64,000 nucleotides of DNA from a virus. The notes under the pieces were generated by a model. The model was not told the origin of the DNA and made no database searches. It saw nothing but the letters and a program-made list of their open reading frames with translations. Positions 1 through 64,000 of the stretch are shown here, one piece after another; the first letter of the stretch is position 1; the number at the start of each line of letters is the position of its first letter. A program made the position numbers and the translations under genes. The stretch lies in IMG/VR virus record IMGVR_UViG_3300010400_000001, positions 64,001-128,000 of that record. One strand, given 5' to 3'.

Positions 1-2775
1 CGGCTCCGGAGGTCGGGGTCGAGGATACTGCTGCAGCGCGAGCGACAGCAGCGCTCCCACCGCCTGAAGCGCGGCCCACACGGCCACAAACCGAACGAAG
101 GCGCGCGCGGCGTTCACGGCCCGTCCTTCGTTCGGATCAGAATCCAAACCCCCCATAGACAAAGGGCAAGGAACATCACAAGGGCGACAACCTCTTGCCA
201 CGCCTGGACAGGCGGACGCGACACGGGGAACTTCTCGGTAGCAAGAGTCATTAGCTTCGCCATGATGTTGCCCCCGGCCCACATCGTCAGACAGAGCACA
301 AAGTAGCGGGAGGCATTCATGGCCTCCTCCTCTCCGCGCGCCGGCGCGCTGCCTGCTCAGCAACGAGCTGGTCGCGCATCCGCTTGTTGAGGGCTCTCAG
401 CTGAGGGAGCTCGGCAGCGATCTGCCGCAGCCTAGCTTCGTAGTTTCCGATTTCCTCCTCTTCGGGCGACGCCCAGCCGATGTCGTCGTCGATGATGCTG
501 CGCAAGCGCCGGAGGCGTTCGGAATCCTCCGGGTCGACGCCGAACCCGCCCACATCGGTCGGCATCGGATAACGGAGCTTCACTTCGCGTGTTTTCGGTT
601 TCACGGCATCTCCTTTTGCCACCGATTCTCGACTCCAGTCTCCTCCTCGAGTTCGAAGGCACAGAAGCTTTTGCCGTACGCTTTCTCCTTGTCCTCGCCC
701 CAGCGATCGATGCAGTGCGCGTACCACGTGTGCGCGATGCGAGACTCGGTAAACGCCATGCCGAGCCAAAAGCCGAAGGCCGTCGCGAGGCAGAGCGCCG
801 TCGTAAAAAGGAGATGAGCGATCATAGACGCCTCGTGTAGGCGTATGCCGCGACAATGCCAGCTGCAAGCACGCCAAGCTGGCTCCACGTCGGCAGCTCG
901 AGAACTTGGAGGTCACGACCGTTGAACGACACAACGTGGCCTCCGTAGCATTCGAGCCGCACCGCAAGCGGCGGAACTGGCACAGGCATCGGCTGGACGG
1001 CCCAGTGCTCAGCAAAGAACCGTCCTCCCATCGGCCAATCCGGAATGAAGCCCACGTGTGTGTAGTGCACGAAGACCGAACCGCAGCGTGGACAACCGAC
1101 TGACGGTGTCAGAAACGGTGGGAGCTCATCGAGATTTCCCTCGCCCACGCGAATCCAATTCATGGAGTCGCCGCGCTCGGCGCTGCCGCCGCTCATAACG
1201 AGCTCGCCCAGATCGCCTCCTCCAGTCATCGAAGCCACCCGAGGTAAGCGGCGAGCATCAGGAGCAGGACTAAGAGAACGCTCAGCCAAAACACCCCCAC
1301 GTACAGCCATCGGGGCAAAATCGCCTTGTGCTTCTGTCTCATTTTCTCGTCGACCGCGACGAGGATGGCGTCGATCTTACGCTGCTCTTCCTCTGGAGTT
1401 AGCTTCTCGCGCAAGCCGGTAGCCGCATCTTCACGACTGAGCGCACGCTCGTGGTCCGCTGGAGAACTCACCTCGATCCGCTCTGCCGGAATATCCCTGA
1501 ATCCACCTAGCGACTCTTCTATCGTTCGCTTTTCGTAAGACTCGAACGGAAGCGCGAGGAATCCCGGCTTCTGCTCTCCGAGCCTGAAGCTCGTGGGCAG
1601 GGACTGCTGCGAGCGGCGGAGATCTTTCTCCTCGCCGAAGATGCCGCCGAAGATCCCACCGCCCTCGAGCCGCCCGGTCGACTCGAGCTCGTCGGCCATC
1701 TCGAATTGCTTGCGATAGTGCTCGCGCACCGCCGGCTCCTTGATCTTGGCAAGGACCTCTTCCATCTGCTTCTTGTCCATCGCTCTCCTTTTTCAGTGCT
1801 CCTTCGGCACGCCCAAAACAGTCTTGACCTCGATCGCCGGGCAGTTCTTGCACGTGAAGACGAGCCTGGTGGCGCCGGACGCTCGGCGCTCTATAGCCAA
1901 TAGGAGATCCGGCAGCGCCGTCTCTGGCACCTCTCTGATGTTCACGTCCCCAGCTATGGGGATCGCAACGACTTCCGCGCGGAGCTCCCACTGGTGAAGG
2001 CACGGAGCCAACGCCGGGTGACGGCCCCAATGTCTGAGTATCAAGGCCCACACGAAGACCACAAGCGAGAAGGCCAGGGAGAACCCAACGAAGTAGACTA
2101 TGGTCACGACGCCGTCTTCCCCTCTACTTCGTCCGCCTTCTTTTCGTACGCGCGAGAGAGCGCGACACACGCGTCCTTCCGCTGCTCGGCCGAGACTGCC
2201 TGATCGACGTAAAAGCGAGCTAGGTCTCGCCATCCCTCGGCAAGCTCATGCCGCTCGGCGATGATGCGCTCTTGCTCGCGAAGAGCCCTGTCGGCCGCCG
2301 CGATGAGCCCCGAATGCCTAGCACGCTCTCGACCGAGCTCTCGCTGGGCGACAACGCCTTCCTTTGCCGCAGCGATCATCTCGCTCCAGTTATGGAAGCC
2401 CTGCTGCCTGGCGAAGCGCTGTTTATTCATAGCGCTTTCCGTAGAGCCTCTCGGCTGCGTCCCGCACTCCGTCCTGAAGATGGCCGAGGTTTTTTGCCTC
2501 GTGCTCGACGATCGTCGCGAGCAGGCGCCTGGCCTCGACGAGGCGACCGAGAGCCCAGAGCGCTCGCTCTCGACTGTAGGGAGATCCGGTAGGCGTCAGC
2601 GCATCGAGCGTCGCCGCGATGCCGTTCGCCATCTCGAGCGAAGTCGTATCGATCTCGATGTAGCCCGAGGCGATCACCGAGAAGATCTCGACTCCCTTGT
2701 CCCAGTTCTTGCTCTTCCTCACCACCACCGTGCCACTGCTCGACCGATAGCACCCGTCGTCGTCAAAATTAATGC

Positions 2776-3693
2776 TCACCGTTTTCCTCCGATTGTGATG
2801 TTCATCGCCTTTTCAAGAAACCCGAAAGCACGTAGCCCTCGATCCCGAAACCCCCCAAGTGCTCCGCCGACAAGGAGGTCCTTCACTCGGCCGAGCATGA
2901 ACTCCGGAGAGCAGTCGGCGTCGCTGCCGAGCCCCCTGGCAGCGTCCAAGAGAACCTCTGTCGCGTACGCGTTCGTCATCGACATGATGAGAGCGAACGA
3001 CCAGAGCATCTGCTGCTCCTTCGTGTGCTGCCACGTATCCTCTCCCGAGTTCGGAGACCACCGGATGTCCTGCCTCGCCGGCGGCCCGAGAAGCTCGGGG
3101 AGCACCTCGGCTGCAAACGCACACTGCGCGGCGTCCATGGACTCATCGCGAAGGAGCTCGCTCGTCACCGAAACCCAAAGACGGGCGACCGATTTCTGCT
3201 TGCTCGTCCACTTGCCGCGCACGGCGCCGCCGGTGACTAGGGATCGAAGCTCCGTCTCGGTCAGAAGCGGATGCCCCTTCTCGTCCATGAGCGCGATGCC
3301 GCTCGGGCTCTTCGCGCATGGCTTCACGAACACGCCGGTCGCGTGAACCACCGGCGCCAAGACTTCGAGAAATCGAGCTGGGCTCTGTTCGAGACACTTG
3401 TAGAGGAGCTTCTGGGCGTAGCCAGACGAGAGCGTCACACCGAGTCCGCCGAGAGAGAGGATGCCCGAGCCGACGGCGTGGACCTGATCGACGTTGCTAC
3501 CCGCAGCCTGGCAAGCGACAGCGAACGTGGTTTCCCAAAAAGTCTTCGTGCCGAAGCCCGGGGCGCGGGCGCCGGCGGCGCACCAGCCGCTGTCCTCTGC
3601 CCGCATGCACCACCTGACCCACGGCCGGCCCTGAGGCGTCCGTGCGGGCGCATCCTCGGGCACGTACTGGGAGCCCAGGACGTCGAAGATCAT
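2776..3693 (-). CDS. Hypothetical protein (305 aa)
   Basis: Long ORF overlapping both neighbours by 4 nt; globular composition. Confidence 0.7.
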   Translation of the reverse strand: MIFDVLGSQYVPEDAPARTPQGRPWVRWCMRAEDSGWCAAGARAPGFGTKTFWETTFAVACQAAGSNVDQVHAVGSGILSLGGLGVTLSSGYAQKLLYKCLEQSPARFLEVLAPVVHATGVFVKPCAKSPSGIALMDEKGHPLLTETELRSLVTGGAVRGKWTSKQKSVARLWVSVTSELLRDESMDAAQCAFAAEVLPELLGPPARQDIRWSPNSGEDTWQHTKEQQMLWSFALIMSMTNAYATEVLLDAARGLGSDADCSPEFMLGRVKDLLVGGALGGFRDRGLRAFGFLEKAMNITIGGKR

Positions 3694-4835
3694 TCGGCCT
3701 CCTCCGTCGCTGCTTTAAAGCACTTCGACCATGTCGTGTGCATGTCTCGCACTCGCGAGACGGGAATGTAGCGAGCAGAGTCGTCTCCTACGAACGCTCG
3801 AATGCCGAAGAATCCTGTTTTTTGTGTGTGCACGAGGATGTCGCTCAAGCGCGCCACGGCGTCGATGACGTACGCCTTTCCATCCGCGAGGAGCACAACC
3901 CGACCGGTGCATACGAATGACACCTTCTCCCCGTCGTCGAGAGTGAGAAGAATAAAGAGCTTGCCCACGTTGAACTTCTGAGGCTCCGGCGCGGCCGCCG
4001 GCTCTGGTTCCGATGCTGGCGCATCCGGCGCATCCGGCGACGATTGCTTTTTTGCAAACGGCCACATCAGAGCGGCCTCCCTGTAGTCGGTGGGCTACCC
4101 GCGCGGGCACGATGCACAGTGAACCAGAGCACCGCGCTGTCGGTGAGCCTCCTGCAGCGATTACCCGCGGTGGCGCCGCACGTCGGACAGGCGACGAAGT
4201 GCGGCGACGAGCCTTCCTGGTCCTCTGCCACCACGTCGGGCTCCAGATCGCTTTCCCGCCTGGCGCCTTCTTGCCTTCTGATTTTCTCGTGCGCGGCAAA
4301 AATGCTTGACGCAACGGCTAGCGCGCGATCCGGAGGGATCGCGTGGACGACGCGCGTGAGTCCCCACGCGAGAACGACACGAAGCCCGCCGTCGCCGAGG
4401 ACCTCGAAGCTCGATGTGTGCTCTACGTCTTTGGCTATCATCAGTACCGCTTCCCGTTGATGATCTGCACGTTCTCTTCGTCGATGCAGACGACGGTGAA
4501 ACCGAAACCCACGACGGGCACGCCGTGCTTGGCAACGCAGGCATTCCACCGGAGGTTCTTGTCCACCTCGATCTGTCGCTCAGTCGGCTCTTGAATCGCC
4601 TCCGCAGAGTGCACGATCCGAGGCGTCTCGCTATCGAACTCCGCGGGCAGCCACGCAGAGACGCTTGGCGCCGCAGAGGGCGACGGCTTCGCGCTGTCAC
4701 GCAAGCCATCTCGCATGCCCCACAGCGCGCCGGTCGTGCCCGCCGTGGCGCCTACGACGAGAAAAAAGCAGCTGACCACGGTGAATGCGGTCGTGAGCGA
4801 GACCGGGTACTCGAGAATTCGTTGCCTCAGGGTCT

Positions 4836-5059
4836 TCATCGCCTCTCGCTCCTCCTTCCCTGTTCGGGCGGCGTCTCGTTCTTGAATCCCGGCAGGAAAC
4901 GGACGCCACCGTGCACTCCACCGCGGGCCGCCAGGTGAGGCCACAGTACTGGCACGAGTGCGTGTGATGAGGCTTCGTGGCGAACTCCCCCTCGTCGACG
5001 TGAAGCTCCCCGCAGGCCTCGCATGGCAGTCGCATCGGGATCGGTTCGCGCTCGCTCAC
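4836..5059 (-). pseudogene. Small Zn-finger protein apparently split by a 1-nt frameshift near 4910
   Basis: MSEREPIPMRLPCEACGELH...HSCQYCGLTWRPAVECTV continues naturally as GVRFLPGFKNE in another frame, whose stop at 4836 overlaps the next start (4839). Confidence 0.5.
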
Positions 5060-5363
5060 GCTTTTCCCCGTTCTCGATCGCCCATCATGGCGTCGAAGAC
5101 TTCCGGGCCGAGTTCCTGCCGCATCTCTTCGATCTGCTCTAGCGTCGGGCTCTCGTCGTCGTATGCGCCATCGACTACCTTCTGCGCCAGATCGACAAAG
5201 CCCGCTGCCTGGAGGTCGGCGACCAACTGTATCTTCGGCGTCGCAAGCTCGGAATCGAAGTCGTGGTAGACGCCGGCCTTAGCTCGCTGCTCGATGTAGG
5301 CGCGCTTGAGCGAGTACGGCTTCTTCCAGAGATCTTCGACGAGCTCTTTCTTGGTCGTTCCCA

Positions 5364-5720
5364 TCAGCGGGCCTCCTGAGCGGTAAAGCGACGGATGAGT
5401 TCCATCACGAGTTCGTCGCCACCCTGGCGCCGGTCAATGTACTCCGATGCGACGTAGTGCTCGTCCGCTACGCCGCGCCCGGCCTTGCGGCGCACGTACC
5501 CGGGCTTGTCGGGATCATCTTCGTTCGTGGAACATGCCCAAACCGTCGGCTCCCCGCCGCCCATCCGCTGAGGCGAGAGCGGTCCGCCGCAAACAGGACA
5601 TGGCGGGATCACGCTCGGCCGATAGCGCTCGGTCAGCTCTTCGACGAGCTCCGCATTGCTCCAGTCCGGCGGTTCCTTTTCGTAGCGCTCGTTTCGTTTC
5701 TTGCGCTCGGCTGGTGTCAT
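5364..5720 (-). CDS. Ead/Ea22-like phage protein
   Basis: PPCPVCGGPLSPQRM...WACS...GRGVADEHY motif resembles, from memory, the Ead/Ea22-like family. Confidence 0.45.
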   Translation of the reverse strand: MTPAERKKRNERYEKEPPDWSNAELVEELTERYRPSVIPPCPVCGGPLSPQRMGGGEPTVWACSTNEDDPDKPGYVRRKAGRGVADEHYVASEYIDRRQGGDELVMELIRRFTAQEAR

Positions 5721-5946
5721 CCTGGCCCCCCTCTCGCCGGCGAGTCACTCACGAATCGAATGGCGCGCTTAGGAACAAGCGCGGACCCCAATGCCCCGAG
5801 AAAACGACCGCGCCCACCAAGCCGCACTGCGCGCTCGTCCACTGTTCGGATCCGGTACCGTGTTTTCGTTTCCCCAACGACGAGAACCGCCGTCTCGTGA
5901 TAGCCGGCCCAGTCGTTCATACACAGCCAGGCCATGCGCTCGGTAG

Positions 5947-6801
5947 TCATCTAACCCTCCCTACTTCCTCACCGCAATCCGGACAGCGACCGACGATGGT
6001 ACTCGGGTGTTCGCACTTGGCTGGCGCATCACCGAGAACCGAGCGGGCTTTTTCGAGCCACGGCATGACGAGTTCTTGATTGTGCGGACTGATAGACCGG
6101 GCTGCCTGAGCGAACGGCATTGCCTCCCGCACGAGCGCGCGGAGTTCGTCGAGCGTGGCATCGCCACGAGCCGGCTCAGCCACGGATACGATGTCCGAGC
6201 TCGCGAATGCTGGCGGCCCGTACGGCACATGTGCCTTCGGCTCCCGGTTGCGTTCCCAACATTCGGCGTGGAGCCCCTGCCAAATCGTGGCACCACCGAC
6301 ACGCATTCGGACAAGCCACTCCACCGGCTTGCCGTCATAGAAGCCAGCTTCGTCCCGCGGCTTGTGGCAAATAACACACGAGCAACGGCAGTCCTCGCCT
6401 GTCGCCGGGACTGGTAGGAAGACGAGTTGATCCTGCCTGGCTTCGCGGAGGGCTGCGGCTTCCGCGCGCGCCTCGTTGCGTTGCCCGACCAACACCGCCA
6501 CGGATCTAGGAAGCTGGTAGTCCTCGCTGTCGAATTCGTCGCCGGGCAACGCATCCTCGGTTTGCACGTATGCCTCACATGCCCAGAGAATCTTTCGACC
6601 CTTGCCGACGTCGTCATCCCCGAGACCGAGCCTGCCGTCGATGGCGGAGTAAGCGGCATCGCGGAGCTTTCTGAGCTCGGTGACCTCTCTAGCCAGCTCA
6701 CGTATTACAGCGATCTCTGGCGCCTCTTCCTGCTTCGGCGGACAAATCAGGTGGCGTCCGGGCTGCCCGCAACGCTCGCAGTAGCGAGGAACGAGGCTCA
6801 T
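5947..6801 (-). CDS. Hypothetical protein with several Cys/His clusters
   Basis: ORF with CERC, CRCSCVICH and CPDC motifs; overlaps neighbours. Confidence 0.65.
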   Translation of the reverse strand: MSLVPRYCERCGQPGRHLICPPKQEEAPEIAVIRELAREVTELRKLRDAAYSAIDGRLGLGDDDVGKGRKILWACEAYVQTEDALPGDEFDSEDYQLPRSVAVLVGQRNEARAEAAALREARQDQLVFLPVPATGEDCRCSCVICHKPRDEAGFYDGKPVEWLVRMRVGGATIWQGLHAECWERNREPKAHVPYGPPAFASSDIVSVAEPARGDATLDELRALVREAMPFAQAARSISPHNQELVMPWLEKARSVLGDAPAKCEHPSTIVGRCPDCGEEVGRVR

Positions 6802-7308
6802 GTGCCGCTCCCATCGCCTAGGACGGAGCGGGCTTTGTCGAGCCACTCTCGCGCATCGTCAGAGCCCCGCACGTCGGCGTACTCGAGTGCATCGCACATC
6901 GGCATTGCCTCCCGCACGAGCGCGCGGAGCGTATCGATCTCGCAAACGAGCTCTCGCACCATGACCCGAGCGCCCTTGGGGTACTCCGACCTGGCTCCCC
7001 AGTCGCGACATTCAGCCAACTTGCTCTCCTTCATGGCCACTCCGAACAGCCGAGCACCCGCGGCTCGTCGCTATGCTTGAGCTCGTCCCACATGGAGACC
7101 GTTCCACGCTCCGTATCCGTGTTGCACTTCAGTTTCCGGGCGCGCTCTTCTGAGCATTCCGAGATCGTCGCTTCCTCGAAGTCTTCCGGGTCTGATCCCT
7201 GCTCCTCACCCACGACGTAAAGAAGCTCTCGAGCGTGCTCCGGATGCAGGGCAGCGACCCAGTACGTTGCGCCGCCCACCGCGGCCTGGAAGATCTTGAG
7301 CGGCAGCG

Positions 7309-8340
7309 TCATGGCTCGAACCCGAGCCTACCGAGCTCCGCGGCGATGAGGTCGAGGTCCCCCCACGCTTCGTCGGTCACTTTTCCGTGTTTGTTCATCC
7401 AATGGCGCATCATCTGGCACAGGGCGCGGAGCTCGAAGTGCTCGGCGGCGAATTGGCGGCGACTGTATGCCGGACAGAGCCGAGCTTCCTGAATCGCGTC
7501 TTCGATATCGGCGCCGCAGTCGCCGCACATGTCGGCGCCGCCCTCTGCCGGGGTGACAGGACGGTGCGTCTCCACGATGGTGACGAGCGAGTCGTGAACT
7601 CTAGAAACGATCGACTCGAAGTTCTCTTCGTCGGGACACCCAGCTGCTTCGGTTAGGCGCGCCAAGGATGCGCGGAGCGTCGTGTTCTCGGCATGAAGCC
7701 GTTTCAGCGAGTCCCGATCTGCTTCCGCGAGCGCCCTCGGCAGGCGCTGGCGATTGAGCCTCACGATCTGCTCACGCAATTCGACGTTCTCGCGCCGAAG
7801 CTCCTCGACCTCTTTCGTAGGTTCCTGCATTTCCCTCACCTCCATGTGCCGGATTGCGTCCGCGAACACGCGGAGACCAACTTCCGTATCGATGTGGTAG
7901 ACGTCGACCACGATTCGCGCGGCCGCGGCCTTCTTATCGACTACGCATCGCCATGTGTTTTCGATCCATTTAAGCCTTTCGGGCACGCTCTCTTCTCTCC
8001 CATCAGGGTCTTCGTACAAGCGCACGCCGTCAGCGTCGTAGTATTTCGCGCCGTAGGACTCCGGGTGAGGACAGGCGCAATGGCCGCCGCTCCGAATGTC
8101 GGTCCTGCCCACCGGATCGGCGTACAGCTCTCGCGCGAGTTCGATCGGCACCGGCCCCTCGGCTACCCAGTAGGTCCACGCGCGATGGAAGTTAATGAGG
8201 CCGAGTTTGCCCTGGAGCGTTGCCGCTACCTCGCCAGCCAAGCGGGGGCCCTTGACGATCGAAATCCGCGCGCGCGTGAGCTCCTCTCGGATGTGCTCGT
8301 CACACTCGGCCGAGCCGGCTAGATTCACGAGTCCGCTCAC
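7309..8340 (-). CDS. Hypothetical protein with a coiled-coil middle segment
   Basis: ORF; EVEELRRENVELREQIVRL heptads; GTG start overlaps the upstream stop. Confidence 0.65.
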   Translation of the reverse strand: MSGLVNLAGSAECDEHIREELTRARISIVKGPRLAGEVAATLQGKLGLINFHRAWTYWVAEGPVPIELARELYADPVGRTDIRSGGHCACPHPESYGAKYYDADGVRLYEDPDGREESVPERLKWIENTWRCVVDKKAAAARIVVDVYHIDTEVGLRVFADAIRHMEVREMQEPTKEVEELRRENVELREQIVRLNRQRLPRALAEADRDSLKRLHAENTTLRASLARLTEAAGCPDEENFESIVSRVHDSLVTIVETHRPVTPAEGGADMCGDCGADIEDAIQEARLCPAYSRRQFAAEHFELRALCQMMRHWMNKHGKVTDEAWGDLDLIAAELGRLGFEP

Positions 8341-8763
8341 TTCTTTTTTCCTTGCGCCGGGTACACGATTCGCACGAAGGCATACTCCCAGATGACAACG
8401 TCCTGGCCGCGCGCCCACTCCTGAATCCCTTCGAGCGGCTCCTTCTCGAGCAGGAAGTGTTCGCCGTTCGGACGGACAATGATCCAGTGATTCGCGCCCG
8501 AGAGCGGAGCGGGGACGAGCGCTTCCGGATCTGCCGTTGCATGCGCGTCCACCTTGGTTGGTTCTTTATTCATGTGCCTCACAGTTTCGCTACTACTACA
8601 GCGATGGCCACGCTCCCCGCGCACCAGCGCGGGCTCGCGCCAAGAGCGAAGGCGCACGCTCCAACGAAGAGCGCGTTACCGAGAATGGTCGTCATGTGCT
8701 CCACTTTCTCTGCCACGAGCTTCATTGCCGGGTCGACCCGTTCCGCTTCGTCGAACACGTCTC

Positions 8764-9279
8764 TCACTTCTCGGCCTCGAGCTCTTTCCTCAAAAGCTCC
8801 TGAAGTCGCGGGAGCGCGACCGTCACCCAGTGCTTGAGCCCGTAGCTCATCCTGTAGACGGCGAACTCGTGCGGCGACTCGAAACTCGTCTCGCGGTACC
8901 AATCGTAAAAGCCCACGATATCGTCCTCGACACTCGAGGCGATTTCCCACTCGCGGAGGGCGTCTTCGTGGCTCAGGCGCTGAGCGCGTCGCTCGGTCCG
9001 GATGTGCTCCCGAATTTTCTCGAACGTTTCCTGCCCGTCGTAGACCTGGAGTTCCTCTTTCTTCCCCATGCCGAACTTCCCGGCAACGTAGTCCGGGCCA
9101 GTGGACTCGAAGAACTGCCGGAAGTCTGGAAACCCCGTGTGCGCAGTCACCCACCGGAAGCACCAGGTCCCGTAGTCCGACAGAACGGCCACGCATCCAG
9201 TCGAATCAATGAAGACGATCGACCACGAGTCGCTTCCGTCCGGAAGCGCGGGAAGTTGGTAGCGCCACGTCGTCGTCAT
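8764..9279 (-). CDS. Hypothetical phage protein (171 aa)
   Basis: Clean ORF with aromatic-rich globular composition. Confidence 0.65.
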   Translation of the reverse strand: MTTTWRYQLPALPDGSDSWSIVFIDSTGCVAVLSDYGTWCFRWVTAHTGFPDFRQFFESTGPDYVAGKFGMGKKEELQVYDGQETFEKIREHIRTERRAQRLSHEDALREWEIASSVEDDIVGFYDWYRETSFESPHEFAVYRMSYGLKHWVTVALPRLQELLRKELEAEK

Positions 9280-9596
9280 CCTAGAGCGTCGCTCCCAAGT
9301 CTTCCAAGACTCTCGCCATGGCGCCGAGCTCCCTCACGTAGCGCTGCACCTTCCTGTTGACGCGGCCAGCGCGGGAGTCGGAGGCAATATTGCCGAGGCG
9401 TTCGGCGCGCCGGAGGACGGCGATCGCTTCCCGCACGTGACGGGCGGCGTCATCAAAAGCGATGAGTTGGTCACCGACAGTCAAAAGCTCAGTGACGTGC
9501 TGCGGAAGCTTCGCGTGCATCGTTTTTCTCCTGGCGCGTCGTTGCTCGGCGCGACAGGACTCGGGCCCAAGGACAATCCTCGAGCTTCGGCTAGCA

Positions 9597-9625
9597 CTGC
9601 TAGCTCGCCTGTGATTCACTGTCAA
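9597..9625 (-). promoter_or_regulatory. Putative sigma70-type promoter for the leftward operon
   Basis: Minus strand TTGACA-N17-TAGCAG in the divergent intergenic gap. Confidence 0.4.
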
Positions 9626-9671
9626 GCAGGACTGAAGACGCGGGCACCATCCCCCGTCAAAAGGCTACAAA

Positions 9672-10364
9672 ATGGGACGTTTTCTCGTGCGACTATCGAC
9701 CGATGAGATGAAGGAGGCGCGAGGGATCGCGCGCCATCGCGGCGACACTGGACCAATGGAGGCCCTCGGCGAGCAGGCGATTGCGATCGGTTTTCGGCGG
9801 AAGTGGGACGGAGAATTTACGAACCTTCACAAGTGGGATTCGTGGAAGCGGATTGGCGTGACGCCTGCCGGCCTTATCGTGAAGCTCACTAGGTCGGGTC
9901 TTGCAGATCTCGAGCTCGATGAGGCGGTGCCCGGCGACCACGCCGTCGTCCTGGTCGCCACGCCCGAGCCCGGGCTCTTCGTCTTTCTCGGCTGGACGAT
10001 GGCGAGTGAAGCGAAGAAGGAGACCTTCTGGCGCGCTACCACGAAACAGTTCGTGTTTCCGCATGCGTCTCTTCGCTCGTGCTGGGAGCTACGACGTCGG
10101 CCGCGGAACTCGAGCGGACGACTGAACGCAAACGATCCGGCGGACGACTTCGCCGGCGGCGGCCGCTACCCGCACATGCTCGACACGGACACGGGGAAGC
10201 ATCCGGCTACGTACGGGAACATCATCACGTCGAAGTGGGCCCTTCCGTGCCGGCGGTGCCAGAAAATTATCCCCGTTGGGGTAGCTGTCGGTGGTAACCA
10301 GCGTACCGGGACGATCCATGGTGACCCGAAGGACTGCGGCTTCAAGGCGACCACCGACGAGTGA
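9672..10364 (+). CDS. Hypothetical protein with C-terminal Zn-binding motif
   Basis: ORF; CRRC...H...C motif; first gene of the rightward block. Confidence 0.6.
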   Translation: MGRFLVRLSTDEMKEARGIARHRGDTGPMEALGEQAIAIGFRRKWDGEFTNLHKWDSWKRIGVTPAGLIVKLTRSGLADLELDEAVPGDHAVVLVATPEPGLFVFLGWTMASEAKKETFWRATTKQFVFPHASLRSCWELRRRPRNSSGRLNANDPADDFAGGGRYPHMLDTDTGKHPATYGNIITSKWALPCRRCQKIIPVGVAVGGNQRTGTIHGDPKDCGFKATTDE

Positions 10365-10404
10365 GCGCGCATTCAGAACTTGACTGGGATATGCCATCGA
10401 CAGT

Positions 10405-10626
10405 ATGTCGATAGGTCCCATGTCCGACAAAATTTCTACGATGCCGGTGAGAAAGAAACGCGGGCGACCTCGCCCCAATCACTTCTTCGTCATGCTCGAC
10501 GAGGAAGATCGCATTGCGCTCGAGGAAGCAGCGAAACTCGAGAAGCTTACAAAGAGCGACGTGCTTCGGCGCGCGCTCCGCGCTTACTACCGAGAACTAC
10601 GTAAAACACAGGCCATCGCCAGCTAG
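10405..10626 (+). CDS. Ribbon-helix-helix (CopG/Arc-like) DNA-binding regulator; true start probably 10420 or 10441
   Basis: KKRGRPRP (AT-hook-like), then FFVMLDEEDRIALEEAAKLEKLTKSDVLRRALRAY, a classic RHH pattern; TTGACT at 10380 upstream. Confidence 0.75.
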   Translation: MSIGPMSDKISTMPVRKKRGRPRPNHFFVMLDEEDRIALEEAAKLEKLTKSDVLRRALRAYYRELRKTQAIAS

Positions 10627-10644
10627 CCCGAGGAGTCAACCAAA

Positions 10645-11487
10645 ATGGGATTCCTCATCGATCCACGCATGTGGGACGACCCGTGGTTTCGTGGGCTCAA
10701 GTCGCCAGGAGCTCGAGAACTCTGGATGGGGTGCCTTCTCAGCCGTATCCGAACGAGCCTTCCTGGGCTCGTAGCGAATGCTGGCGTTCTCGTGCTCGGC
10801 GAGACGTTGGCGAGGCCCGTCGAGTTCATCCAAGAGGGCATCGAAGAGCTGCTTTTGCCGGACAAAAACGGAAAGCAACACTTTTTTTGGGATTCTGATT
10901 CGAGGGTCATTCGCATCCCGATGGCGCCGAAGTACCAAAAAGCCGAAAACCCGAATCAGCTGCTCGGTTGGTACCGAAACTGGCGGGACATCCCAGAGTG
11001 CCAGCTCAAGTGGGACCACCTCGGGACGCTGCCGCTCGGGGTGAACTTCGAAAACAAGAACATGCGGCAGCTGTGGGCGGAGATTTTTGGCCCCATCGTC
11101 GACGCTCACAACCGCGGGGTGAAGCTCACGAGCAACGCCGAGCTTCCAGCAGGCTGGCGGCCGTCGCGAGGCAAGAAGCCTCTGGATCTGGATCTGAAAG
11201 GGGATCTGAAAGGGGATCGGGATCTGGATCTGGATCTGGATCCCACGGTTACCCAAACCGTTTCGAAACGGTTACAAGTTGTTAAAATCACACCAGAACC
11301 CCAGAATCGGAAAAATCCCGCAAGTCGTTCGCAAAATCACAGCACGACCGGTCGTAAAAGTTTAGTGGGGTCGGGCGGGGCCACCGATAGCACCAGTCTC
11401 CGGGCTACCGATGACCCGGAAGTACTTGAAAAGAATGGGTGGAAGAAGACGAAGGGCGGCACGTGGATGCCTCCCGGTTACTGTTAA
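10645..11487 (+). CDS. Putative phage replication initiator
   Basis: N-term IDPRMWDDPWFRGL..ARELW resembles phage replisome organisers; lies directly upstream of DnaC-like and DnaB genes; contains a (D-L)n linker and an origin-like palindrome; SD GAGGAG. Confidence 0.55.
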   Translation: MGFLIDPRMWDDPWFRGLKSPGARELWMGCLLSRIRTSLPGLVANAGVLVLGETLARPVEFIQEGIEELLLPDKNGKQHFFWDSDSRVIRIPMAPKYQKAENPNQLLGWYRNWRDIPECQLKWDHLGTLPLGVNFENKNMRQLWAEIFGPIVDAHNRGVKLTSNAELPAGWRPSRGKKPLDLDLKGDLKGDRDLDLDLDPTVTQTVSKRLQVVKITPEPQNRKNPASRSQNHSTTGRKSLVGSGGATDSTSLRATDDPEVLEKNGWKKTKGGTWMPPGYC

Positions 11488-11568
11488 ACCCTTTCGAAAC
11501 CGTTTACCTAACCGTTTCGAAACGGTTACCCAAACCGTTTACCTAACCGTTCCGGAACCCTTCCGAAG
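11246..11568. repeat. Origin-like repeats: palindrome AACCGTTTCGAAACGGTT at 11256-11273 and TAACCGTTTCGAAACGGTTA at 11509-11528, plus several AACCGTT(T) half-sites
   Basis: Seen directly; locally AT-rich; located in and after the initiator gene. Confidence 0.7.
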
Positions 11569-11572
11569 GCAC

Positions 11573-12466
11573 ATGGACCACGTTCAGAAGTCATTCGACG
11601 ACGTAACTGCCGAATTTTCCTTGGCAAGGTCCAGGGACCAACAAGAACTCAAGGCTGCCTCGAGTGCCGCGGGAAGCCCCGGGAAGGTCCTAGCAACGCT
11701 CGCCCCGCTCGTTTCCGCGGCGTGCCCGGTCGACATCAGCGAAGCGGGTCTCGTGTCGCACCCGACCGTTTGGTACCGGGACTCCGAGCGTCGACTGAAG
11801 CTTTGTGGGCAATGCCCCCCGCACGGCGGCGCCTGCGCGGAGGACGAGACGTCGCTCCGTGTGGGCAAGGTGCCTACCTGGGAGGGCGAGGTACTCCGGG
11901 CGCTGCCGTGCGCGCGCTGGCAAGAGCATCGGGTGCGAGAGCGTCTGCGCGGGAGCGGCGTCCCCCGGGCGCTCCTGAACTCGACCTTCAGCGATTTCGA
12001 TCAGCCAACCGCGGGCTCGGAGCTCTCGAAGCTTCCGGAGTTCGTCTCGAGTCTGCTTCGGCACGAGCCCGGTTGGCTAGTCGTCACGGGTCCGCACGGC
12101 AGCGGCAAGACGCGTCTCTCGGTCGCGACGCTTCGAAGTCTCGTTACACGCGCGCCTCGAGCGCTGCTCTGGTACGCCGACGTCCCGTCAGTCCGTGCGT
12201 TCATGAAACAACGCTACGACTCGGACGAGACGATGGGCGATCCGTTCGAGCACGCGCGCATGGCCGACGTCACGGTGATCGACAATCTCGATCCGCAGAA
12301 AGCCGGAACCGAATCCTGGTTCACAGAGCGGCTCGAGGCCGTACTGCGACAACGCTTTCTCGATGAGCGCGCGACGATCGTGACCACGCGCTCGACCACC
12401 GAAGAGCTCGCCAAACATTTTCGTTCGGTAACGTTCGACGAGGTCCCTGTTTGCAGCCTGCAGTAA
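11573..12466 (+). CDS. DnaC/IstB-like AAA+ helicase loader
   Basis: Walker A GPHGSGKT, Walker B-like VTVIDNL, RxxxxRATIVTT; preceded by a Cys cluster and SGVP...STFSDF. Confidence 0.8.
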   Translation: MDHVQKSFDDVTAEFSLARSRDQQELKAASSAAGSPGKVLATLAPLVSAACPVDISEAGLVSHPTVWYRDSERRLKLCGQCPPHGGACAEDETSLRVGKVPTWEGEVLRALPCARWQEHRVRERLRGSGVPRALLNSTFSDFDQPTAGSELSKLPEFVSSLLRHEPGWLVVTGPHGSGKTRLSVATLRSLVTRAPRALLWYADVPSVRAFMKQRYDSDETMGDPFEHARMADVTVIDNLDPQKAGTESWFTERLEAVLRQRFLDERATIVTTRSTTEELAKHFRSVTFDEVPVCSLQ

Positions 12467-13890
12467 AGCAACCCGCTGAGCTTCGGCCGCGAGAGGGTAG
12501 GCCGCCGCCGCTAGATCTCGACGCGGAGGCTGCGGTGCTGAGCACCGTGCTGCTCGTCCCAGCAGCGTTCGATGAAGTCGCCGGCGTGCTCCAGGCTCAC
12601 ATGTTTTACTCCGAGGCGAACAAACGCATCTTCGAAGCCGCGACCTCGCTCAGGCAAGCCGAGAGCGCGATCGATTTCGTGACGGTCGCCGCGTGGCTCA
12701 ATCGCGAAGGGAAACTCGCCGTCGTCGGTGGGACGCCGTATCTCACGATGCTGACGGACGAGACGCCGTTCGTGAACAACGTTCTCCACCACGCCGAGAT
12801 CGTGCGCGACCGATGGCAACTCCGCCGGCTCATCGTCGAGTGTCAGAATTACGCCGCGCTCGCATACACGTCGAGTGAGCCGGCGATCACGATCGTTCAA
12901 GCCGCGGAGGGCGCGATCGCCGAGCTCTCGGTGCACGGCGCCGGCAAAGACCTCGAGCACGTCGGCACGATCATCGAATCCGAAGTCGAAGTGCTCGCAA
13001 CGATCCAAACCGACGGCGTTCGTAATCACGGGACCGGGATCCCAACCGGCTTCGAAAATCTCGACGGGCTCATGGGCGGTCTCCATCGCGGCGACCTGTA
13101 CATCGTCGCTGGTCGCCCCGGCATGGGCAAATCGTCGCTCGCAAGAAACGTTGCCGTGAACGTAGCGCGCCCCCGCCGTCACGCAGTTGCATTCTTCACG
13201 CTCGAGATGCCGAAGAGCCAAGTCGCGATCGGTTTCGCATGCAGCGAGCGCGACGTCCGAATGGCGAACGTCAGAAAAAATGCACTTGGTCCAGACGAGT
13301 GGGAAAACTTCAAACTCGGCGCGCGCGAACTCGCGTCTTACCCGATTTGGATCGACGACACGCCGGCGCTCTCGCTCTTCGACATTCGGGCTCGCGTGCG
13401 AAAGCTGCAGCGAGACATAGCGGCCAAGCGGACGCCGGTCGAGTGTGAAGAACTCGGTCTCGTTGTCGTGGACTACTTGCAACTCATGCGCGGCGTCAGG
13501 AGCTACAACGACAATCGAGAGAACGAAGTGTCGAGCCTGAGCCGCGGACTGAAAGAGCTCGCCAAAAACTTCAACGTGCCCGTGATGGCGCTCAGCCAAC
13601 TCAATCGCTCCGTCGAAACGAAGCCGAAGAAAGATCGCCGTCCACAGCTTTCAGATCTCCGCGAGTCGGGAGCGATCGAGCAAGACGCCGACGCCGTCGG
13701 GTTCGTTTACCGACCGGAGTACTACGACAAGGAAGCGCGCAAGGGCGACGCCGAGTTCATCATCGCGAAACAGCGTAACGGCCCGCCAGGAACCGTCACG
13801 ATGCACTTCAAGGGCGACTCGATGCGCTTTTACGAACGAGCGCACGAGACCCTCGAAGAGCTCGAGTCCGACTTCATCGAAGACCGATGA
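12451..13890 (+). CDS. dnaB: Replicative DNA helicase DnaB
   Basis: PPLDLDAEAAVL N-terminus, AGRPGMGKS, FTLEM, VVVDYLQLM, LSQLNR, SDLRESGAIEQDAD, IIAKQRNGP. Confidence 0.97.
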   Translation: MQPAVKQPAELRPREGRPPPLDLDAEAAVLSTVLLVPAAFDEVAGVLQAHMFYSEANKRIFEAATSLRQAESAIDFVTVAAWLNREGKLAVVGGTPYLTMLTDETPFVNNVLHHAEIVRDRWQLRRLIVECQNYAALAYTSSEPAITIVQAAEGAIAELSVHGAGKDLEHVGTIIESEVEVLATIQTDGVRNHGTGIPTGFENLDGLMGGLHRGDLYIVAGRPGMGKSSLARNVAVNVARPRRHAVAFFTLEMPKSQVAIGFACSERDVRMANVRKNALGPDEWENFKLGARELASYPIWIDDTPALSLFDIRARVRKLQRDIAAKRTPVECEELGLVVVDYLQLMRGVRSYNDNRENEVSSLSRGLKELAKNFNVPVMALSQLNRSVETKPKKDRRPQLSDLRESGAIEQDADAVGFVYRPEYYDKEARKGDAEFIIAKQRNGPPGTVTMHFKGDSMRFYERAHETLEELESDFIEDR

Positions 13891-13954
13891 ATCCTGCCGT
13901 ACGCGCGATGGCGCTTGAGCCTGCCCGGGCCTGCCGCTAGTCTGTGACTCACCG

Positions 13955-15439
13955 ATGGCCAGGGACGACGTCACGCTCTACGACATCCCACCTGCGTTTC
14001 AGAAGCGGCTCCTGAAGTGGCTCGACAAGGGCGACGGCGTCCAGCTCACGGCGTATGCGGGAGGCTTCAACGTGCGGGCACTCGGTCCGTACGGCGAGCC
14101 GTTCACTGCGCGCACGTTCGAAGCGGCGCTCCTCGGCGCGATGAAGTCGCGCGCGGAGCAGCAGATCGATCCCGAGTTCGGTCGGCGCGTGCATGCGTGG
14201 CTCGAGGCGCATGACGCGGAGATGACCATCACGTCGCCGAAGACGAATCAGTTTCGTATGCGTCTCCTCGCGGACGACGGTCGCCTTGTCGCCGCCGCGA
14301 TCGACGAAGATCTCGAGGTCGCTCTCGTGTTCGCCGAAGATCAGTTTCTCGCGCTGCTAGGCGAAGAGCCGGAGGAAGAGCCCGAGACCAGTCCGGCTCG
14401 TACTCGTCATCGCGAAGAAGTCGAACCCGAGACGATCGCGGCAGAGACTCGAGCAGCAGAGACACGCGCCATGGATCCGAAAACGACGCGAACGCTCTTC
14501 GACGATCAGCTCACGATGCCCGCGCGCTACTCGCGCAATGCCGACATGCCGCCGCCCAGGCGCGGAGCGCGCCGCTCGCGCGAGCTTCCGAGCGTGCGTC
14601 GCATGGTCGAGCGCGAAGAAGCTCGGCAGCGCAGAGCCGAGCGTCCGTTCGATCCGGAAGCACCACGCGCGCACTACGCGAAGTCGCATCACTTCGCAGT
14701 GAACGAGTCGGGCTATGGCTACGGGCCAAGCGAGACCGGGCGCTACGTGCTGTTTCACGACAGTCGCGAGGTGATGCGCGGAACCGAAGCAGAGATCTGG
14801 AAAGAGCTCCCCCGGCACCCGTACAGCGTGGAGCACGCGCTTCGCCACGAGGGCTATCACATCGAGGCCGAGGTCCCGTCCATGGCGGTGAACTCGTCGT
14901 GGCCCGAGTACTACGAAGACGTCGTTGAGGAACTGAAGAAGCTCGGTCTTCGTCGCTCGGACGCTGACGACTACGCCTCGAAGATCCGCGCGAGCTGGTC
15001 AACGGCGCAATCGCCCGCGCGAGTCGCGCGCGAGATCAAAGCCATCGAGTCGGGCGAGCTTCGACAGAACCAAGAGCGCGACGTGCTTCGTGACGTGATG
15101 CTCGCCGACACGGGCTACCGACTCGTCGTCTGGGACACGCATCGCACGGATCATCGCGGGCAGACGGTCATGGGTTACGAGTTCTTCGAACCAGGCGAGC
15201 CCGAGCCTCTCTTCACCGGCGAAGACTTTGCGGGTTCGCCGATGCACGGGGATGATTCGGACGAGACCGTGCGATCTCTTCTCGGCTTTCTCACGCTCCG
15301 TCCGGGCGATACGGATCGCGAGTACTTCGACGCCTACACGCCGCGGCAGATGGCGTTTGCCGAGGGCGATGCCGAAGAGCTAGCAATGTTCGGCATGGAC
15401 GACCCAGAGTTCGACCCGCCGCCACTGGTCGATCGCTGA
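13955..15439 (+). CDS. Hypothetical multi-module protein (494 aa)
   Basis: Long ORF with acidic and low-complexity linkers separating small modules. Confidence 0.7.
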   Translation: MARDDVTLYDIPPAFQKRLLKWLDKGDGVQLTAYAGGFNVRALGPYGEPFTARTFEAALLGAMKSRAEQQIDPEFGRRVHAWLEAHDAEMTITSPKTNQFRMRLLADDGRLVAAAIDEDLEVALVFAEDQFLALLGEEPEEEPETSPARTRHREEVEPETIAAETRAAETRAMDPKTTRTLFDDQLTMPARYSRNADMPPPRRGARRSRELPSVRRMVEREEARQRRAERPFDPEAPRAHYAKSHHFAVNESGYGYGPSETGRYVLFHDSREVMRGTEAEIWKELPRHPYSVEHALRHEGYHIEAEVPSMAVNSSWPEYYEDVVEELKKLGLRRSDADDYASKIRASWSTAQSPARVAREIKAIESGELRQNQERDVLRDVMLADTGYRLVVWDTHRTDHRGQTVMGYEFFEPGEPEPLFTGEDFAGSPMHGDDSDETVRSLLGFLTLRPGDTDREYFDAYTPRQMAFAEGDAEELAMFGMDDPEFDPPPLVDR

Positions 15440-15506
15440 TCTGGCAGGATTAACGCCCCGGCGTTTCTCTAGACATGTACCCGGGGAGTCCTGTACTCTT
15501 TGGACC

Positions 15507-16025
15507 ATGCCGTTCACCGTCATCTCGTACCAAGACCCCACCTTTTTCGCGAATGCGTTCCCCCCGCCCGCAGTCGCGTTTCTGACCAAGGTAATCGAGA
15601 GTGCGGATCCGGAAGACATGCGAGTGCGCGTTGCCGCTGCGCTCGCGGAAGTCGTCGCGCTGAACGTGCTCATCGCCGCTGCGTTTCCGGATGACAACGA
15701 TCCGCAGCTCACGCTCACCGACTGCGACCTCGCCGGTGGCGGCGACGGTCATCCGTTCGTGTTCACGATGTTCTTCGTTCCGCAGACGGCGAACGTTCTG
15801 GCGGCGATCATCGACCTCACGCCAGGCGACATGGCGCCGCAAAATTTCCGGTTCGAGTTCGCGCTCGCCGGCGAAGGCGAAAAGCTCGATTCGGAAATCA
15901 ACGCCGCTCTCATCCGGGCCATCGGCGGCATCGACGCGACGATTCTTTTCCAGAACACGCGCGGCGCGGCCAAGGGCACGCGGTTCATGTTCTGCGTCGG
16001 CGGCTTGCCCGAAAACATCGGGTAG
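15507..16025 (+). CDS. Hypothetical protein; paralogue of the N-terminal domain of the collagen-like fibre (50168)
   Basis: TKVIESADPE / LAGGGDG / GAAKGTRFM match [10 protein letters not shown] / LAGAGDG / GASKGLLFM. Confidence 0.7.
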   Translation: MPFTVISYQDPTFFANAFPPPAVAFLTKVIESADPEDMRVRVAAALAEVVALNVLIAAAFPDDNDPQLTLTDCDLAGGGDGHPFVFTMFFVPQTANVLAAIIDLTPGDMAPQNFRFEFALAGEGEKLDSEINAALIRAIGGIDATILFQNTRGAAKGTRFMFCVGGLPENIG

Positions 16026-16035
16026 GTTCCCGTAA

Positions 16036-16063
16036 AAAACCGGAGGCATATCCCTCCGGTTTT
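16036..16063. terminator. Intrinsic terminator, possibly bidirectional
   Basis: AAAACCGGAGG-catatc-CCTCCGGTTTT hairpin right after the 16025 stop. Confidence 0.75.
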
Positions 16064-16104
16064 ATTCGGTTGAATCGCTCGCCCCCGTCCGTATCCTGGA
16101 CGGC

Positions 16105-17228
16105 ATGATCGAAGCCGAGCCGTTCGGTCCGTTTCCGCCGGGGACTCCGGAGCCACCGGCGCACGCGAAAACCATCGAGCTCGGTAACGACGAGGTGCTC
16201 GCGGCCGTGATGGCGTATGTCGGCCGCGAGAGGAATGAGCACTACCCGGGCTACGCTTTCTTGCAGGCCCAGGTCACGAGCGGCCCATCGCCTACCATCA
16301 CGCTGCGCGTGACTTACTGGAAGACCGAGGAAGCGGCGAAGTGAAGAGCGGCACCGCGCACTCTCTCGTCAGCGACGTGACCCCGTGGTGGTGGGCTCAG
16401 CACTGGGAGAAGCGACTGCCCGGCGTCGCGATGACGCTCGACCTCATCGCGGGACGCGAAGACATCGAGACGATCTCGATTTCGCGAGACGGCGTGAAGG
16501 TCACCGTGATGATCGAGGAGGACGAAGACGTGGGCCTGCTCCAGGCGCGCACGGAAGAGCTGCGCTGGAAGCTCGACGAACTCGTGGACGCGGAAGGAGG
16601 GGCGACGTGAGCTGCGACATTGATGGCTACAACGAATTCGAGTCCATCAGCTATCCGAGAGCGCGGAAGGAGCACGAGTGCTGCGCCTGCAAAGAAACGA
16701 TTCGTCGCGGCGATAAGTACGAGCGCATCGCGTTCAAATGGGACGGCGAATTCGAATGCCTCGTGCGGTGCCTTCGCTGCTGCGCCATCGCCGAGGCTTG
16801 TCATGCGCGCTTAGCGGATTGGAACGAGGAGGGCGTGGCGTACCGCCTGAACTGTGGGCACGAGTGGTCGGAGCGCTTTGAAGAAGAGCCCCCGCCCGAG
16901 GTCGCTCGGCTTGCGTTTCTGACTCCGGATGAGGCGCAGCGCGAACTCCTCAAGCCTCCGCTGCGGAAGAGCGATGAGTGAGACAGAGCGCAAGTGGGAG
17001 CTGATCTTCCTTGTCGCTCAGCACGACGGGCCGGGATGGCAACCCCCGTACATCATCGAGCGCGAGGCCTATCATCTGCCCGAGCACAAGTGCTGGAACG
17101 TCAACGTTCGTGAGCCCGGGTGTCGCTCGAGGATGATTCAGTCCGTGCCCGAGGAGCGGGTTTACCGGACGCGAGAAGCCGCGGAGGAGCGCTTGCGAGA
17201 AGTGGCCAAAGAGGAGCCGCGGGAGTGA
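16105..17228 (+). other. Four small hypothetical genes (16105-16344, 16341-16610, 16607-16981 Cys-rich, 16974-17228)
   Basis: Overlapping starts and stops; RARKEHECCAC...CLRC Zn-finger in the third. Confidence 0.65.
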
Positions 17229-17749
17229 TCTTCCTGCCGTGGGCGCTCGGCGTCGATCCTGGCTACCGGAATTTCGGCCTTGGGCTCATTACCCGCGACG
17301 CTCCGTCCGAGCCGTGGCGTGCCGTTCATGTGCAAACAGTACGCACGTCCTCGAAGCTCTCGTTTCATGAGCGCTCGGAAGTGATCTACGACGCCCTGGA
17401 GAGAGCCGTCGGGCAGCGCCTCGGCATCTCTAGTGGCGTCATTGGTTGCGAGAGCCAGATTGCGGCAGAGGGAAAGCGGCAACGCGGGCAGACGAGCTAC
17501 GAAGCGATGCTCGTGCAGCAGATCGTCGGCATCGTGCGGGCGATTGCCCTTCGTCACCGCATGCGATTCGAGGAGGTGCCGGTGACCGACGTGAAAGCGG
17601 TGCTCCGCGGCATCCCGCGCACGGCATCCAAGACGCAGGTCGCTCGTGCGACCCGCGCCGTCATCCGCGATTGTCCCGAGAAGATGTCTCCTCACGCCAC
17701 GGACGCTCTGGCCACTGCGCTGGCCGCAGCGAGGCGGTGCGTTCGATGA
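17225..17749 (+). CDS. ruvC: RuvC-like Holliday junction resolvase
   Basis: LGVDPG..NFGLG, IGCES, ASKTQV, HATDALATA motifs. Confidence 0.8.
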   Translation: MIFLPWALGVDPGYRNFGLGLITRDAPSEPWRAVHVQTVRTSSKLSFHERSEVIYDALERAVGQRLGISSGVIGCESQIAAEGKRQRGQTSYEAMLVQQIVGIVRAIALRHRMRFEEVPVTDVKAVLRGIPRTASKTQVARATRAVIRDCPEKMSPHATDALATALAAARRCVR

Positions 17750-18138
17750 CGTTAGAAGAGATCCCGGTGCTCTACCGGAACGTCTGGGCCATCTACGAGG
17801 CTCTCCGGCGCTTCGGTTTTTCCGATGACCAGATCCTGTACATCGCCGGCCCAGTCGTGCTCGTCACTGGCGAGGCTTATAGCGAGCCGTGGCTCTCCAT
17901 CGAGCTCCAGGCGCAGGGCACGACGTTCGTTGCCAACGTAGGGCCGCTCGATCGCGGGATCGACGAGGCCCGCGTGCTCTGGGAGAAGATCCGAGCTGGG
18001 ATCGGCGACCACTCGATTGAGGATGAGACGCTGCAGCGAATCTGGAAAGAGTCCGCAATGTCCGACGAGCGCGCCGTGCAGTCACTGGCGCTCGCGATCA
18101 TGAACCGAGGGATCGACATCCCGCTTCTCGCGAACTGA
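17746..18138 (+). CDS. Hypothetical protein
   Basis: ORF coupled to neighbours. Confidence 0.6.
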   Translation: MTLEEIPVLYRNVWAIYEALRRFGFSDDQILYIAGPVVLVTGEAYSEPWLSIELQAQGTTFVANVGPLDRGIDEARVLWEKIRAGIGDHSIEDETLQRIWKESAMSDERAVQSLALAIMNRGIDIPLLAN

Positions 18139-18521
18139 TGGCAGACGAGCCGAAAGAAAAACGCTGGCTCGTCGCCGATAAGCGTGGCGGCGCGTACGGC
18201 ACCGTGAGGGGGCCCAGTTGGTTTGCGGCCCGACAGAAAGCGGAGCTCCGGTGGCGTGTCCCGCTTGCCTATCTGGCGGCGCGCGAGCAGCCCGTGCTTC
18301 CCGGAGAAGATGGGACAGACGACACGTTGTTCCGGCTTCTTGGAATTAACTACAGAGTCTTTCCGTTGGACTGGGTGTTGGGGGTTACGGATGCGCAGCC
18401 GTCCCCGCTGCCCTCGCTGGTGTGGTTTCCCGAGTGCACGTTGAAGTTTCCCGAGCTACCGCTGCTCCAGAAACGAAAGCCACGGAAGAAACGAAAGCGA
18501 CGACAAAAACATGGCCGATAA
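18138..18521 (+). CDS. Hypothetical protein with basic C-terminal tail
   Basis: ORF coupled to neighbours; KRKPRKKRKRR. Confidence 0.55.
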   Translation: MADEPKEKRWLVADKRGGAYGTVRGPSWFAARQKAELRWRVPLAYLAAREQPVLPGEDGTDDTLFRLLGINYRVFPLDWVLGVTDAQPSPLPSLVWFPECTLKFPELPLLQKRKPRKKRKRRQKHGR

Positions 18522-18942
18522 CGTGAACCACCCTCCGCACTACACGGCGCACGCCTCCGGCCACGAGGCCGTCGACATCTGCGAGCACATGAACTTCAAC
18601 CTCGGAAACGCCGTGAAGTATCTCTGGCGTCACTCCCACAAGGGAGCGCCGAAGGAAGATCTCAAAAAGTGCGCGTGGTATCTCCGCCGAGAGCGGGAGC
18701 GACTCATGAAGCGCGGGCTCCTCCGGACGCTTGTCGACTGGATCCGCCAGCGACACTTGGACCCAGTCGTGCTCTCGGCGATCGAAGACGTCTACCGAGT
18801 CGACCCGGGGATCCTCGGACAGGTGCTCATGCATCTCGCCGAGATGCCGCCAGCGATCGAAGGCGCACTCGAGCTCGTCGAAGAATTCATTCGCATGCGC
18901 GAGCAGTCGGAGAAAACAGCGACAGAGGAAACGGTGAACTAA
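18511..18942 (+). CDS. DUF3310 (SaV-like, putative nucleotide kinase) protein
   Basis: DNVNHPPHY...EAVD...FNLGNAVKYLWR...KEDLKKCAWYL. Confidence 0.85.
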   Translation: MADNVNHPPHYTAHASGHEAVDICEHMNFNLGNAVKYLWRHSHKGAPKEDLKKCAWYLRRERERLMKRGLLRTLVDWIRQRHLDPVVLSAIEDVYRVDPGILGQVLMHLAEMPPAIEGALELVEEFIRMREQSEKTATEETVN

Positions 18943-19776
18943 ATGGTCAGAATTCTTACAGAGGAACCAGTCGTCGCGCTCATCGGTCAGATGGCGCTCT
19001 GCCCCGAGGGCGTGAACGAGATGGCGGAGTGGGTTCGTTCACGAAGACCTGAATGCATGCCTGATGATTACGATCCGGCGGACGACGGGCGCTGGCGCAC
19101 GCTTTTCCCTCACAATCACACCGCCTCGCTCAGTGGCAACGAGCTCCTAGTCGAGCTCTCCGGGAGAAAGTGTTACGACTCGTTTGGGCTCAAAGCTGGC
19201 AAGAAGACGAACGCCGAGTACATCGCGAACACGCAAGCAGGCGACGTGCCGCACGCGAGCATCATGTATCATGCGAAGATGAGCTTCTTCATCGCCGGCG
19301 TCTCGCGCCGCGTATCGCACGAGCTCATTCGGCACTACGTCGGCGCCGATCGAACCGAGGAGGGCTCGCCCTCGCAGGAGTCAACACGCTACGTCGAGCA
19401 CTCCGGGTGCTACGTCGCTCACCCGGCGATCTTGGATAACGCGGACGAGCTCGGCGAATTCCACGAATCGATGGCCGATAACTACAGGGACTATCGCCGC
19501 TACATCAACCGACGTAGCGACCATTTCGAAGCGGCGCACGGCAAGCGACCGACCGGCATGGATCGGAAACGCATCTTCGAGAGCGCGAGTCCGTACCTGT
19601 CGCATGCGTGCGAAACCTCGTTCGTGTGGACGACGAACCCGATTGCGCTCGCCAAGATGTTTCGCGAGCGCGACCACGAGGCGGCAGATCTCGAATACCT
19701 CCGTCTCGCGCGGAAGTGGAAGCGGTTCTGCAAGGCGACGTGGCCGGGACTCTTTCCGCAGCCTTGGATGGCGTAG
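18943..19776 (+). CDS. thyX: FAD-dependent thymidylate synthase ThyX
   Basis: GRKCYDS, HASI, GVSRRVSHELIRH, SQESTRY. The spacing between RH and SQES is longer than the canonical RHRx7S. Confidence 0.85.
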   Translation: MVRILTEEPVVALIGQMALCPEGVNEMAEWVRSRRPECMPDDYDPADDGRWRTLFPHNHTASLSGNELLVELSGRKCYDSFGLKAGKKTNAEYIANTQAGDVPHASIMYHAKMSFFIAGVSRRVSHELIRHYVGADRTEEGSPSQESTRYVEHSGCYVAHPAILDNADELGEFHESMADNYRDYRRYINRRSDHFEAAHGKRPTGMDRKRIFESASPYLSHACETSFVWTTNPIALAKMFRERDHEAADLEYLRLARKWKRFCKATWPGLFPQPWMA

Positions 19777-19787
19777 CCAAGGTGACC

Positions 19788-20336
19788 ATGAGCGCAGAAG
19801 ACGCCGCCGGCATGTACGCGGGTCGTCCGGTGACGATCCAGCGCTGGCCCGTTCTCGAGCGGAAGGTCGACGACGACGGGAAGGTCGTGAGATCGCCCGA
19901 CGGATACATTCGCACCAAAAATCCACTCGAGGAGCGGCAGGTCCGTCTCGTCGAGTTTCCGGGCCCCTCGCGAGTCACCGTGCACTTCATTCTCGGCGAC
20001 TTCCGGAACTTCAGTCTCCGGAGCGGCCGTGGCGTTCGAATGCCCGACTGGGTGCTCTCGAAAGAGTCCCTGAAGGAGCTCCGGAAGCTCGCAAAGGAGA
20101 TCTTCCCGAAGATGCACCAGGCCGGCTATTGCGCCGCCTGCGAGCATCATCATTCGGGACCGGAGCTCGCCAACATCTGCGTCGGCTGTCCGTGTCCGAG
20201 GCGCGGGCCGTTCAAGCGCGAAGTCGACGACGCCGTGGTGCGAGCGATCGACGGAAAGCCCGCGAACGACCTAGCGGCGATGCCCGATGGTGATGCTCCC
20301 GAGTCCGAGGCCGAACACGAGATCGAGGAGCCATAG
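19788..20336 (+). CDS. Hypothetical protein with Cys/His cluster
   Basis: ORF; CAACEH...CVGCPC. Confidence 0.6.
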   Translation: MSAEDAAGMYAGRPVTIQRWPVLERKVDDDGKVVRSPDGYIRTKNPLEERQVRLVEFPGPSRVTVHFILGDFRNFSLRSGRGVRMPDWVLSKESLKELRKLAKEIFPKMHQAGYCAACEHHHSGPELANICVGCPCPRRGPFKREVDDAVVRAIDGKPANDLAAMPDGDAPESEAEHEIEEP

Positions 20337-20462
20337 GCACACCGCGACGATGACGACGACGCGGATGATCTTTGCAATCGTCGCGTCGATCGGAAATTGG
20401 CCAAGTCCCCAGAGCAAGAGCCCGACGATGGCCAGGATGACCACTACATGAATTAATGGCAT
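20271..20462 (-). CDS. Small two-TM membrane protein (Thivi_2564-like)
   Basis: MPLIHVVVILAIVGLLLW...KIIRVVVIVAVCLWLL; SD AGGAG upstream; lone minus-strand gene in this block. Confidence 0.75.
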   Translation of the reverse strand: MPLIHVVVILAIVGLLLWGLGQFPIDATIAKIIRVVVIVAVCLWLLDLVFGLGLGSITIGHRR

Positions 20463-20512
20463 GTTCTCTCCTGAGTCGTCAGTGTATCATGTGAGCGAAA
20501 GGGCAGAACGCG

Positions 20513-21064
20513 ATGGCTCAGGATGACGACTTCGAGCAGGCCCTCGAAGCTCTTGCGCGAGTCGAGGGGAAAACCGTTGCCGAGCTGAAGCACGAGATGC
20601 TTCGCGAACGCGTCATGGGAGCGAGACAAAAAGACCCAGCGCCGGCCGCGATCGTTCCAAGCACCGGCGACGCAAGTGCGCCGCTCGCGCGCGTACGGCG
20701 AGACGCGATCGACCGACATCAGCGCCAGGAGTATCCCGGAAGCCCCGTCGTGCGTTACGGGCGCGACCCCTACGGCGAGACGGCCGAAGAGGCCCAAGAG
20801 CGCTGGCTCGAGGAGGAGGCCATGCTCCCGGACGGGGTACACGGGCTCGGTGGCCAGTCTGCCGGCGGCATTTTCGGAGGCGGGGCCATCGCGACGAGCA
20901 TTTACGATCCGGAAGCCATGGGCCGTGCAGACAGCCGCGCCGGCCAACTGGTCAACGCCAAGCTCCTCCAAGTCATCGAACGCCTTGAGCGCCGCCTGCC
21001 CCCCGCTGAGGACGAGCGACCGAGCCTGCCGCGCGGCAGCGACCGCCGGCGCCTCGGGCGCTAA
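20513..21064 (+). CDS. Hypothetical protein
   Basis: Clean ORF; TATCAT box upstream. Confidence 0.65.
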   Translation: MAQDDDFEQALEALARVEGKTVAELKHEMLRERVMGARQKDPAPAAIVPSTGDASAPLARVRRDAIDRHQRQEYPGSPVVRYGRDPYGETAEEAQERWLEEEAMLPDGVHGLGGQSAGGIFGGGAIATSIYDPEAMGRADSRAGQLVNAKLLQVIERLERRLPPAEDERPSLPRGSDRRRLGR

Positions 21065-21073
21065 GCAAGCGCC

Positions 21074-21544
21074 GTGCCAGAACACGTTTCACGTGAAACG
21101 TTCCACGCGGCGGGAACGCTGATTCTCGCGGAAACTAGCGGCCGCGTTCTGCTCCTAGACCGGTCCGACGGGGGCGGCTGGAGTCATCCCGGTGGATGGG
21201 CGGAAGAGGGCGAAACACCAGAGGAAACGGCGATTCGGGAGCTCTACGAGGAGACGGGGCTGCCGGCGATTCTGACGGAGCCCGTCCTGTCATTCTCGCT
21301 CGCCGTAAATGCGGACGGGGTAGTTTTTGTGCCGCCAGCCGACATGTCGCTTCGTGCCGTGTCACTGGTTTACGACCTCTTCGTGGTTACCGTGCGGGAG
21401 GAGTTCGTGCCAGACTTGAACGACGAGCATCGCGACTGGGCATGGGCGGACGCTGCGGCTCCCGGAAAACGGCTGCACCCCGGATGCGCCGTGGCGCTAG
21501 AGTGGATTCAGATGCTCGCAAAAGAGAGAGCCAAATGTCCGTAA
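21074..21544 (+). CDS. Nudix hydrolase
   Basis: Nudix box PGGWAEEGETPEETAIRELYEETG; LNDEH..WAW. Confidence 0.92.
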   Translation: MPEHVSRETFHAAGTLILAETSGRVLLLDRSDGGGWSHPGGWAEEGETPEETAIRELYEETGLPAILTEPVLSFSLAVNADGVVFVPPADMSLRAVSLVYDLFVVTVREEFVPDLNDEHRDWAWADAAAPGKRLHPGCAVALEWIQMLAKERAKCP

Positions 21545-22074
21545 TCCCCTGGGTAATTACCGGTTGGGTCGCCGTTTTTGCCCTCGTGCGGGAGCTTCGC
21601 GTGAGAAAACGTGAGGCCCTGACCAGTGCCGCAACTCTCGCCGCGGCGTCGATAGTCCGGCGAACCGACGAGCAGGCCGACTTTCAAAAGCGCCGCGCCG
21701 ACGAGTTTTTCGGAATCATCGAGGGCATCCTCGGCGAGCGCGACCAGTGGAAGACAATGTATTACAAAATGTCGCAACAGGCCGGTGTCGCCCAGGCTTG
21801 GTTACTACGTGAGCTCTCGACTTCGGTCCTCCGGTCGAACCGGTATGCCGAGGTGCTCCGCGAAAAAGGGGTGAACGTCCAGAAAGTGGCCATCGATCCG
21901 GCGCTGAAGACGATCGTCGAAGAGTTTGGCGGACGGCATCCGAGCGCTGGCGATAGTGTTATTGCCTCACCGACGCTCGATGATGCGAACCGGGCCAGGG
22001 ATAGATTCGCGCTCGAAGAGAAACAGATGGCAGAGGCGTCAAAAGGCACCGCAGAGCCTATTTTGCCTGGTTAG
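21535..22074 (+). CDS. Protein with N-terminal TM segment and helical domain
   Basis: MSVIPWVITGWVAVFALVR followed by a helical region. Confidence 0.6.
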   Translation: MSVIPWVITGWVAVFALVRELRVRKREALTSAATLAAASIVRRTDEQADFQKRRADEFFGIIEGILGERDQWKTMYYKMSQQAGVAQAWLLRELSTSVLRSNRYAEVLREKGVNVQKVAIDPALKTIVEEFGGRHPSAGDSVIASPTLDDANRARDRFALEEKQMAEASKGTAEPILPG

Positions 22075-22133
22075 CCGGAGGGGTAGCTACGAGACTTGCT
22101 CGAAGATGTGCTCGTGCTTAGTCTGAAAAGCAC

Positions 22134-22931
22134 ATGTCCGACGAAACAGAGGGCCCTGCGGGCGAGCCCCGCGATGAGGCTTCGCCTGGCGATTGCGTGA
22201 TCGAGGAGGAATCGGAGGAGAGCGAGACGGAGTTTCATCCGTTCTCGGAGCTCGACGAAGATTTCAAACCGGGGCCAGCTGTCCGGATCATGGGAGAGGA
22301 CGGGCTCCCCGTCACAGTCGATCAAACAGCGACGAGCGACATCCCAGCTCTCTCGACTGAGTCGCTGATCTGCATGGGGGACTTTTCGAAGTTCGTGCTC
22401 CGTGACGAGTGGGGCGATGTCGTTGCCGAATTTCCGCCGTCGTTCGTTAGTCGAGCGCCGAACGGCCAATGGCGTATTCCGACTGACGTGGCGATTTCCG
22501 AGCCCACGCTTGTCGCGTGGCGGGAACGCATCCGAAGTGAGGAAACGTCGGTGCCGTGGACGGACCTCATGCTCTTGCAGCATCTGCTTGGCGTACGAGG
22601 TTTGATGGTGAACAGCACCTGGACCGAAGTCGAGCCGCTCCGTCCGCCGTGCCGCAACTACGTGCAGCAGAAGACGGTGTTTCATCTGAACGCGGAGAAC
22701 CGTCTTTTTCCTCGCCTCTGCTCTGCGCGCCGAACGACGGAGGGCACGTTCATGACGGTGCGTGACTCCGGCATGTGGGCCTGCACGATGCGCGAGCCGC
22801 GTGACATCGAAAGCGAGAAAGCGCTCGAGGCGTTCGATCGTTTGAAGATCGAGCAGGGGAAAAACAGACAGCACCTTCCGATGTTCGGCGGAGGCGCCGG
22901 CATCTTCGACTCCAATGCTGAAAGGAAATAG
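22134..22931 (+). CDS. Hypothetical protein
   Basis: ORF with acidic N-terminus and a C-terminal Cys cluster. Confidence 0.7.
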   Translation: MSDETEGPAGEPRDEASPGDCVIEEESEESETEFHPFSELDEDFKPGPAVRIMGEDGLPVTVDQTATSDIPALSTESLICMGDFSKFVLRDEWGDVVAEFPPSFVSRAPNGQWRIPTDVAISEPTLVAWRERIRSEETSVPWTDLMLLQHLLGVRGLMVNSTWTEVEPLRPPCRNYVQQKTVFHLNAENRLFPRLCSARRTTEGTFMTVRDSGMWACTMREPRDIESEKALEAFDRLKIEQGKNRQHLPMFGGGAGIFDSNAERK

Positions 22932-22937
22932 AGATCA

Positions 22938-23489
22938 ATGACGGACATGGCGGCTCAGGTTTTGGAAGAGGATCCGGACACCGAGGAAGAATTTCGCGCG
23001 CTCTTCATGGAAGCGGAGGAAGCGCAGGCTCGCCTAAAGGCCTTAGGGCTCGCCGAGCAGCAAGCGGGCAGGCCTGAACTTGGGAAGATCTACCAGGAGC
23101 TCGCTGGTACGGTGGTTTCCCTCCTCGGCGACTTTGCCGCGACGAGCGGCGGCGCGTTCCGTGCGCTCGAGGAGACGGTGGATGGGCTTGCCGATCAGGT
23201 CGAGACCGACGCTCCGACCGAGTCGGTGCTCCTCCCCGAAGATGCGGAGGACTACCAGAAGTACTTCGCCCAGATGTCGGAGCTTTTGACCGGCCTCTCG
23301 AAGTCTCTCTCGGATGGCGACGCGGAGCAGCGCACGGTGATCGAGGCTCTGCAGCGCCTGACGCAGGACCGAATCGAGTTCACGAAAGAGATCACGTTCG
23401 AAGAAGAAGACGTGGACGAGCCGCCGGCGCCGAATGGCAAACCGAAGGAAGAGACTGAAGAAGAGGACGAGGACGACGACGAGGAATGA
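22938..23489 (+). CDS. Acidic helical protein
   Basis: Very E/D-rich ORF with an acidic tail. Confidence 0.7.
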   Translation: MTDMAAQVLEEDPDTEEEFRALFMEAEEAQARLKALGLAEQQAGRPELGKIYQELAGTVVSLLGDFAATSGGAFRALEETVDGLADQVETDAPTESVLLPEDAEDYQKYFAQMSELLTGLSKSLSDGDAEQRTVIEALQRLTQDRIEFTKEITFEEEDVDEPPAPNGKPKEETEEEDEDDDEE

Positions 23490-26020
23490 CAGAAGCCGCC
23501 CCTCAGGAAAGTCCGGAGCCGCCGCGAGAGCTAGATCGCAAGCTTCTCGCGGAGGCGAATCTCTATGGCGTCGCCTATAAGCCCTATGCGGCGATGACGT
23601 CGCGTGAGCGCGGCGCCGTCAAGGGTCGCTGGGCGCACAAGATCCGATCGGAGGCGAAGCGCCGGGGCATCGACCCTGACGAGTTTCTTGCGATGTCGGA
23701 GGACGCCCGCGAGGAAGTCAGAAAAGAGTATCCCGAGCGTCCGCCCGCGCCGAAGCCGCCGCAAAAGAAACGGTCGATCGAAGACGTCGCCGCAAAGCGA
23801 GTCGCCGCTGAGTACGTGGACGAAGGGCTCACGCGAGGTGACGAGACGTACTCACCGGAGTCGCTCGTGCCCCCTACTGAGTCCGATCCTCGGCTTCGAG
23901 ACAAGCCGACGCTCGGCGAGGTGACGCCGGCGGACAATGAGGATCTGGTCGGTTGGACGCCGCCCTCGAACCTACTCGACATCTACGCTCGCTTCACGAT
24001 CGGCGACGGCCAGCACTTCATTCGTGTCGAACGGCTCGAGCCGAAGATCTGGCAGTCCGTTCCGTGCGCCGGCTACCTCGGAGAGATTCGAGAGCCGATT
24101 TCAGAAGAGCAGTTTCGCGCCTTCTACGGCGGCAGGGTCTACAGCCTGACCGTCTATGGGCCAGATCCGCACGGGCGAAGAGATCCAACGAACGACACGC
24201 CGATCATCAAGGCGAAGACGCAACCCTTCCGGTACACGGTTGCGAACATGCCTTATCCCAATTTCAAGGCGCTTCCGGGAGTCAGCCCGTCGGCGCATGG
24301 AGTAAATCCAATGCAACCGTTTCCAGTAGGCATGTTCCCGAGTGGCGAGATGCCGACGACCCCGGCAGCTGCGCAGCAGTTCAAGTCCACGCTCGACTTC
24401 GTGAGCGACATGGTGGAGCGCGGCGACAAGAAGGCTGAGGAGGCTCGCCGAAACAACGGTCAGACGAGCGACGTCCTGAAAGTCGTGAGCGATGCGGGCA
24501 GGGAGGCGATCGAGCAGGCAAACAAGGCTGCCGCCACGAGGGAAAAGGCTCTGCTCGATCAGCTGGCGAGCGAGCGAGAGGATCGAAAGAAGCTCGAAGA
24601 CAAGATCGACAAGCTTGCCGCTGCGCCGAAGACGAGCTCGGTGCAAGAGGCGACGGAGCTCCTCAAGACTTTGAACCCGGCGGAAAACGCTCAGCAGCAA
24701 GTGGTGCGTCTCGAGCAGCAGCACAAGGACGAGATTTCGCGGATCCGAGAGCAGCACAAGGAGACCCTCGACGCGCTCCGGATCCGTCACGACGACGAGG
24801 TGAAGCGACTTCGCGATCGCATCGACGATATCGAGCGCATGTACAAGAGCAAGCTCGAGGACGCAGAGAAGCGCCTGCTCGAACGAGACCGCGAGCTCCG
24901 GCTCGACATCGACAGAGAGCGCAAGGATGGGCAGGACCGAGTGAGGGAGACCGAGGCGCGAGAGCGGAGCGTCGCTGCCGAACGGATCAAGGAAACCGAA
25001 AAGCTCTTCGAGGGGCGCCTTGCCGATCTCAGGAGTCAGAACGAACGGGAGCTCCGCGACGCAAAAAGCCAGAACGAGCGTGAGCTTCGAATGCAAAAGG
25101 AGCAGTTCGATACCCGCGTCGAGACATCGAAGAGCACGATGGACATGCAGCTCGCCGCGGCCAAGGAGCGAGTGAAGCGGCTCGAAGAAGAGATCGAGGA
25201 AGCCAAGGAGGAACTCGCAGCGGCCAAGGATCCAATCGCGATCATGGAACGAGCGAAGAAGGAAGCAGAAGCGCTCGGGTTCGAGAAGAAGGAGGACGCC
25301 GGTCCGCAGACGACTGGCGAGCGCTTCGCAGCCACGGTCGGCATGGGGCTCTCGAAGGCTCTGGAGACCTTGCCCGAGTGGGGACCGAAGATGATGTCGT
25401 CCTTTGGTCAGCGCTCGCAGCCGGCGCTCGGCTCCGTTCCGGTGCAGCGCCTCCCGCAGGGTCAGCAGGCTCCCGGGCAGAGACCGCCGCAGCAGCGAGT
25501 CGCGAGTCGGCGCACGGTCGCGTGGGCGACGCAGGGCTCTGTGCCGATTGCCGGCCAGGAACCGGTCATCCCGCCCGAAAGACCGAGCGCGCCGCAGGCG
25601 GCCCCGCCCGTAACGGCGCCTCAGGCTGCGCCGCAGGCGGCCGCGCCTCCGCCGCCCGCGACGTCGATTCCTGAATCAGCGGCGGCGCCCGCGCAGGCGC
25701 CTGCCGCTCCGCCCGGACCCGCAACGAATCCGATGGGTCTCATTTTCCCGGACGACGTCGTCGTCGAATTCAGGATGCGAGTCGAGCAAGCGATCAACGC
25801 GAACTATTCGGCGGAGACATTCGCGGATCAATTCCGTGGGCAGTTCCCTGACGCTGCGGTCGCGCTCGCGAGTACCTACAAGCCCGAGCATCTCGCCGAG
25901 GTCGTGAAGGGCATGCCGAATTCCGGCGACTCTCCGATCTTGCGCCGTGACGGCAAGCGGTGGGTCGAAAAGTTCTGGGCGCGCCTCTCGGCGCCGGCCG
26001 GCGCGCCCGCGCCATCGTGA
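23486..26020 (+). CDS. Large coiled-coil protein with Pro/Ala-rich linker (844 aa)
   Basis: About 300 aa E/K/R heptad-rich centre, PAPQA linker, small terminal domains. Confidence 0.8.
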   Translation: MTEAAPQESPEPPRELDRKLLAEANLYGVAYKPYAAMTSRERGAVKGRWAHKIRSEAKRRGIDPDEFLAMSEDAREEVRKEYPERPPAPKPPQKKRSIEDVAAKRVAAEYVDEGLTRGDETYSPESLVPPTESDPRLRDKPTLGEVTPADNEDLVGWTPPSNLLDIYARFTIGDGQHFIRVERLEPKIWQSVPCAGYLGEIREPISEEQFRAFYGGRVYSLTVYGPDPHGRRDPTNDTPIIKAKTQPFRYTVANMPYPNFKALPGVSPSAHGVNPMQPFPVGMFPSGEMPTTPAAAQQFKSTLDFVSDMVERGDKKAEEARRNNGQTSDVLKVVSDAGREAIEQANKAAATREKALLDQLASEREDRKKLEDKIDKLAAAPKTSSVQEATELLKTLNPAENAQQQVVRLEQQHKDEISRIREQHKETLDALRIRHDDEVKRLRDRIDDIERMYKSKLEDAEKRLLERDRELRLDIDRERKDGQDRVRETEARERSVAAERIKETEKLFEGRLADLRSQNERELRDAKSQNERELRMQKEQFDTRVETSKSTMDMQLAAAKERVKRLEEEIEEAKEELAAAKDPIAIMERAKKEAEALGFEKKEDAGPQTTGERFAATVGMGLSKALETLPEWGPKMMSSFGQRSQPALGSVPVQRLPQGQQAPGQRPPQQRVASRRTVAWATQGSVPIAGQEPVIPPERPSAPQAAPPVTAPQAAPQAAAPPPPATSIPESAAAPAQAPAAPPGPATNPMGLIFPDDVVVEFRMRVEQAINANYSAETFADQFRGQFPDAAVALASTYKPEHLAEVVKGMPNSGDSPILRRDGKRWVEKFWARLSAPAGAPAPS

Positions 26021-26061
26021 AAGCTCGGACGAGCTCGGGGAGCCTGAGCTATCATCAGAAG

Positions 26062-26883
26062 ATGAAGCCCACGCTCGCGATCATGAATCGCTCGACTGTA
26101 GTCCCGGACGCCGCCTTCCCACCTGTCGTTGCCGCCAACCAGAAGCAGGTCTCGGGAGACTTCGCCGAGTACTACGGCAAGGACGCCTCACTCGTATTCG
26201 TAGCGAAGTCAGAGCAGCCGCCCGTAGGAAGCTGGCAGATCGTCGTCAGCGACACGGTGCCGATGGCGGGAGCGCTCGGCTATCACGATTTCACGAAAGA
26301 GGGCAATCCCATCGGCAAAGTCGGCGCGATGACGAGCATGAAGGCGAACGCGCTCTGGGCCGTGACGTTGTCGCACGAGATCTTGGAGATGCTCGCCGAC
26401 CCCGACATCATCCGCGCGGCGTTCGTGCAGCAGACGGCGGTCCGAGCGATGATCTTCGCGTACGAGATTTGCGATCCCGTAGAGGCGGACGAGCTCGCGT
26501 ACGAAATCGACGGCGTGAAAGTGAGCGACTTCGTGACGGAGCAGTGGTTCGAACCGCATCGCGTCGGCGTTCCGTTTTCATTCCGGAAGACTGTGCAGCG
26601 TCCGATGACGCTTGCGCCGGGCGGCTACATCAGCGTGTACCGACCCGGCGGCGGCCGCTGGCAGCAGATTAACGCGCGCGCAGATCTGCATCCTCCCGGC
26701 GCCGCGACAGAAGAACTGCGAAACATCGTTTACCTGGCGCACCGCGCCGAGGTCGATGACGAGCGAGCGATCCGGGGTCGCGCCTTGCCGTACTCGAAGA
26801 TCCCGAACGTCGGGAGCCGGCGCGAGCGGAGAAACCGTGCGCGTGCCGAGTGGTGCGTGAGCACGGAGGACAGCGGTTCATGA
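26062..26883 (+). CDS. Putative metal-dependent hydrolase/peptidase (HExxE type)
   Basis: GALGYH, TLSHEILEMLADP, AYEICDPVE, VSDFV motifs. Confidence 0.6.
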   Translation: MKPTLAIMNRSTVVPDAAFPPVVAANQKQVSGDFAEYYGKDASLVFVAKSEQPPVGSWQIVVSDTVPMAGALGYHDFTKEGNPIGKVGAMTSMKANALWAVTLSHEILEMLADPDIIRAAFVQQTAVRAMIFAYEICDPVEADELAYEIDGVKVSDFVTEQWFEPHRVGVPFSFRKTVQRPMTLAPGGYISVYRPGGGRWQQINARADLHPPGAATEELRNIVYLAHRAEVDDERAIRGRALPYSKIPNVGSRRERRNRARAEWCVSTEDSGS

Positions 26884-27125
26884 GCAAGGATCCGAAGGAC
26901 AGTCCGTTCGTGCGGCATGTTCTCTACACGAACGACGTCACTCGCCTGGTCGCAAGCTTCGTGCAGTCGCTGATGACCGTGGCGCCGCCCGAGAACGTGC
27001 GCCAAGCGCTCGAGTCGATGCTCGTAAATTGGCCAGACCGAGTGCGACACACGAAGGAGATGCATGAGGCCCTTGCGGCCCAGCTCGGCGAGCCGTCGGG
27101 GTGGCCTGACGAATCGAAGAACTAG
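26880..27125 (+). CDS. Hypothetical protein
   Basis: ORF overlapping the upstream stop. Confidence 0.55.
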   Translation: MSKDPKDSPFVRHVLYTNDVTRLVASFVQSLMTVAPPENVRQALESMLVNWPDRVRHTKEMHEALAAQLGEPSGWPDESKN

Positions 27126-27266
27126 CCTTCGGGGCGGACGGAGCATGATGCGCGGGGAGATCCCGCGATGTGAAAACGGTGAGTCGTTCATGATGAAACA
27201 CTCCGTCCGGCCCGAGTTTTCGGTAAGCGCTTGTCCCCGGGGGCCTTCGTAGATAAAGTTCTCTCC

Positions 27267-27749
27267 ATGCTCCACGGTAACGGGCTTGGTCGAGGCGGCG
27301 GCGGAGGCGGTCACGGTGGCGGTGGTCACGGTGGAGGCGGCGGTCACCACGGCGGTGGCGGAGGCGGGCATCATGGCGGTGGCGGTCACCACGGCGGCCA
27401 TCGCGGTGGACGCGGGCGCGGCTTCGGTCCGACTGTGGTCGTTCAAGATGGCGGCGGATGGTGGGGTCCGGGCTGGTACGCCGATCCGCTCGTCGTCGAG
27501 CGGACGTGCGCGGTCGTCGACACGGAGGGTGTGTGCATCTGTCAGACGCTCAATCCGGACGGCACGTGCGCTCGGCCGCTCGTCGGCTGGGTTGGCGGTC
27601 GTCCCATCTACGGCATTGGAGAGGAAACGCTCTCGGCATCGAGCGGAGCGACGAGCTGGATCGCGGGAGGCCTGCTCGTTGGCCTCGCGATTGGCGTCTA
27701 TGCCCTGGATAAAAAGGGCCCTGGCGGCTCCAGGCGCGCCTCAGCTTGA
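27267..27749 (+). CDS. Gly/His-rich protein with C-terminal TM anchor
   Basis: (GGGGH)n repeats, Cys cluster, IYGIG, then TM plus KK. Confidence 0.7.
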   Translation: MLHGNGLGRGGGGGGHGGGGHGGGGGHHGGGGGGHHGGGGHHGGHRGGRGRGFGPTVVVQDGGGWWGPGWYADPLVVERTCAVVDTEGVCICQTLNPDGTCARPLVGWVGGRPIYGIGEETLSASSGATSWIAGGLLVGLAIGVYALDKKGPGGSRRASA

Positions 27750-27772
27750 GTTAGACCGGATCCCCTTGTAGA

Positions 27773-28357
27773 GTGAGGGCTGCTGGGCGCTTCCCGACGC
27801 CAGGCATCGGGAAAGTTGTGCGCCAGCTGTCGAACCAGCCCCCATCGACCCTGTCGGGTTTCCGCGGACACCCGGACACGCTCCGGGCCATGGTTCGGGC
27901 CGTTCACGGTCAGCGAGGCGAGCAGAGCATGCTCGTGAAATCGGTGGCCGAGCACATTGTGCAGAAGGTGCAGCCGAAGGATTACCTCGGAGAGATCTTG
28001 GCGGTGAGGTACTGGGTGACCGAGCACGTCAGGTACCTGAACGATCCGCTGCACGTCGAGGTCGTGAAGGATCCGCAACGCATCGTCGAAGAGATCGATG
28101 CACGCGGCCAAGCGGCGGAAGACTGCGACGGCATCGCGCTCCTCATCGGATGCCTCTGCCTTCTCATTGGCCGCGTGTGCGAGTTCGTCGTCGTCGGTTT
28201 CGGCGAGCCCGGGAGCTACAGCCACGTCTTCGTACGCGTAAAGGAACCCCGGAGCGGGAAATGGATCGTGTGCGATCCGGTTGCGGGCTCTGACGAGCGC
28301 GGCATGCTCGATCGCGTGACGACTTTTTACACGAAGAGTCTCGACGAGGCGGCGTAA
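27773..28357 (+). CDS. Transglutaminase-like (papain-fold) cysteine protease; candidate maturation protease
   Basis: VRYLNDP, EDCDG (Cys), YSHVF (His), WIVCDPV (Asp) triad. Confidence 0.8.
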   Translation: MRAAGRFPTPGIGKVVRQLSNQPPSTLSGFRGHPDTLRAMVRAVHGQRGEQSMLVKSVAEHIVQKVQPKDYLGEILAVRYWVTEHVRYLNDPLHVEVVKDPQRIVEEIDARGQAAEDCDGIALLIGCLCLLIGRVCEFVVVGFGEPGSYSHVFVRVKEPRSGKWIVCDPVAGSDERGMLDRVTTFYTKSLDEAA

Positions 28358-30152
28358 TGTCGAATCGATTCAAAAATCTCCGCCCGAACTATCCGCTCTA
28401 CGAGAGTCAGCCGATGTTCGGCGGCGCCCTGCCGACGATCGACGAGATCGGGCCGCCCGACATGCGGCCGAGCGGATTGAACCCGTACTACGACATGTAC
28501 AGAGGGGCTCACGGGCGAAACTTTGCCGGCCTCGGAGGAAATACGATGAGTGCTGATCCAGGGATCCGCGACTATCCGAACGAGCTCAACATGCTCGCGG
28601 AGGCCGACGACGTGCAAGGAAACGGCGTCTTCGATCCTCACGGAAGCCAGGGCAACGTCCACGTCGACCAGGGAGTCTTCGCCGATCACGAAAACCTCCC
28701 GGGCTACATCGTGAAGGACCAGTACTACGCGCCCTCTTCGGTCATCGACGCGACGACGGGAAACCCCGTCATGTACGTCCCGGGCGGCGCAGTGCCGATC
28801 GATCAGAACCAGCTCGACACGTACAGAGAGCGCCAGCTTCTCTGGGAATTGCAGCCAGGCCTCAGCCCCGAGAGCCTGCCCGAGCCGCCCGACGGGGAGA
28901 CGTGGATCCCGCACGAGTACTCGTGGCCCGTGTCGGGCATCGGCGCAGATCCGCCGCCGGGCGCAGATCCCGCGTCGCTCCCGTCATCCGGCTCCAAGGT
29001 TCCTCTCATCGCGTCGCTCGGCATCGTCGGCGTCGCCGTCGGCATCTTCGTCGCCACCCTCATGAAGAAGTAACCACGCATGGACCACTACCAGAGCATC
29101 CTGCCCGAGTTCGACGTCTTCACGCCGCCGCCGGCGCCGCGCGAGCCGCCCGGCGGTCAGATGCTTGGCGCCGTGCGCCCGAAGAGAGCCGCGCGCTGGC
29201 TCATGAGCCCAGCGTCCGCTGTCTTTTCCGGTCTCGGGCAGGACGAGCCGGCCGCTGCGCTCGCTGTCGAGCCGCCGTCGACGGGGCACCTCGTCGTTGG
29301 TCTCCTCATCCTCACGGGCCTCGGCTACCTCTGCTACGAGGTCGGGACAGCGATGGCGCCCGCCGGCTCGAAGAAGGTGCAGTGGGGCATCGTCGGCATT
29401 CCCGCGGGTCTTCTTGCTGGGCCGCTTGGCCTCGGCGCGATGGCCGTCTACGCGAATCACGGAAGGGGATAAGCGATGGGATGCGGCTGCGCTCAAGGTA
29501 TCGGTGATTCGATGAACACGTACGACGGGCCTGTCCCGTCGGGTGTTCCGAATCCGTTCGGTCCGATGCTGCACTCGTACCCGACCAGGTACCACGGCCC
29601 GATCTACACGCGGCCGATGTTCGGCTTTCCGTGGCGCGAGCGTCCGAACGACTTCGCGCGAGAGCGCGGGCTCGAGGGCCTCGGCGTGGAAGACGTCCCG
29701 TCCGGCACGAGTGACGGGCTCAAGGCTCTTCTCGTGCTCGGGCTCATCGGCGGCGTAGTCATCTTGACGAGGAATCTCTGATGTACCGAAAAAACGGTCA
29801 CTCGATGCCAGAGCGCGAGGAAGGCGCTGCGTACTTGGGTCTCTTCGGAGACGAAGACGATCGCATCTGGGGCGTGAATCCAAGTCTTCTGACGCGCGGC
29901 TTCGGCGAAGGCGACGCGGCGACCGAGATACCGGAGGTGGCGATCGAGGGAAGCCCCGCGGCGCCGCTCTTTTACGAGACGCCGTTCTGGCGCGTGCTCT
30001 CGATCGCGGGAGCGGCGCTCGGCGCGTATCACGGATACAAGCGAAACGATTCTTTCGGGTGGGCCCTCGGCTGGGCCTTTCTCGGATCGCTCATTCCCGT
30101 CGTGGTGATCCCTGTCGCGTTCGCGCAAGGGATCGGGAAACCAAAGAGGTAA
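28357..30152 (+). other. Four putative virion membrane proteins (28357-29073, 29080-29472, 29476-29781, 29781-30152)
   Basis: Each ends in a TM segment, most with a basic tail, and contains x-x-G-[LIF]-G motifs. Confidence 0.7.
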
Positions 30153-30159
30153 AACGGTC

Positions 30160-31008
30160 ATGCTCCAAGTCAAAACTCGAGGCGGTGTGTTCGGTCCCGG
30201 CGGCTACGGCGGCGGGATCTTCGACGGATCGCAAATGGGATTCGGCGGCCTCGGCAGCGTGGCGTTCGAGCAAGCAGCCGCGGGTATCGGCGCCGACACG
30301 GGCGCCTTCAAGTGGTGCAGCAAGGCGTCGCCGTGCCCTACGGGCGACCCGCGAGTCAGCGCACTTCAGAAGGCTCTGAACACGGCGCTCAAGGCGCACG
30401 GTTTCAAGCCGCTGACGGTCGACGGGAAATTCGGAACGAGCACGTGCGGCGCGATCTCGTGGGCAGGAAATCTCCCCCAGTCCGATCCGCTCTTCACGAC
30501 TGCCGGTGTCGAGTACATGACGCCCGCCTACCTCGTCGATAGCTCGGGCCAGCCAGTCTGCAAGTCCTTCACCTACCCGACGAAGGTCGGATCGACGACG
30601 CCGTACATTCCCCCGTCGACGTTCCGCTCGGGCCTCCCCTGGAAAGAGGTGAGCCCGGAGACGGCGACGGTGCAGCGGAACATAAATAACGATCTCACGC
30701 AGCACGGCTACGATCCGATCAGCGAGAGCGGCATGCTCGACGCGCCGACCTGCGGCGCGATGCGGGTCGCGAAAGACGAGTGGGGTATGGACTACCTCAC
30801 GGCGTACGGCGGTAACTGCCAGGAGTTTCAGGCGCCGCGAAAGCACGCGCAGCCAGTCGTCGTGACTCCGACGCCGACTCCGGCGCATGAAGACGAGCTG
30901 CCGCACGCAGTCAGCTCGAAAAAGAGCGGCGTCTCGACGGCGTGGGTGATCGGTGGTCTTGCCGTCGCCGCCGGCGTCGCAGGTCTCTACGCCGCACGAA
31001 AGAGGTAG
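30160..31008 (+). CDS. Membrane-anchored protein with two peptidoglycan-binding-like domains
   Basis: VSALQKALN...LTVDGKFGTSTC and TATVQRNIN...ISESGMLDAPTC; C-terminal TM plus RKR. Confidence 0.75.
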   Translation: MLQVKTRGGVFGPGGYGGGIFDGSQMGFGGLGSVAFEQAAAGIGADTGAFKWCSKASPCPTGDPRVSALQKALNTALKAHGFKPLTVDGKFGTSTCGAISWAGNLPQSDPLFTTAGVEYMTPAYLVDSSGQPVCKSFTYPTKVGSTTPYIPPSTFRSGLPWKEVSPETATVQRNINNDLTQHGYDPISESGMLDAPTCGAMRVAKDEWGMDYLTAYGGNCQEFQAPRKHAQPVVVTPTPTPAHEDELPHAVSSKKSGVSTAWVIGGLAVAAGVAGLYAARKR

Positions 31009-31017
31009 CCTCCCCCC

Positions 31018-31662
31018 ATGTCGAACTTCGGTCCCATCGCGTACGAGGACATGAGTCAGCTAAATGCTGAGTGGGGACAGCAGCGTCCGCCGATGGCGGG
31101 CCTCGGAGGGCTCCTCGCGGGTCTCGGCGCCGTCGCGCCCATGGCGCAGCACGAGTACGTCGACGTGTCCTTCCTCAATGCTCGGCTCCGTCCGATCGAG
31201 CCGAAGCGGTTCGGCATGGGCTACGGGATCGGCAACGGCGTCGGCAACGGCAGCATCTCCGGGAACAGTCTCGGCATCGTTGCCGGGCTCGGCGGAGACC
31301 CAGACTACCCCTGGCGGGAATACAGCTCCGACACGAAGGCGCTTCAGGAGCAGACGAACGAAGCGCTCATCGCGAATGGGTATGCTCCTATCACGGCCGA
31401 CGGGAAGCTCGGCCCCGCGACGTGCGGCGCTGTCCGCGCGATGTGCGCGACCTTGTCGCCACCGTGCGACACGCCGGGAACGTGCCAATCGTTCACGGCG
31501 CCGAGCCGCCCGGGCGCGATCGTGAAGACTTCATCGTCGAAGCCCTCCGTCGCGCGAGCGAGCATGATGGGCGGCGGCACGAACTGGCTTCTCATCGGCG
31601 GCGCCATCGGAGCGATCGCGATCGGCGGCGCGCTCATGTTCAAGGCGTCGAAAAAGCGATGA
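31018..31662 (+). CDS. Membrane-anchored peptidoglycan-binding-like protein, paralogue of 30160
   Basis: PWREYS..TKALQEQTNEAL..GYAPITADGKLGPATCGA; C-terminal TM plus KKR. Confidence 0.75.
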   Translation: MSNFGPIAYEDMSQLNAEWGQQRPPMAGLGGLLAGLGAVAPMAQHEYVDVSFLNARLRPIEPKRFGMGYGIGNGVGNGSISGNSLGIVAGLGGDPDYPWREYSSDTKALQEQTNEALIANGYAPITADGKLGPATCGAVRAMCATLSPPCDTPGTCQSFTAPSRPGAIVKTSSSKPSVARASMMGGGTNWLLIGGAIGAIAIGGALMFKASKKR

Positions 31663-32012
31663 CGACACCGGTAGAGGCGATCCAGCAGCGTCTCGGTGTG
31701 CCGCGGAGCGGCCACTGGGACGGCGTCACGCGCGGCGCGCTCGTCGCCTACCAGCAGAGCCACGGCCTATCGCCGAGCGGGCATCCCGATCCGGCGACGC
31801 TCGCGAGCCTCGGCTACTACAGGCCCGACGATCTCTTCACTCAAAAGTGGGTGAGCTACCTCGAAGGCGGAGACAAGCCCGGAACCTTCGGTCGCGATCT
31901 CAAGACGTCGATCGATCAGGTGCCGCGCTGGGCGTGGGCGACGCTCGCCGCGAGCTTTTCGGTCTTCGCCTACATGGCGTACCGAACGGATCGAAAGCGA
32001 GAAGGGCACTGA
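31659..32012 (+). CDS. Peptidoglycan-binding domain protein with C-terminal TM
   Basis: IQQRLGV...GHWDGVTRGALVAYQQSHGLSPSGHPDPATLASL. Confidence 0.8.
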   Translation: MTTPVEAIQQRLGVPRSGHWDGVTRGALVAYQQSHGLSPSGHPDPATLASLGYYRPDDLFTQKWVSYLEGGDKPGTFGRDLKTSIDQVPRWAWATLAASFSVFAYMAYRTDRKREGH

Positions 32013-32899
32013 TGTTCGTCGAAAAGCTCTCCTCGATCTACGACGAGCTCGCAGGTCCTCCCGGGATCCCGTGGGCGGGCCTCACTGCCGACGGGCACGG
32101 CATCAGCGAGAACGGCTACGACCCGACGTACATGGACTTCATGTTGAAGGCGGGGTCGGAGTTCTTCGGCGTGATCGGGGAGATGAGTCCGGAGTTCGTG
32201 TCCAGATATCGAAACCTTCGTGGCGACGAGGCGCGCGCGAGCATCAGTCGCCTGACTCTCGTCATCGAGCAGGTCGGCGCCGACGTGTGGCAGGCCGTGA
32301 AGGAGGGCGACTGGGACGCTTTCGTGGCCTTGCCGCGCACGACGACGATGGACGCGCTCGCGACCGTCGCGGCGGCGAGCACGAACGGCGCATTCCTCCA
32401 TTACGACGGGGTGATGGAAGGCGCGATGCGCGCCGGCAAGATGAAGCCCGAAGAGGTGATGGGGCACGCCCAGTCGGTGACGAAGATCTTTCAAACCTTC
32501 GTCGACCTCGACAAGAACGGCCACCTCGACAAGTTCAAAAAAGGCGCGCCCGTTGCGGGGCTCGGAATTGCGCCGGCAATCATCGGGGCGATCGCAGCAG
32601 TCGGCGTCATGCTCCTCATCGCGACCTGCTACCTCTTTTACGTCTTTCAGATCGCTGCGCCCGCTCAGAAGAAAGCGCTCGAGTGGTGCGACAAGGTCGC
32701 CAAGAGCGGAACGAACGACGAGATCATGGCGTGCGTGAACGCCGCGAACGAATCGGCGAAGACTGGAAACCCGAACCTCGGGGGAATGTTCGGCTCTGCC
32801 GTGGCGCCGCTCGTTGCCGTCGCCGCAGTAGGTGGGGCGCTCTACCTCGCTCCCTACATCATCAAGTCCTTTCGGCAGCTCAAGACGGCAAAAGCGTAA
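32012..32899 (+). CDS. Putative virion membrane protein (two TM segments)
   Basis: VAGLG directly before the first TM; second TM at the C-terminus. Confidence 0.7.
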   Translation: MFVEKLSSIYDELAGPPGIPWAGLTADGHGISENGYDPTYMDFMLKAGSEFFGVIGEMSPEFVSRYRNLRGDEARASISRLTLVIEQVGADVWQAVKEGDWDAFVALPRTTTMDALATVAAASTNGAFLHYDGVMEGAMRAGKMKPEEVMGHAQSVTKIFQTFVDLDKNGHLDKFKKGAPVAGLGIAPAIIGAIAAVGVMLLIATCYLFYVFQIAAPAQKKALEWCDKVAKSGTNDEIMACVNAANESAKTGNPNLGGMFGSAVAPLVAVAAVGGALYLAPYIIKSFRQLKTAKA

Positions 32900-32915
32900 G
32901 GAGTTCGATCGGCCC

Positions 32916-33260
32916 ATGTCGGAGACCATCTACTCACGTTGGCGTCCCGATAGCGGGGGCTACGATTATTTCGTCGCCCCGGGCTCGGTGAACATCAACG
33001 ATGACCTCCCGACTCCAGAGCTCGACCCAGCAACGAAGATTGGCGTTCCCTCGATCGAGGCGGGGAGGCCGGTTCCTTCGGGCGCCAGGGCCGCGGGCTC
33101 GGGCGATGAGGCCATCGGTCTCGTCGCTCCAGTCGACGAGCGGCGCATCGTGAGACGCGTACGGTCTCTCGCGGGCATGGACGCGCCGGGGGGCGGGATG
33201 AAGTGGGCCATTGGTCTCGCTGCCGCCGCGGGCCTCATCTGGTACATAAAGAGTAAGTAA
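32916..33260 (+). CDS. Small C-terminally anchored protein
   Basis: MSETIYSRWRPDSGGYDYF...TM plus KSK. Confidence 0.7.
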   Translation: MSETIYSRWRPDSGGYDYFVAPGSVNINDDLPTPELDPATKIGVPSIEAGRPVPSGARAAGSGDEAIGLVAPVDERRIVRRVRSLAGMDAPGGGMKWAIGLAAAAGLIWYIKSK

Positions 33261-33815
33261 ATGGCCCTTCGAGTCGTCGACACCAAGGAAGCAGCGGCGA
33301 AAACGTTTCGCACGTTTCACGATCGCGCGCCCGAGGAGGAGATCGAGCTCCCGTTCACGTGGCCCCCGCGGCTCCAGGAAGTCGGCGAGGGCAAGGCCGA
33401 GATGTACCGATCGAACAAGTGGAAGAAGAATCGATCGGAGCACGACGATTACAAGCACGTCGTCGAATCGAACCGCACAGTCTACGTGGAGCCGGGCTTC
33501 CTTCGCGAAGGCGTCCGCCCGTACAGGCCCATGAAGCTCTACGGCCCGACCTTGAGCTTCGAGGGGACGATGCCGAAGTACTTCACGTTCTTGGGTCCTC
33601 TCCTCGGAGTGCAGCTCCGTCTCTACGACGAGAGCGAGACGCTCCCGTCGGGCGGCAAGGAGCTCTACGAAGTCAGGATCGCGCGCGCGAAGCTCGGCGC
33701 CGCCAAGCACCCGGATACGAACGAAACCTTTCTCTTCGTGTACACGCCGGACGGCGTTCACATGATCCTCACGGGCGAACGTCTTTCGATCGAGAAGGAC
33801 GGCATCGCTGGATGA
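33261..33815 (+). CDS. Hypothetical soluble protein
   Basis: Clean ORF abutting neighbours. Confidence 0.7.
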   Translation: MALRVVDTKEAAAKTFRTFHDRAPEEEIELPFTWPPRLQEVGEGKAEMYRSNKWKKNRSEHDDYKHVVESNRTVYVEPGFLREGVRPYRPMKLYGPTLSFEGTMPKYFTFLGPLLGVQLRLYDESETLPSGGKELYEVRIARAKLGAAKHPDTNETFLFVYTPDGVHMILTGERLSIEKDGIAG

Positions 33816-35725
33816 TCTATTCCCCGTCCATGAATATCTGGACGCCCTATCGCGGCCTAGGCGGAACTCCGGGTCGAATGCCGATCCCCCCGGGCTCGGG
33901 GACGTCGACGAGCCCTGCAGATCTCGCCCGCGGATTCATTAGCCCGGCTGACGCTACCGCGGCGCGGGACCACTTCAGGGAGGCCGTCGGCGACATGCCG
34001 TGGGTGCCGACGGCGCCGACTGAGCTCGGCCCGTGGGCAGCCGAGCAGGTGAAGATCTTCTCTTCGAAAGAGATGACCCAGGGGATCGAGAACGGGAAGC
34101 GCGTCTTCGATCAGAAGATGTCAGCCGGCGGAACCGTGCTCGCCGAGACGTTCCCGCCGATGACCGAGGGCATGATCGAACAGTGGTCGAGGGACTACGT
34201 CGAAAAGAACGGCTTCCCATCGAGTCCAGAGTCGGCCATCGCGATGGGGCGCGCGTTCGTCATCGCGAACTGCGACCAAATCGGGCTCCCGCCGGAGTTC
34301 ATCGCGGCGAGCGATCTCATTCAAAACTTCCCGCAAACGCCAGAGACGGCAATCGGCTGGTCGATTTCGCTGAGCTCGTATTTTCTGAGCTCGTACGGCG
34401 TTCCGATCGTGGACGTCACGGACGTCTCGAGCTTCCTCTCGGCGAGCGCGCGGGCGGCCATCGCGCAGGTTGCCCCCGGCGTGCCCTTCACGCTCTTCGA
34501 TACGACTTTCGAGGCGCTCTCCGACGGGCAGCTCTCGGGCGAAGAGGCGAAGGGCATCGTGATTGGCGCGGCGGGGTTCATCGGCGGCCTCATCGGGCAG
34601 GCGTTTGGTCTCCCGGCTCCGATCGGAGCGCTCCTTAGCCAGCTCCTTGTCGGCGGCCTGGTTCAAGCCTTCGGCTGGGGCCCGAGCGATTCGGATAAGC
34701 TCCGCGCAGCGCAATCGGCGGCGGCGACAGCGGCGCGGCAAGCTCAGAAGGAGTGCACGGCGCTCTCGACGGCGCTCTGGCTCGAGTACCAGCAGTACTG
34801 GGATGCGATCACGCGAGATCTCACGGCCTCGATTCACGAGAACCAGGATTGGCTCGTGCAGGGCTCGTGTAACAGCACGAACGGCATTCGTCTCTTCGGA
34901 TCGACGACGCTCGACTACGTGCGAGATCCGATGGGAAACCCCATCGTGTCGAATCCCGACGAAGTGAAGAAAGGAGCGAAACCAAAGTACCGGAAGTATC
35001 CGTACACGCTGACGAGGGAGTGCAGGGAGGGGAAAGGCTGCCCGTACCTGTCGCTCTCGAGCGATCCCATCGTGAGTCGAGACAAGTTCGCGCTGTCTCC
35101 TTCCGAGCTCAAGCGCGTGCCGTCGATCTCGATTGGTGGTCGCGGTTGCGACGCGGCGAGTGCGCTCGCGTTCTGGGGTGCTCAGCGGTACGTGACGCCG
35201 ATGCACGTGGTCTACGCCATGGGAGGCAAGACCCAGAAGTGGATCGAGCCATCGACGTACACGGAGACCCAGCTCACGAGTCACAACGTCGTGCCCTGGG
35301 ATCAGATCCTCCATTCGGACTCGGACTACCTGAACTACATCGGCTACGTCGGCACCTACGATTTCGGAACGAAGGTGACCGCCTGCATGGCGCCGACCTG
35401 GGCGTCCTTCATGTTCCGCTCACTGGAGCAGGCCGCCGCGTCCGTGGCTCTCGTCCAGCGAGATCTCGCTCGCACGGTGAGCGCGGCAGTCACGGAGTAC
35501 GGGATCCAGTACCACCTCGAACAGGCGGCGGACGTGAAGTGGCAGGTCGCGAGCGCGGCTCAAAAACGCGCGGCGGCTCGCGCGGTCGCCGCCAAAGCCG
35601 CGGCCTACCGGCATAGCATCGTCGAAGCCCGTCGCCGCGGCGCGCGGACGGCAGATCTCGTAAACTACGGGCTCCTCGCCGCGGGGAGCGCCGCGCTCCT
35701 CGGAGTATTTGCGGGCAAGCGATGA
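33812..35725 (+). CDS. Large membrane-associated protein (~637 aa), candidate DNA-entry or structural protein
   Basis: N-terminal YRGLG, internal Gly-rich hydrophobic hairpin, Cys pairs, C-terminal TM plus KR. Confidence 0.7.
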   Translation: MIYSPSMNIWTPYRGLGGTPGRMPIPPGSGTSTSPADLARGFISPADATAARDHFREAVGDMPWVPTAPTELGPWAAEQVKIFSSKEMTQGIENGKRVFDQKMSAGGTVLAETFPPMTEGMIEQWSRDYVEKNGFPSSPESAIAMGRAFVIANCDQIGLPPEFIAASDLIQNFPQTPETAIGWSISLSSYFLSSYGVPIVDVTDVSSFLSASARAAIAQVAPGVPFTLFDTTFEALSDGQLSGEEAKGIVIGAAGFIGGLIGQAFGLPAPIGALLSQLLVGGLVQAFGWGPSDSDKLRAAQSAAATAARQAQKECTALSTALWLEYQQYWDAITRDLTASIHENQDWLVQGSCNSTNGIRLFGSTTLDYVRDPMGNPIVSNPDEVKKGAKPKYRKYPYTLTRECREGKGCPYLSLSSDPIVSRDKFALSPSELKRVPSISIGGRGCDAASALAFWGAQRYVTPMHVVYAMGGKTQKWIEPSTYTETQLTSHNVVPWDQILHSDSDYLNYIGYVGTYDFGTKVTACMAPTWASFMFRSLEQAAASVALVQRDLARTVSAAVTEYGIQYHLEQAADVKWQVASAAQKRAAARAVAAKAAAYRHSIVEARRRGARTADLVNYGLLAAGSAALLGVFAGKR

Positions 35726-35871
35726 CGCCGGAAGAGAAAAAGGCAGAAGCCGAGCGCGCCGCCGAGCTTCACAAGACGGAGCTCGCGATGATCCGCTTAA
35801 ACTTCATCGGGCTCATGGGACTCGGCCTCATGGGTCTCACCTCGTACCTCCTCTTCTGGAGGCGCCGGTGA
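35722..35871 (+). CDS. 49-aa membrane protein not in the ORF track
   Basis: MTPEEKKAEAERAAELHKTELAMIRLNFIGLMGLGLMGLTSYLLFWRRR; overlaps both neighbours by 4 nt. Confidence 0.7.
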   Translation: MTPEEKKAEAERAAELHKTELAMIRLNFIGLMGLGLMGLTSYLLFWRRR

Positions 35872-36926
35872 GTTACCAGGGCCTCGGCCTCGATTTTTTC
35901 AATCAGCCGTGCGGCGGCTATCCGCTAAATACCGCCGACTACCTCTACGGCGGGATTGCGCTCTCGACGATTCAGAACGTCGTCGAGGATACGGTGACAG
36001 TGCTCCTTCACGGCGGCGGAGACTACGTCGCGCTCTGCGACAATAAGTACTTCGCCTACGTTCCTGGGCATCCCGAGATTGCCGCGATCTTCGGAAGCCG
36101 AGAAGAGGAGGCGCGGCTTCTCGCGGGCGCAGTGCTCTCGACGATGCTGACTCAAGAGCGAGTACGACCTGGCACGCATCGGACGACGTTGCAGTTTGCG
36201 ACTGACATCGTCACCGAAATCACGAAGACGCTCTACAACGGAGGCGATCCGTCGGCGTGTGAATCGACGTTCGCAGAATCCTTTCTCCGCTGGCAGGGCC
36301 TCTCTGCGCTCTCGGTGCCGACGTCGCTCGCGAAAACCGGTTGGTGCGAAAAGGCGCTCTCGCTTCCCTGGTCGAGTGACGGGCGGCACGTGACGTCGTG
36401 CGAGGCGCAGTCGATCTGCAAGGTGACGACGGCCGCGGACGGAAAGCCCGTCTACTATCCAGTGCCGGCGCCGAGTCCGACAGATCCGGGCGTCGCCGTC
36501 AAAGCAGCAGGAAATAAGCCCGAGCCGCCGCCATCGAAAGCAGAGATAGAGGCTGCAGTCCAAAAGAAGATGGGCCAAACCGGCGAGTCGCTTGCGGAAG
36601 CGGAGCTCTCTCAGGAGTACCTCGAGCTCACGAGCTACTTGAAGGCGCTCACCGAATCGCGAACATGGCTTCGTATGGCGCTCGGGCTTTCGAAGAAGGC
36701 GACCGACAGGGACGTGATGAACACACTTCGGTCCCGCGGCATCTCCGCGAGCGAAGTCCTCGATTGGTTCGACGGGTGTAACTTCGAAACGAATTGCTTT
36801 CGCCGCGAGATGAACGTGGCGATCGGTGAGTCGACCGTGCGCTTGAACGATCGGCGCGCAAAGTTCGCCGTGCTGGGCCTCGCCGCAGTCGCCACGGCGT
36901 TTTTCTTTTACAAGGAGCTCCGATGA
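35868..36926 (+). CDS. C-terminally anchored Cys-containing protein
   Basis: Starts (M)SYQGLG; ends in TM plus KELR. Confidence 0.7.
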   Translation: MSYQGLGLDFFNQPCGGYPLNTADYLYGGIALSTIQNVVEDTVTVLLHGGGDYVALCDNKYFAYVPGHPEIAAIFGSREEEARLLAGAVLSTMLTQERVRPGTHRTTLQFATDIVTEITKTLYNGGDPSACESTFAESFLRWQGLSALSVPTSLAKTGWCEKALSLPWSSDGRHVTSCEAQSICKVTTAADGKPVYYPVPAPSPTDPGVAVKAAGNKPEPPPSKAEIEAAVQKKMGQTGESLAEAELSQEYLELTSYLKALTESRTWLRMALGLSKKATDRDVMNTLRSRGISASEVLDWFDGCNFETNCFRREMNVAIGESTVRLNDRRAKFAVLGLAAVATAFFFYKELR

Positions 36927-37300
36927 TGTCGCTTGGGCTCGTGAAGCTCGCTACGGCGACGCCGGTCGGCGATCCGCCGGAAGTGCGCGCGGCGCGGCGG
37001 CTCGAGTACCTCCTCGTGCTCTTTCAGGAAGCGCACGTCGATCCCGACAAGACGCCTCAGGGCGACATCGTGTACGCGCTCGCGACGCCGTACGAGCAGC
37101 GCGGGCTCACTTCGGCAGACATAGAACGCTGGATCGACGAATGCGACCCGGTAAAGAAGCCCCCCTGGGACGAGGTCGCCTGCTTTCGCGGGAAGGTCAG
37201 GGCCGCGATGAAGGGGCAAATGGGCCTAGGAACGAAGGTGGCGCTGATTGGCGCAGGAGCGTTTTTCGCGGGCTTTGTGCTCTCCCGGGCCCGCCGTTAG
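36923..37300 (+). CDS. Small C-terminally anchored protein
   Basis: QMGLG before the TM; RARR tail. Confidence 0.7.
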   Translation: MMSLGLVKLATATPVGDPPEVRAARRLEYLLVLFQEAHVDPDKTPQGDIVYALATPYEQRGLTSADIERWIDECDPVKKPPWDEVACFRGKVRAAMKGQMGLGTKVALIGAGAFFAGFVLSRARR

Positions 37301-37308
37301 GCGTGTTC

Positions 37309-37337
37309 TTGACGGGAGGTATGTACCCGGGTAGGCT
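37309..37337 (+). promoter_or_regulatory. Putative sigma70-type promoter upstream of the core/capsid-like genes
   Basis: TTGACG-N17-TAGGCT in the intergenic gap. Confidence 0.55.
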
Positions 37338-37381
37338 CGTTTCTAGTTAGCAGGCGCCTTCCCGACGCCTCGCAGTCCCTA

Positions 37382-39889
37382 GTGGTTTGCGAGAGAAGTC
37401 GAGTGAGAGGCAAGCAAAGAGCATACGGGCGAGCGTTTCCGATCCGCGAGGCGGATGTCGGCTCGTACCGAATGACGTCGCCAGGGCGCTATCGGTCAAA
37501 CCCGATGGGCGTGACGACGCTCTCTGCCGTCAACGGTCCCGGAGCGTACGCGGCGACTCGAGGGCTCTCTCGCGCTGAGCGAGTGAAGCGTGCTCGCCGC
37601 CTCATGAAACGGAGCAGAAGCATGAAGGGCAACAAGGTCCACCGAGCGGAGTTCGTTCGCCGCATGAACGCGAACAGCGGTCGCATGACGAGCTCAGCGG
37701 CGCGAAAGCGCGCTGGCAAGCGCCTCGCCGCATTTCAGGCGGCTCGCCGCCGAGGTCTCTCTGTCGAATCGGCAAAGAGATCCGCTGCTCGGAAGGTCCC
37801 GCTGAAAAAGCGTCGCCGGAGCTACCGCCGTAACGATCCGACGCAAGTCGCAACGCCGGCGTACCGCTCGGGGCACGAGCGGATCTACGGAAAGAAGGCG
37901 CAGCGACGCCGCGAGGCTGCCGCGAAGCGGAAAGCGCGCAAGGCCGCGATGGCCGAGCGCAAGCGCACTCGCCGGTCGGCCGCGAAGGCGCGCCGGTCCG
38001 CCGCGACGGCGAAACGGAAGGCACGCGCCGCCGCGCGCCGCGCCGCGATGACGCCGGAGAAACGAAGGGCGCTCGCCAAGCGCCGTCGCAAGGCAAGCTT
38101 CCCGCGCCAGTACAAGAAGGTGCGCGCCCGCCGAGGCAAGATGCGTCGAGTCAGGACCTACTACGGTCCGTACAAGCGCGCGCGCGCGAAAGACCCGCGA
38201 AGTGGCCGCACCCGGTACACGTACATGTACCGAGCGAAGAAGGGCCGTCGCCGAAAGATCCCCCAATGGGCCGTTGCCGGTGCCGTCAGTGCTCGCGACT
38301 ACAAGTCGTCGTCCGAGTACGGGCGTGCCCGGGAGCGGATTGCCCGTAGACGTAAAACAGCCGCCGCTCGCGTTGAGCGGAGCGGAGATGCGTTCGTTCC
38401 GAACGCGGGAGCAAAGAAAGTGGCAAGACGAAAGAAGCGAGGACACAAGAAGACCTCCCGCAAGGCGGGACGCCGCAGGATCCGCAGGGTGAAGCGCAGG
38501 TCGAGCTCACGCAGGCGAGCGAGCCGCGTGGGGCGCCGGAAGGCTCGTCGTCGTCCGCGTCGGAAGACGCGTACGAAGTCGCGTCGCAGGGCAAAGACGA
38601 GGCGCCGAACGGCCAAGCGCAGGCGCTCGAGCGCCAAGCGCCGTACGCGTCGGGCGCCGCGGCGGATCGGTCGTCGCAAGGTCCGTAGGCTTCGCCGAGG
38701 GATCTACCTCGTCGCAAACCGTCGCCGGCGTCGTCGTCGCAAGGTGATGGCGGAAAACCGGAGGACGAGGCGTCATCACCGCCGGAGGCCGCGCCGGTTG
38801 CGCGCAAACCGTCGTCGCCGTCACTACGAGGAGAATCGTAGGCGAAGGCGTCACAGTCGGAAGCGCTACACTGCGAATCGTCGTCGGCGGAGCTACCGCA
38901 GAAACGGCTTCACTGCCGATCTCGGGACCATCGCCAAGACTGGGCTCAGCGTGCTCTTCGGGTTCTTCCTGCACAAGGCGGCAACCGGAGCGCTCGTTGC
39001 GGCTCTGACTTCCACGGACGCGACGAGCGGCGCCATTACCTTCGCGGGTATGGCGACAGTCGGCGCCGACGGGAAGCCGACGATGCTCGCGATGTGGCAA
39101 AAGCCGGCAGCCGGCGCCATCACTGGTCTCATCGCCATCGCGGGCGTCAGCGCCGTGAAGCAGGTGAAGGAGTCCACGAGAATGTCGGTTTCGGCCGGCG
39201 TGGTCGTGTCTCTCTTTCAGAGCGCCGTTCACTCGGCACTCGCGATGCTCGACCAGCCGAAGGTGCTCTCGTATCTCGAGGGCTACCAGAACAGCGCCGC
39301 CTACTCGCTACGCGGCACTCGCGGTCGCCGGCGTCGGGCAGTGCACGGTCTCGGCGTCGCCCGAAACGCGACCTCGATCATGCCGCAGTACGCGCCCGTT
39401 GGAACCTTCCAACAGGCGGCCGCTGGCATGGGCGAGTACTTCGCGCAGAAGGGCGTCGGCGAGTACTTCGCGGGCGCTGGAGTCGAGGGCGTCGGTCACT
39501 ACGAGAAGGCGGGTCCGCTCGCGCTTCTGCCGACGACGAGTCACATGGGACAGCTTCCGATCGATGACGGCATCCGTCCCGATTCGAATCTCGACCACGT
39601 GATGGATCTCGCGGAGTCCGCAGCTGGCCTCGGTGGCGGCGGCGGATATCGTCAGGCGGCAGCAGGCATGGGCCAGTTCCGTCAGGCAGCCGCGGGTCTC
39701 GGCGAGTACTTCTCGGCCGCGCCGCAGGACGGTGGGTTCAAGGAGTTCTCGGTGCCGACGCAGAGTCAGTGGATCCCGTCCGGGCCTCTCTGGGCCGGGA
39801 CGACTCCCGCTGAAGCCGCGTACACGGAGAGCGAGCTCCCCGCGGGGATCCTCCAGGGTCCCGGCGGAAACGGAGTGCTCTCGGGCTGA
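37382..39889 (+). CDS. Extremely Arg/Lys-rich protein with hydrophobic segments and a Gly-motif tail; candidate DNA-condensing core precursor (start uncertain, possibly 37472)
   Basis: About 470 aa protamine-like region with repeated xxNRRRR, then hydrophobic helices, then repeated AAG[ML]G and GEYF. Confidence 0.7.
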   Translation: MVCERSRVRGKQRAYGRAFPIREADVGSYRMTSPGRYRSNPMGVTTLSAVNGPGAYAATRGLSRAERVKRARRLMKRSRSMKGNKVHRAEFVRRMNANSGRMTSSAARKRAGKRLAAFQAARRRGLSVESAKRSAARKVPLKKRRRSYRRNDPTQVATPAYRSGHERIYGKKAQRRREAAAKRKARKAAMAERKRTRRSAAKARRSAATAKRKARAAARRAAMTPEKRRALAKRRRKASFPRQYKKVRARRGKMRRVRTYYGPYKRARAKDPRSGRTRYTYMYRAKKGRRRKIPQWAVAGAVSARDYKSSSEYGRARERIARRRKTAAARVERSGDAFVPNAGAKKVARRKKRGHKKTSRKAGRRRIRRVKRRSSSRRRASRVGRRKARRRPRRKTRTKSRRRAKTRRRTAKRRRSSAKRRTRRAPRRIGRRKVRRLRRGIYLVANRRRRRRRKVMAENRRTRRHHRRRPRRLRANRRRRHYEENRRRRRHSRKRYTANRRRRSYRRNGFTADLGTIAKTGLSVLFGFFLHKAATGALVAALTSTDATSGAITFAGMATVGADGKPTMLAMWQKPAAGAITGLIAIAGVSAVKQVKESTRMSVSAGVVVSLFQSAVHSALAMLDQPKVLSYLEGYQNSAAYSLRGTRGRRRRAVHGLGVARNATSIMPQYAPVGTFQQAAAGMGEYFAQKGVGEYFAGAGVEGVGHYEKAGPLALLPTTSHMGQLPIDDGIRPDSNLDHVMDLAESAAGLGGGGGYRQAAAGMGQFRQAAAGLGEYFSAAPQDGGFKEFSVPTQSQWIPSGPLWAGTTPAEAAYTESELPAGILQGPGGNGVLSG

Positions 39890-40064
39890 AACGGCGCGCC
39901 ACGCGCGCGCCATGAGCCGCCGCCCCGGTAGGACGCGAAAGCGAGCCCCGGGGCTGCGGTGTCAGAACCGATCGAGAGGCCGCTCATCTCGAGCTGGGAC
40001 GACACCCAAACCAAAAAACGGAACCTCTCGGTCACTAACCCGTTTCCAAAGGAAACCAACCAGC

Positions 40065-40868
40065 ATGGCAAAGCTCACAAATGTGAGAGAGCGTGTTCAC
40101 CAACCGTTCTTCGACACGCTCGTCCGCACTTCCGGTCTCGGAGGCACCATTCAGGCCGTCAACCAGCGCACGTCGCTCTTCACGAACGCCGCGCGCCAGG
40201 ACGACATCAACGCCCTGACGAACCTCCAGAACGGGTCGACGCTTCCGTCCGACCAGAGCCACGTGACGCTCGCGCTCCGCGTCTTCACTTGGTTCCGCAA
40301 TCCGCAGATCCGCGCGAGCGGTTTTGCGAACGGCGCCATCAAGAACAACGGCGACTTCTCCCAAGCGGGAGCAGCGGCGTTCTTCTCGCAAGGTGGCGTG
40401 GATCCGAACGGCGCGATCGCCGGCCCCGGTCAGTTCAACTACCCGGGTTCGATCGAGGACGTCTACCGCCTCTACTGGCAGGCGGAAGAGCAACTTCACT
40501 GGAGCTATGGCACCGGTGAGAAGTTCTCGATCACGAACATGCCGACGAAGTACTTCCCGGACGGCGGCGGCCTCTGGGGCGACCTCGGCGGTTCCTCGGA
40601 TCTCATCCACTTTAACAACGGAACGCCCGACCACACGGCGATCCTCCGGCTCGCACGCGCGATCCTTCTCCCGCCCCGGCAGAACGTCCGGTGTGTGGCG
40701 GAGATTTCGCCGCTGCCCGACGGCGGAAACGCGCAGCTTGCAGGGACGACTGTCCAGGGCAACGGCCGCAACATGCTGTCGCTCCAGTCGAACCTCAACA
40801 CGGCCGACGGGATCAACAAGGTGATTCAGTTCACCTTCGACGGTCTCTTCGCCCGCGACGTTCAGTAG
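40065..40868 (+). CDS. Putative major capsid protein (beta-rich, possibly jelly-roll)
   Basis: Preceded by a long leader and SD AAGGA; soluble, Asn/Gly/Phe-rich with alternating beta patterns; follows the core-like gene. Fold is inferred, not computed. Confidence 0.45.
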   Translation: MAKLTNVRERVHQPFFDTLVRTSGLGGTIQAVNQRTSLFTNAARQDDINALTNLQNGSTLPSDQSHVTLALRVFTWFRNPQIRASGFANGAIKNNGDFSQAGAAAFFSQGGVDPNGAIAGPGQFNYPGSIEDVYRLYWQAEEQLHWSYGTGEKFSITNMPTKYFPDGGGLWGDLGGSSDLIHFNNGTPDHTAILRLARAILLPPRQNVRCVAEISPLPDGGNAQLAGTTVQGNGRNMLSLQSNLNTADGINKVIQFTFDGLFARDVQ

Positions 40869-40905
40869 TCCGCGCTCTCCCTCGAACTAGTCCCCCCAAA
40901 GGGGC

Positions 40906-41949
40906 TTGGCACGGACGGCGCGGCTCACCCCGCGCCGTCCGGTACTCCTAACGGAGGCACAATTGGCTGATCTGCAAACGATTCTGGCTCAGCTCCAGCA
41001 GACCGCTGGAATGGCTGTCGGCAATGCGCGCGACGCCTTGAGAGCGGCTCAAGGCACGCAGGCCGACCAGGCGCTCGTAAGACAAGAGCTCGCGCGGCAG
41101 TCGCGCGATCTTCAAAATCTCGCCAACGCCTTGACCGGCGTCGAGGCATCGACGAAGGGCGCTGGCTACGGAAACGGCAACGTGAACGATCACGTTCGCT
41201 ACATCGAGTCGATCCCGGGCCGCAGGATCCCGTTCGACTTCATCGTCTCGATCCCCATCATCGCTAACTCCATTCAGGAGGCGCAAGGAACGAAGAGCGT
41301 GTCGCAAGACGGGCCCTTCGTCGCCGTCGCGAGGTTCGCGGCGTTCCAGTCGGCGTTCCAGTTCACCCGGCGTGACCCGGTCACGCAAGAGCTCGGCTCG
41401 TTTCAGGGTCGCTCCTTCGGCAGGTATCGCCCGGTCTCTTCCGCCTGGGATCTTGCCGATGCGTCTGCGGGAGTCTTTCAGCCGACGACTGGGATTGCGT
41501 CACCCGGCACGGGCGCTCCGATCGTGGCGAGTCCGTCCAACATGTCGAGCTTTCGCACGATGGAGTTCGACGGGACGATCGATTTCCTGAATCAGGGCTC
41601 GGGCTTCTTCCGGAATAACGACCCTGTGCCGAGCGCCTTCTATTCGGAGTCGATCAACGCGCCGTTTCAGCTCGGAGCCTTGGACTTTTTCGAGCGTGGC
41701 GAGACGCTTCAGTGGAAGGTACGGCCGACGCACGTGAATAACCCTCCAGCGGGTAACCTCTCGGGGTATGCTGCGGGTGGGCTCTTCCCATTCCTGTCGA
41801 GCCAATACGACGTGCAAGAAGGCGTGAACGACCAGCTCGATCCCGATGCGACGACGGATCCGATTCAGAGGCTCCCTGACGGGATCCTCATCCTCGGCTT
41901 CCACGGCTTCAGGATCGTCCAGCCACCGGGCCCAGTCCGGATGACGTAA
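40906..41949 (+). CDS. Putative capsid-associated protein (N-terminal coiled coil plus beta-rich domain)
   Basis: Ends in a similar terminal strand (ILILGFHGFRI) to 40065 (IQFTFDGLF). Confidence 0.4.
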   Translation: MARTARLTPRRPVLLTEAQLADLQTILAQLQQTAGMAVGNARDALRAAQGTQADQALVRQELARQSRDLQNLANALTGVEASTKGAGYGNGNVNDHVRYIESIPGRRIPFDFIVSIPIIANSIQEAQGTKSVSQDGPFVAVARFAAFQSAFQFTRRDPVTQELGSFQGRSFGRYRPVSSAWDLADASAGVFQPTTGIASPGTGAPIVASPSNMSSFRTMEFDGTIDFLNQGSGFFRNNDPVPSAFYSESINAPFQLGALDFFERGETLQWKVRPTHVNNPPAGNLSGYAAGGLFPFLSSQYDVQEGVNDQLDPDATTDPIQRLPDGILILGFHGFRIVQPPGPVRMT

Positions 41950-41959
41950 GGGGGCCACC

Positions 41960-42865
41960 ATGGCTGGCTCCCCTTACATGACTCCAGACGAATTCTCCCG
42001 CATCGGCGTTCGTCTGCCGCCGGTCGCGGCGCCGCGGAGCGCAGGCGTCCTCATGCCGCGGCCTGGGGACCGCCTGCCGCCGCCGCCCTACCCGGGAGAA
42101 GCGACGATCGAAGGCTGCGGCGCTCAGCGCGTGCAGCTCGCGGGAGGCGCTCTCAATACGCTCCTCGTGCATCCGGAGATTACGCCGTTCGAGCGGCTCT
42201 TCCGACGCCTCCCCGAAGAGGGAATGTTCCTCGATACGGTAAACCCCGAAAACCCGTTCACGTTCGAGCTCGGCGCGTTTCGGGCGCCTGACACGTTCAC
42301 GCTGATGCTCTTCGATCTCCGTCCCGACATCTACCGCTTCAGTGGTGTCGATCCGGGAGACACGGTGCCGGTCGAAGCGCGTCGCTTCTCGTCGGTCTTG
42401 GGCTTTCAGATCAGCGTGGACCAGCGTCAGCCCGGTAACCTCGTCTACCAGCTCGATCCGGTGCCGATTCAGAGCTTCCCCGAAGCGTTCACGAATCCGA
42501 TCGGAGGAAACGAGTTCCCGCAAGCGCTCGCGAATGCAATCGGTGCGGGCAACAATTCGCGCTTCAACATCGCGCAGGCGACGAGCTTCGCGAGCGCATC
42601 GGGCGCGGGGAGCTCGCTTCTTCCTCAGAGGCCGACTCGTCCGGGCGCGCTCAGCATTCCGTACACGCTCTACATCAGGCCGGGGCAAACCTTTCAGGTG
42701 CGCTGCGTGGTGTTCAATCCCGTGCCGAGCCCGATCGCGTTCATCGAGTACGACATTGCGGGTACGATGATTCCCGATCAGTGGCTGACGACGATGACGG
42801 AGTGTTTGAAGCCGCTCTCGCATGCGAGCGGGGGGCCGGGTTCGCTCGGCGGAGGCCCCAGGTGA
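41960..42865 (+). CDS. Putative capsid-associated beta-rich protein
   Basis: Soluble, beta-type pattern (LYIRPGQTFQVRCVV...FIEYDIAG). Confidence 0.4.
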   Translation: MAGSPYMTPDEFSRIGVRLPPVAAPRSAGVLMPRPGDRLPPPPYPGEATIEGCGAQRVQLAGGALNTLLVHPEITPFERLFRRLPEEGMFLDTVNPENPFTFELGAFRAPDTFTLMLFDLRPDIYRFSGVDPGDTVPVEARRFSSVLGFQISVDQRQPGNLVYQLDPVPIQSFPEAFTNPIGGNEFPQALANAIGAGNNSRFNIAQATSFASASGAGSSLLPQRPTRPGALSIPYTLYIRPGQTFQVRCVVFNPVPSPIAFIEYDIAGTMIPDQWLTTMTECLKPLSHASGGPGSLGGGPR

Positions 42866-43016
42866 TCGATTTCAGCTCTAGAGACCAGCCGAACGCTTGT
42901 CGCTCTTCTGCGGGTTATGATGATCGCACCCCCACCGGACAACGGGGAATGCCAAGTCATGCTCGGGAAACGGCGTTCGGTTGGTCTTTAGGGCTGACAT
43001 CAGCGGGGAGCGCGTC

Positions 43017-45286
43017 ATGGTGATGCGGTCCTACACGGAAAACTGGGGCCGCGGCTCGGCGTGGGACGAGCATCCGATGATCGTTGCTCCGCCCGGGACG
43101 CATCTCGGGCAGATGGACGCGCAGAGTCTCTTTTCGGAAATCACGACGGCGCTCTCCTTGAAGCCCATCGGCGTCTACACGCCTTGGGCGACTCGCGAGG
43201 GCGACGTCTCGTGGACGGAGATCCACAATCCCGACACGAACATCATGCTCTGGGGTCTCACGGACGCGGCGGTGAACGCCGTCCCCGAGGTGACATTCGG
43301 TTCGCCCCTTCCCTTCGTTGCGATTCTCACCAAGGCGCCGCTCTCGGTCGAACGCGTACGCGGGCTCTGGAACGGAACGGCGTACGCGCCGTACGAGACG
43401 CAGGCAGTCTACCGTCAGGACGACGCGAAGTCGGTGCCGACGCTCTACTTCCTTCATTGGGGAGAGCGCATCGACATGTCGAAGCTCCCCGGGCAGGTGC
43501 TGCTTCTCGAGCCCACGGCGTCGAAGGTGGACGGAGCACTCGTCTTCGCGGCTCAGATCCCGTCGCAGGGATCGACGACGAGAGAGCCCCCGTCTCTCTC
43601 CTTCGATCAGGCGTTTCAGTCGACGGTGCCGGTCGTGCCCGGGCCCGCGCCGGCTCCAGTGCCCGCGCCAATTCCGATCGTGCGAGCGCCCGAAGAGAAG
43701 ATGAACATCGGCATTCCAGTGGCCGTTTTTCTCGGGAGCGCTGCTCTCGGCTTCGTCATCTGGAGGGCAAGGCAGTGACAAGGAGATCGGCATGTACGGC
43801 CTAGGACAAGAGGTCATTTTCGATCCGAGCTCGATACGGCCGAGGTCGCATCTCGTTCGGCTTCCGACTGCGACGCCGGCGCCGCCGAGGGTGCGGCTTC
43901 CTGACGCGACGCCGACAAAGCCCTTGCTGCCGATGATCGTGCCGGCAGAGGAAGAAGTGCCTCCGCCGGCGGAAGAGCGGAACATGATGCCCTACTACAT
44001 TGCAGGAGGCGTCCTCGCGCTCGGCGCAGTCGTGCTCCTCATGAGGAGACGGTAGATGTCCTTCTCGGGCTCAGGGCTTGGCGGATTCCAAGGTCTCGGC
44101 GGCGTCATTCAGGCGACGAGGACGGGCGCGCAAGTGCTCGACAGGCCGTCCTGCGTGACGGCGGCTGAGCGCCAAGAGGCGAACGAGAACTGCCAGAACG
44201 TGTCTCTTCACGGGCTCGGCACGATGGTCGCGCGGGCGCCGATGACTGGGCGCTTCGCCGGTCGAAGCCCGTGCGAAGTGAAGGAGTTCCCTGATTGCCC
44301 GACGCCGACGTGCATCGACGAGCAGTCGTCGGCAATGATCGTCGGTTGCCTTTCGGGACAGGGGTATCCGGGTCTCGATTGCAACGATCCGACCGTCAGC
44401 ATGTACCTCTACTTCATGACCATGCTGCCGTTCTGTAAGACGCCGCCGCTCCCGCCCGGCTGCGTGCCGAAGGAGATGGCGCCGATCGTTCAGTACTGCC
44501 AGAAGTACCCAGAGAAGAACGGGCCCGACAAGAAGCTCAACGCGCTCTGCTGGGGCGTGACGCACGACGCGGCGTACTGGTCGGCGCTCCAGAAGATGAA
44601 AGTCTGCGCGCCGCCGAAGCTCCCGTCGGCGACGCCGGCGCCGGTAAAGCCTCCCCCGCCGCCGACGATGACGAAGCCGCCGGCCTACAAGCCTCCGCCG
44701 GCTCCTCCACAGGAAGTGCCGCCACTTCCGCCCGTGCATGAGACGAGCGCGCCTCCCGACGTCGAGGAGCCGCCCGAGCATCGGGAATCGGCCATGATGG
44801 GCATGTGGGGCATTCTCGCTCTCCTCGCCGTAGGAGGAGGCGGCTACTACCTCTACCGCCGGTACAAATGAACCTGAACCTCGTCGCCATCGCGGGGGTG
44901 CCGCCGTCGCCTGATGGCGGGCTCATTTCGTGCACCGGCGAAGGGATCGGCGTCGTCGAAAGTCCCTTTGCGGGGACGACTGCGGGTCAGAAGTTCCTGT
45001 TCTTTGGCAGCTTCACGACAGGGTTTCTCGTCGGCTTTTTCTTCGCCAGGAGAAACGTCCGGTGAAAGATCCACTCGGGAGCGCCGCGACAGCGGCGGAA
45101 ATCCTCGGGCCGGCGATGGATGGCGTCGGCGGCCCGCTCGGCCTGGTCGGCCGCGTCGCGGGGCTCGGCGCGGACGAGCTCGACGCTGGGATCCCGGGAT
45201 GGTCGTGGTTTTTGATCGGCATGGTCGCCGGGAGCGCGGCCATGTACTTTATGAAGGACCGCGTGGAGGCTTTCGTCGAGCGCTAA
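43017..45286 (+). other. Five C-terminally anchored proteins (43017-43778, 43792-44055, 44056-44871 Cys/Pro-rich, 44868-45065, 45062-45286)
   Basis: Pro-rich stalks, TM plus mostly basic tails, MYGLG/FQGLG/LHGLG/VAGLG motifs. Confidence 0.7.
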
Positions 45287-45319
45287 GCGGCGGTATTCTC
45301 GGGTAGGAAGAGGATTCAG

Positions 45320-46282
45320 ATGCAAAACGGAATGGGCGCATACTTCGGCAGCACGAAAATCATCCAGGGCGCCGCCGGTCTCGGTGACGGGCCGCTTCAG
45401 GCATTCGCCGACGGAGTCGTCGGCGGGAGCGCCGAAAATCCCGACATGCCGGGTCCGCTCTTCGCCTACCACGACGGGAGCCTCGGCGACGCAGACGGGC
45501 AGCTCCTCGCATTCGCGGACGGAGTCGTCGGCGGCGCGCCGCCGGCCTACCAAATGCCGGGCGAGCTTCTCGCCTACAAGGACGGAAGCCTCGGCTGGTA
45601 CGACCAGGCGGCGCAGGGGATCGGCGCGAACGACGAAGAAGTCGATCCGACGAGCTCGTGGCACGACGGGATCTTGGGGAGCCGCACGGTGAACATCCCC
45701 GGTGGGACGCTGATGGCGTACCACGACGGAAGCCTCGGGGCGTACGCGCGCGCGATCGGAGCAGCAGAGCAAAACGTGCTCGACCTCGGCGACGCCAACG
45801 TCCTCAAGGAATTGAAGACGGCGATGGCGCTCATCGCTCCCGAGAACACGGCGACGATGGAAGCGCAGAAGGTTTACACGCCCGATTGGTACACGAGCGG
45901 CGTGTGGGATCCACAAGCGAGCCTCCTCTGGCAGTACATCGTGTCGAAGACTGCGGCGTTCAAGGGCAAGACCGTGTCGGCCGACATGGGCGCGAACTCG
46001 TACCCGAACGCCACCGGCATAGGCTTCATGGTGGCGGCGCTCTCGGCTCCCCAATCGGGCACGTACGGTCCCGAGTGGACCAAGAACAATCTCCCCGCGC
46101 TCTATGCGTGGTTCACGTCGGGCGGCGGCACGGTGCTGCCTCCCTACCTGTCGCTCGCGGATAAGACCAAAGGCGTTCGCGCGGCGACGAGTGAGATGAA
46201 GATGAGCACGGTCGCGATGTACGGCCTCGGCGCAGTCGCGCTTCTCGGCGTCGTACTCGTGATGCGAAAGAAGAGGAGATAG
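45320..46282 (+). CDS. C-terminally anchored protein with N-terminal internal repeats
   Basis: Three units of (AFADGVVGG...AY[HK]DGSLG); TM plus RKKRR. Confidence 0.75.
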   Translation: MQNGMGAYFGSTKIIQGAAGLGDGPLQAFADGVVGGSAENPDMPGPLFAYHDGSLGDADGQLLAFADGVVGGAPPAYQMPGELLAYKDGSLGWYDQAAQGIGANDEEVDPTSSWHDGILGSRTVNIPGGTLMAYHDGSLGAYARAIGAAEQNVLDLGDANVLKELKTAMALIAPENTATMEAQKVYTPDWYTSGVWDPQASLLWQYIVSKTAAFKGKTVSADMGANSYPNATGIGFMVAALSAPQSGTYGPEWTKNNLPALYAWFTSGGGTVLPPYLSLADKTKGVRAATSEMKMSTVAMYGLGAVALLGVVLVMRKKRR

Positions 46283-46284
46283 CC

Positions 46285-46768
46285 ATGTATACCGGAGTAG
46301 GAGCAGCCCCAGATTTGCGTCAGAGGTACCGTACCCGTCGCCGCCGCCTCGTCCGCCTTCCGTCGGCGACGCACGGCATGGGCGAGTACTTCGCGCCCGC
46401 AAGCGGCATCGGTGAGTACTTCGCAGCCAATGGCCTCGGCGTCGATGAAGCGCCGCTCGCCGAAAAGAGCTGCAACGCGATGGTGCTCGCAGTCGGGGCA
46501 GTGAGCCTCGGCGCGGGCATGATCCTCGCGATGGTCGCCTTCAAGTAGCGCTCCCTGCCAAATGGAGGATGCTCCGCACAAGTACTACCGCTGGGACGAA
46601 GGCACATCGAGATTCATAGAAACGACTGCCGACGATCCGCAGCGCATCGTTTATCAAAGCGAGCTGCCCGGCCTCGTCGCGCACCAGGCAGCCCGCTCTC
46701 TCGGTTTGATGATCCTCCTCGTCGGCGGCACTCTTCTTGTGCGGCATTTGTGGTCGAGAAAAAAGTAG
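46285..46768 (+). other. Two small membrane proteins (46285-46548, 46562-46768)
   Basis: First has an Arg run and GMGEYF/GIGEYF repeats; both end in TM plus K. Confidence 0.65.
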
Positions 46769-46771
46769 CCC

Positions 46772-47370
46772 ATGGATCTCTTCGAGCGCCTCCGTCGTGA
46801 CGCCAGGAAAATCCCCTGGGGCGCGGCGCTGTCGCTCATGACCGAAAGTCTCCATGAGCGGAAGGACGCTGCCGGCGCCGTCCTCGAGCAGCTTCGCGAG
46901 TGGGGGACGCATCTCACGAAGAACGCTCTTCTGAAGTGGACCGTGAGCATCGCGACGCCGCGAGCCTGCGAGTCCCCCGACGTCAGCAGCGGAAGACCGC
47001 GGCGGTGTCACAACCACGCGATCGTGACGTGCGACGTGTGCGGCCGGCCCTGCTGCCTCGCGCACAGCCGAGTCGACTTCATGGGCGACGGGATCTGCGA
47101 GGTCTGCATCGGCGAGGCGAAGGCGCGGACCCGCGGCGAGGCGGCGAAGCCTTCGGGGATGACTGTCGCCGAGGCCTTCCGCGTTCTGAAGCTCAAGCAA
47201 ACGGCAGACTTTGCCGAAGTGAAGAAGCGCTACCGAAAGCTCGTGTTCGATCACAGTGCGGATAGGCCACAGAGCTCGAAGAGGCGCGCCACGAACACGG
47301 AGAAGTTGAAAGAGATCAATCGCGCCTTCAAGGTGCTGCAGGATCACTTCCAGAAGGCGGAGGCGGCGTA

Positions 47371-47371
<1 letters not shown>
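46772..47371 (+). CDS. Zn-finger plus J-domain (DnaJ-like) protein lacking the HPD motif
   Basis: CHNH...CDVCGRPCCLAH...CEVC, then EAFRVLKL...EVKKRYRKLVFDHSAD...LKEINRAFKVL. Confidence 0.75.
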
Positions 47372-51733
<4,362 letters not shown>

Positions 51734-51749
51734 GGAAAGGAGCCGCGCC

Positions 51750-52055
51750 GTGGAGCTCAGCGTCATTCCAGAAACCGAAGCCGATAGGCAGACGGCGTTC
51801 CTCGCGTTCTCCGCAATCCTCGGCGGCGGCGTCGTCGCTTACCAAGCGGGCCGATCGATTCGGGACGGAGATCTCTTCAAGACGGAGCCGTTCGAAGGCA
51901 ACGCAGAGGTGGGTCTCGTCGCCACGGCAGCCGGCGTCGGTATGCTCGGTTTTGCTGCGAACGAAGCAGCGAAGTCCGTCGGCTGGAAACCCCTCATCCT
52001 CGGCAGCGTCGGTATCTTCGCGTTCGCGATCGTTGCGCGAGCGATCCGGAAGTAG
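51750..52055 (+). CDS. Small three-TM membrane protein (holin-like topology)
   Basis: Three hydrophobic segments, basic C-terminus; last gene of the rightward block. Confidence 0.5.
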   Translation: MELSVIPETEADRQTAFLAFSAILGGGVVAYQAGRSIRDGDLFKTEPFEGNAEVGLVATAAGVGMLGFAANEAAKSVGWKPLILGSVGIFAFAIVARAIRK

Positions 52056-53377
52056 CTTCAGTCGTCGCCGAGCAGGGCCATGAGGCGCTTCTGAAGCGGC
52101 CTGACGACCTTGTCCCAGCCGATCTGGGCTTTGCCTCCGAGCTGGAAGTCGTCCGAGCCGCTACACCAGTTCAGTGCGTCGAGGCACTCTCGAAGGAGCG
52201 GCTTACCGCGGAGCGCGGCGTTGCCGTCTTCTTCGAGGCAAAAGAGCGAAAACAGGACGAGCTCTCGCCATTCGCACTCGCCCGTTGGGAGCTCACGAAA
52301 CCGCGCCGCGAGCGTCGGGTACTTCGACCAGTCGACGCGGGACTTGATGAGATTCGTTGCGTAGTCGAGTTGTTCGTTACTCATGTTCTCGGACATGTAA
52401 GGACCTTTCTCTTCAGTCGTCGTCCTCGAGTGGGCTCCCGTCCTCGTCGGTTTCTGTGGGTGGTGCCGGGACAACTGAGTCCCAGCGGCGCCATTCGCGT
52501 AGTCCGGGATGGAAGCGAAAGCCGATCGACTTCAAGAGGAAGCGCGACTTGGGAGAGATGCTGCCAGGGCAACGGAAGACCCACGCAAGGCTCGAGCCGT
52601 TGCTGATGCGCTGCACGATGCCCCCGTGCTCTTCCCGAATGTCGAGGAGGAGGTCGGGCGGCGCCGCCCTGTCAAACTCGTTCATGTACCGCCGCCCGGG
52701 AAATCCGAAGCTCACGATGGTCTCCGCTTGCGATGTCTCACTCGAAATCCGTAGGCAAGGCAGCCGAAGCCCACGTCGCGGCTGGTGTGGCCGCGGATAA
52801 AAAAGATCCTGCGGCCTATGATCGATACGACCTCGGTGCCGTTCGGGATGCTCGAGTACCACTCGGCAGGAAAGAGCATGAGCGCCTTTCCGTCGGCGTC
52901 TGGCGCGTCCCACGCGCCGCAGCCCATCTCTTTCAGGGCGATCGTGTCGAGCTCCCGAAGCGCCTCGAAGTCGACGGGCGGCGCGGCGGGCGCCGGCATG
53001 CCGGGGAGCCTCTCGGCCGGTCTCGACGACACGTGGACCTCTTCATTCGGCCCGGCTCCGATCGCTCGCCGAATCGCCCCTGCCGTACGAGACTGCTTGG
53101 CGGTTTTCAGTTTTCCTCTCGGCATGGACGGCCTATGGGCACAAGACAGTGCGAAGCGAGCGACACTCGAGCACGAGATACGTGCCGGTTTCTGAGCTCG
53201 AACAGAAGAGAGGACCGTTCGGTCCCTGAATGAAAGCTGCCGGCCTGGAGGACGCGTGCGGAGCTTGAGGCATGCTGCTCCAGCATTCGTCGTGCGCACG
53301 AAGGCGCCAGAAAAGCCAAGCCATTGCACTGAGACCCAAGAGCGCCGCCATAACAATGACAACGTCCAGAAACTTTT

Positions 53378-54178
53378 TCATGGTCGACTCTGCATGGCGA
53401 AGGAAGAGCGCTGCTGGGAGAAAAGGGAGAGCAGGCGCATGGCGTTCTGCTTGAAGAGGAAGGCGACGTCGTCTTCGAAAATGGGGAGGGCCGGGGAAGA
53501 ATAAGTTGGTCGCTCGGTGGGCGGGGTTTGCAGCGCGACGCGCGCAGGAAAGCGTACCGTCCGCGGTAGTTTGTGCGGCGTGCCAGAAACCATCTTCTCT
53601 GGCTCGAGGACGATCGAGCCATCGAGCAGGCCGGTCACGGGCGCCGTTGCATCGGCCTCCCACTCGTGGACGCCGGCATTCGGCATGAGAGCGGGGCAGA
53701 GGTGTTCGGTCGAGAGCATCCGCATGTCCGCCCCCTTGATGACGGTATCCTGCCAGGGCGTTGGGGCCGTGAGGCCGAAGTGCTGGAGGACAGCGCGCTG
53801 CACGCGCGCGTTGATCGCATCGAGCGAGGACGTGACCGGTTTCGGCGTGAAGCGCGGATCTCCGGTCGCGCGTGACCGGGACTCTAGGAGTCGAAGAGCG
53901 GCCTTTAGCGGGCCAGAGACATCTCCGGTGTACGCCTCGTGGCCATCGTGAAACTGACCGAGGAGCTGCAGCAGGTAGTCCTCCGGATATTCGAGCTCGA
54001 TGAGCTTCCAGACCCAGAGGCAGTGCTCGCCGACGGAGTACGAGCGCGCCGTGTGCCCAGTGAAGCGACTGAGGTGCGCCAGGCTGTGCGACAGGTCAGT
54101 GAGATCGACGGCGTCCGCATCGGGTGCGAGCAGGTCGAAGCGTTTGCCGCTTAGGGTTTCTATCCAGGGAGCTATCAT
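53378..54178 (-). CDS. HD-domain phosphohydrolase (YfbR/YfdR-like deoxynucleotidase)
   Basis: IETLSGKRFD, DLSHSLAHLSRFTGH, YSVGEH, FHDGHEAYTGDV, IKGAD. Confidence 0.88.
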   Translation of the reverse strand: MIAPWIETLSGKRFDLLAPDADAVDLTDLSHSLAHLSRFTGHTARSYSVGEHCLWVWKLIELEYPEDYLLQLLGQFHDGHEAYTGDVSGPLKAALRLLESRSRATGDPRFTPKPVTSSLDAINARVQRAVLQHFGLTAPTPWQDTVIKGADMRMLSTEHLCPALMPNAGVHEWEADATAPVTGLLDGSIVLEPEKMVSGTPHKLPRTVRFPARVALQTPPTERPTYSSPALPIFEDDVAFLFKQNAMRLLSLFSQQRSSFAMQSRP

Positions 54179-57100
54179 GGGGACTCTTTCTCGGTGACGG
54201 TGAACTCGAGCTCTTCGATGACAGCGCCGGCGATCCCGTTCTTCACGAGGCTGCCGACGGCTCCGCCGAGCGCCCGCTCGAGACGCTCTCTCACGAGCGA
54301 GGCGTTTGCCCGTGTCGGCGAGCACTTCAGGCGGATTTGAAACGCAATCTCTCGCGGGCCGCTTTCGGTAAGCGACGGCTCTTCGGCGACGCGCTCGAGG
54401 AGGAGTTCCATTTCCTCTTCGGTCGGCATGTGCCGATTCGGCGAGCCGCTTGCCGACCGGAGAAGCGTGACCGCGACGTCCCCGTCCGGCCCTGGTTTCG
54501 TCACGACGAGCGTGCCGCTCGGGAGTTCCCAGAGCGAGTCGCCCTTGTGCGTCCGCTCTCTAAGCCGCGTTGCGTAGCGGATCTGAGTCTCGAGCTCTTT
54601 GTGAGCCGCGGCAGGGGACAGGCTTCGGTCGCAGCGCGAGATGTACTGCTCGACAGCGTGATGGGTGAGGATGATCATGGGCCGCGCTTCACTCTGCGCC
54701 CCTGCTCTTCTCCCAAGGAGGCCGCATGTGCGGAAGAGCCGGGAGCTCGAACTCGCGGTGGAGCTCTAGAGGCGGGAGCGCGTCAGTGCACGTGCGACCG
54801 TCGAGGCAGCGCTCGTACCAGGAAAAGATTCGGTCACAGCCTTGCTCTTCTCTCTGGAGTTCGTCCTGAGCAAGGATCTTTTGCGCGAGGACTATCTCGA
54901 GCTCCTCTTTTGAGTCGCGACTGTCGCTCTGTCCGACGTCGAGACCGAGCTCGAACGAAGAGAGGGCGACTAGCGCGCACGAGGTCACGACGACGAGCTC
55001 TGCGTGGAGCTTCATCGGGATTGCCGTTCGTCCATGAGCTTCAGCCAGTGGAGGGCCGCCTCGCCGGTCCTGTCCGGCATGTTCGGTGTGTCGTCGCAAA
55101 GCCAGCCCCGCAAGAGATTCAGCGTGTCCGAGAGCGAAACCGTCGCGCCGTAGCCGTCAGTGAAGCAGGGCCACTCGTGCGCTTCTGCCGGCATCCGCTC
55201 TAGCCAGTGCACGGCCGAGAAGGCCGTTTCGATCGGATACATCCTCTTACCGTGATTGGCCCACCCATCGAGAGATCCGATCGTTTCGGACAGGTCGTAC
55301 TCGCAGTCGTGGCTCATGGTCTCACTCGTAGTAGTCGCCATCGTCGTAGCAGTCTGGGCACGGCCCGCTCTCGAATTGTTCGTAGTCGTGGAAGGGACAC
55401 AAGAAGAGAGGCCCAATGGGCTTTGGTGCCGGCTCCGCGCGCCTAATGGACTCGGTGCAGATGCCGTCCTTGAACTCCATGCGAACTTCGTAGAAGACGT
55501 GCGGTTCGAGGTTTTCGAGCTTCATTGCTCGCCTCCGTCCCACTTGTCTCCAATCATCTCAGCGCAAACGCGAAACACGTTCCGCATTGCTGCGTGGGAG
55601 GCCTCGAAGTCTTCCATGTCGTCGACATGGAACAAAAGCCTGTCCACGTCGTCTTCAGTCGGCGCGAACCACTGCGTGCAGCCGTCCCATTTGCGGAAGC
55701 CAGTGATGCGCGGTTCGCACTCGAGCGGATCGTAGCTCCGGTGCATGAGATCCCGCGAGTCGCCAGTGTCCTTTTTGACGAAGATATTGCGACCGTCGTC
55801 CTCGTAGGCCTGCACTTCCCACATGCGGAAGCTGACGCTGAGGCCGTTCTCGTGGAGCTCCCAATCCGCGAACCAGGTCGGGTGCTTCTTGCCGGGCGGA
55901 TCGACGCATTCGGGGCCGCGCCTGCTCATGGGGAAGGAGTCTCCCTGTCTGTCATCTTAGGCGGCGCGCGAACGAACGTATGATCTTTCTTCGGCGGTCG
56001 GTCCCGGAACATCGCCTCCTTCGCGCGTTCGTATGTTGCGTCGTCCACCACCGGTCGGAGCGCTGCCAAAGCCTTCTCGAAGTCCGCTCGGCTGCTGTCG
56101 TGGTGGGCATCCAGGTGCTCGCCGCACACGGTGCAGTAAGGCGGCCCTGGGCACTCGGTCGGCGCCGCCGCTGGGCTGTACCGGCAGTGCATGCAGTGTT
56201 CGACCTTGGTGTCGAGGCCGACCCAGAAGTGCCCGTTCCGACGTTGCCTTGACTCGTCGGCTACGCCGCCGAAGATGTCTGTTACGTGGCCCATGGTTGC
56301 AGTCTCCTCCGCGCGCGGACGCGCGCCTGGTTCGTCGGGCTTGCTCATAAAAGGCGCTCCTGCTTCCGAGTCCGGTTCTCGAGATCTGCGATCATCTCCC
56401 TCATGTATGCGCGCTCGTTTTCTCGGTGCTCGCACTCGCGAACGAGCGCCTCGCGGAACTCGGCGTCGGTGTACGTGCCGTCGATGCGGCGGAGAACCTT
56501 CCGGACCGCGCCGCTCGACACGGTTCCGAGAGCGACCTCGAAGATGTGCACGACGCGAAGCCGCTCGGCGGCAATGCCGGCAGGGCGCCCCAGAAAGTAT
56601 CCGAAGCCAATGAGGCACACGTTCTCTAGGAGAAAGAAGACTGCGAGTACGAAAAAATAGCTCATCTGCCCCGAGGCTCTCTTTTGGTCTTTGCCGAGCG
56701 CTCATGCCTGGCGAACTCTTGGACGTCAGTCCAGAAGCGTTTAGTCACCGCATCAGTGCATGAGCCGATGAGCCCTTGCACTTCATGTTCGAATGCCTCC
56801 GGATCCGTAAGGAGGATCGTCCGGAGTTCTTCGACGGTGATCCTTGCCGAGCGTCGTTCCGCCACGACGTCCGTAATTCTACCTGGTTCGAGCTCCTGGT
56901 CCACCCCGAGTACTAGCCTCCGTATAGCTCCATTGCCGCCATGCGGAGCGCGCGTTGCCACGCGGACGGCGCGCACTTCCAGGGTAAGCCCTCGGGCGCG
57001 TAGCCCTCTCTCCAGAGAAAATCGTGGATACTGGCCGCGATGAACTCCGGATCTGGAAAGCGGGCCTCGAGCTTCGTTTCGAGCTTATCGATGTCGTTGT

Positions 57101-57217
57101 GGAGCCCCGCCGTGGTCTCCTCGGCCATCGCGAGCTCTCCTTCGAGGGCTTTGACGGCGGAGTCGATGTTGATCGTTTCCTCGAGCGCTTTCTGGAGGAG
57201 AGTTTTTAGGTCTTCAG

Positions 57218-57973
57218 TCATGGCGTGCACAGGATGGTTTCGGCGTCTTCGATCTCTGCCGCCTGAGAGACTTCCATCGGCGGCCCGAGATGTCCCGAGT
57301 GCCGTACGTGCTGGAGACAGAACCCTCGGTCTTTCAACATGGCCAGGAGTTCGATGTTTTTCTCGGCACGGTGGTGCTCGAGAAAGATGGTCGGTTTCCG
57401 GTCGAGGAGCTTCGGCGCGCCTCCCAGCACTTCTGGCTCGAAGCCCTCGACGTCGATCTTCAGGATGATCGGCGCTGCCAGCGGGTCGTTCTCTATCTCG
57501 TCGTCGAGCCGCACGACGAGGACCGACTGACGCTGGAGCGCTGGATCGTCAGTATGACTGACAAGGCTCGCGCCGCCGAGCGCCTGAGGATCGACGACAA
57601 GCGTTCGCATGTCCCTTTCGGACCCGCACGCCGCCGGCAAGAGAGTGCAGCGCTTTCTGTACCCGTTGACGGTCAGGCTGCGAGCGAGAAGCTCGCAGAG
57701 GTGCACGTTCGGCTCGAAGGCGTACACGCGGGCGCTCGCGAAACGACAGGCGAGTAGCGTGTACCAGCCGAAGTTTGCGCCGACATCGATGACGGTGGCT
57801 CCCGGCGCTTCGGAGAGCTTTGCCAGGAAGGCTTTGGTGACCCACTCCTCCCACATGCCGTCGAGCATGAGGTGCGGGGCGAGGCTCGTGTCGCGTGTGT
57901 CGACGTAGATCTTGTCTCCCCAGTGCGTGACAGCGAGCACCGTGTGGTCTCCGAGGTAGATGGCGGGTCTCAT
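57218..57973 (-). CDS. FkbM-family SAM-dependent methyltransferase
   Basis: VIDVGANFGWYT, VYAFEPN, LKIDVEGFEPEVLGG. Confidence 0.92.
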   Translation of the reverse strand: MRPAIYLGDHTVLAVTHWGDKIYVDTRDTSLAPHLMLDGMWEEWVTKAFLAKLSEAPGATVIDVGANFGWYTLLACRFASARVYAFEPNVHLCELLARSLTVNGYRKRCTLLPAACGSERDMRTLVVDPQALGGASLVSHTDDPALQRQSVLVVRLDDEIENDPLAAPIILKIDVEGFEPEVLGGAPKLLDRKPTIFLEHHRAEKNIELLAMLKDRGFCLQHVRHSGHLGPPMEVSQAAEIEDAETILCTP

Positions 57974-59586
57974 TTTGGGCGTCTCGCGCGACGATGGTTT
58001 CGCAGCGTGGTTTGCAATCCGGCGTTCTCCAGCGCGCGCGCATAGCCCTTGCCCAGCGTGGTGAGTCGATAGCCGAACCGATCGCGTGAGCTGTCCGTGC
58101 ATGCCGCGAGCCCGTGGGCTGCGAGAATTCTCAGGGTGGCGAGATTCTTGCGAGGAAAGTACCAGGTGCCGTCCTTGTTCCGATTCGGCTCGGCGAGCTC
58201 TAGGAGCATGCGGCACTGGGGTAGCGATAGCTTCACCCTGGTGGTCTGCACGAGTATTCCAGTAACCGGCTCGTCCGCTGTAGCGGATTGCGACCGCTTC
58301 ATGGCTGCACCGGAGACCGTGCTGGTTCGCTCACCCATTGCGCATGTCTCGGCGACGCCGAGTTCGGCGTCCACTGCAGCGAGTCGGATCCATCAAACGC
58401 CGGCACCCGAAGTGCCCAGCAGTCACGGCACTTCTCGAGTACGGTGCCAACGTCCACGAACCCGGTGCGAGCATGCGAGCATCCTTGAAACCGGCGCGAC
58501 GCGGCAAGGTATTCGCGATCCCACTTCCAGAACAGGAACTGAGCGTGCGCCTGACTGAGTAGGCTCTGCAGCAGCGACTGCTTCATGAGTCGGGCCCCGC
58601 TAGCCGGTAGCCGGCGTCCGTCGCGTGCAGAATGGCCTCTTCGCGCGTGGCAAAAGCGCCCACGCTTCCTTCGTCGCGGTACTCGTCGTCCCAGTAGTAC
58701 CAGCCCGGCCCGTCATGCGCGTTGTCAGCGTCATTGAAGTACTGTAGCTCGGCGAGCGGCTGCTCTTCGAGCATGCCGGTGTGGCCACAGTTGGCGCAGC
58801 CCTTGCCGGCGCAGCACGTGGAGGGGGCATCCGATATCGTCATGTCCCTGTCTGTCTCACGATGTTCCCGTCGTCGTCTCGCTTGTTGCCGAATGGATCG
58901 AAGCCCGTGCATGCCGCGCGAAGACCCCAGCCGACGCCCTTCATGCAGTAGCCGGGCTCGACGAGGCCGAGCTCGAGAGCGAGTGCGACGCCGGCGTCGG
59001 TCGGCTCGAAGAGCGCCACGTCGCCCTCGACTTCGCCGTCGATGTCGTAGCCCATGCACCGGAACTGAAGAAGCCCGCGCGCGACTAGCGAGTCGACGGT
59101 CCGGTGCTGCCCGGAGCCGCGCGGAAAGACGCACGGCGCGCCCCACGTGTCGGCGATGTGGCAGCAGCGAAAGCAGCCCGCGAGCATGCCTTTTTGTCGG
59201 TCAGAGAGAGAAAACTTCATGACGGTAGACTGTTGAGCTCTTTGATCATCCATCCGTTGCGCCGCATTGCCTCGGCTGCTTTTGCCCAGACGGCGCCGAT
59301 TTGAAGCGGAGCACGCGAGGACATTGAAGCCACTCGTCCTTGGATGACAAGAACGAAGAAGGCGCCGCCGTCCGTGTGAAGTATCTGAAACCAGGTCATC
59401 GGATTTTCGGCCTCCGTTCTTGCATCCGTGCACGGGCCAGGATGATCTCCTGCTCGGTGCGCTGCGTGATGGCCCCATGCCAGACGCCGAGCTTATTCGC
59501 CGCCTCGCGAAGCGAGCGCGAGCTGTCGAGTGCCCGAACGACCTCACGGGTGGTCACGATACGAGGGCGGCCGCGCGCGGGAGCGA

Positions 59587-60072
59587 TCAAGAGCGCTTCC
59601 CTCCTTCGCCGTCAGCGAAGTACCGCTCGGCGCCTCCGAGACCCGGGCCCTCGATGCGCTCGTCGGGAGCCTTGAGCCCGGGATGGCGAAGCGGATCGAT
59701 TGTTTCCCAGCGCCCATCCTCGGTCTCGTAGTCGAGAAAGAGAGTCCAGGAGCGATCGTAGCGTGCCGCCACGAACCGACAGCAGATCCCTAGGCTTCCG
59801 GCGAGCGCCGCAACGAAGATGCAGGCGTCATCGACATCCACGGTGTTTCCAGGCGTGCGCGGCATCGAGCCCAAAACCTCGGTGGGATCCGGAGCATATC
59901 GGAACCGACGGTGGAGTTCGTCCACGAGGAGTCGCATCGTGTCGCGACGATTCGAGCTCGAGGCCGTTACCTCGAGCGCCAGGACGTGAACGTCCGGACT
60001 GGCGCGTTCTCGCATGGCCACAGTGGCTAGCGCGGCGAGTTGTTCGTCGAGCGCTACGGGCCGCGTGCTCAC
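59587..60072 (-). CDS. Transglutaminase-like protein with degenerate catalytic triad
   Basis: FRYAPDP, VDVDDAC (catalytic Cys position is Val), SWTLF (His lost), WETIDP. Confidence 0.65.
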   Translation of the reverse strand: MSTRPVALDEQLAALATVAMRERASPDVHVLALEVTASSSNRRDTMRLLVDELHRRFRYAPDPTEVLGSMPRTPGNTVDVDDACIFVAALAGSLGICCRFVAARYDRSWTLFLDYETEDGRWETIDPLRHPGLKAPDERIEGPGLGGAERYFADGEGGKRS

Positions 60073-60398
60073 GATACGAACCCCATGAGCATCCCCATGA
60101 TGCTGTCGTCCGCGTCGTCCGCCCACGCGGGCATCACTTGACCCGGGCCTCCAGAGAGAACGATGCGGACCATGTCGGCGAGCTCTGTCAGAATCTCGAC
60201 ACGGTCAGGGGCTCCTCCCTCAAGAAGGTCCGGAAGTTTTACGAGCGCCGCTTCGACGAGCGTTCGGCGAAACATGAGCTGCATGGCAGGAATGCCGTTG
60301 AATTCGTAGCTCAGCGAAACGTAGGGCTCGTCGAGCCACACGCGTACGCAGGAATTCACCGGAGGTTTGTTGGATTCAGTCATCGATCGACCGCGCCC

Positions 60399-61222
60399 CT
60401 GACAATGGACGCCTGTTACGAAGTCTATTCCGAAGTGTCATCCGATCAGCTCACGCCGCTGATAATCGCCGCCCATCACGAGGTGCTACTGGACCTGACA
60501 ATCGCTGCCCGTCACGAGAGGTACCGCGCCTGACAAGCGCCGCCCGTCACGAAGCGACTTTCGAGACCGCTGCGGTCGTCGACCGAACGACTTCGGGGTC
60601 GAGCGATTGACAAGCGTCGCCCGTCACGAAGGTGCTTTCTCCTCCGCAAAGCCGCGGAGGAAACAAATGGAGAATTGACATCTGACAAGCGCCGCCCGTC
60701 ACGAGGTGACTCGCGAGTGACGGAGCGTTCTCTGCTCGCAGCGTCAGAGCAACGACTGACAACTCGGCGTCCGTCACGAGGTGCCTCCCAAGAGCTCGGT
60801 GCGCGCGTTGCTTCCGTGGTCGCACCAGTCTGACAAGCGCCGCCCGTCACGAGGTGCCCCCTCGCCCGTTGAACGGGAAGCGTCGTACGATGACGCCCGG
60901 GTACTGATAAGCGGCGCCCGTCACGAGATTCCCCTCGAGCGGGTCGTGCTCGTACAAGTCACCTTCTGACAAGCGTCGCCCGTCACGAGGTGCCCCTCGC
61001 TCCGGCGAGCGACATGCGACTGCACCCAGGGGCGAACCTCTGACAAGCGCCGCCCGTCACGAGGTGCCCCCCGCTTTCGCCAGCGCGAACACACCGGTGG
61101 CGACGAGAGTCGTCTGACAAGCGCCGCCCGTCACGAGGTGCCCCCCGCTGCGCGATCAGCGCAGATCCCAGGAGACTGACTATGGCCTGACAAGCGCCGC
61201 CCGTCACGAGGTGCCCCCCGCT
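60399..61222 (-). CRISPR. CRISPR-like array of 13 repeats. Consensus 36 nt on the minus strand: AGCGGGGGGCACCTCGTGACGGGCGGCGCTTGTCAG. Spacers mostly 37-38 nt.
   Basis: Plus-strand repeat starts 60399, 60459, 60495, 60530, 60607, 60682, 60756, 60830, 60904, 60966, 61040, 61114, 61187; period mostly 73-77 nt; the three gene-proximal repeats are identical and the rest decay distally; 3' hairpin TGACGGGC/GCTTGTCA has G-U pairs only on the minus strand. Confidence 0.85.
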
Positions 61223-63012
61223 CGGTGCGCCAGGAGACCTGGAAACTCGCTGCGTTGGGGCTCGATTTGCGAGCGGTTCGGATCGTCGGCTCCGAACAAG
61301 GCCGTATCCAGGCCGAATTGCCTAGATCCTAGATGGGCGTCACCAGACTGCTCGAAAGGAACTTCGTGATAGGCGTCGATTGGTCGCACTGAGTGCGACG
61401 CTCCGGAAACCCGATTGCCGGGGCCTGGGGCGCTTGTTACGTCGCCATGCGGGGCCGTGACAGAGGATTTCTCCTCCGCCCGTGCCGTCCGCTTCCGCCG
61501 GCCGTTATCCCCTTTCGGGGGTTTCAAACCCGCGCTCCGCGGGCCTGCTGCTGGGTCGCCCGAAGGCGCCCGGTAGTTCAATAGATTGATCGCCGAATTG
61601 TCGTCGCGATCTTCCTGATACCCGCACGTCGGGCACATGAACGTCGGATAGCCGGCGTTCGTGTCGCGCACGGCATTACAGGCCGAGCATCGGTTCGTCG
61701 TCGGCTCCTCTATCGGAACGAGCTCGAGGCGACCGCCGGCCCACGCCTGCTTGTACTCGAGCCGTCGCCTGAGATCTCCCATGCGAGCGGCGTGAACATT
61801 TTTGGCAAGTCGGTTTCGAGTGCGCGCGGCGTCTCCGCGCTTTCCGGCGCGCGAGAGCATCTTCGCAATGCCGGGTCCTCGCATCCGGACGGTCTCGGCG
61901 CCCATGTCGGCGATCTGACGAGCGGCCTTGCCGCAGACGTCGTCGCGAAGGGATTTGATGCGCGCGTGGTAATGAGCGACTCGCATGGCCGCTTCTTTCC
62001 AGCCCTGGCTTTGGTCGCGGGTTTTCACCCCGTCCTTCCATCGGCGAGCCATCCGCCGTTCCCACCGCTTGCGAAGCATCTCGAACTTGTCGATGCGCCG
62101 GTCGTCCCGAAGTGGCGAGTGCCACACGTGCCCCGCGCGCTCGCCGGTGGAAGCAACGGCAAGAACACGGACTCCGACTTCTACGCCGAGCTCCCTGCCG
62201 GGGACTCGCTTGGTCTGGTGCATCGCGAGAGCACGCCCGGGACCGCGCTTTTGCGGAAAGGGGCGAGGGACTTCGCATCGAAGTGCGACGTACCAGCGGC
62301 CGTCCTTCTCGGATACGCCGAGCCCGCATGCTTTGCCACCGCCGATGAAGCGATGAGAGTTTTCCTCGGTGACCGGAAGGTAGCCGCGTTCCTTCATTCT
62401 CACCCAGCCGACGCCAGGGATTTTGACTGCGCGCTCCGTCACTCGAATCGGATCGGGTTGGTCACTGTGATAGCTCGCGCGCTGCCGCCCGCGAAACCGC
62501 GGCGGTCCGGCGCTCGCGTAGCGGCCGGCCTTGAGGTGCTCGAAGAAGTGCTTCCAGCCGTCCGCGACGTCGAGCACGGCTTCGCGGATGGCGAATGCAG
62601 AGAGCTCAGAGAGCCAGCCAAAGCGCTCGGGTTGCTCTTCCTTGGCGGAGACGAGCTGCGAGTACCAGTCGACTCGACCAGCGCGGAAGTCAGGAAGCTG
62701 TACGCCCGAGGCAGGGCGATAGCGGTAGCGCGAGCCCGCCTCTGATTTCGGCGTACGCACCTTCACGGGCTCGCCGCGAATGAGAGCTGCAAGGCAGTAG
62801 CCGAAGAGAGCCGCAGCCTCCCCGCCTTTGGCGTCGATGCCCGCGAGCGCCCGGCAGCCGAGCGCGACCCCGCGGGTCCCGTCGAGCTCTTTCCATTTTT
62901 CCAAGGCCCAGTTGTGGGCCACTCGCGCGCCGGCGACATGTCGCGCGAGCACGACCCGCTGCTCGTCAGTCGGATCGAGCTCGGTCTTGTAGGCGCGGAG
63001 AATGGTGGTCAT
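61204..63012 (-). CDS. tnpB: TnpB/Cas12-like RNA-guided protein, predicted nuclease-dead
   Basis: N-terminal RAYKTELDPTDEQ...GARVAHNWAL; PPRFR; VKIPGVGWV; DGRWYV; RuvC-I LGVEVGV (D to E); RuvC-II TVRMRGP (E lost); LEYK; Zn ribbon CSAC...CPTC; RuvC-III DRDDNSAINL; about 120 aa low-complexity tail. Confidence 0.88.
   Translation of the reverse strand: MTTILRAYKTELDPTDEQRVVLARHVAGARVAHNWALEKWKELDGTRGVALGCRALAGIDAKGGEAAALFGYCLAALIRGEPVKVRTPKSEAGSRYRYRPASGVQLPDFRAGRVDWYSQLVSAKEEQPERFGWLSELSAFAIREAVLDVADGWKHFFEHLKAGRYASAGPPRFRGRQRASYHSDQPDPIRVTERAVKIPGVGWVRMKERGYLPVTEENSHRFIGGGKACGLGVSEKDGRWYVALRCEVPRPFPQKRGPGRALAMHQTKRVPGRELGVEVGVRVLAVASTGERAGHVWHSPLRDDRRIDKFEMLRKRWERRMARRWKDGVKTRDQSQGWKEAAMRVAHYHARIKSLRDDVCGKAARQIADMGAETVRMRGPGIAKMLSRAGKRGDAARTRNRLAKNVHAARMGDLRRRLEYKQAWAGGRLELVPIEEPTTNRCSACNAVRDTNAGYPTFMCPTCGYQEDRDDNSAINLLNYRAPSGDPAAGPRSAGLKPPKGDNGRRKRTARAEEKSSVTAPHGDVTSAPGPGNRVSGASHSVRPIDAYHEVPFEQSGDAHLGSRQFGLDTALFGADDPNRSQIEPQRSEFPGLLAHRAGGTS
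61357..61386 (-). ncRNA. Anti-repeat (tracrRNA/omegaRNA-like segment) inside the 3' end of the TnpB-like gene
   Basis: Plus strand AGGAACTTCGTGATAGGCGTCGATTGGTCG is an inverted, diverged copy of the repeat, so the minus-strand transcript can pair with the repeat RNA. Confidence 0.6.
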
Positions 63013-63956
63013 GGATCGTTTCCGCCGAGAGCACGAGACGCTTCGGTGAGCCAGTCGGGAACGGACAATTCCGACGGGCTCTTGGCCAGAGTGTACGAGT
63101 CGACGACGCCCTGCACAAGTTTTTCGAGGCGCGCGATCTCTTTGGCAGGGACATGTCTGGCGGCCTTTAGGCCGCCGAGGACCTTCCTCGCGTCTTCGCA
63201 GTGCTTTTCGAAAGTCATGTTCCGGGCCGGGGCATCCCGGCTATCGGCAATGAGCTGCTCGATGACGGCAAGGACGGTGCGTTCGGCGTCGTCCAGTACG
63301 GCATCGGTCACGGCGCTTCGGTTCTCTTCGTTGTCCAAGATCTCGACGACGGAGGCTCGAAGGCCCGTACGCGCGGCCGGGTCGTAGAACTCTTTCCGAA
63401 TCGCGCGAAGGGCGCCAATCACGCGATCGGCAGTCGGCTCTCCGGCAAGGAGGATGTAGCTCCCTTTGGTGATGAACCGGAAGGCTCGCGATTCCTCGAT
63501 CATGTAGGATACGGCACGTGAGACGGCGCCGGTGTTGGCGTGCGTCACGAGCCGTTCTGCTTTCTGCCGGAGCTCGTCAGCGAACGCGCGGCAGTCGGCG
63601 AGATCTTGTCCGTGCGCAGGCCCGGAAGTGAAGATCCCCTCCTTCGTCGAATACACGCGTGCGCCGGGCACGCTCTCTGCTCGCTCCCGTCCGTGCTGGA
63701 CGAGGCGCTCTACTTGAAACGAGGCGATGTGACTGCCGTCGCGCCCGACGAGCGCCGAGACGCGAAGGCCATCCCGCCTCTGCGTCCCGATGCCCGCCGC
63801 TGTCGCGGCGAGGGCCCGGTGGCGATCGAACTCTCGGAGGCGCCGCGCCGATCTCGAGAAGTCGTAGAGCGCGAAGACCCTGGCGAGCGATTCGCGATCG
63901 ACGTCGGTGAAACCCGGATAGGTGACACCGGTCTGGTAGGCGAGGACTTTGGACAT
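63009..63956 (-). CDS. Hypothetical protein (315 aa) translationally coupled to the TnpB-like gene
   Basis: Clean ORF; its stop overlaps the tnpB ATG (ATGA). Confidence 0.7.
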   Translation of the reverse strand: MSKVLAYQTGVTYPGFTDVDRESLARVFALYDFSRSARRLREFDRHRALAATAAGIGTQRRDGLRVSALVGRDGSHIASFQVERLVQHGRERAESVPGARVYSTKEGIFTSGPAHGQDLADCRAFADELRQKAERLVTHANTGAVSRAVSYMIEESRAFRFITKGSYILLAGEPTADRVIGALRAIRKEFYDPAARTGLRASVVEILDNEENRSAVTDAVLDDAERTVLAVIEQLIADSRDAPARNMTFEKHCEDARKVLGGLKAARHVPAKEIARLEKLVQGVVDSYTLAKSPSELSVPDWLTEASRALGGNDP

Positions 63957-64000
63957 GGCGAAGCGGCGCGTTTCTAGAGCGCCTTGTCGAAGTGTTGGAC

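Follow-up and report, generated by a model that had tools for sequence, protein, structure and literature searches.

The window analysed here, a stretch of 64,000 nucleotides, comes from a soil phage with a complete genome of 136,226 bp. It contains a gene for a TnpB-like effector, present in a single copy in the phage genome, whose 3' end runs into a CRISPR array. The features of the locus are as follows.

61204..63012, minus strand: effector gene, TnpB-like, 602 aa (open reading frame, Pfam, NCBIfam, AF2 model).
62173..62187, minus strand: RuvC-I motif GVEVG, residues 276-280, with E278 at the catalytic Asp position (alignment).
61873..61893, minus strand: RuvC-II strand TVRMRGP, residues 374-380, with R378 at the catalytic Glu position (alignment, model).
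61624..61689, minus strand: zinc ribbon CxxC...CxxC, C442, C445, C460 and C463 (invariant columns, Pfam TNB domain).
61603..61611, minus strand: RuvC-III, D468-R469-D470 of the motif EDRDD, retained (alignment).
61207..61563, minus strand: C-terminal tail, residues 484-602, predicted to be disordered, the DNA of which corresponds to the RNA scaffold (pLDDT, RNA-level conservation).
61352..61385, minus strand: tracr-like anti-repeat, a colinear complement of the whole repeat (alignment, covariation).
61276..61297, minus strand: scaffold hairpin GTTCGG-AGCCGACGA-TCCGAAC (flanks in six loci).
61266..61273, minus strand: invariant CTCGCAAA (alignment, helix 2).
60399..61220, minus strand: CRISPR array with 13 repeats (61217 to 60399), each about 34 nt long, and spacers of about 38-39 nt (repeat search).
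60861..60903, minus strand: spacer 5, self-matching (search of the phage's own genome).

Pfam searches of the effector returned Cas12f1-like_TNB (E 2.1e-14; 53.8 bits, cut-off 26.3) and HTH_OrfB_IS605 (4e-10), while OrfB_IS605 stayed under its cut-off (22.7 bits, cut-off 30.5); the NCBIfam model guided_TnpB scored 156.3 bits (cut-off 100). These profiles and the fold matches reveal a TnpB architecture comprising an HTH/WED-REC part, a split RuvC domain and a zinc-ribbon TNB domain. The AF2 model has a mean pLDDT of 72; in it the fold spans residues 1-483, and the remainder (484-602), with values below 50 (26-36), is disordered. The tail is disordered in the model, yet conserved at the nucleotide level, and the reading frame is open across its approximately 120 codons in the aligned members.

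The effector falls in a clade comprising 43 protein clusters (490-717 aa), every one of which has arginine in place of the RuvC-II glutamate. In a tree built from 44 family rows and the first 45 of 72 other proteins (quick search, LG+G4), the 43 family rows form one clade with SH-aLRT of 100, and its sister branches are TnpB-like proteins with the DED triad. Reference sequences from the PDB were compared by profile search and Foldseek, outside the tree. The closest solved relatives by profile search were the TnpB proteins of ISDra2 and ISFba1 (E 6e-43 to 1.8e-46), followed by RdCas12n (4.7e-35), LaTranC (2e-14) and Cas12f (1e-9), while Cas12m chains aligned over the zinc ribbon only (2.4e-6 and 1e-3). 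Foldseek gave E 5e-21 and TMt 0.66 against TnpB, and TM 0.36-0.38 against Cas12m. In the profile comparison the effector is thus closer to TnpB than to Cas12f, Cas12m, Cas12n or TranC. By these sequence comparisons, with solved structures as references, the clade is placed among ordinary TnpBs, outside Cas12f, Cas12m, Cas12n and TranC, a position compatible with an independent TnpB-to-CRISPR transition. Across 28 members sharing 38-98% identity, 38 columns are invariant. One homologue, P0031, is located on a 912-kb contig. A scan of genome contigs found no close member (best identity 30%); the patterns used were generic, so that absence of the family from cellular genomes is not implied.

The catalytic triad of the effector reads E278/R378/D468 instead of the intact D/E/D of TnpB. 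Arginine occupies position 378 in all 43 family rows and in none of the 72 other TnpBs, and is found in 13 of the 13 loci covering the motif; the AF2 model predicts a beta strand at residues 372-378. At position 278 the family has glutamate in 35 rows, aspartate in seven and serine in one, and in the member P0052 the triad reads S/R/E. Since the catalytic glutamate is replaced by arginine in every member, the complex most likely binds DNA without cutting it, and a loss of nuclease activity is plausible. On the other hand, the acidic residues at positions 278, 468 and 470 are conserved at 98-100% in the family, an odd pattern for a dead site. Two further acidic residues, D303 and E340, are specific to the family at the sequence level, as judged from the alignment.

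The array has a period of 73-74 nt. Its repeats end in GTCAG beside the spacer, and the distal ones are degenerate: a 31-nt repeat core is preserved with 0-2 mismatches in six of the 13 repeats and with 4-11 in the other seven, and repeats 10-12 are contiguous, their spacers being absent. The stop codon of the effector gene (TGA, 61204-61206) falls within repeat 1. Among the homologous loci with at least 300 nt of downstream sequence, 9 of 11 have an array 3' of the gene, so that a TnpB-like RuvC effector is stably tied to a downstream array, as in type V systems. The same layout was seen in eight loci besides the window, and this recurrence indicates that the arrangement did not arise by chance. 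Repeat ends adjoining the spacer are GTCAG or GTCAC in all of these loci without exception. The members at L090 and L096 have neither tail nor array. The inspected loci leave out homologues known from Logan/ENA contigs alone, such as P0001, P0008 and P0011.

The anti-repeat lies 132 nt upstream of repeat 1, within the region of the open reading frame encoding the disordered tail. Its position close to the effector and its complementarity to the repeat are those expected of a tracrRNA-dependent type V system. In the alignment, 17 of the 19 pairs of the anti-repeat/repeat helix show compensatory change. Pairing covers 81.8% of cells, compared with 29.7-41.7% after sliding of the partner columns, and none of 500 shuffles attained the observed figure; the structure scored was derived from the same alignment. 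Duplex energy alone did not distinguish the anti-repeat from shuffled repeats at the three loci compared, as it was equalled by 174 of 200 shuffles in the window, 91 in L083 and 128 in L085. Downstream of the anti-repeat, the scaffold hairpin varies in stem sequence among loci while its complementarity is kept (judged by eye, uncounted), and its loop is conserved. The GCTCG of the invariant CTCGCAAA pairs with an invariant CGAGC located 3' of the anti-repeat; in this second helix four of five pairs are invariant in all eight sequences. The pairing of GCTCG explains the 'RSQ' motif of the protein tail. In the window, searches against Rfam and for tRNAs returned no match, and a scan for promoters and terminators found nothing exceeding shuffled sequences. 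The splitting of an omegaRNA is very plain at this locus, where the open reading frame traverses the whole scaffold and ends within the first repeat.

Searches of the whole 136,226-bp genome found no Cas1, Cas2, Cas4, Y1 TnpA or serine recombinase; the controls for these adaptation and transposase gene searches were positive in 6-12 of 14 genomes. With a single gene copy and no Y1 TnpA or serine recombinase, the locus lacks the features of a TnpB transposon. None of the neighbouring genes shows conservation across lineages, and family searches gave no match for the upstream gene of 315 aa or for the two downstream genes of 104 and 179 aa. The first-pass annotation of the window had described a virus-encoded, TnpB-derived 602-aa protein with GVEVG and VRMRG at RuvC-I and RuvC-II, an intact RuvC-III and a stop codon inside the first of 13 repeats, and these readings are borne out. 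The absence of cas1, cas2, cas4 and tnpA, noted for the window, extends to the entire genome. The array proved to be real and conserved beside the gene, and the suggested independent transition agrees with a clade that is not nested in Cas12f, Cas12m, Cas12n or TranC, the references being solved structures.

Comparison of close relatives revealed turnover of the spacers. In two phages that are 95-99% identical (L083 and L085) the gene-proximal spacers all differ while the distal ones are in common, and the same division is seen between the window and its 97% identical relative X2. Such gene-proximal change and distal sharing correspond to the behaviour of an adaptive array, not of a fixed regulon. 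Spacer 5 of the window, over positions 60869-60903, matches a site in the phage itself (G000 13360-13394) at 34 of 35 nt. The target is the phage's own phosphatase-like gene, so named from sub-threshold Pfam matches (E 0.001-0.008) and a CX5R-like motif in the translation. Spacer 5 is retained in X2, where spacer and target agree at the single position mismatched in the window, and its repeat-proximal half is intact in the two strains. For the remaining nine of the ten window spacers, the search of the phage genome returned nothing significant.

Self-matches also occur in the related phage G001, for spacer 11 (95% over 42 nt) and spacer 6 (97% over 32 nt), and self-matching spacers are present in both complete phage genomes that could be searched. 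Each of the three self-matches has 1-4 mismatches in the searched genomes, and they lie in coding regions, not promoters; one of them lies in antisense orientation and is mismatched beside the repeat. No PAM could be derived from the three protospacer flanks, so the self-targets might simply be PAM-less. Against G001 the window array has a sole match, again spacer 5 (88% over 33 nt), and the whole array has no match among GenBank phages. A plasmid target was dismissed, the whole-array search of plasmids having returned one weak 57-nt match. The idea that spacers generally carry hairpins was also discarded (mean z of -0.37 over the 10 spacers of the window and of -0.23 over 46 others); spacer 8 alone stands out, with z of -3.3. 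The best reading of these comparisons is that the array behaves more as a turning-over immune or competition array would than as a fixed regulator; the self-matching spacer kept across strains is its one element of regulatory appearance.

On balance, the locus is probably a minimal phage-borne type V-like CRISPR system, derived from TnpB, that binds its targets without cutting. It would have three parts, namely an effector whose folded core spans about 480 aa, an omegaRNA-like scaffold within the last ~360 nt of the open reading frame and the array, the repeat of which would represent the 3' end of the scaffold. As the covariation indicates, the scaffold anti-repeat would pair with each repeat over about 33 bp, and the duplex would probably be cut by a host RNase III-type enzyme, after which the repeat-spacer guide and scaffold may load the effector. 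The resulting complex would bind complementary DNA and block transcription or replication, most likely without cutting. The differences between close relatives show renewal of spacers at the gene-proximal end, by machinery that the phage genome does not encode, presumably host adaptation proteins or recombination. Most spacers are presumably aimed at competing mobile elements, while at least one old spacer, kept across strains, has its match in the phage's own phosphatase-like gene, and the phage may either tolerate this match or use it to damp the gene. More speculatively, and with rather low probability, the clade could be a virus-specific lineage whose RuvC pocket was rebuilt by the invariant arginine, the acidic partners being retained in a new function; the phage would then run adaptive gene silencing without adaptation genes of its own, with the guide against the phosphatase-like gene serving as timer or dosage control.

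Several other explanations must be weighed against binding without cutting. It is rather unlikely that the effector is still a nuclease, its RuvC site being rearranged so that another acidic residue, such as E340 or D303, stands in for the glutamate, or so that Arg378 contributes to an altered chemistry; the locus would then be an ordinary cutting type V system directed at competitors. The 98-100% conservation of acidic residues 278, 468 and 470, the two family-specific acidic residues and the mismatches in every self-match would agree with this, and there are precedents: TnpB clades with rearranged RuvC-II, some virus-specific, are described as probably active through a substitute glutamate (Altae-Tran et al. 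2023, PMC10691335), and the phage-borne Cas12r, of similar locus layout, is described as active (bioRxiv 10.64898/2026.04.20.719267). However, a positively charged arginine is invariant at the metal-binding glutamate position, where the compensated clade named by Altae-Tran et al. has glycine, P0052 reads S/R/E, and two strains retain a self-matching spacer whose repeat-proximal half is intact. Lower still is the probability of a fixed, TldR-like multiplex regulator with hard-wired guides against the phage's own or host genes. The reported occurrence of TldRs in prophages, the self-matching spacers in two of two complete genomes and the retention of spacer 5 in a diverged strain speak for it, but it fits poorly with gene-proximal spacers that all differ, both between the 95-99% identical phages and between window and X2, with nine of ten window spacers finding no significant match in their own genome, with intragenic targets and with the lack of a neighbour gene conserved across lineages.

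Membership of subtype V-M (Cas12m), to which a 2026 preprint on a myxophage assigned a phage protein of 610 aa (MvCas12m) that has an array beside its gene, is very improbable. Size, mobile-element setting, absence of adaptation genes and probable binding without cutting are similar, as far as the published descriptions go, but Cas12m matches the effector at E 2.4e-6 and 1e-3, in the zinc ribbon only, and at TM 0.36-0.38, against 6e-43 to 1.8e-46 and 0.66 for TnpB; the protein of the preprint, compared by its description only, has D305/E463/D555 and no tracrRNA. These data suggest that the clade lies outside V-M. A decaying TnpB remnant next to a chance tandem repeat can hardly be credited: the degenerate distal repeats, the spacerless repeats 10-12 and the two relatives without an array would fit, but this reading is contradicted by the 38 invariant columns in 28 members of 38-98% identity, the approximately 120 open tail codons, the co-varying RNA helices and the arrays in 9 of 11 loci. 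Of the first-pass interpretation of a nuclease-dead, domesticated multiplexed regulator, the first element gains from R378 being invariant in 43 of 43 rows, and is qualified by the conserved acidic partners and the published compensated clades; the second retains the self-matching spacer kept across strains, while the turnover of gene-proximal spacers speaks against it.

If the complex binds without cutting, the effector is a naturally occurring dCas-like binder whose core has about 480 aa, supplied together with an array for several guides and with a tracr scaffold that is already defined; this would be of practical interest. The phage retains a TnpB-derived system in which spacers turn over without phage-encoded adaptation genes and a guide against its own genome is tolerated, making array updating in trans and viral self-use of CRISPR-type silencing testable questions. 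The rebuilt-pocket reading, if true, would amount to natural CRISPR interference exerted by a virus on itself and on its rivals.

Among known systems, the best sequence and structure matches of the effector are the IS605/IS607 TnpBs of ISDra2 (PDB 8h1j/8exa) and ISFba1 (8iaz), which share its domain order, fold and zinc ribbon, as well as a guide scaffold overlapping the 3' end of the gene. Unlike them, the effector has E/R/D rather than D/E/D and is about 200 aa longer, owing to a REC insertion and the tail, and the phage locus has no TnpA, one copy and a 13-repeat array in place of a single guide. TranC and Cas12n resemble the locus in the tracr-like scaffold at the omegaRNA position, the repeat forming the scaffold 3' end, and the array 3' of the gene, whereas LaTranC and RdCas12n are farther from the effector than TnpB is, and its sister branches are DED TnpB-like proteins. 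TranC and Cas12n systems cut DNA. Cas12m retains the RuvC triad and is not known to need a tracrRNA, while the phage effector lost the glutamate and an anti-repeat is present at its locus. Cas12m is likewise described as a small type V effector of mobile elements, without adaptation genes, and as silencing via binding without cutting (PMC11656645, PMC11013384), but past the common TnpB core it is no sequence or fold relative of the effector.

TldRs, as described, are also TnpB-derived, with a deteriorated RuvC site, some being phage-encoded, and repress by RNA-guided binding; they use one guide without an array, a partner gene (fliC, oppF) and promoter targets, whereas the phage locus has a turning-over 13-repeat array, no conserved neighbour and intragenic self-matches. 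V-U24, V-U43, V-U44, V-O, V-P, Cas12k and Cas12c are described as array-linked TnpB/Cas12 proteins with non-canonical catalytic residues, for which action without cutting is predicted or shown. The clade may equal one of the V-U groups, V-O or V-P, with which it was compared by descriptions only; V-U24 is reported to have a RuvC-I that is non-canonical and to occur with an HTH protein, while the phage clade is without a conserved neighbour. Cas12r of Thermus Lalka phages is described as a phage-encoded TnpB-like protein from an independent TnpB branch, whose gene is directly followed by a short array and which lacks adaptation genes. Its RuvC nuclease is active, being killed by D238A, and Cas12r also differs in its 29-bp repeats, in not needing a tracrRNA and in being thermophile-specific (bioRxiv 10.64898/2026.04.20.719267). 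The general kind has already been published, both as RuvC-inactivated type V variants and as repeated TnpB-to-CRISPR transitions; the phage clade has an arginine at the RuvC-II glutamate position of every member.

The virus record that holds the window has a length of 136,226 bp and direct terminal repeats; genes for a DnaB-like helicase and for a collagen-like tail fibre also lie in the window. The effector was assigned by Pfam and NCBIfam:

63012 to 61204, minus strand: effector of 602 aa with TnpB layout

Its Pfam matches are HTH_OrfB_IS605, OrfB_IS605 (weak) and the Cas12f1-like TNB zinc ribbon, and the NCBIfam model guided_TnpB scored 156 bits (cut-off 100). The gene is directly followed by an array of 13 repeats of about 34 nt with a period of 73-74, the GTCAG end of the repeat adjoining the spacer, and the TGA stop of the effector falls within repeat 1. 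The six best repeats have 0-2 mismatches to the core, and distal copies are degenerate. Repeats 10-12 (60459-60560) are only 4-5 nt apart and thus have no spacers between them; they are followed by a spacer of 29 nt and then by repeat 13, which is very degenerate and ends 15 nt short of the ATG of the next gene (60383). Spacer 8 (60638-60681) contains a perfect 11-bp hairpin (z -3.3 versus shuffles) and resembles a captured terminator; the structure of the other spacers is not unusual by this measure. An ORF at 57218-58216 (minus strand), conserved in the related 140-kb phage G001, carries a VIDVGANFGWYT motif of the sort typical of FkbM-type methyltransferases.

In alignments with ISDra2 TnpB and canonical TnpBs, the RuvC-I Asp corresponds to E278, the RuvC-II Glu to R378 and the RuvC-III Asp to D468. 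The observation made in the first-pass annotation is therefore correct in every checkable point, namely the TnpB layout, the stop codon inside the first of 13 repeats, the altered RuvC-I and RuvC-II with intact RuvC-III, and the lack of cas1, cas2, cas4 and tnpA in the window; across the whole phage genome, no Cas1, Cas2, Cas4, Y1 TnpA or serine recombinase was found.

Among 116 aligned proteins of at least 330 aa, Arg occupies the RuvC-II column in 43, including that of the window, and in the unrelated P0112, and in none of the 72 others; all 13 loci covering the motif encode it. In these 43 family members the RuvC-I column contains E (35), D (7) or S (1), acidic residues at 278, 468 and 470 are 98-100% conserved, and two further acidic residues, D303 and E340, are specific to the family. 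Loss of nuclease activity is the weakest step of the overall reading. Altae-Tran et al. 2023 (PMC10691335) describe clades, some of them virus-specific, that have replaced the RuvC-II Glu and for which compensation by a Glu of a different loop is proposed. Seven TnpB relatives of about 380-440 aa (P0060, P0067, P0070, P0072, P0075, P0083 and P0086) show a different non-canonical catalytic pattern, their RuvC-I being A-x-H-x-G and their RuvC-II E/Q-x-W, and probably represent a published rearranged clade.

Sequence searches revealed about 30 close homologues, 490-717 aa long, plus further representatives. A quick maximum-likelihood tree was computed for the 44 Arg-bearing proteins together with 45 of the 72 others, taken in order from the first. 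All 43 family members fall into a single clade (SH-aLRT 100), whose nearest branches (P0057, P0059 and P0069) have the triad D/E/D. P0112, a short TnpB-like protein of 448 aa outside the clade, also has the triad E/R/D and joins the tree by a long branch, so the E/R substitution pair may have a second origin. The best solved relatives of these nearest branches are the ISDra2 and ISFba1 TnpBs, and the same two occupy the top Foldseek ranks for the effector (TMt 0.66).

Matches of the family profile to solved structures
TnpB: E 6e-43 to 1.8e-46
RdCas12n: E 4.7e-35
LaTranC: E 2e-14
Cas12f: E about 1e-9
Cas12m: E 2e-6, zinc ribbon alone

By the profile E-values, Foldseek ranking and tree, the clade is not nested in any of the Cas12 subtypes for which a reference was used.

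In the AF2 model, residues 1-483 of the effector are folded and residues 484-602 have a pLDDT of 26-36; the DNA encoding this tail is conserved. At L003 (the G001 locus), L086, L093 and L095 it contains a sense-strand complement of the entire repeat (anti-repeat). This element precedes repeat 1 by 123-171 nt and exceeds 198-200 of 200 shuffled repeats in duplex energy. The window has a colinear counterpart at the homologous place:

61385-61352, minus strand: anti-repeat, 132 nt upstream of repeat 1

Duplex energy alone is not outstanding in the window, L083 and L085, where 174, 91 and 128 of 200 shuffles, respectively, are as good. In an alignment of eight loci, RNAalifold pairs the anti-repeat with the repeat. 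Both sides have changed in 17 of 19 pairs of this helix, a count biased in its favour by the derivation of the structure from the very alignment used for counting; 81.8% of cells are paired versus 29.7-41.7% with partners slid by 1-3 columns, and none of 500 shuffles reached the observed score. Between the helix arms, an invariant CGAGC pairs with the GCTCG of the invariant CTCGCAAA, and a hairpin retains a conserved AGCCGACGA loop on stems that, by eye, vary in sequence yet stay complementary. RSQ, the sole conserved motif of the protein tail, is the translation of CTCGCAAA. In the gene ends inspected (window, L003 and L083), the ORF runs through this scaffold and is closed by the TGA within the repeat sequence GTGACGG. 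The locus is thus laid out as a TnpB omegaRNA with its last ~35 nt multiplied into an array, which corresponds to the 'split omegaRNA' pattern reportedly found in TranC.

Regarding the question of whether homologues adjoin arrays, an array follows the gene in 9 of the 11 loci with at least 300 nt of downstream sequence (window, L003, L083, L085, L086, L087, L089, L093 and L095), five further loci that end at a contig edge being outside this count. With the near-identical phages L083 and L085 counted once, 8 lineages have an array and 2 have none. The two exceptions, L090 (6001-7419) and L096 (14-815), are short forms with Arg at RuvC-II that end just past the RuvC-III region; they lack both scaffold tail and array, so that tail and array come or go jointly. 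Besides a short downstream array (4041-4200), L087 carries another one with repeats of the same family (1-370), at a distance of about 1.9 kb on the upstream side of its effector gene.

Where a judgement is possible, the contigs of family loci appear to be viral: L003 belongs to a 140-kb virus record, L093 contains terminase-like and primase-like genes and L089 an exonuclease VIII-like gene; 7 of 10 flanking ORFs tested had no PHROG match. No neighbouring gene conserved across lineages was found. Several genes are common to the window phage (53381-58330) and G001 (L003 2183-5684) at 39-67% identity. Relative to the effector-array module, these genes are downstream in one phage but upstream in the other; the module has moved, or else the DNA around it.

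The arrays differ most beside the gene. The flanks of L083 and L085 are 95-99% identical, yet every gene-proximal spacer is different; at the distal end the two arrays share their spacers and their degenerate repeats. In sequencing run X2, a contig encoding an effector ~97% identical to that of the window keeps the spacer 4-9 region with small changes and has one different 39-nt spacer in place of spacers 1-3. Both patterns bear the sequence signature of polarised renewal beside the gene. One spacer of L085 occurs identically at positions 1 and 5 of the array (7893-7919 and 8183-8209). The first-pass proposal of a virus-encoded, non-cutting, multi-target system is supported for the array and the TnpB origin, and its reading as a domesticated regulator is weakened by this renewal.

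Some spacers match the phage that carries them. Window spacer 5 matches positions 13360-13394 of the phage's complete genome at 34 of 35 positions, in the sense of the target's coding strand. The target lies within an ORF of 198 aa that has phosphatase matches below threshold along with a CX5R-like motif; the homologous site in G001 matches at 29 of 33. This gene (4361-4395 for the target in region L002, outside the window) overlaps the start of a divergent gene for a 1249-aa tyrosine recombinase. The single mismatch, at window position 60888, is T in both X2 contigs covering it. One of these is the array contig, and the loose ends of the other identify it as that of the phosphatase-like gene; in X2, spacer and target are thus identical at this position. 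In G001, spacer 11 matches a collagen-like gene of its own genome (95% over 42 nt, sense, with two weaker copies near), and the match of spacer 6 (97% over 32 nt) is antisense to the likely gene, with the first four bases partly mismatched. Retention of a self-matching guide in different strains fits a non-cutting effector; absence of a PAM at the target would explain the tolerated self-match equally well.

The element is probably a phage-borne, tracr-dependent, type V-like system, predicted to bind DNA without cleaving it. The phage would direct it chiefly against other elements, and at least one guide would act on, or be tolerated at, the phage's own gene. The general kind is already in print, as RuvC-inactivated type V systems and repeated TnpB-to-CRISPR transitions: PMC12669027 presents RuvC inactivation as recurrent in type V, with V-C and V-M as demonstrated cases and V-O and V-P as predicted ones, and PMC10691335 reports that TnpB gave rise to CRISPR systems independently ~50 times and defines 40 V-U groups, of which some have altered catalytic sites. 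The article texts searched held no account of a clade combining the RuvC-II Arg, a tracr in the ORF tail and self-matching spacers. Cas12r, also TnpB-like, phage-encoded and accompanied by an array, is an active nuclease without tracrRNA (bioRxiv 10.64898/2026.04.20.719267), and the 610-aa 'Cas12m' of a myxophage, as described in a preprint, has an array, an intact triad and no tracrRNA.

Follow-up and report, generated by a model that had tools for sequence, protein, structure and literature searches.

The window analysed here (the whole stretch of 64,000 nucleotides, positions 64,001 to 128,000 of IMG/VR record IMGVR_UViG_3300010400_000001) belongs to a complete virus record of 136,226 bp with direct terminal repeats. 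A TnpB/Cas12n-like effector gene, a tracrRNA-type anti-repeat and a CRISPR array of 13 repeats lie together on its minus strand, and this locus is a genuine, phage-borne type V CRISPR system. Its features, in window coordinates, are the following.

57218-58216, minus strand: gene for an FkbM-type methyltransferase (Pfam 2.8e-16, PHROG methyltransferase 1e-29), 2.2 kb downstream of the array
60399-61222, minus strand: CRISPR array of 13 direct repeats, 36 nt each, with unique spacers and a period of about 74
60459-60529, minus strand: two degenerate repeats at a spacing of 35-36 nt, in direct contact with one another and with repeat 10, no spacer intervening
60553-61186, minus strand: nine full units, in which spacer 3' ends and the 5' ends of the next repeats bear stems
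61150-61186, 61076-61113 and 61002-61039, minus strand: spacers S1-S3
60940-60965, 60866-60903 and 60792-60829, minus strand: spacers S4-S6
60718-60755, 60644-60681 and 60567-60606, minus strand: spacers S7-S9
61204-63012, minus strand: effector gene, 602 aa, TnpB/Cas12n-like by Pfam, NCBIfam, PADLOC and PDB sequence matches
61230-61242, minus strand: 5-bp hairpin (CCAGG/CCTGG) in the leader/ORF sequence, outside any spacer and ending about 10 nt ahead of repeat 1; none of the listed differences of the sister lineage X2 (there being 37 more) falls in it
61261-61279, minus strand: conserved motif, GAACCGCTCGCAAA... in minus sense, between the anti-repeat and repeat 1
61351-61382, minus strand: tracrRNA-type anti-repeat inside the ORF tail, complementary to the repeats (inverted repeats I1-I3 and I9)

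The effector is matched by the Pfam families HTH_OrfB_IS605, OrfB_IS605 and Cas12f1-like_TNB, scores 156 bits against the NCBIfam model guided_TnpB (cut-off 100), and has full-length PADLOC matches to Cas12u4 (9e-51, over residues 2-515) and, equally good, to Cas12f (7e-52). Its best sequence matches are to TnpB proteins of the kind that work with an omega RNA (IS200/IS605, IS607). Among PDB sequences, ISDra2 TnpB is matched at 3e-21 and LaTranC weakly at 1.4e-5, whilst the similarity to RdCas12n (9J09) is modest and no better than that to ISDra2 TnpB (1e-10, or 6e-36 with the family profile). The last ~110 codons form a low-complexity tail overlapping the tracr-like RNA region. We collected 43 related proteins, 26 of which were aligned (A1), and loci from metagenomes and IMG/VR. 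In this alignment the acidic residue of RuvC-I is Glu (GVEVGV) in most members and Asp in four, the RuvC-II Glu of TnpB aligns to an invariant Arg (R378) that is followed by Gly in the window effector (P0001), and the RuvC-III Asp is present with DRDDN kept. Judged from the alignment, the nuclease site of this family may be rearranged or weakened. Since rearranged RuvC sites are known (PMC10691335), we do not claim that the effector is nuclease-dead.

The anti-repeat lies about 135-160 nt upstream of repeat 1. An anti-repeat co-varying with the local repeat was found, 125-203 nt upstream of repeat 1, in nine of ten loci (the window and nine relatives), the tenth being L005, where the anti-repeat is not clear. 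In the minimum free energy fold of 61165-61400 it pairs with repeat 1 in cis, like an omega RNA. The GAACCGCTCGCAAA motif standing between the two can be read by eye in the window leader and in those of L001/L003 and L177, with looser versions in L162, L013, L163 and L011; it probably belongs to the guide-RNA scaffold. The idea that the newest repeats had lost their pairing with the anti-repeat was rejected, hand pairing with G-U wobbles keeping 9 of 13 pairs in the 5' part.

Pfam and PHROGs searches of five ORFs beside the array and effector (four downstream, one upstream) gave nothing Cas-like, and cas1 and cas2 were not found in an NCBIfam and PADLOC scan of three flanking ORFs (two of them downstream), where the sole match was a Cas11a one (E = 0.0064, no domain passing), given by the ORF lying upstream of the effector. 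Absence of cas1/cas2 beside the array is described as usual for V-U-type systems in PMC10691335. Except for the methyltransferase, no neighbour ORF had an informative match in Pfam, PHROGs, NCBIfam or PADLOC, and none is conserved beside the loci of the relatives, which sit on contigs of 85-140 kb, one of them (G001) a complete 140-kb IMG/VR genome. The relative P0002, 98% identical, comes from a 107-kb contig. A gathering-threshold scan of the whole window against Rfam gave no match. Exact searches for the repeat returned nothing in metagenome contigs and nothing in viral contigs. A search of genome contigs for single-protein loci of the effector gave no relative, and the effector profile retrieved from genome contigs only distant TnpBs (at most 31% identical), with an array only at L091. 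In the phage collection there was no DNA match to 52000-64000 or to the array, and only distant TnpB protein matches (26% identical).

The repeat consensus in minus sense is [A/C][G/T]CG[G/A]GGGGCACCTCGTGACGGGCGGCGCTTGTCAG. Its 3' end is sharp (GTCAG in gene sense) whereas the ~10 nt at its 5' end are ill-defined, and the repeats become degenerate in the direction of 60399, away from the effector gene. These features agree with transcription of the array from the minus strand and a guide after each repeat. In the older repeats the 5' ~10 nt have strongly diverged and the 3' 26 nt are nearly identical. The 5' end of repeat 8 reads CTCGCGAG, a perfect palindrome; if its ancestral form was CTCGAGGGG, as we infer from the other repeats, about four clustered changes would have produced it. 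At the trailer end (60459-60566) repeats abut at a spacing of 35-36 nt without spacers, and a sister array described below carries at 60830-60865 an extra, duplicated repeat with just 7 nt of filler between the copies; such arrangements suggest duplication of repeats, or loss of spacers, without normal acquisition. We also observe, by BLAST against the 136-kb genome, that the 3'-end junctions of S7 and S4 (reaching 1-4 nt into the next repeat) have perfect complements of 14 and 15 nt inside the effector gene (60714-60727/62432-62445, E 0.016; 60938-60952/62946-62960, E 0.003), which could be chance.

Spacer origin could be traced clearly for one of the nine full spacers, the other eight giving just 10-17-nt matches. 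The initial annotation had asked whether target matches might cover only the repeat-proximal ~20 nt of a spacer; S5 instead matches the phage's own genome (G000 13360-13394) at 34 of 35 positions (E 1e-12), starting exactly at the repeat edge. Its target lies in a 198-aa ORF with weak phosphatase-like matches, and the homologous site in the related 140-kb phage G001 is 88% identical over 33 nt. As for S7, its first 17 nt match G001 74048-74064 perfectly from spacer base 1 and then diverge.

Turnover is visible between strains. X2, a sister lineage on landfill-metagenome contigs from a different study (compared through its differences and short inserts, not its full sequence), encodes an effector roughly 97% identical to that of the window (61 differences in 1856 nt). 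The two arrays have the older units in common, and X2 has one different spacer of 38-39 nt in place of S1-S3. In X2, 101 nt replace 31 nt inside S7, of which the first 16 nt are kept; a chimeric spacer was for this reason preferred to the idea that only the first 17 nt of S7 derive from a target, and S7 may be a chimera left by the deletion of one unit. L001 and L003 likewise have trailer spacers in common and differ in the leader-side ones. This pattern is the usual signature of polarised acquisition with occasional deletion. Near-matches to the own genome recur elsewhere: in G001, which carries the L162 array, two parts of the array query match the own genome (95% over 42 nt and 97% over 32 nt, not aligned to spacer edges) and also match G000, G005 and G007. 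Going by these alignments, some spacers of the phage-borne arrays of this effector family resemble the genome that carries them, which could point to self-regulation, to competition among close relatives or to an effector limited to binding.

Turning to the structure of the spacers, the initial annotation had noticed hairpins at a similar position in most of them, and these are indeed there. We defined a junction window of 28 nt in minus-strand sense (21 nt from the spacer's 3' end joined to the initial 7 nt of the 36-nt repeat that follows; this size was chosen after the data had been seen) and counted as a stem any perfect Watson-Crick helix of at least 5 bp with a loop of 3-10 nt. Across the nine full units (plus-strand unit starts 60530 to 61114) the helices measured 6, 5, 6, 5, 5, 3, 4, 8 and 5 bp, which gives seven junction windows out of nine with a stem. 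Among 20,000 GC-filtered windows of 28 nt drawn from the own 136-kb genome, 14.5% have one (binomial 3.6e-5, for a window chosen post hoc), as do three of nine windows taken from the first 28 nt, i.e. the guide end, of these same spacers. The hairpin frequency at the junctions is above the GC-matched background.

Folding energies point to the same place. The summed energy at the junctions lies at z = -3.6 against dinucleotide shuffles, a value reached, after correction over 13 offsets, in 1 of 400 cases (p = 0.0025), and a sliding-window profile puts the signal at the spacer 3' end and next repeat 5' end, with z about -3.5. For the 26 nt that are repeat-proximal in plus sense, opposite the guide end, the energy sum was reached by 4 of 1000 shuffles and by none of 1000 GC-matched genome windows. 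Whole spacers are not clearly unusual (p = 0.20 against shuffles, 0.05 against GC-matched windows), and the repeat-distal 22 nt at the guide end are not more structured than expected (p = 0.61 and 0.32, respectively). Cognate spacer/repeat junctions fold better (-82.1) than permuted ones (-67.3 +/- 6.4; p = 0.012), and the transcribed sense slightly better than its complement (-82.1 vs -74.4 kcal/mol), with nine G-U pairs against three. The enrichment of hairpins in the window array is real.

Some properties of the stems had been read differently at first. They are at spacer 3' ends, as reported, but they are not entirely the spacers' own, since they straddle the boundary and draw 0-9 nt from the following repeat, whose 5' end is poorly conserved. 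Their placement at the 3' end on a minus-strand RNA agrees with the orientation of the array, where they come 3' of an unpaired guide-side stretch that measures 13-25 nt after the repeat in eight of nine units. The stems are short (5-8 bp), and their register against the repeat shifts by about 10 nt. The unit at 60756 has no proximal stem, whilst that at 60904, missing from the earlier list, has CGAGC/GCTCG. In three stems of that list (GACCGC-t-GCGGTC, ACTCGCGAGT and CCCGTT-g-AACGGG) the loop is just 0-1 nt, and as RNA these would be shorter.

All nine parsed related loci (L001, L003, L004, L005, L007, L011, L013, L162 and L163) have their array immediately downstream of the gene, again with 36-nt repeats and an unchanged period. 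The junction comparison covered 10 related arrays and 60 units, i.e. 49 non-redundant units from nine arrays and 11 from L177. The 49 pooled units gave z = +1.1 to +1.9 at junction offsets 27-33, the four largest related arrays gave corrected p values of 0.45-0.72 and L177 one of 0.49, and junction stems of at least 5 bp were present in 4 of 49 and 0 of 11 units (4 of 60 overall). The hairpins are lineage-specific, and neither a property of the family nor a conserved working part. The L177 locus (G006 5216-8476), reached via the relatives of the target gene, lies on a 61.6-kb viral fragment, with 13 repeats in its array and a tail region that is tracr-like. Only this tail was matched by the family profile (positions 521-601), the upstream 431-aa ORF, which may be a divergent or broken effector, not being recognised, and the 5' end of its repeat is a small palindrome, CTCGC-AG-GCGAG.

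In its architecture the window system resembles several known ones. In Cas12n (V-U4/V-N), according to PMC12216341, the C-terminal loop is disordered, the ORF overlaps the tracrRNA region, and 20 nt of the 40-nt crRNA serve as guide. The window shares with it a miniature TnpB-like effector with a probably disordered tail, a coding sequence overlapping the tracrRNA, an array without adaptation genes and, by analogy, what would be a 20-nt guide cut from a longer spacer. The Cas12u4 match is in keeping with this, although the Cas12f model does equally well; the modest similarity to RdCas12n, the Glu in place of Asp in RuvC-I of most members of the family and the carriage by a phage set the window system apart. 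An intact RuvC D-E-D triad and RNA-guided cleavage of dsDNA at an A-rich PAM also characterise Cas12n. TranC and the V-U* systems (Altae-Tran et al. 2023) are TnpB-derived effectors that gained arrays independently, and both accounts (bioRxiv 10.64898/2026.03.27.714800; PMC10691335) describe features also seen here, namely a right-end/omega RNA split into tracrRNA and crRNA, lack of cas1/cas2, repeats of 32-38 bp, and small arrays, some of them in phages; the weak LaTranC match is a difference. Like TnpB with its omega RNA, the window system has a guide-RNA scaffold overlapping the 3' end of the gene, a guide following the 3' end of the scaffold, and an anti-repeat and repeat 1 that fold in cis, yet where a TnpB transposon has one guide at its right end, along with TnpA and transposon ends, the window has 13 repeats and a set of spacers that turns over between strains.

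The interpretation we favour, with modest confidence, is that this is an ordinary, adaptive, phage-borne type V array of the Cas12n or TnpB-derived type, in which the junction stems are chance or neutral products without conserved function. The C-terminal coding tail of the effector, disordered to judge by its low-complexity sequence, would double as a tracrRNA-like scaffold, the anti-repeat would pair in cis with repeat 1 and in trans with each of the remaining repeats, and the guide, as in Cas12n, would be roughly the 20 nt after each repeat. The stems would then lie in the last third of the spacer, away from the PAM, and in the opening nucleotides of the repeat that follows, a stretch that would normally be trimmed from the mature crRNA. 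They could owe their existence to chance, amplified by the array being picked for its pattern, or else to neutral formation of local palindromes, by changes of the template-switch type, in a junction zone free of constraint. Such freedom is expected because target matching constrains the first ~20 nt of the spacer, and binding of anti-repeat and effector constrains the 3' ~26 nt of the repeat. The diverged 5' ends of the repeats and the palindrome CTCGCGAG of repeat 8 suggest local changes of a palindrome-forming kind. As for chance, p values around 1e-3 to 1e-4 are unsurprising, since the array was flagged for its pattern in a very large scan.

Several observations sit uneasily with the chance or neutral interpretation. 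The signal survives correction (p = 0.0025, with seven of nine junctions against 14.5% of genome windows), and cognate junctions out-fold permuted ones, as if their two sides had co-adapted. The 5-bp hairpin before repeat 1 stands in non-spacer sequence. The slightly greater stability of the transcribed sense and its excess of G-U pairs are what a function at the RNA level predicts. Against neutral change in particular, the three newest spacers, beside identical repeats, are already stemmed and have had little time for it, and against chance, the size of the selection effect brought in by the choice of array is a guess.

Another explanation, which we consider possible though rather doubtful, is selection: in this lineage the tail of the spacer, together with the opening nucleotides of the repeat behind it, would be kept as a stem-loop of the RNA. 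Such a stem could define the 3' end of the crRNA or protect it against 3'-5' exonucleases, or it could insulate the repeat from mispairing so that anti-repeat pairing and processing proceed; point or compensatory changes in spacers already acquired, or the loss of stemless spacers, would give rise to it. Positional enrichment at the junctions, cognate-specific pairing of spacer and repeat, the sense-strand bias with its G-U pairs, the hairpin before repeat 1 and the 13-25 nt of guide left unpaired in eight of nine units all agree with it. So does S5, where a 4-bp stem of the target grows to 6 bp through the final base of the spacer and the opening base of the repeat. The related proposal that CGG was added to S5 after acquisition is weakened by the X2 target, which appears to read CG at those two positions (60867). 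The X2 array copy of S5 has, at 60888, the same base as the targets.

Against selection stands the absence of such stems from the 60 units of 10 related arrays of the same architecture. Moreover, the leader-side spacer that is X2's own has an 8-bp bulged internal stem and, by eye, no junction stem of at least 5 bp, a change in X2 (60656 G>T) breaks the strongest stem of all, that of S8, and the stems are short and drift in register by about 10 nt. Work on Cas12a bears on both sides. Liao et al. [quoted passage not shown] Such structure is there incidental or harmful, in synthetic as well as native arrays, whereas most spacers of the window array share a stem, and a natural array with most spacers sharing a 3' structure is not described in the available text of that paper (PMC6610086). 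We regard as unlikely the specific proposal that post-acquisition changes have maintained a stem-loop, built from the PAM-distal tail of the spacer and the opening bases of the repeat behind it, by which the crRNA 3' end is set or protected.

Less probable again, and in our opinion quite improbable, is that the stems were there from the start, the integration route preferring prespacers whose PAM-distal end folds back or anneals to the 5' end of the repeat. S1-S3 each have CGCT 6-8 nt upstream of the repeat's AGCG, and no adaptation genes were seen among the flanking ORFs scanned (five with Pfam/PHROGs, three with NCBIfam/PADLOC). The CGCT motif, however, is a post hoc reading of three spacers, the S5 target lacks the full stem, relatives with the same gene set show no such preference, and the X2 spacer has no junction stem. 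Finally, the initial proposal that the units are evolved cassettes of guide plus hairpin, or an array of structured RNAs, and not an immune record of acquired spacers, finds agreement only in the positional enrichment of hairpins and is very hard to believe in view of the near-full-length S5 protospacer, the strain-level turnover seen in X2, the unrelated and unstructured spacers without enrichment in the 10 related arrays and the absence of any Rfam family from the window.

Guide RNAs with engineered hairpins exist, and structure on the PAM-distal side, outside the guide, can change the abundance and activity of crRNAs. Should the stem-loops prove to be selected, they would be a natural counterpart of such hairpin-extended guides, and this would be the first array with spacer sequence outside the guide under structural selection. 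Functional stems would mean that selection is able to shape the ‘discarded’ portion of a spacer, and would offer a simple design rule for stabilising the guides of miniature editors of the TnpB/Cas12n type. As it stands, the value of the locus is mainly descriptive, a complete 136-kb phage with a compact, tracrRNA-dependent, TnpB-derived CRISPR system whose turnover is visible, and its near-self spacers are useful for considering phage-against-phage competition or self-regulation by effectors of this kind.

Follow-up and report, generated by a model that had tools for sequence, protein, structure and literature searches.

A candidate tracrRNA-like scaffold with an anti-repeat in the predicted disordered tail of a phage-borne, TnpB-derived effector gene

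The window, that is, the whole 64,000-nt stretch of viral DNA analysed here, carries on its minus strand a 602-aa ORF (61204..63012), identified from the reading frame together with Pfam and profile matches as a TnpB-derived, Cas12-like effector, and directly downstream a co-oriented CRISPR array (60399..61222, minus strand). The two overlap, with the TGA stop codon of the effector ORF (61204-61206) lying inside the first 36-nt repeat (61187..61222, minus strand). The array comprises 12 repeats with at most 7 mismatches to a 24-nt core and one degenerate copy inside a 112-nt interval; its period is about 74 nt, its spacers are 37–41 nt long, and its distal units are decayed, two of them lacking a spacer. 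The leader-proximal spacers of the window are not those of a near-identical relative (run X2). Searching the phage collection with the array gave no match. Spacer 5 (60866..60903, minus strand) has a near-match in the phage's own genome: it agrees with G000:C1:13357-13394 at 35 of 38 positions, or at 34 of 35 by blastn-short (E = 8e-13). The matched site is located within a 198-aa minus-strand ORF at genome positions 13086-13682 with a weak match to phrog_10650 (E = 6.6e-4), and the 5' flank of this sole protospacer is G+C-rich and ends in ...TCGGGC. The effector gene is present in a single copy in the 136-kb phage genome, in which we found no Cas1 and no TnpA of the Y1 type. Neither the gene upstream of the effector (315 aa) nor the two downstream of it (104 and 179 aa) has a relative in the other loci or a Pfam or PHROG family, and they offered no connection with the 'HTH protein' that PMC10691335 names for V-U24.

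Pfam assigns HTH_OrfB_IS605 to residues 1–42 of the effector and Cas12f1-like_TNB to residues 413–477, with an OrfB_IS605 match at residues 266–370 falling below the cut-off. The NCBIfam model guided_TnpB (NF040570) reaches 1.4e-45 and 156 bits, above its cut-off of 100, and in PADLOC the effector matches Cas12f (PDLC01700, 6.9e-52) and Cas12u4 (9e-51, profile positions 23–460 of 488). Among PDB sequences, ISDra2 TnpB is matched at 3.3e-21 compared with 1.3e-10 for RdCas12n (9J09), and the LaTranC chains are matched weakly (1.4e-5). The RuvC D-E-D triad is not intact. Alignment with PDB chains places Glu278 at the RuvC-I Asp of TnpB and Arg378 opposite the Glu of the RuvC-II IEDL motif in chain 8iaz, with the RuvC-III Asp468 retained; R378 is invariant in all 30 sequences of alignment A1. 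This unclassified, phage-borne lineage looks unable to cut DNA. Considering that an invariant Arg stands in for the RuvC-II Glu and a Glu for the RuvC-I Asp, the effector complex most likely binds DNA and leaves it uncut.

The last conserved protein motif, NSAINLLNY (residues 472–480; codons at 61573..61599, minus strand), comes right after the RuvC-III Asp, and the ORF runs on for about 122 residues beyond it, in agreement with the roughly 120 residues of the original prediction. AlphaFold2 predicts a folded core (residues 1–484), with pLDDT values of 81–96 for most of it, and a disordered tail (residues 485–602), with values of 29–37 and below 50 throughout. The frame is kept open across the tail: in the five of six tails counted it has 0 stops, compared to 13 and 12 for the two alternative frames; in the sixth, L120, it is likewise open. 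A tail of at least 90 aa is kept in 27 of 30 homologues, and in all six loci compared below the ORF stops a few bases from, or within, the first repeat. The open frame implies that protein-level selection acts on the tail as well. Of the substitutions listed for the near-identical relative, which extend up to 62389, the tail (396 nt) carries 5 and the adjoining 790 nt of core carry 21. Two further observations concern the tail: its GC3 of 0.64–0.68 hardly separates it from the core (about 0.73), and one homologue, L029, has no tail and no array within 7.4 kb.

The DNA of the tail contains an inverted copy of the repeat, hereafter the anti-repeat (61351..61386, minus strand), delimited by its pairing with the repeat and by its conservation in relatives and ending in CGAG (61351-61354). 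The original prediction, placing it at 61357-61386, had given about 21 of 26 pairs with the consensus repeat and 19 of 22 with the distal repeat at 60399; we obtain 22 pairs in the best 26-nt stretch and 19 in the best 22-nt stretch, respectively. For 61386..61357 on the minus strand, antiparallel pairing with the consensus repeat amounts to 22 of 30 positions. Over the full element, ungapped pairing reaches 26 of 36 with the consensus, 4 pairs being G-U, and 28 of 36 with the distal repeat, and the predicted duplex spans repeat nt 2–35 with 27 pairs and −34.1 kcal/mol, the weakest of the six loci. The inverted copy is real, yet within the window alone it lies only marginally beyond chance. 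A score of at least 26 occurs at 13 of 63,965 positions on the minus strand of the window, of which 4 lie inside the array, one is the anti-repeat and 8 are other sites; from these 8, about 0.04 would be expected in the 377-nt tail. As 13 sites in the window match its score, the copy is weak when taken alone, and its significance derives from the relatives and not from the window by itself. When the whole window tail was searched freely against the repeat with RNAduplex, 70% of shuffled repeats equalled the real one, and the G+C-rich stretch chosen by this search near the 5' end of the tail was rejected, as it has no positional conservation.

The comparison comprises the window and five related loci for which DNA is available (L001, L002, L027, L030 and L120); about 24 further homologues lie outside it. 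The array follows the gene in each of the five relatives, and L120 matches the PADLOC Cas12u4 profile at 2.6e-65. Other searches did not enlarge this set: a scan of genome contigs returned 8 loci, none of the effector's family and all with identity of 31% or less; the 108 records drawn from a collection of phage GenBank entries all had less than 60% identity, and in none did the match span 80% of the protein; and a second viral scan with a different alignment gave only three contigs known already. The anti-repeat is found at the homologous position of the ORF tail in all five relatives, and thus in six of six loci including the window, so that its conservation in homologues, on which the original prediction depended, is borne out. 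In the near-identical relative, the sequence of 61351-61386 is identical to that of the window. The terminal CGAG is invariant in all six loci and occurs also in a further locus, L122, and the distance from the anti-repeat to the first repeat is 127–130 nt in five of the six, with 165 nt in L030.

The anti-repeats follow the repeats of their own loci. Repeats of different loci share 11–25 of 36 letters, three of them being related (21–25 of 36), and the cognate duplexes of the six loci span repeat nt 1–36 with 27–33 pairs. The own repeat is the best partner in five of six loci, whether the matrix is read by rows or by columns; the anti-repeat of the window pairs slightly better with the L027 repeat (−36.2 kcal/mol). 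In a permutation test, only 2 of 720 arrangements equal the cognate one, which sums to −259 kcal/mol, the mean being −189 kcal/mol. The anti-repeat is the sole site in the whole locus reaching its ungapped score in L001 (28/36), L027 (28/36), L030 (31/36) and L120 (27/36). Shuffled repeats equal the real one in 0 of 200 cases for L002 and L030, 1 of 200 for L027, 3 of 200 for L120 and 20 of 200 for L001. Among the non-Watson-Crick positions of the duplexes, the excess of G-U over A-C is small, 19 as against 11.

On the 5' side of the anti-repeat, the segment 61387..61572 (minus strand) is predicted to fold into a chain of hairpins, which would form the 5' part of a tracr-like scaffold. From its 5' end, it contains hairpin H1 with a UUCG loop (about 61553-61571), hairpin H2 (about 61525-61547), a CCCC-GAAA-GGGG hairpin (about 61509-61520), a hairpin with a GAAA loop (about 61458-61482) and a 7-bp hairpin abutting the anti-repeat (61383-61399), all on the minus strand. 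H1 and H2 recur at the same place in all six loci with differing stem sequences and with UUCG, GAAA or GCAA loops. Folding of 61187-61580 gives an MFE of −182.1 kcal/mol (z = −2.54), and none of 100 shuffles is as stable. For the tails of the six loci the z values are −1.97, −2.59, −5.11, −3.07, −3.95 and −1.07, whereas twelve core segments of equal length, used as a control, average close to 0, with one of the twelve below −2. RNAalifold on the MAFFT alignment predicted 61 pairs, 31 of which changed on both sides; it recovered some helices only, the MAFFT alignments being poor in the variable parts, with variable hairpins misaligned. The CGAG:CUCG helix in that prediction is evidence neither for nor against pairing, because it is invariant. 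A search of 60300-61750 against Rfam gave no match at E values up to 1, and a search of RNA sequencing runs for the locus likewise returned none. The repeats have no stable fold of their own in five of the six loci, an observation that disfavours a hairpin handle acting by itself; that of the window does fold (z = −2.18).

Between the anti-repeat and the first repeat lies a conserved linker or leader of 127 nt (61223..61350, minus strand; alignments A2 and A3). It comprises a covarying hairpin (about 61278-61299, minus strand), the near-invariant motif GCTCGCAAA(T/C)CG (61263-61274, minus strand) and a variable hairpin just before the repeat. In the motif GCTCGCAAACCG, all codon positions are invariant among loci with 32–60% protein identity. 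The same motif is found in L122, a Cas12u1-like locus (3.9e-32), where it stands 52 nt before the array and outside the ORF; L122 has no anti-repeat, 17 of 200 shuffled repeats doing equally well there. The anti-repeat accordingly occupies a place midway in the conserved RNA region and not at its 3' end. As the linker is common to L122, which lacks an anti-repeat, some of the conserved sequence may function with the array rather than in a tracrRNA. Between gene and array, the minus strand yielded neither a sigma-70-like promoter nor a terminator.

We consider it probable that the 3' part of the effector gene is dual-coding, specifying both a disordered protein tail and a tracrRNA-like scaffold with its anti-repeat, and that the effector complex binds DNA without cutting it. 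The tracr-like reading of the original prediction gains support from the cognate-specific complement, the predicted disorder of the tail, the hairpins and the precedent of the Cas12n and TnpB layouts. According to the proposed mechanism, one transcript probably contains gene, scaffold and array. The helper RNA would begin directly after the NSAINLLNY codons and form the chain of hairpins, after which the 35-nt anti-repeat (61351-61386) would pair with nearly all of the 36-nt repeat, either in cis with repeat 1 across the 127-nt linker or in trans with later repeats. The resulting long, imperfect duplex would most likely be cut by a host RNase, e.g. RNase III. The effector would then bind the scaffold and the repeat:anti-repeat duplex to form an RNP, guided by the spacer 3' of the repeat, and this complex would act as a programmable repressor or blocker, most likely through DNA binding with its cleavage activity lost.

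An alternative is that the inverted copy pairs with repeat 1 alone, on the same transcript, while the effector uses crRNA only, in the manner of Cas12m or Cas12r. The element might then set the 5' end of the pre-crRNA, keep mRNA and array apart or shut down the first unit. The MFE fold of the window, where anti-repeat and repeat 1 are joined in cis, is consistent with this arrangement, as are the near-constant spacing to repeat 1 in five of six loci, the occurrence of the linker in L122 and the stable hairpin formed by the window repeat itself; Cas12r functions without a tracrRNA (10.64898/2026.04.20.719267). However, pairing in cis alone would give no role to the covarying hairpins that occupy about 190 nt on the 5' side of the anti-repeat, five of the six repeats do not fold alone, and this RNA serves as a tracrRNA both for the nearest profile and in published systems of the same layout. 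We thus regard it as unlikely. Less probable again is a function at the level of DNA, in which the stretch before repeat 1 is a CRISPR leader read by a host integrase or factor at spacer uptake, or a promoter. Such a leader would fit the motif, which in two different effector families precedes the array at a constant distance of about 52 nt, as well as the difference in leader-proximal spacers between the window and its near-identical relative, which uptake at that end predicts. Against it, the phage has no Cas1, the search for a sigma-70-like promoter was negative, the hairpin stems vary with pairing kept, and the anti-repeat co-varies as the complement of the repeat over about 35 nt, including the 19 G-U pairs. 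That the tail is a mere disordered extension, with an inverted match due to chance or to the decay of a former element, is the least credible possibility, for although the match is unexceptional in the window alone and the open frames and long tails of the homologues suit a protein extension, a cognate-specific complement lies at the same place in six of six loci, synonymous positions of the RNA motif show no variation, the tail is the least changed part among the substitutions listed for the close relative, and the tails are more stable than shuffles.

If the gene indeed encodes its own scaffold, the locus would add an independent lineage in which an omegaRNA-like scaffold stayed in the gene and the guides moved into an array. 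The RuvC-II Glu has apparently been lost throughout this lineage, yet a tracr-like scaffold is present and the arrays turn over between close relatives; a spacer against the own genome and the exclusion of stop codons from the scaffold frame are equally worth noting. Should the effector prove to be a compact, naturally occurring repressor guided by RNA, with about 480 folded residues, it would be of practical interest, and the locus would offer a natural system in which to ask why genes translate through their own guide-RNA scaffold. A more far-reaching model, which we find doubtful, envisages a nuclease-dead, CRISPR-programmed TnpB binder in a phage, with mRNA tail, tracrRNA and pre-crRNA as one molecule. 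Ribosome passage would control scaffold folding and thereby couple effector synthesis to guide maturation, and the presence of the leader in a phage Cas12m-like locus as well would reflect a common array-building machinery operating without a phage Cas1. The complex would regulate, at least partly, the phage's own genes, an idea prompted by the match of spacer 5 to its own genome.

The locus has the features of a type V effector-plus-array system, with a RuvC-fold effector, a co-oriented array and no Cas1. Its closest counterpart in layout is Cas12n (type V-N, formerly V-U4), with which it shares a small TnpB-derived effector bearing RuvC and a Zn-finger TNB domain, an array directly downstream, the lack of adaptation genes, a predicted disordered tail over a candidate ORF-embedded tracrRNA and a match to the Cas12u4 profile, although the Cas12f profile scores equally. 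In Cas12n the tracrRNA is known to overlap the 3' end of the ORF (PMC12216341), and a preprint describes the DNA of the disordered C-terminal tail as also encoding the tracrRNA (bioRxiv 10.64898/2026.03.27.714800). Unlike Cas12n, which is an active nuclease, the lineage of the window has Arg for the RuvC-II Glu and Glu for the RuvC-I Asp, its effector is nearer to TnpB by PDB sequence match, it resides on phage contigs, and its anti-repeat and array lie about 128 nt apart, with a conserved linker between them. The Cas12n PAM is A-rich on the 5' side; the flank of the single protospacer here, in the phage's own genome, is G+C-rich.

With TnpB and its omegaRNA the locus shares the best sequence matches (guided_TnpB and ISDra2 TnpB) and a candidate guide-RNA scaffold over the 3' end of the ORF. 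It differs from the TnpB/OMEGA arrangement in having a many-spacer array instead of a single guide at the transposon end, no Y1 TnpA, a non-canonical RuvC site and a separate anti-repeat that would pair the scaffold with the repeat. The original prediction called the element an omegaRNA that has split, which as an account of its evolution seems plausible and agrees with the idea behind TranC: in work that Jin et al. reportedly published in Cell in 2025, the omegaRNA or reRNA is said to have split into tracrRNA and crRNA as type V arose. The idea of a split RNA is common to both, while the LaTranC chains match the effector of the window weakly.

Cas12m (V-M) needs no tracrRNA, in contrast to the window locus with its anti-repeat, and Cas12u1 is not among the 10 PADLOC families that match the window effector. 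DNA binding without cleavage, predicted here from sequence, would be shared with Cas12m, which has a non-canonical RuvC site and silences transcription (PMC10442227), and with TldR, a nuclease-deficient repressor that relies on one adjacent guide RNA and lacks an array (PMC13565253). In the literature searched, we found no paper on a phage lineage combining a RuvC-II Arg with an ORF-embedded tracrRNA; the supplements of PMC10691335 (40 V-U groups) and PMC12607003 (landfill viruses) may list it. Since the layout is textbook for Cas12n and TnpB, the picture of type V origins is unchanged. The layout is known from Cas12n, and what differs here is that the system is phage-borne, carries an invariant Arg in place of the RuvC-II Glu and holds a spacer matching its own genome.

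The effector is encoded on the minus strand by an ORF of 602 amino acids (61204..63012) in a complete virus record of 136,226 bp with direct terminal repeats, of which the window (63.6% G+C) spans bases 64001–128000. The protein has the hallmarks of TnpB/Cas12f, namely HTH_OrfB_IS605, OrfB_IS605 and a Cas12f1-like TNB zinc finger, and passes the curated NCBI model 'guided_TnpB' with 156 bits at a cut-off of 100. With PADLOC, the Cas12f (6.9e-52) and Cas12u4 (V-U4; 9e-51) profiles were nearly tied, and the effector protein gave no Cas12u1 match. Its best solved relative is ISDra2 TnpB (3.3e-21), compared with 1.3e-10 for RdCas12n (9J09) and 1.4e-5 for LaTranC. A search of the phage genome for Cas1 and Y1 TnpA found neither. 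An upstream ORF of 315 amino acids (63009–63956), which overlaps the effector start by 4 nt, belongs to no Pfam or PHROG family and has no relative beside the effector in other loci. At the catalytic site, the TnpB RuvC-I Asp corresponds to Glu278 (62179–62181, minus strand); the window protein and most relatives carry Glu there and a few carry Asp. The RuvC-III Asp is retained. Arg378 (61879–61881, minus strand) takes the place of the IEDL Glu (RuvC-II) in the alignment and is invariant in 30/30 aligned homologues, the best 30 of 44 matches in the homologue search. From these replacements, loss of DNA cleavage is predicted family-wide, and the effector is probably a DNA binder rather than a cutter.

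Directly 3' of the gene and co-oriented with it lies a CRISPR array (60399–61222) with a period of about 74 nt, consisting of 12 recognisable repeats and one degenerate repeat, with a decayed distal end; the effector TGA (61204–61206) falls within repeat 1. The original prediction was that the tail of the gene hides an inverted repeat copy, the tracr part of an omegaRNA split into tracr and crRNA parts. The copy is confirmed as described: 61386..61357 forms 22/30 pairs with the consensus repeat and 22 in its best 26-nt stretch, and the best 22-nt stretch against the distal repeat at 60399 pairs 19, so the predicted counts hold. Extended to 61351, the anti-repeat (61351–61386, minus strand) makes 26/36 pairs, four of them G-U. 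In a same-strand scan of the window, at least 26 pairs were reached at 13 of 63,965 positions, eight of them unrelated to the locus, and the window's inverted copy alone is weak evidence. An unconstrained duplex search of the window tail chose a different, G+C-rich spot, which performed no better than shuffled repeats and was rejected for want of positional conservation.

The decisive comparison, at the DNA level, comprised the window and five family loci (L001, L002, L027, L030 and L120, the last located by the nucleotide motif GCTCGCAAACCGNNNCGCAA). In these five the array begins at the ORF end, with the stop codon within repeat 1 or 3–4 nt upstream, and a tail of at least 90 residues follows the last core motif in 27/30 homologues. 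The nucleotide alignment of the tails contains an invariant CGAG, which lies 127, 128, 128, 129 and 130 nt from repeat 1, and 165 nt in L030. When the 68 nt ending 8 nt past CGAG from all six loci were folded pairwise with all six repeats, the cognate repeat was the best partner in 5/6 rows and 5/6 columns. The cognate energies summed to −259 kcal/mol, a value that just 2 of 720 permutations attained (average of all assignments, −189). Every cognate duplex spans repeat nucleotides 1–36 with 27–33 pairs, while repeats of different loci share just 11–25 of 36 letters. The window is the exception, with −34.1 kcal/mol for its own repeat versus −36.2 for the related repeat of L027. Without gaps, the anti-repeat site is unique at its score across the whole locus in L001, L027, L030 and L120; the L002 duplex requires bulges and has −47.4 kcal/mol, equalled by 0/200 shuffled repeats. 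The anti-repeat, present in the window and all five loci and pairing best with its own repeat in five of the six, is thus a conserved family feature co-varying with the repeat, and the window copy is homologous to the others. A further homologue of 483 amino acids (L029:3001–4452; 58% core identity) is tail-less, stopping 13 residues past its final core motif, and the 7.4 kb of its locus yielded no CRISPR array, so that both features appear to have been lost together.

The tails also look RNA-like, with folds of greater stability than dinucleotide shuffles in 5/6 loci (z −1.97 to −5.11; L120, z −1.07), with a mean z of about zero for 12 control core-ORF pieces of equal length. Two hairpins follow right after the N-L-x-x-Y codons at the same position in all six loci, their stems unrelated in sequence between loci and their loops UUCG, GAAA or GCAA; more hairpins lie upstream of the anti-repeat and the conserved motif. 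Co-folding the window tail with repeat 1 (394 nt) gave −182.1 kcal/mol (z −2.54; 0/100 shuffles), the anti-repeat pairing with repeat 1 in cis. Across loci whose proteins are just 32–60% identical, the motif GCTCGCAAACCG does not vary at any of the three codon positions. A 96.7%-identical relative from a landfill run (X2) has 61 substitutions across 61187–63042. The 396-nt tail holds five of the 26 listed as far as 62389 and the anti-repeat holds none, a pattern that is indicative only. AlphaFold2, given the 30-sequence alignment, assigned residues 485–602 a pLDDT of 29–37 and no secondary structure, compared with >80 for most of the core. The reading frame is kept open: five tails (678 codons) have no stops in the gene frame versus 13 and 12 in the other two, with a probability of an open frame, by shuffling, of 0.007–0.094 per locus. 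The tail reads R/L-S-Q in 24/30 homologues; this RSQ peptide, the RNA motif in translation, is kept in frame in those 24 despite many indels. The tail is therefore probably translated as well as serving as an RNA.

Some of this conserved sequence may have another role. The 127-nt linker from the anti-repeat to repeat 1 is conserved and bears hairpins, and the motif search that located L120 also led to L122, a phage contig on which the region L122:7852–9881 (minus strand of the locus) includes a gene for a 647-amino acid protein that matches Cas12u1 (Cas12m-like) at 3.9e-32. This ORF stops 20 nt before the same conserved motif, which lies outside it, and a CGAG ... GGGACCGCTCGCAAACCG...CGCAA...CGAAAG stretch is found 52 nt upstream of a different 36-nt repeat array. 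The anti-repeat search in L122 was not significant (17/200 shuffles equal it). As the motif precedes this array without an anti-repeat, part of the conserved region may serve the array as a leader, processing site or promoter rather than as tracr, and the two effector families seem to have one leader-like element in common. For the anti-repeat itself, its sequence co-variation with the repeat supports the tracr-like assignment, and we consider it likely that a functional tracr-like RNA arises from the tail.

Within the window array, CUCG opens three older repeats (60530–60565, 60682–60717 and 60904–60939), as in the L001 and L027 repeats, and the four newest open with AGCG(G/A)GGGG instead. 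The CUCG is complementary to the invariant CGAG ending the anti-repeat, which pairs at 28/36 positions with some old repeats versus 26/36 with new ones. The distal repeats at 60459, 60495 and 60530 (60459–60565) abut without spacers, and a 112-nt 'spacer' (60718–60829) holds a degenerate repeat copy (~60765–60805). The X2 relative has different gene-proximal spacers (61000–61187), with a 186-nt skip carrying 39 other letters, and more unit-content differences at 60442–60865; the array therefore turns over among close relatives, despite the phage lacking Cas1. Spacer 5 (60866–60903) matches the phage's own genome at 35/38 positions (G000:C1:13357–13394, or L134:1358–1395), guide positions 16, 36 and 38 being mismatched, inside a 198-amino acid minus-strand ORF with a weak 'dual specificity phosphatase' PHROG match (E 6.6e-4). 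It could mediate self-regulation of the phage, or could be aimed at relatives, the phage's own copy bearing escape mismatches.

A tail-embedded tracr layout is already known from Cas12n, whose tracrRNAs are located by their overlap with the ORF 3' end (bioRxiv 10.64898/2026.03.27.714800, section 6). The central proposal attributed to Jin et al. 2025 is that an omegaRNA split to give tracrRNA and crRNA. The layout is therefore of a known kind, yet the effector is not assigned to Cas12n: it lacks the intact RuvC triad, and by sequence it lies closer to TnpB than to RdCas12n. What would be new here is a phage-borne, predicted nuclease-dead system with a putative full-length anti-repeat 128 nt ahead of the array.
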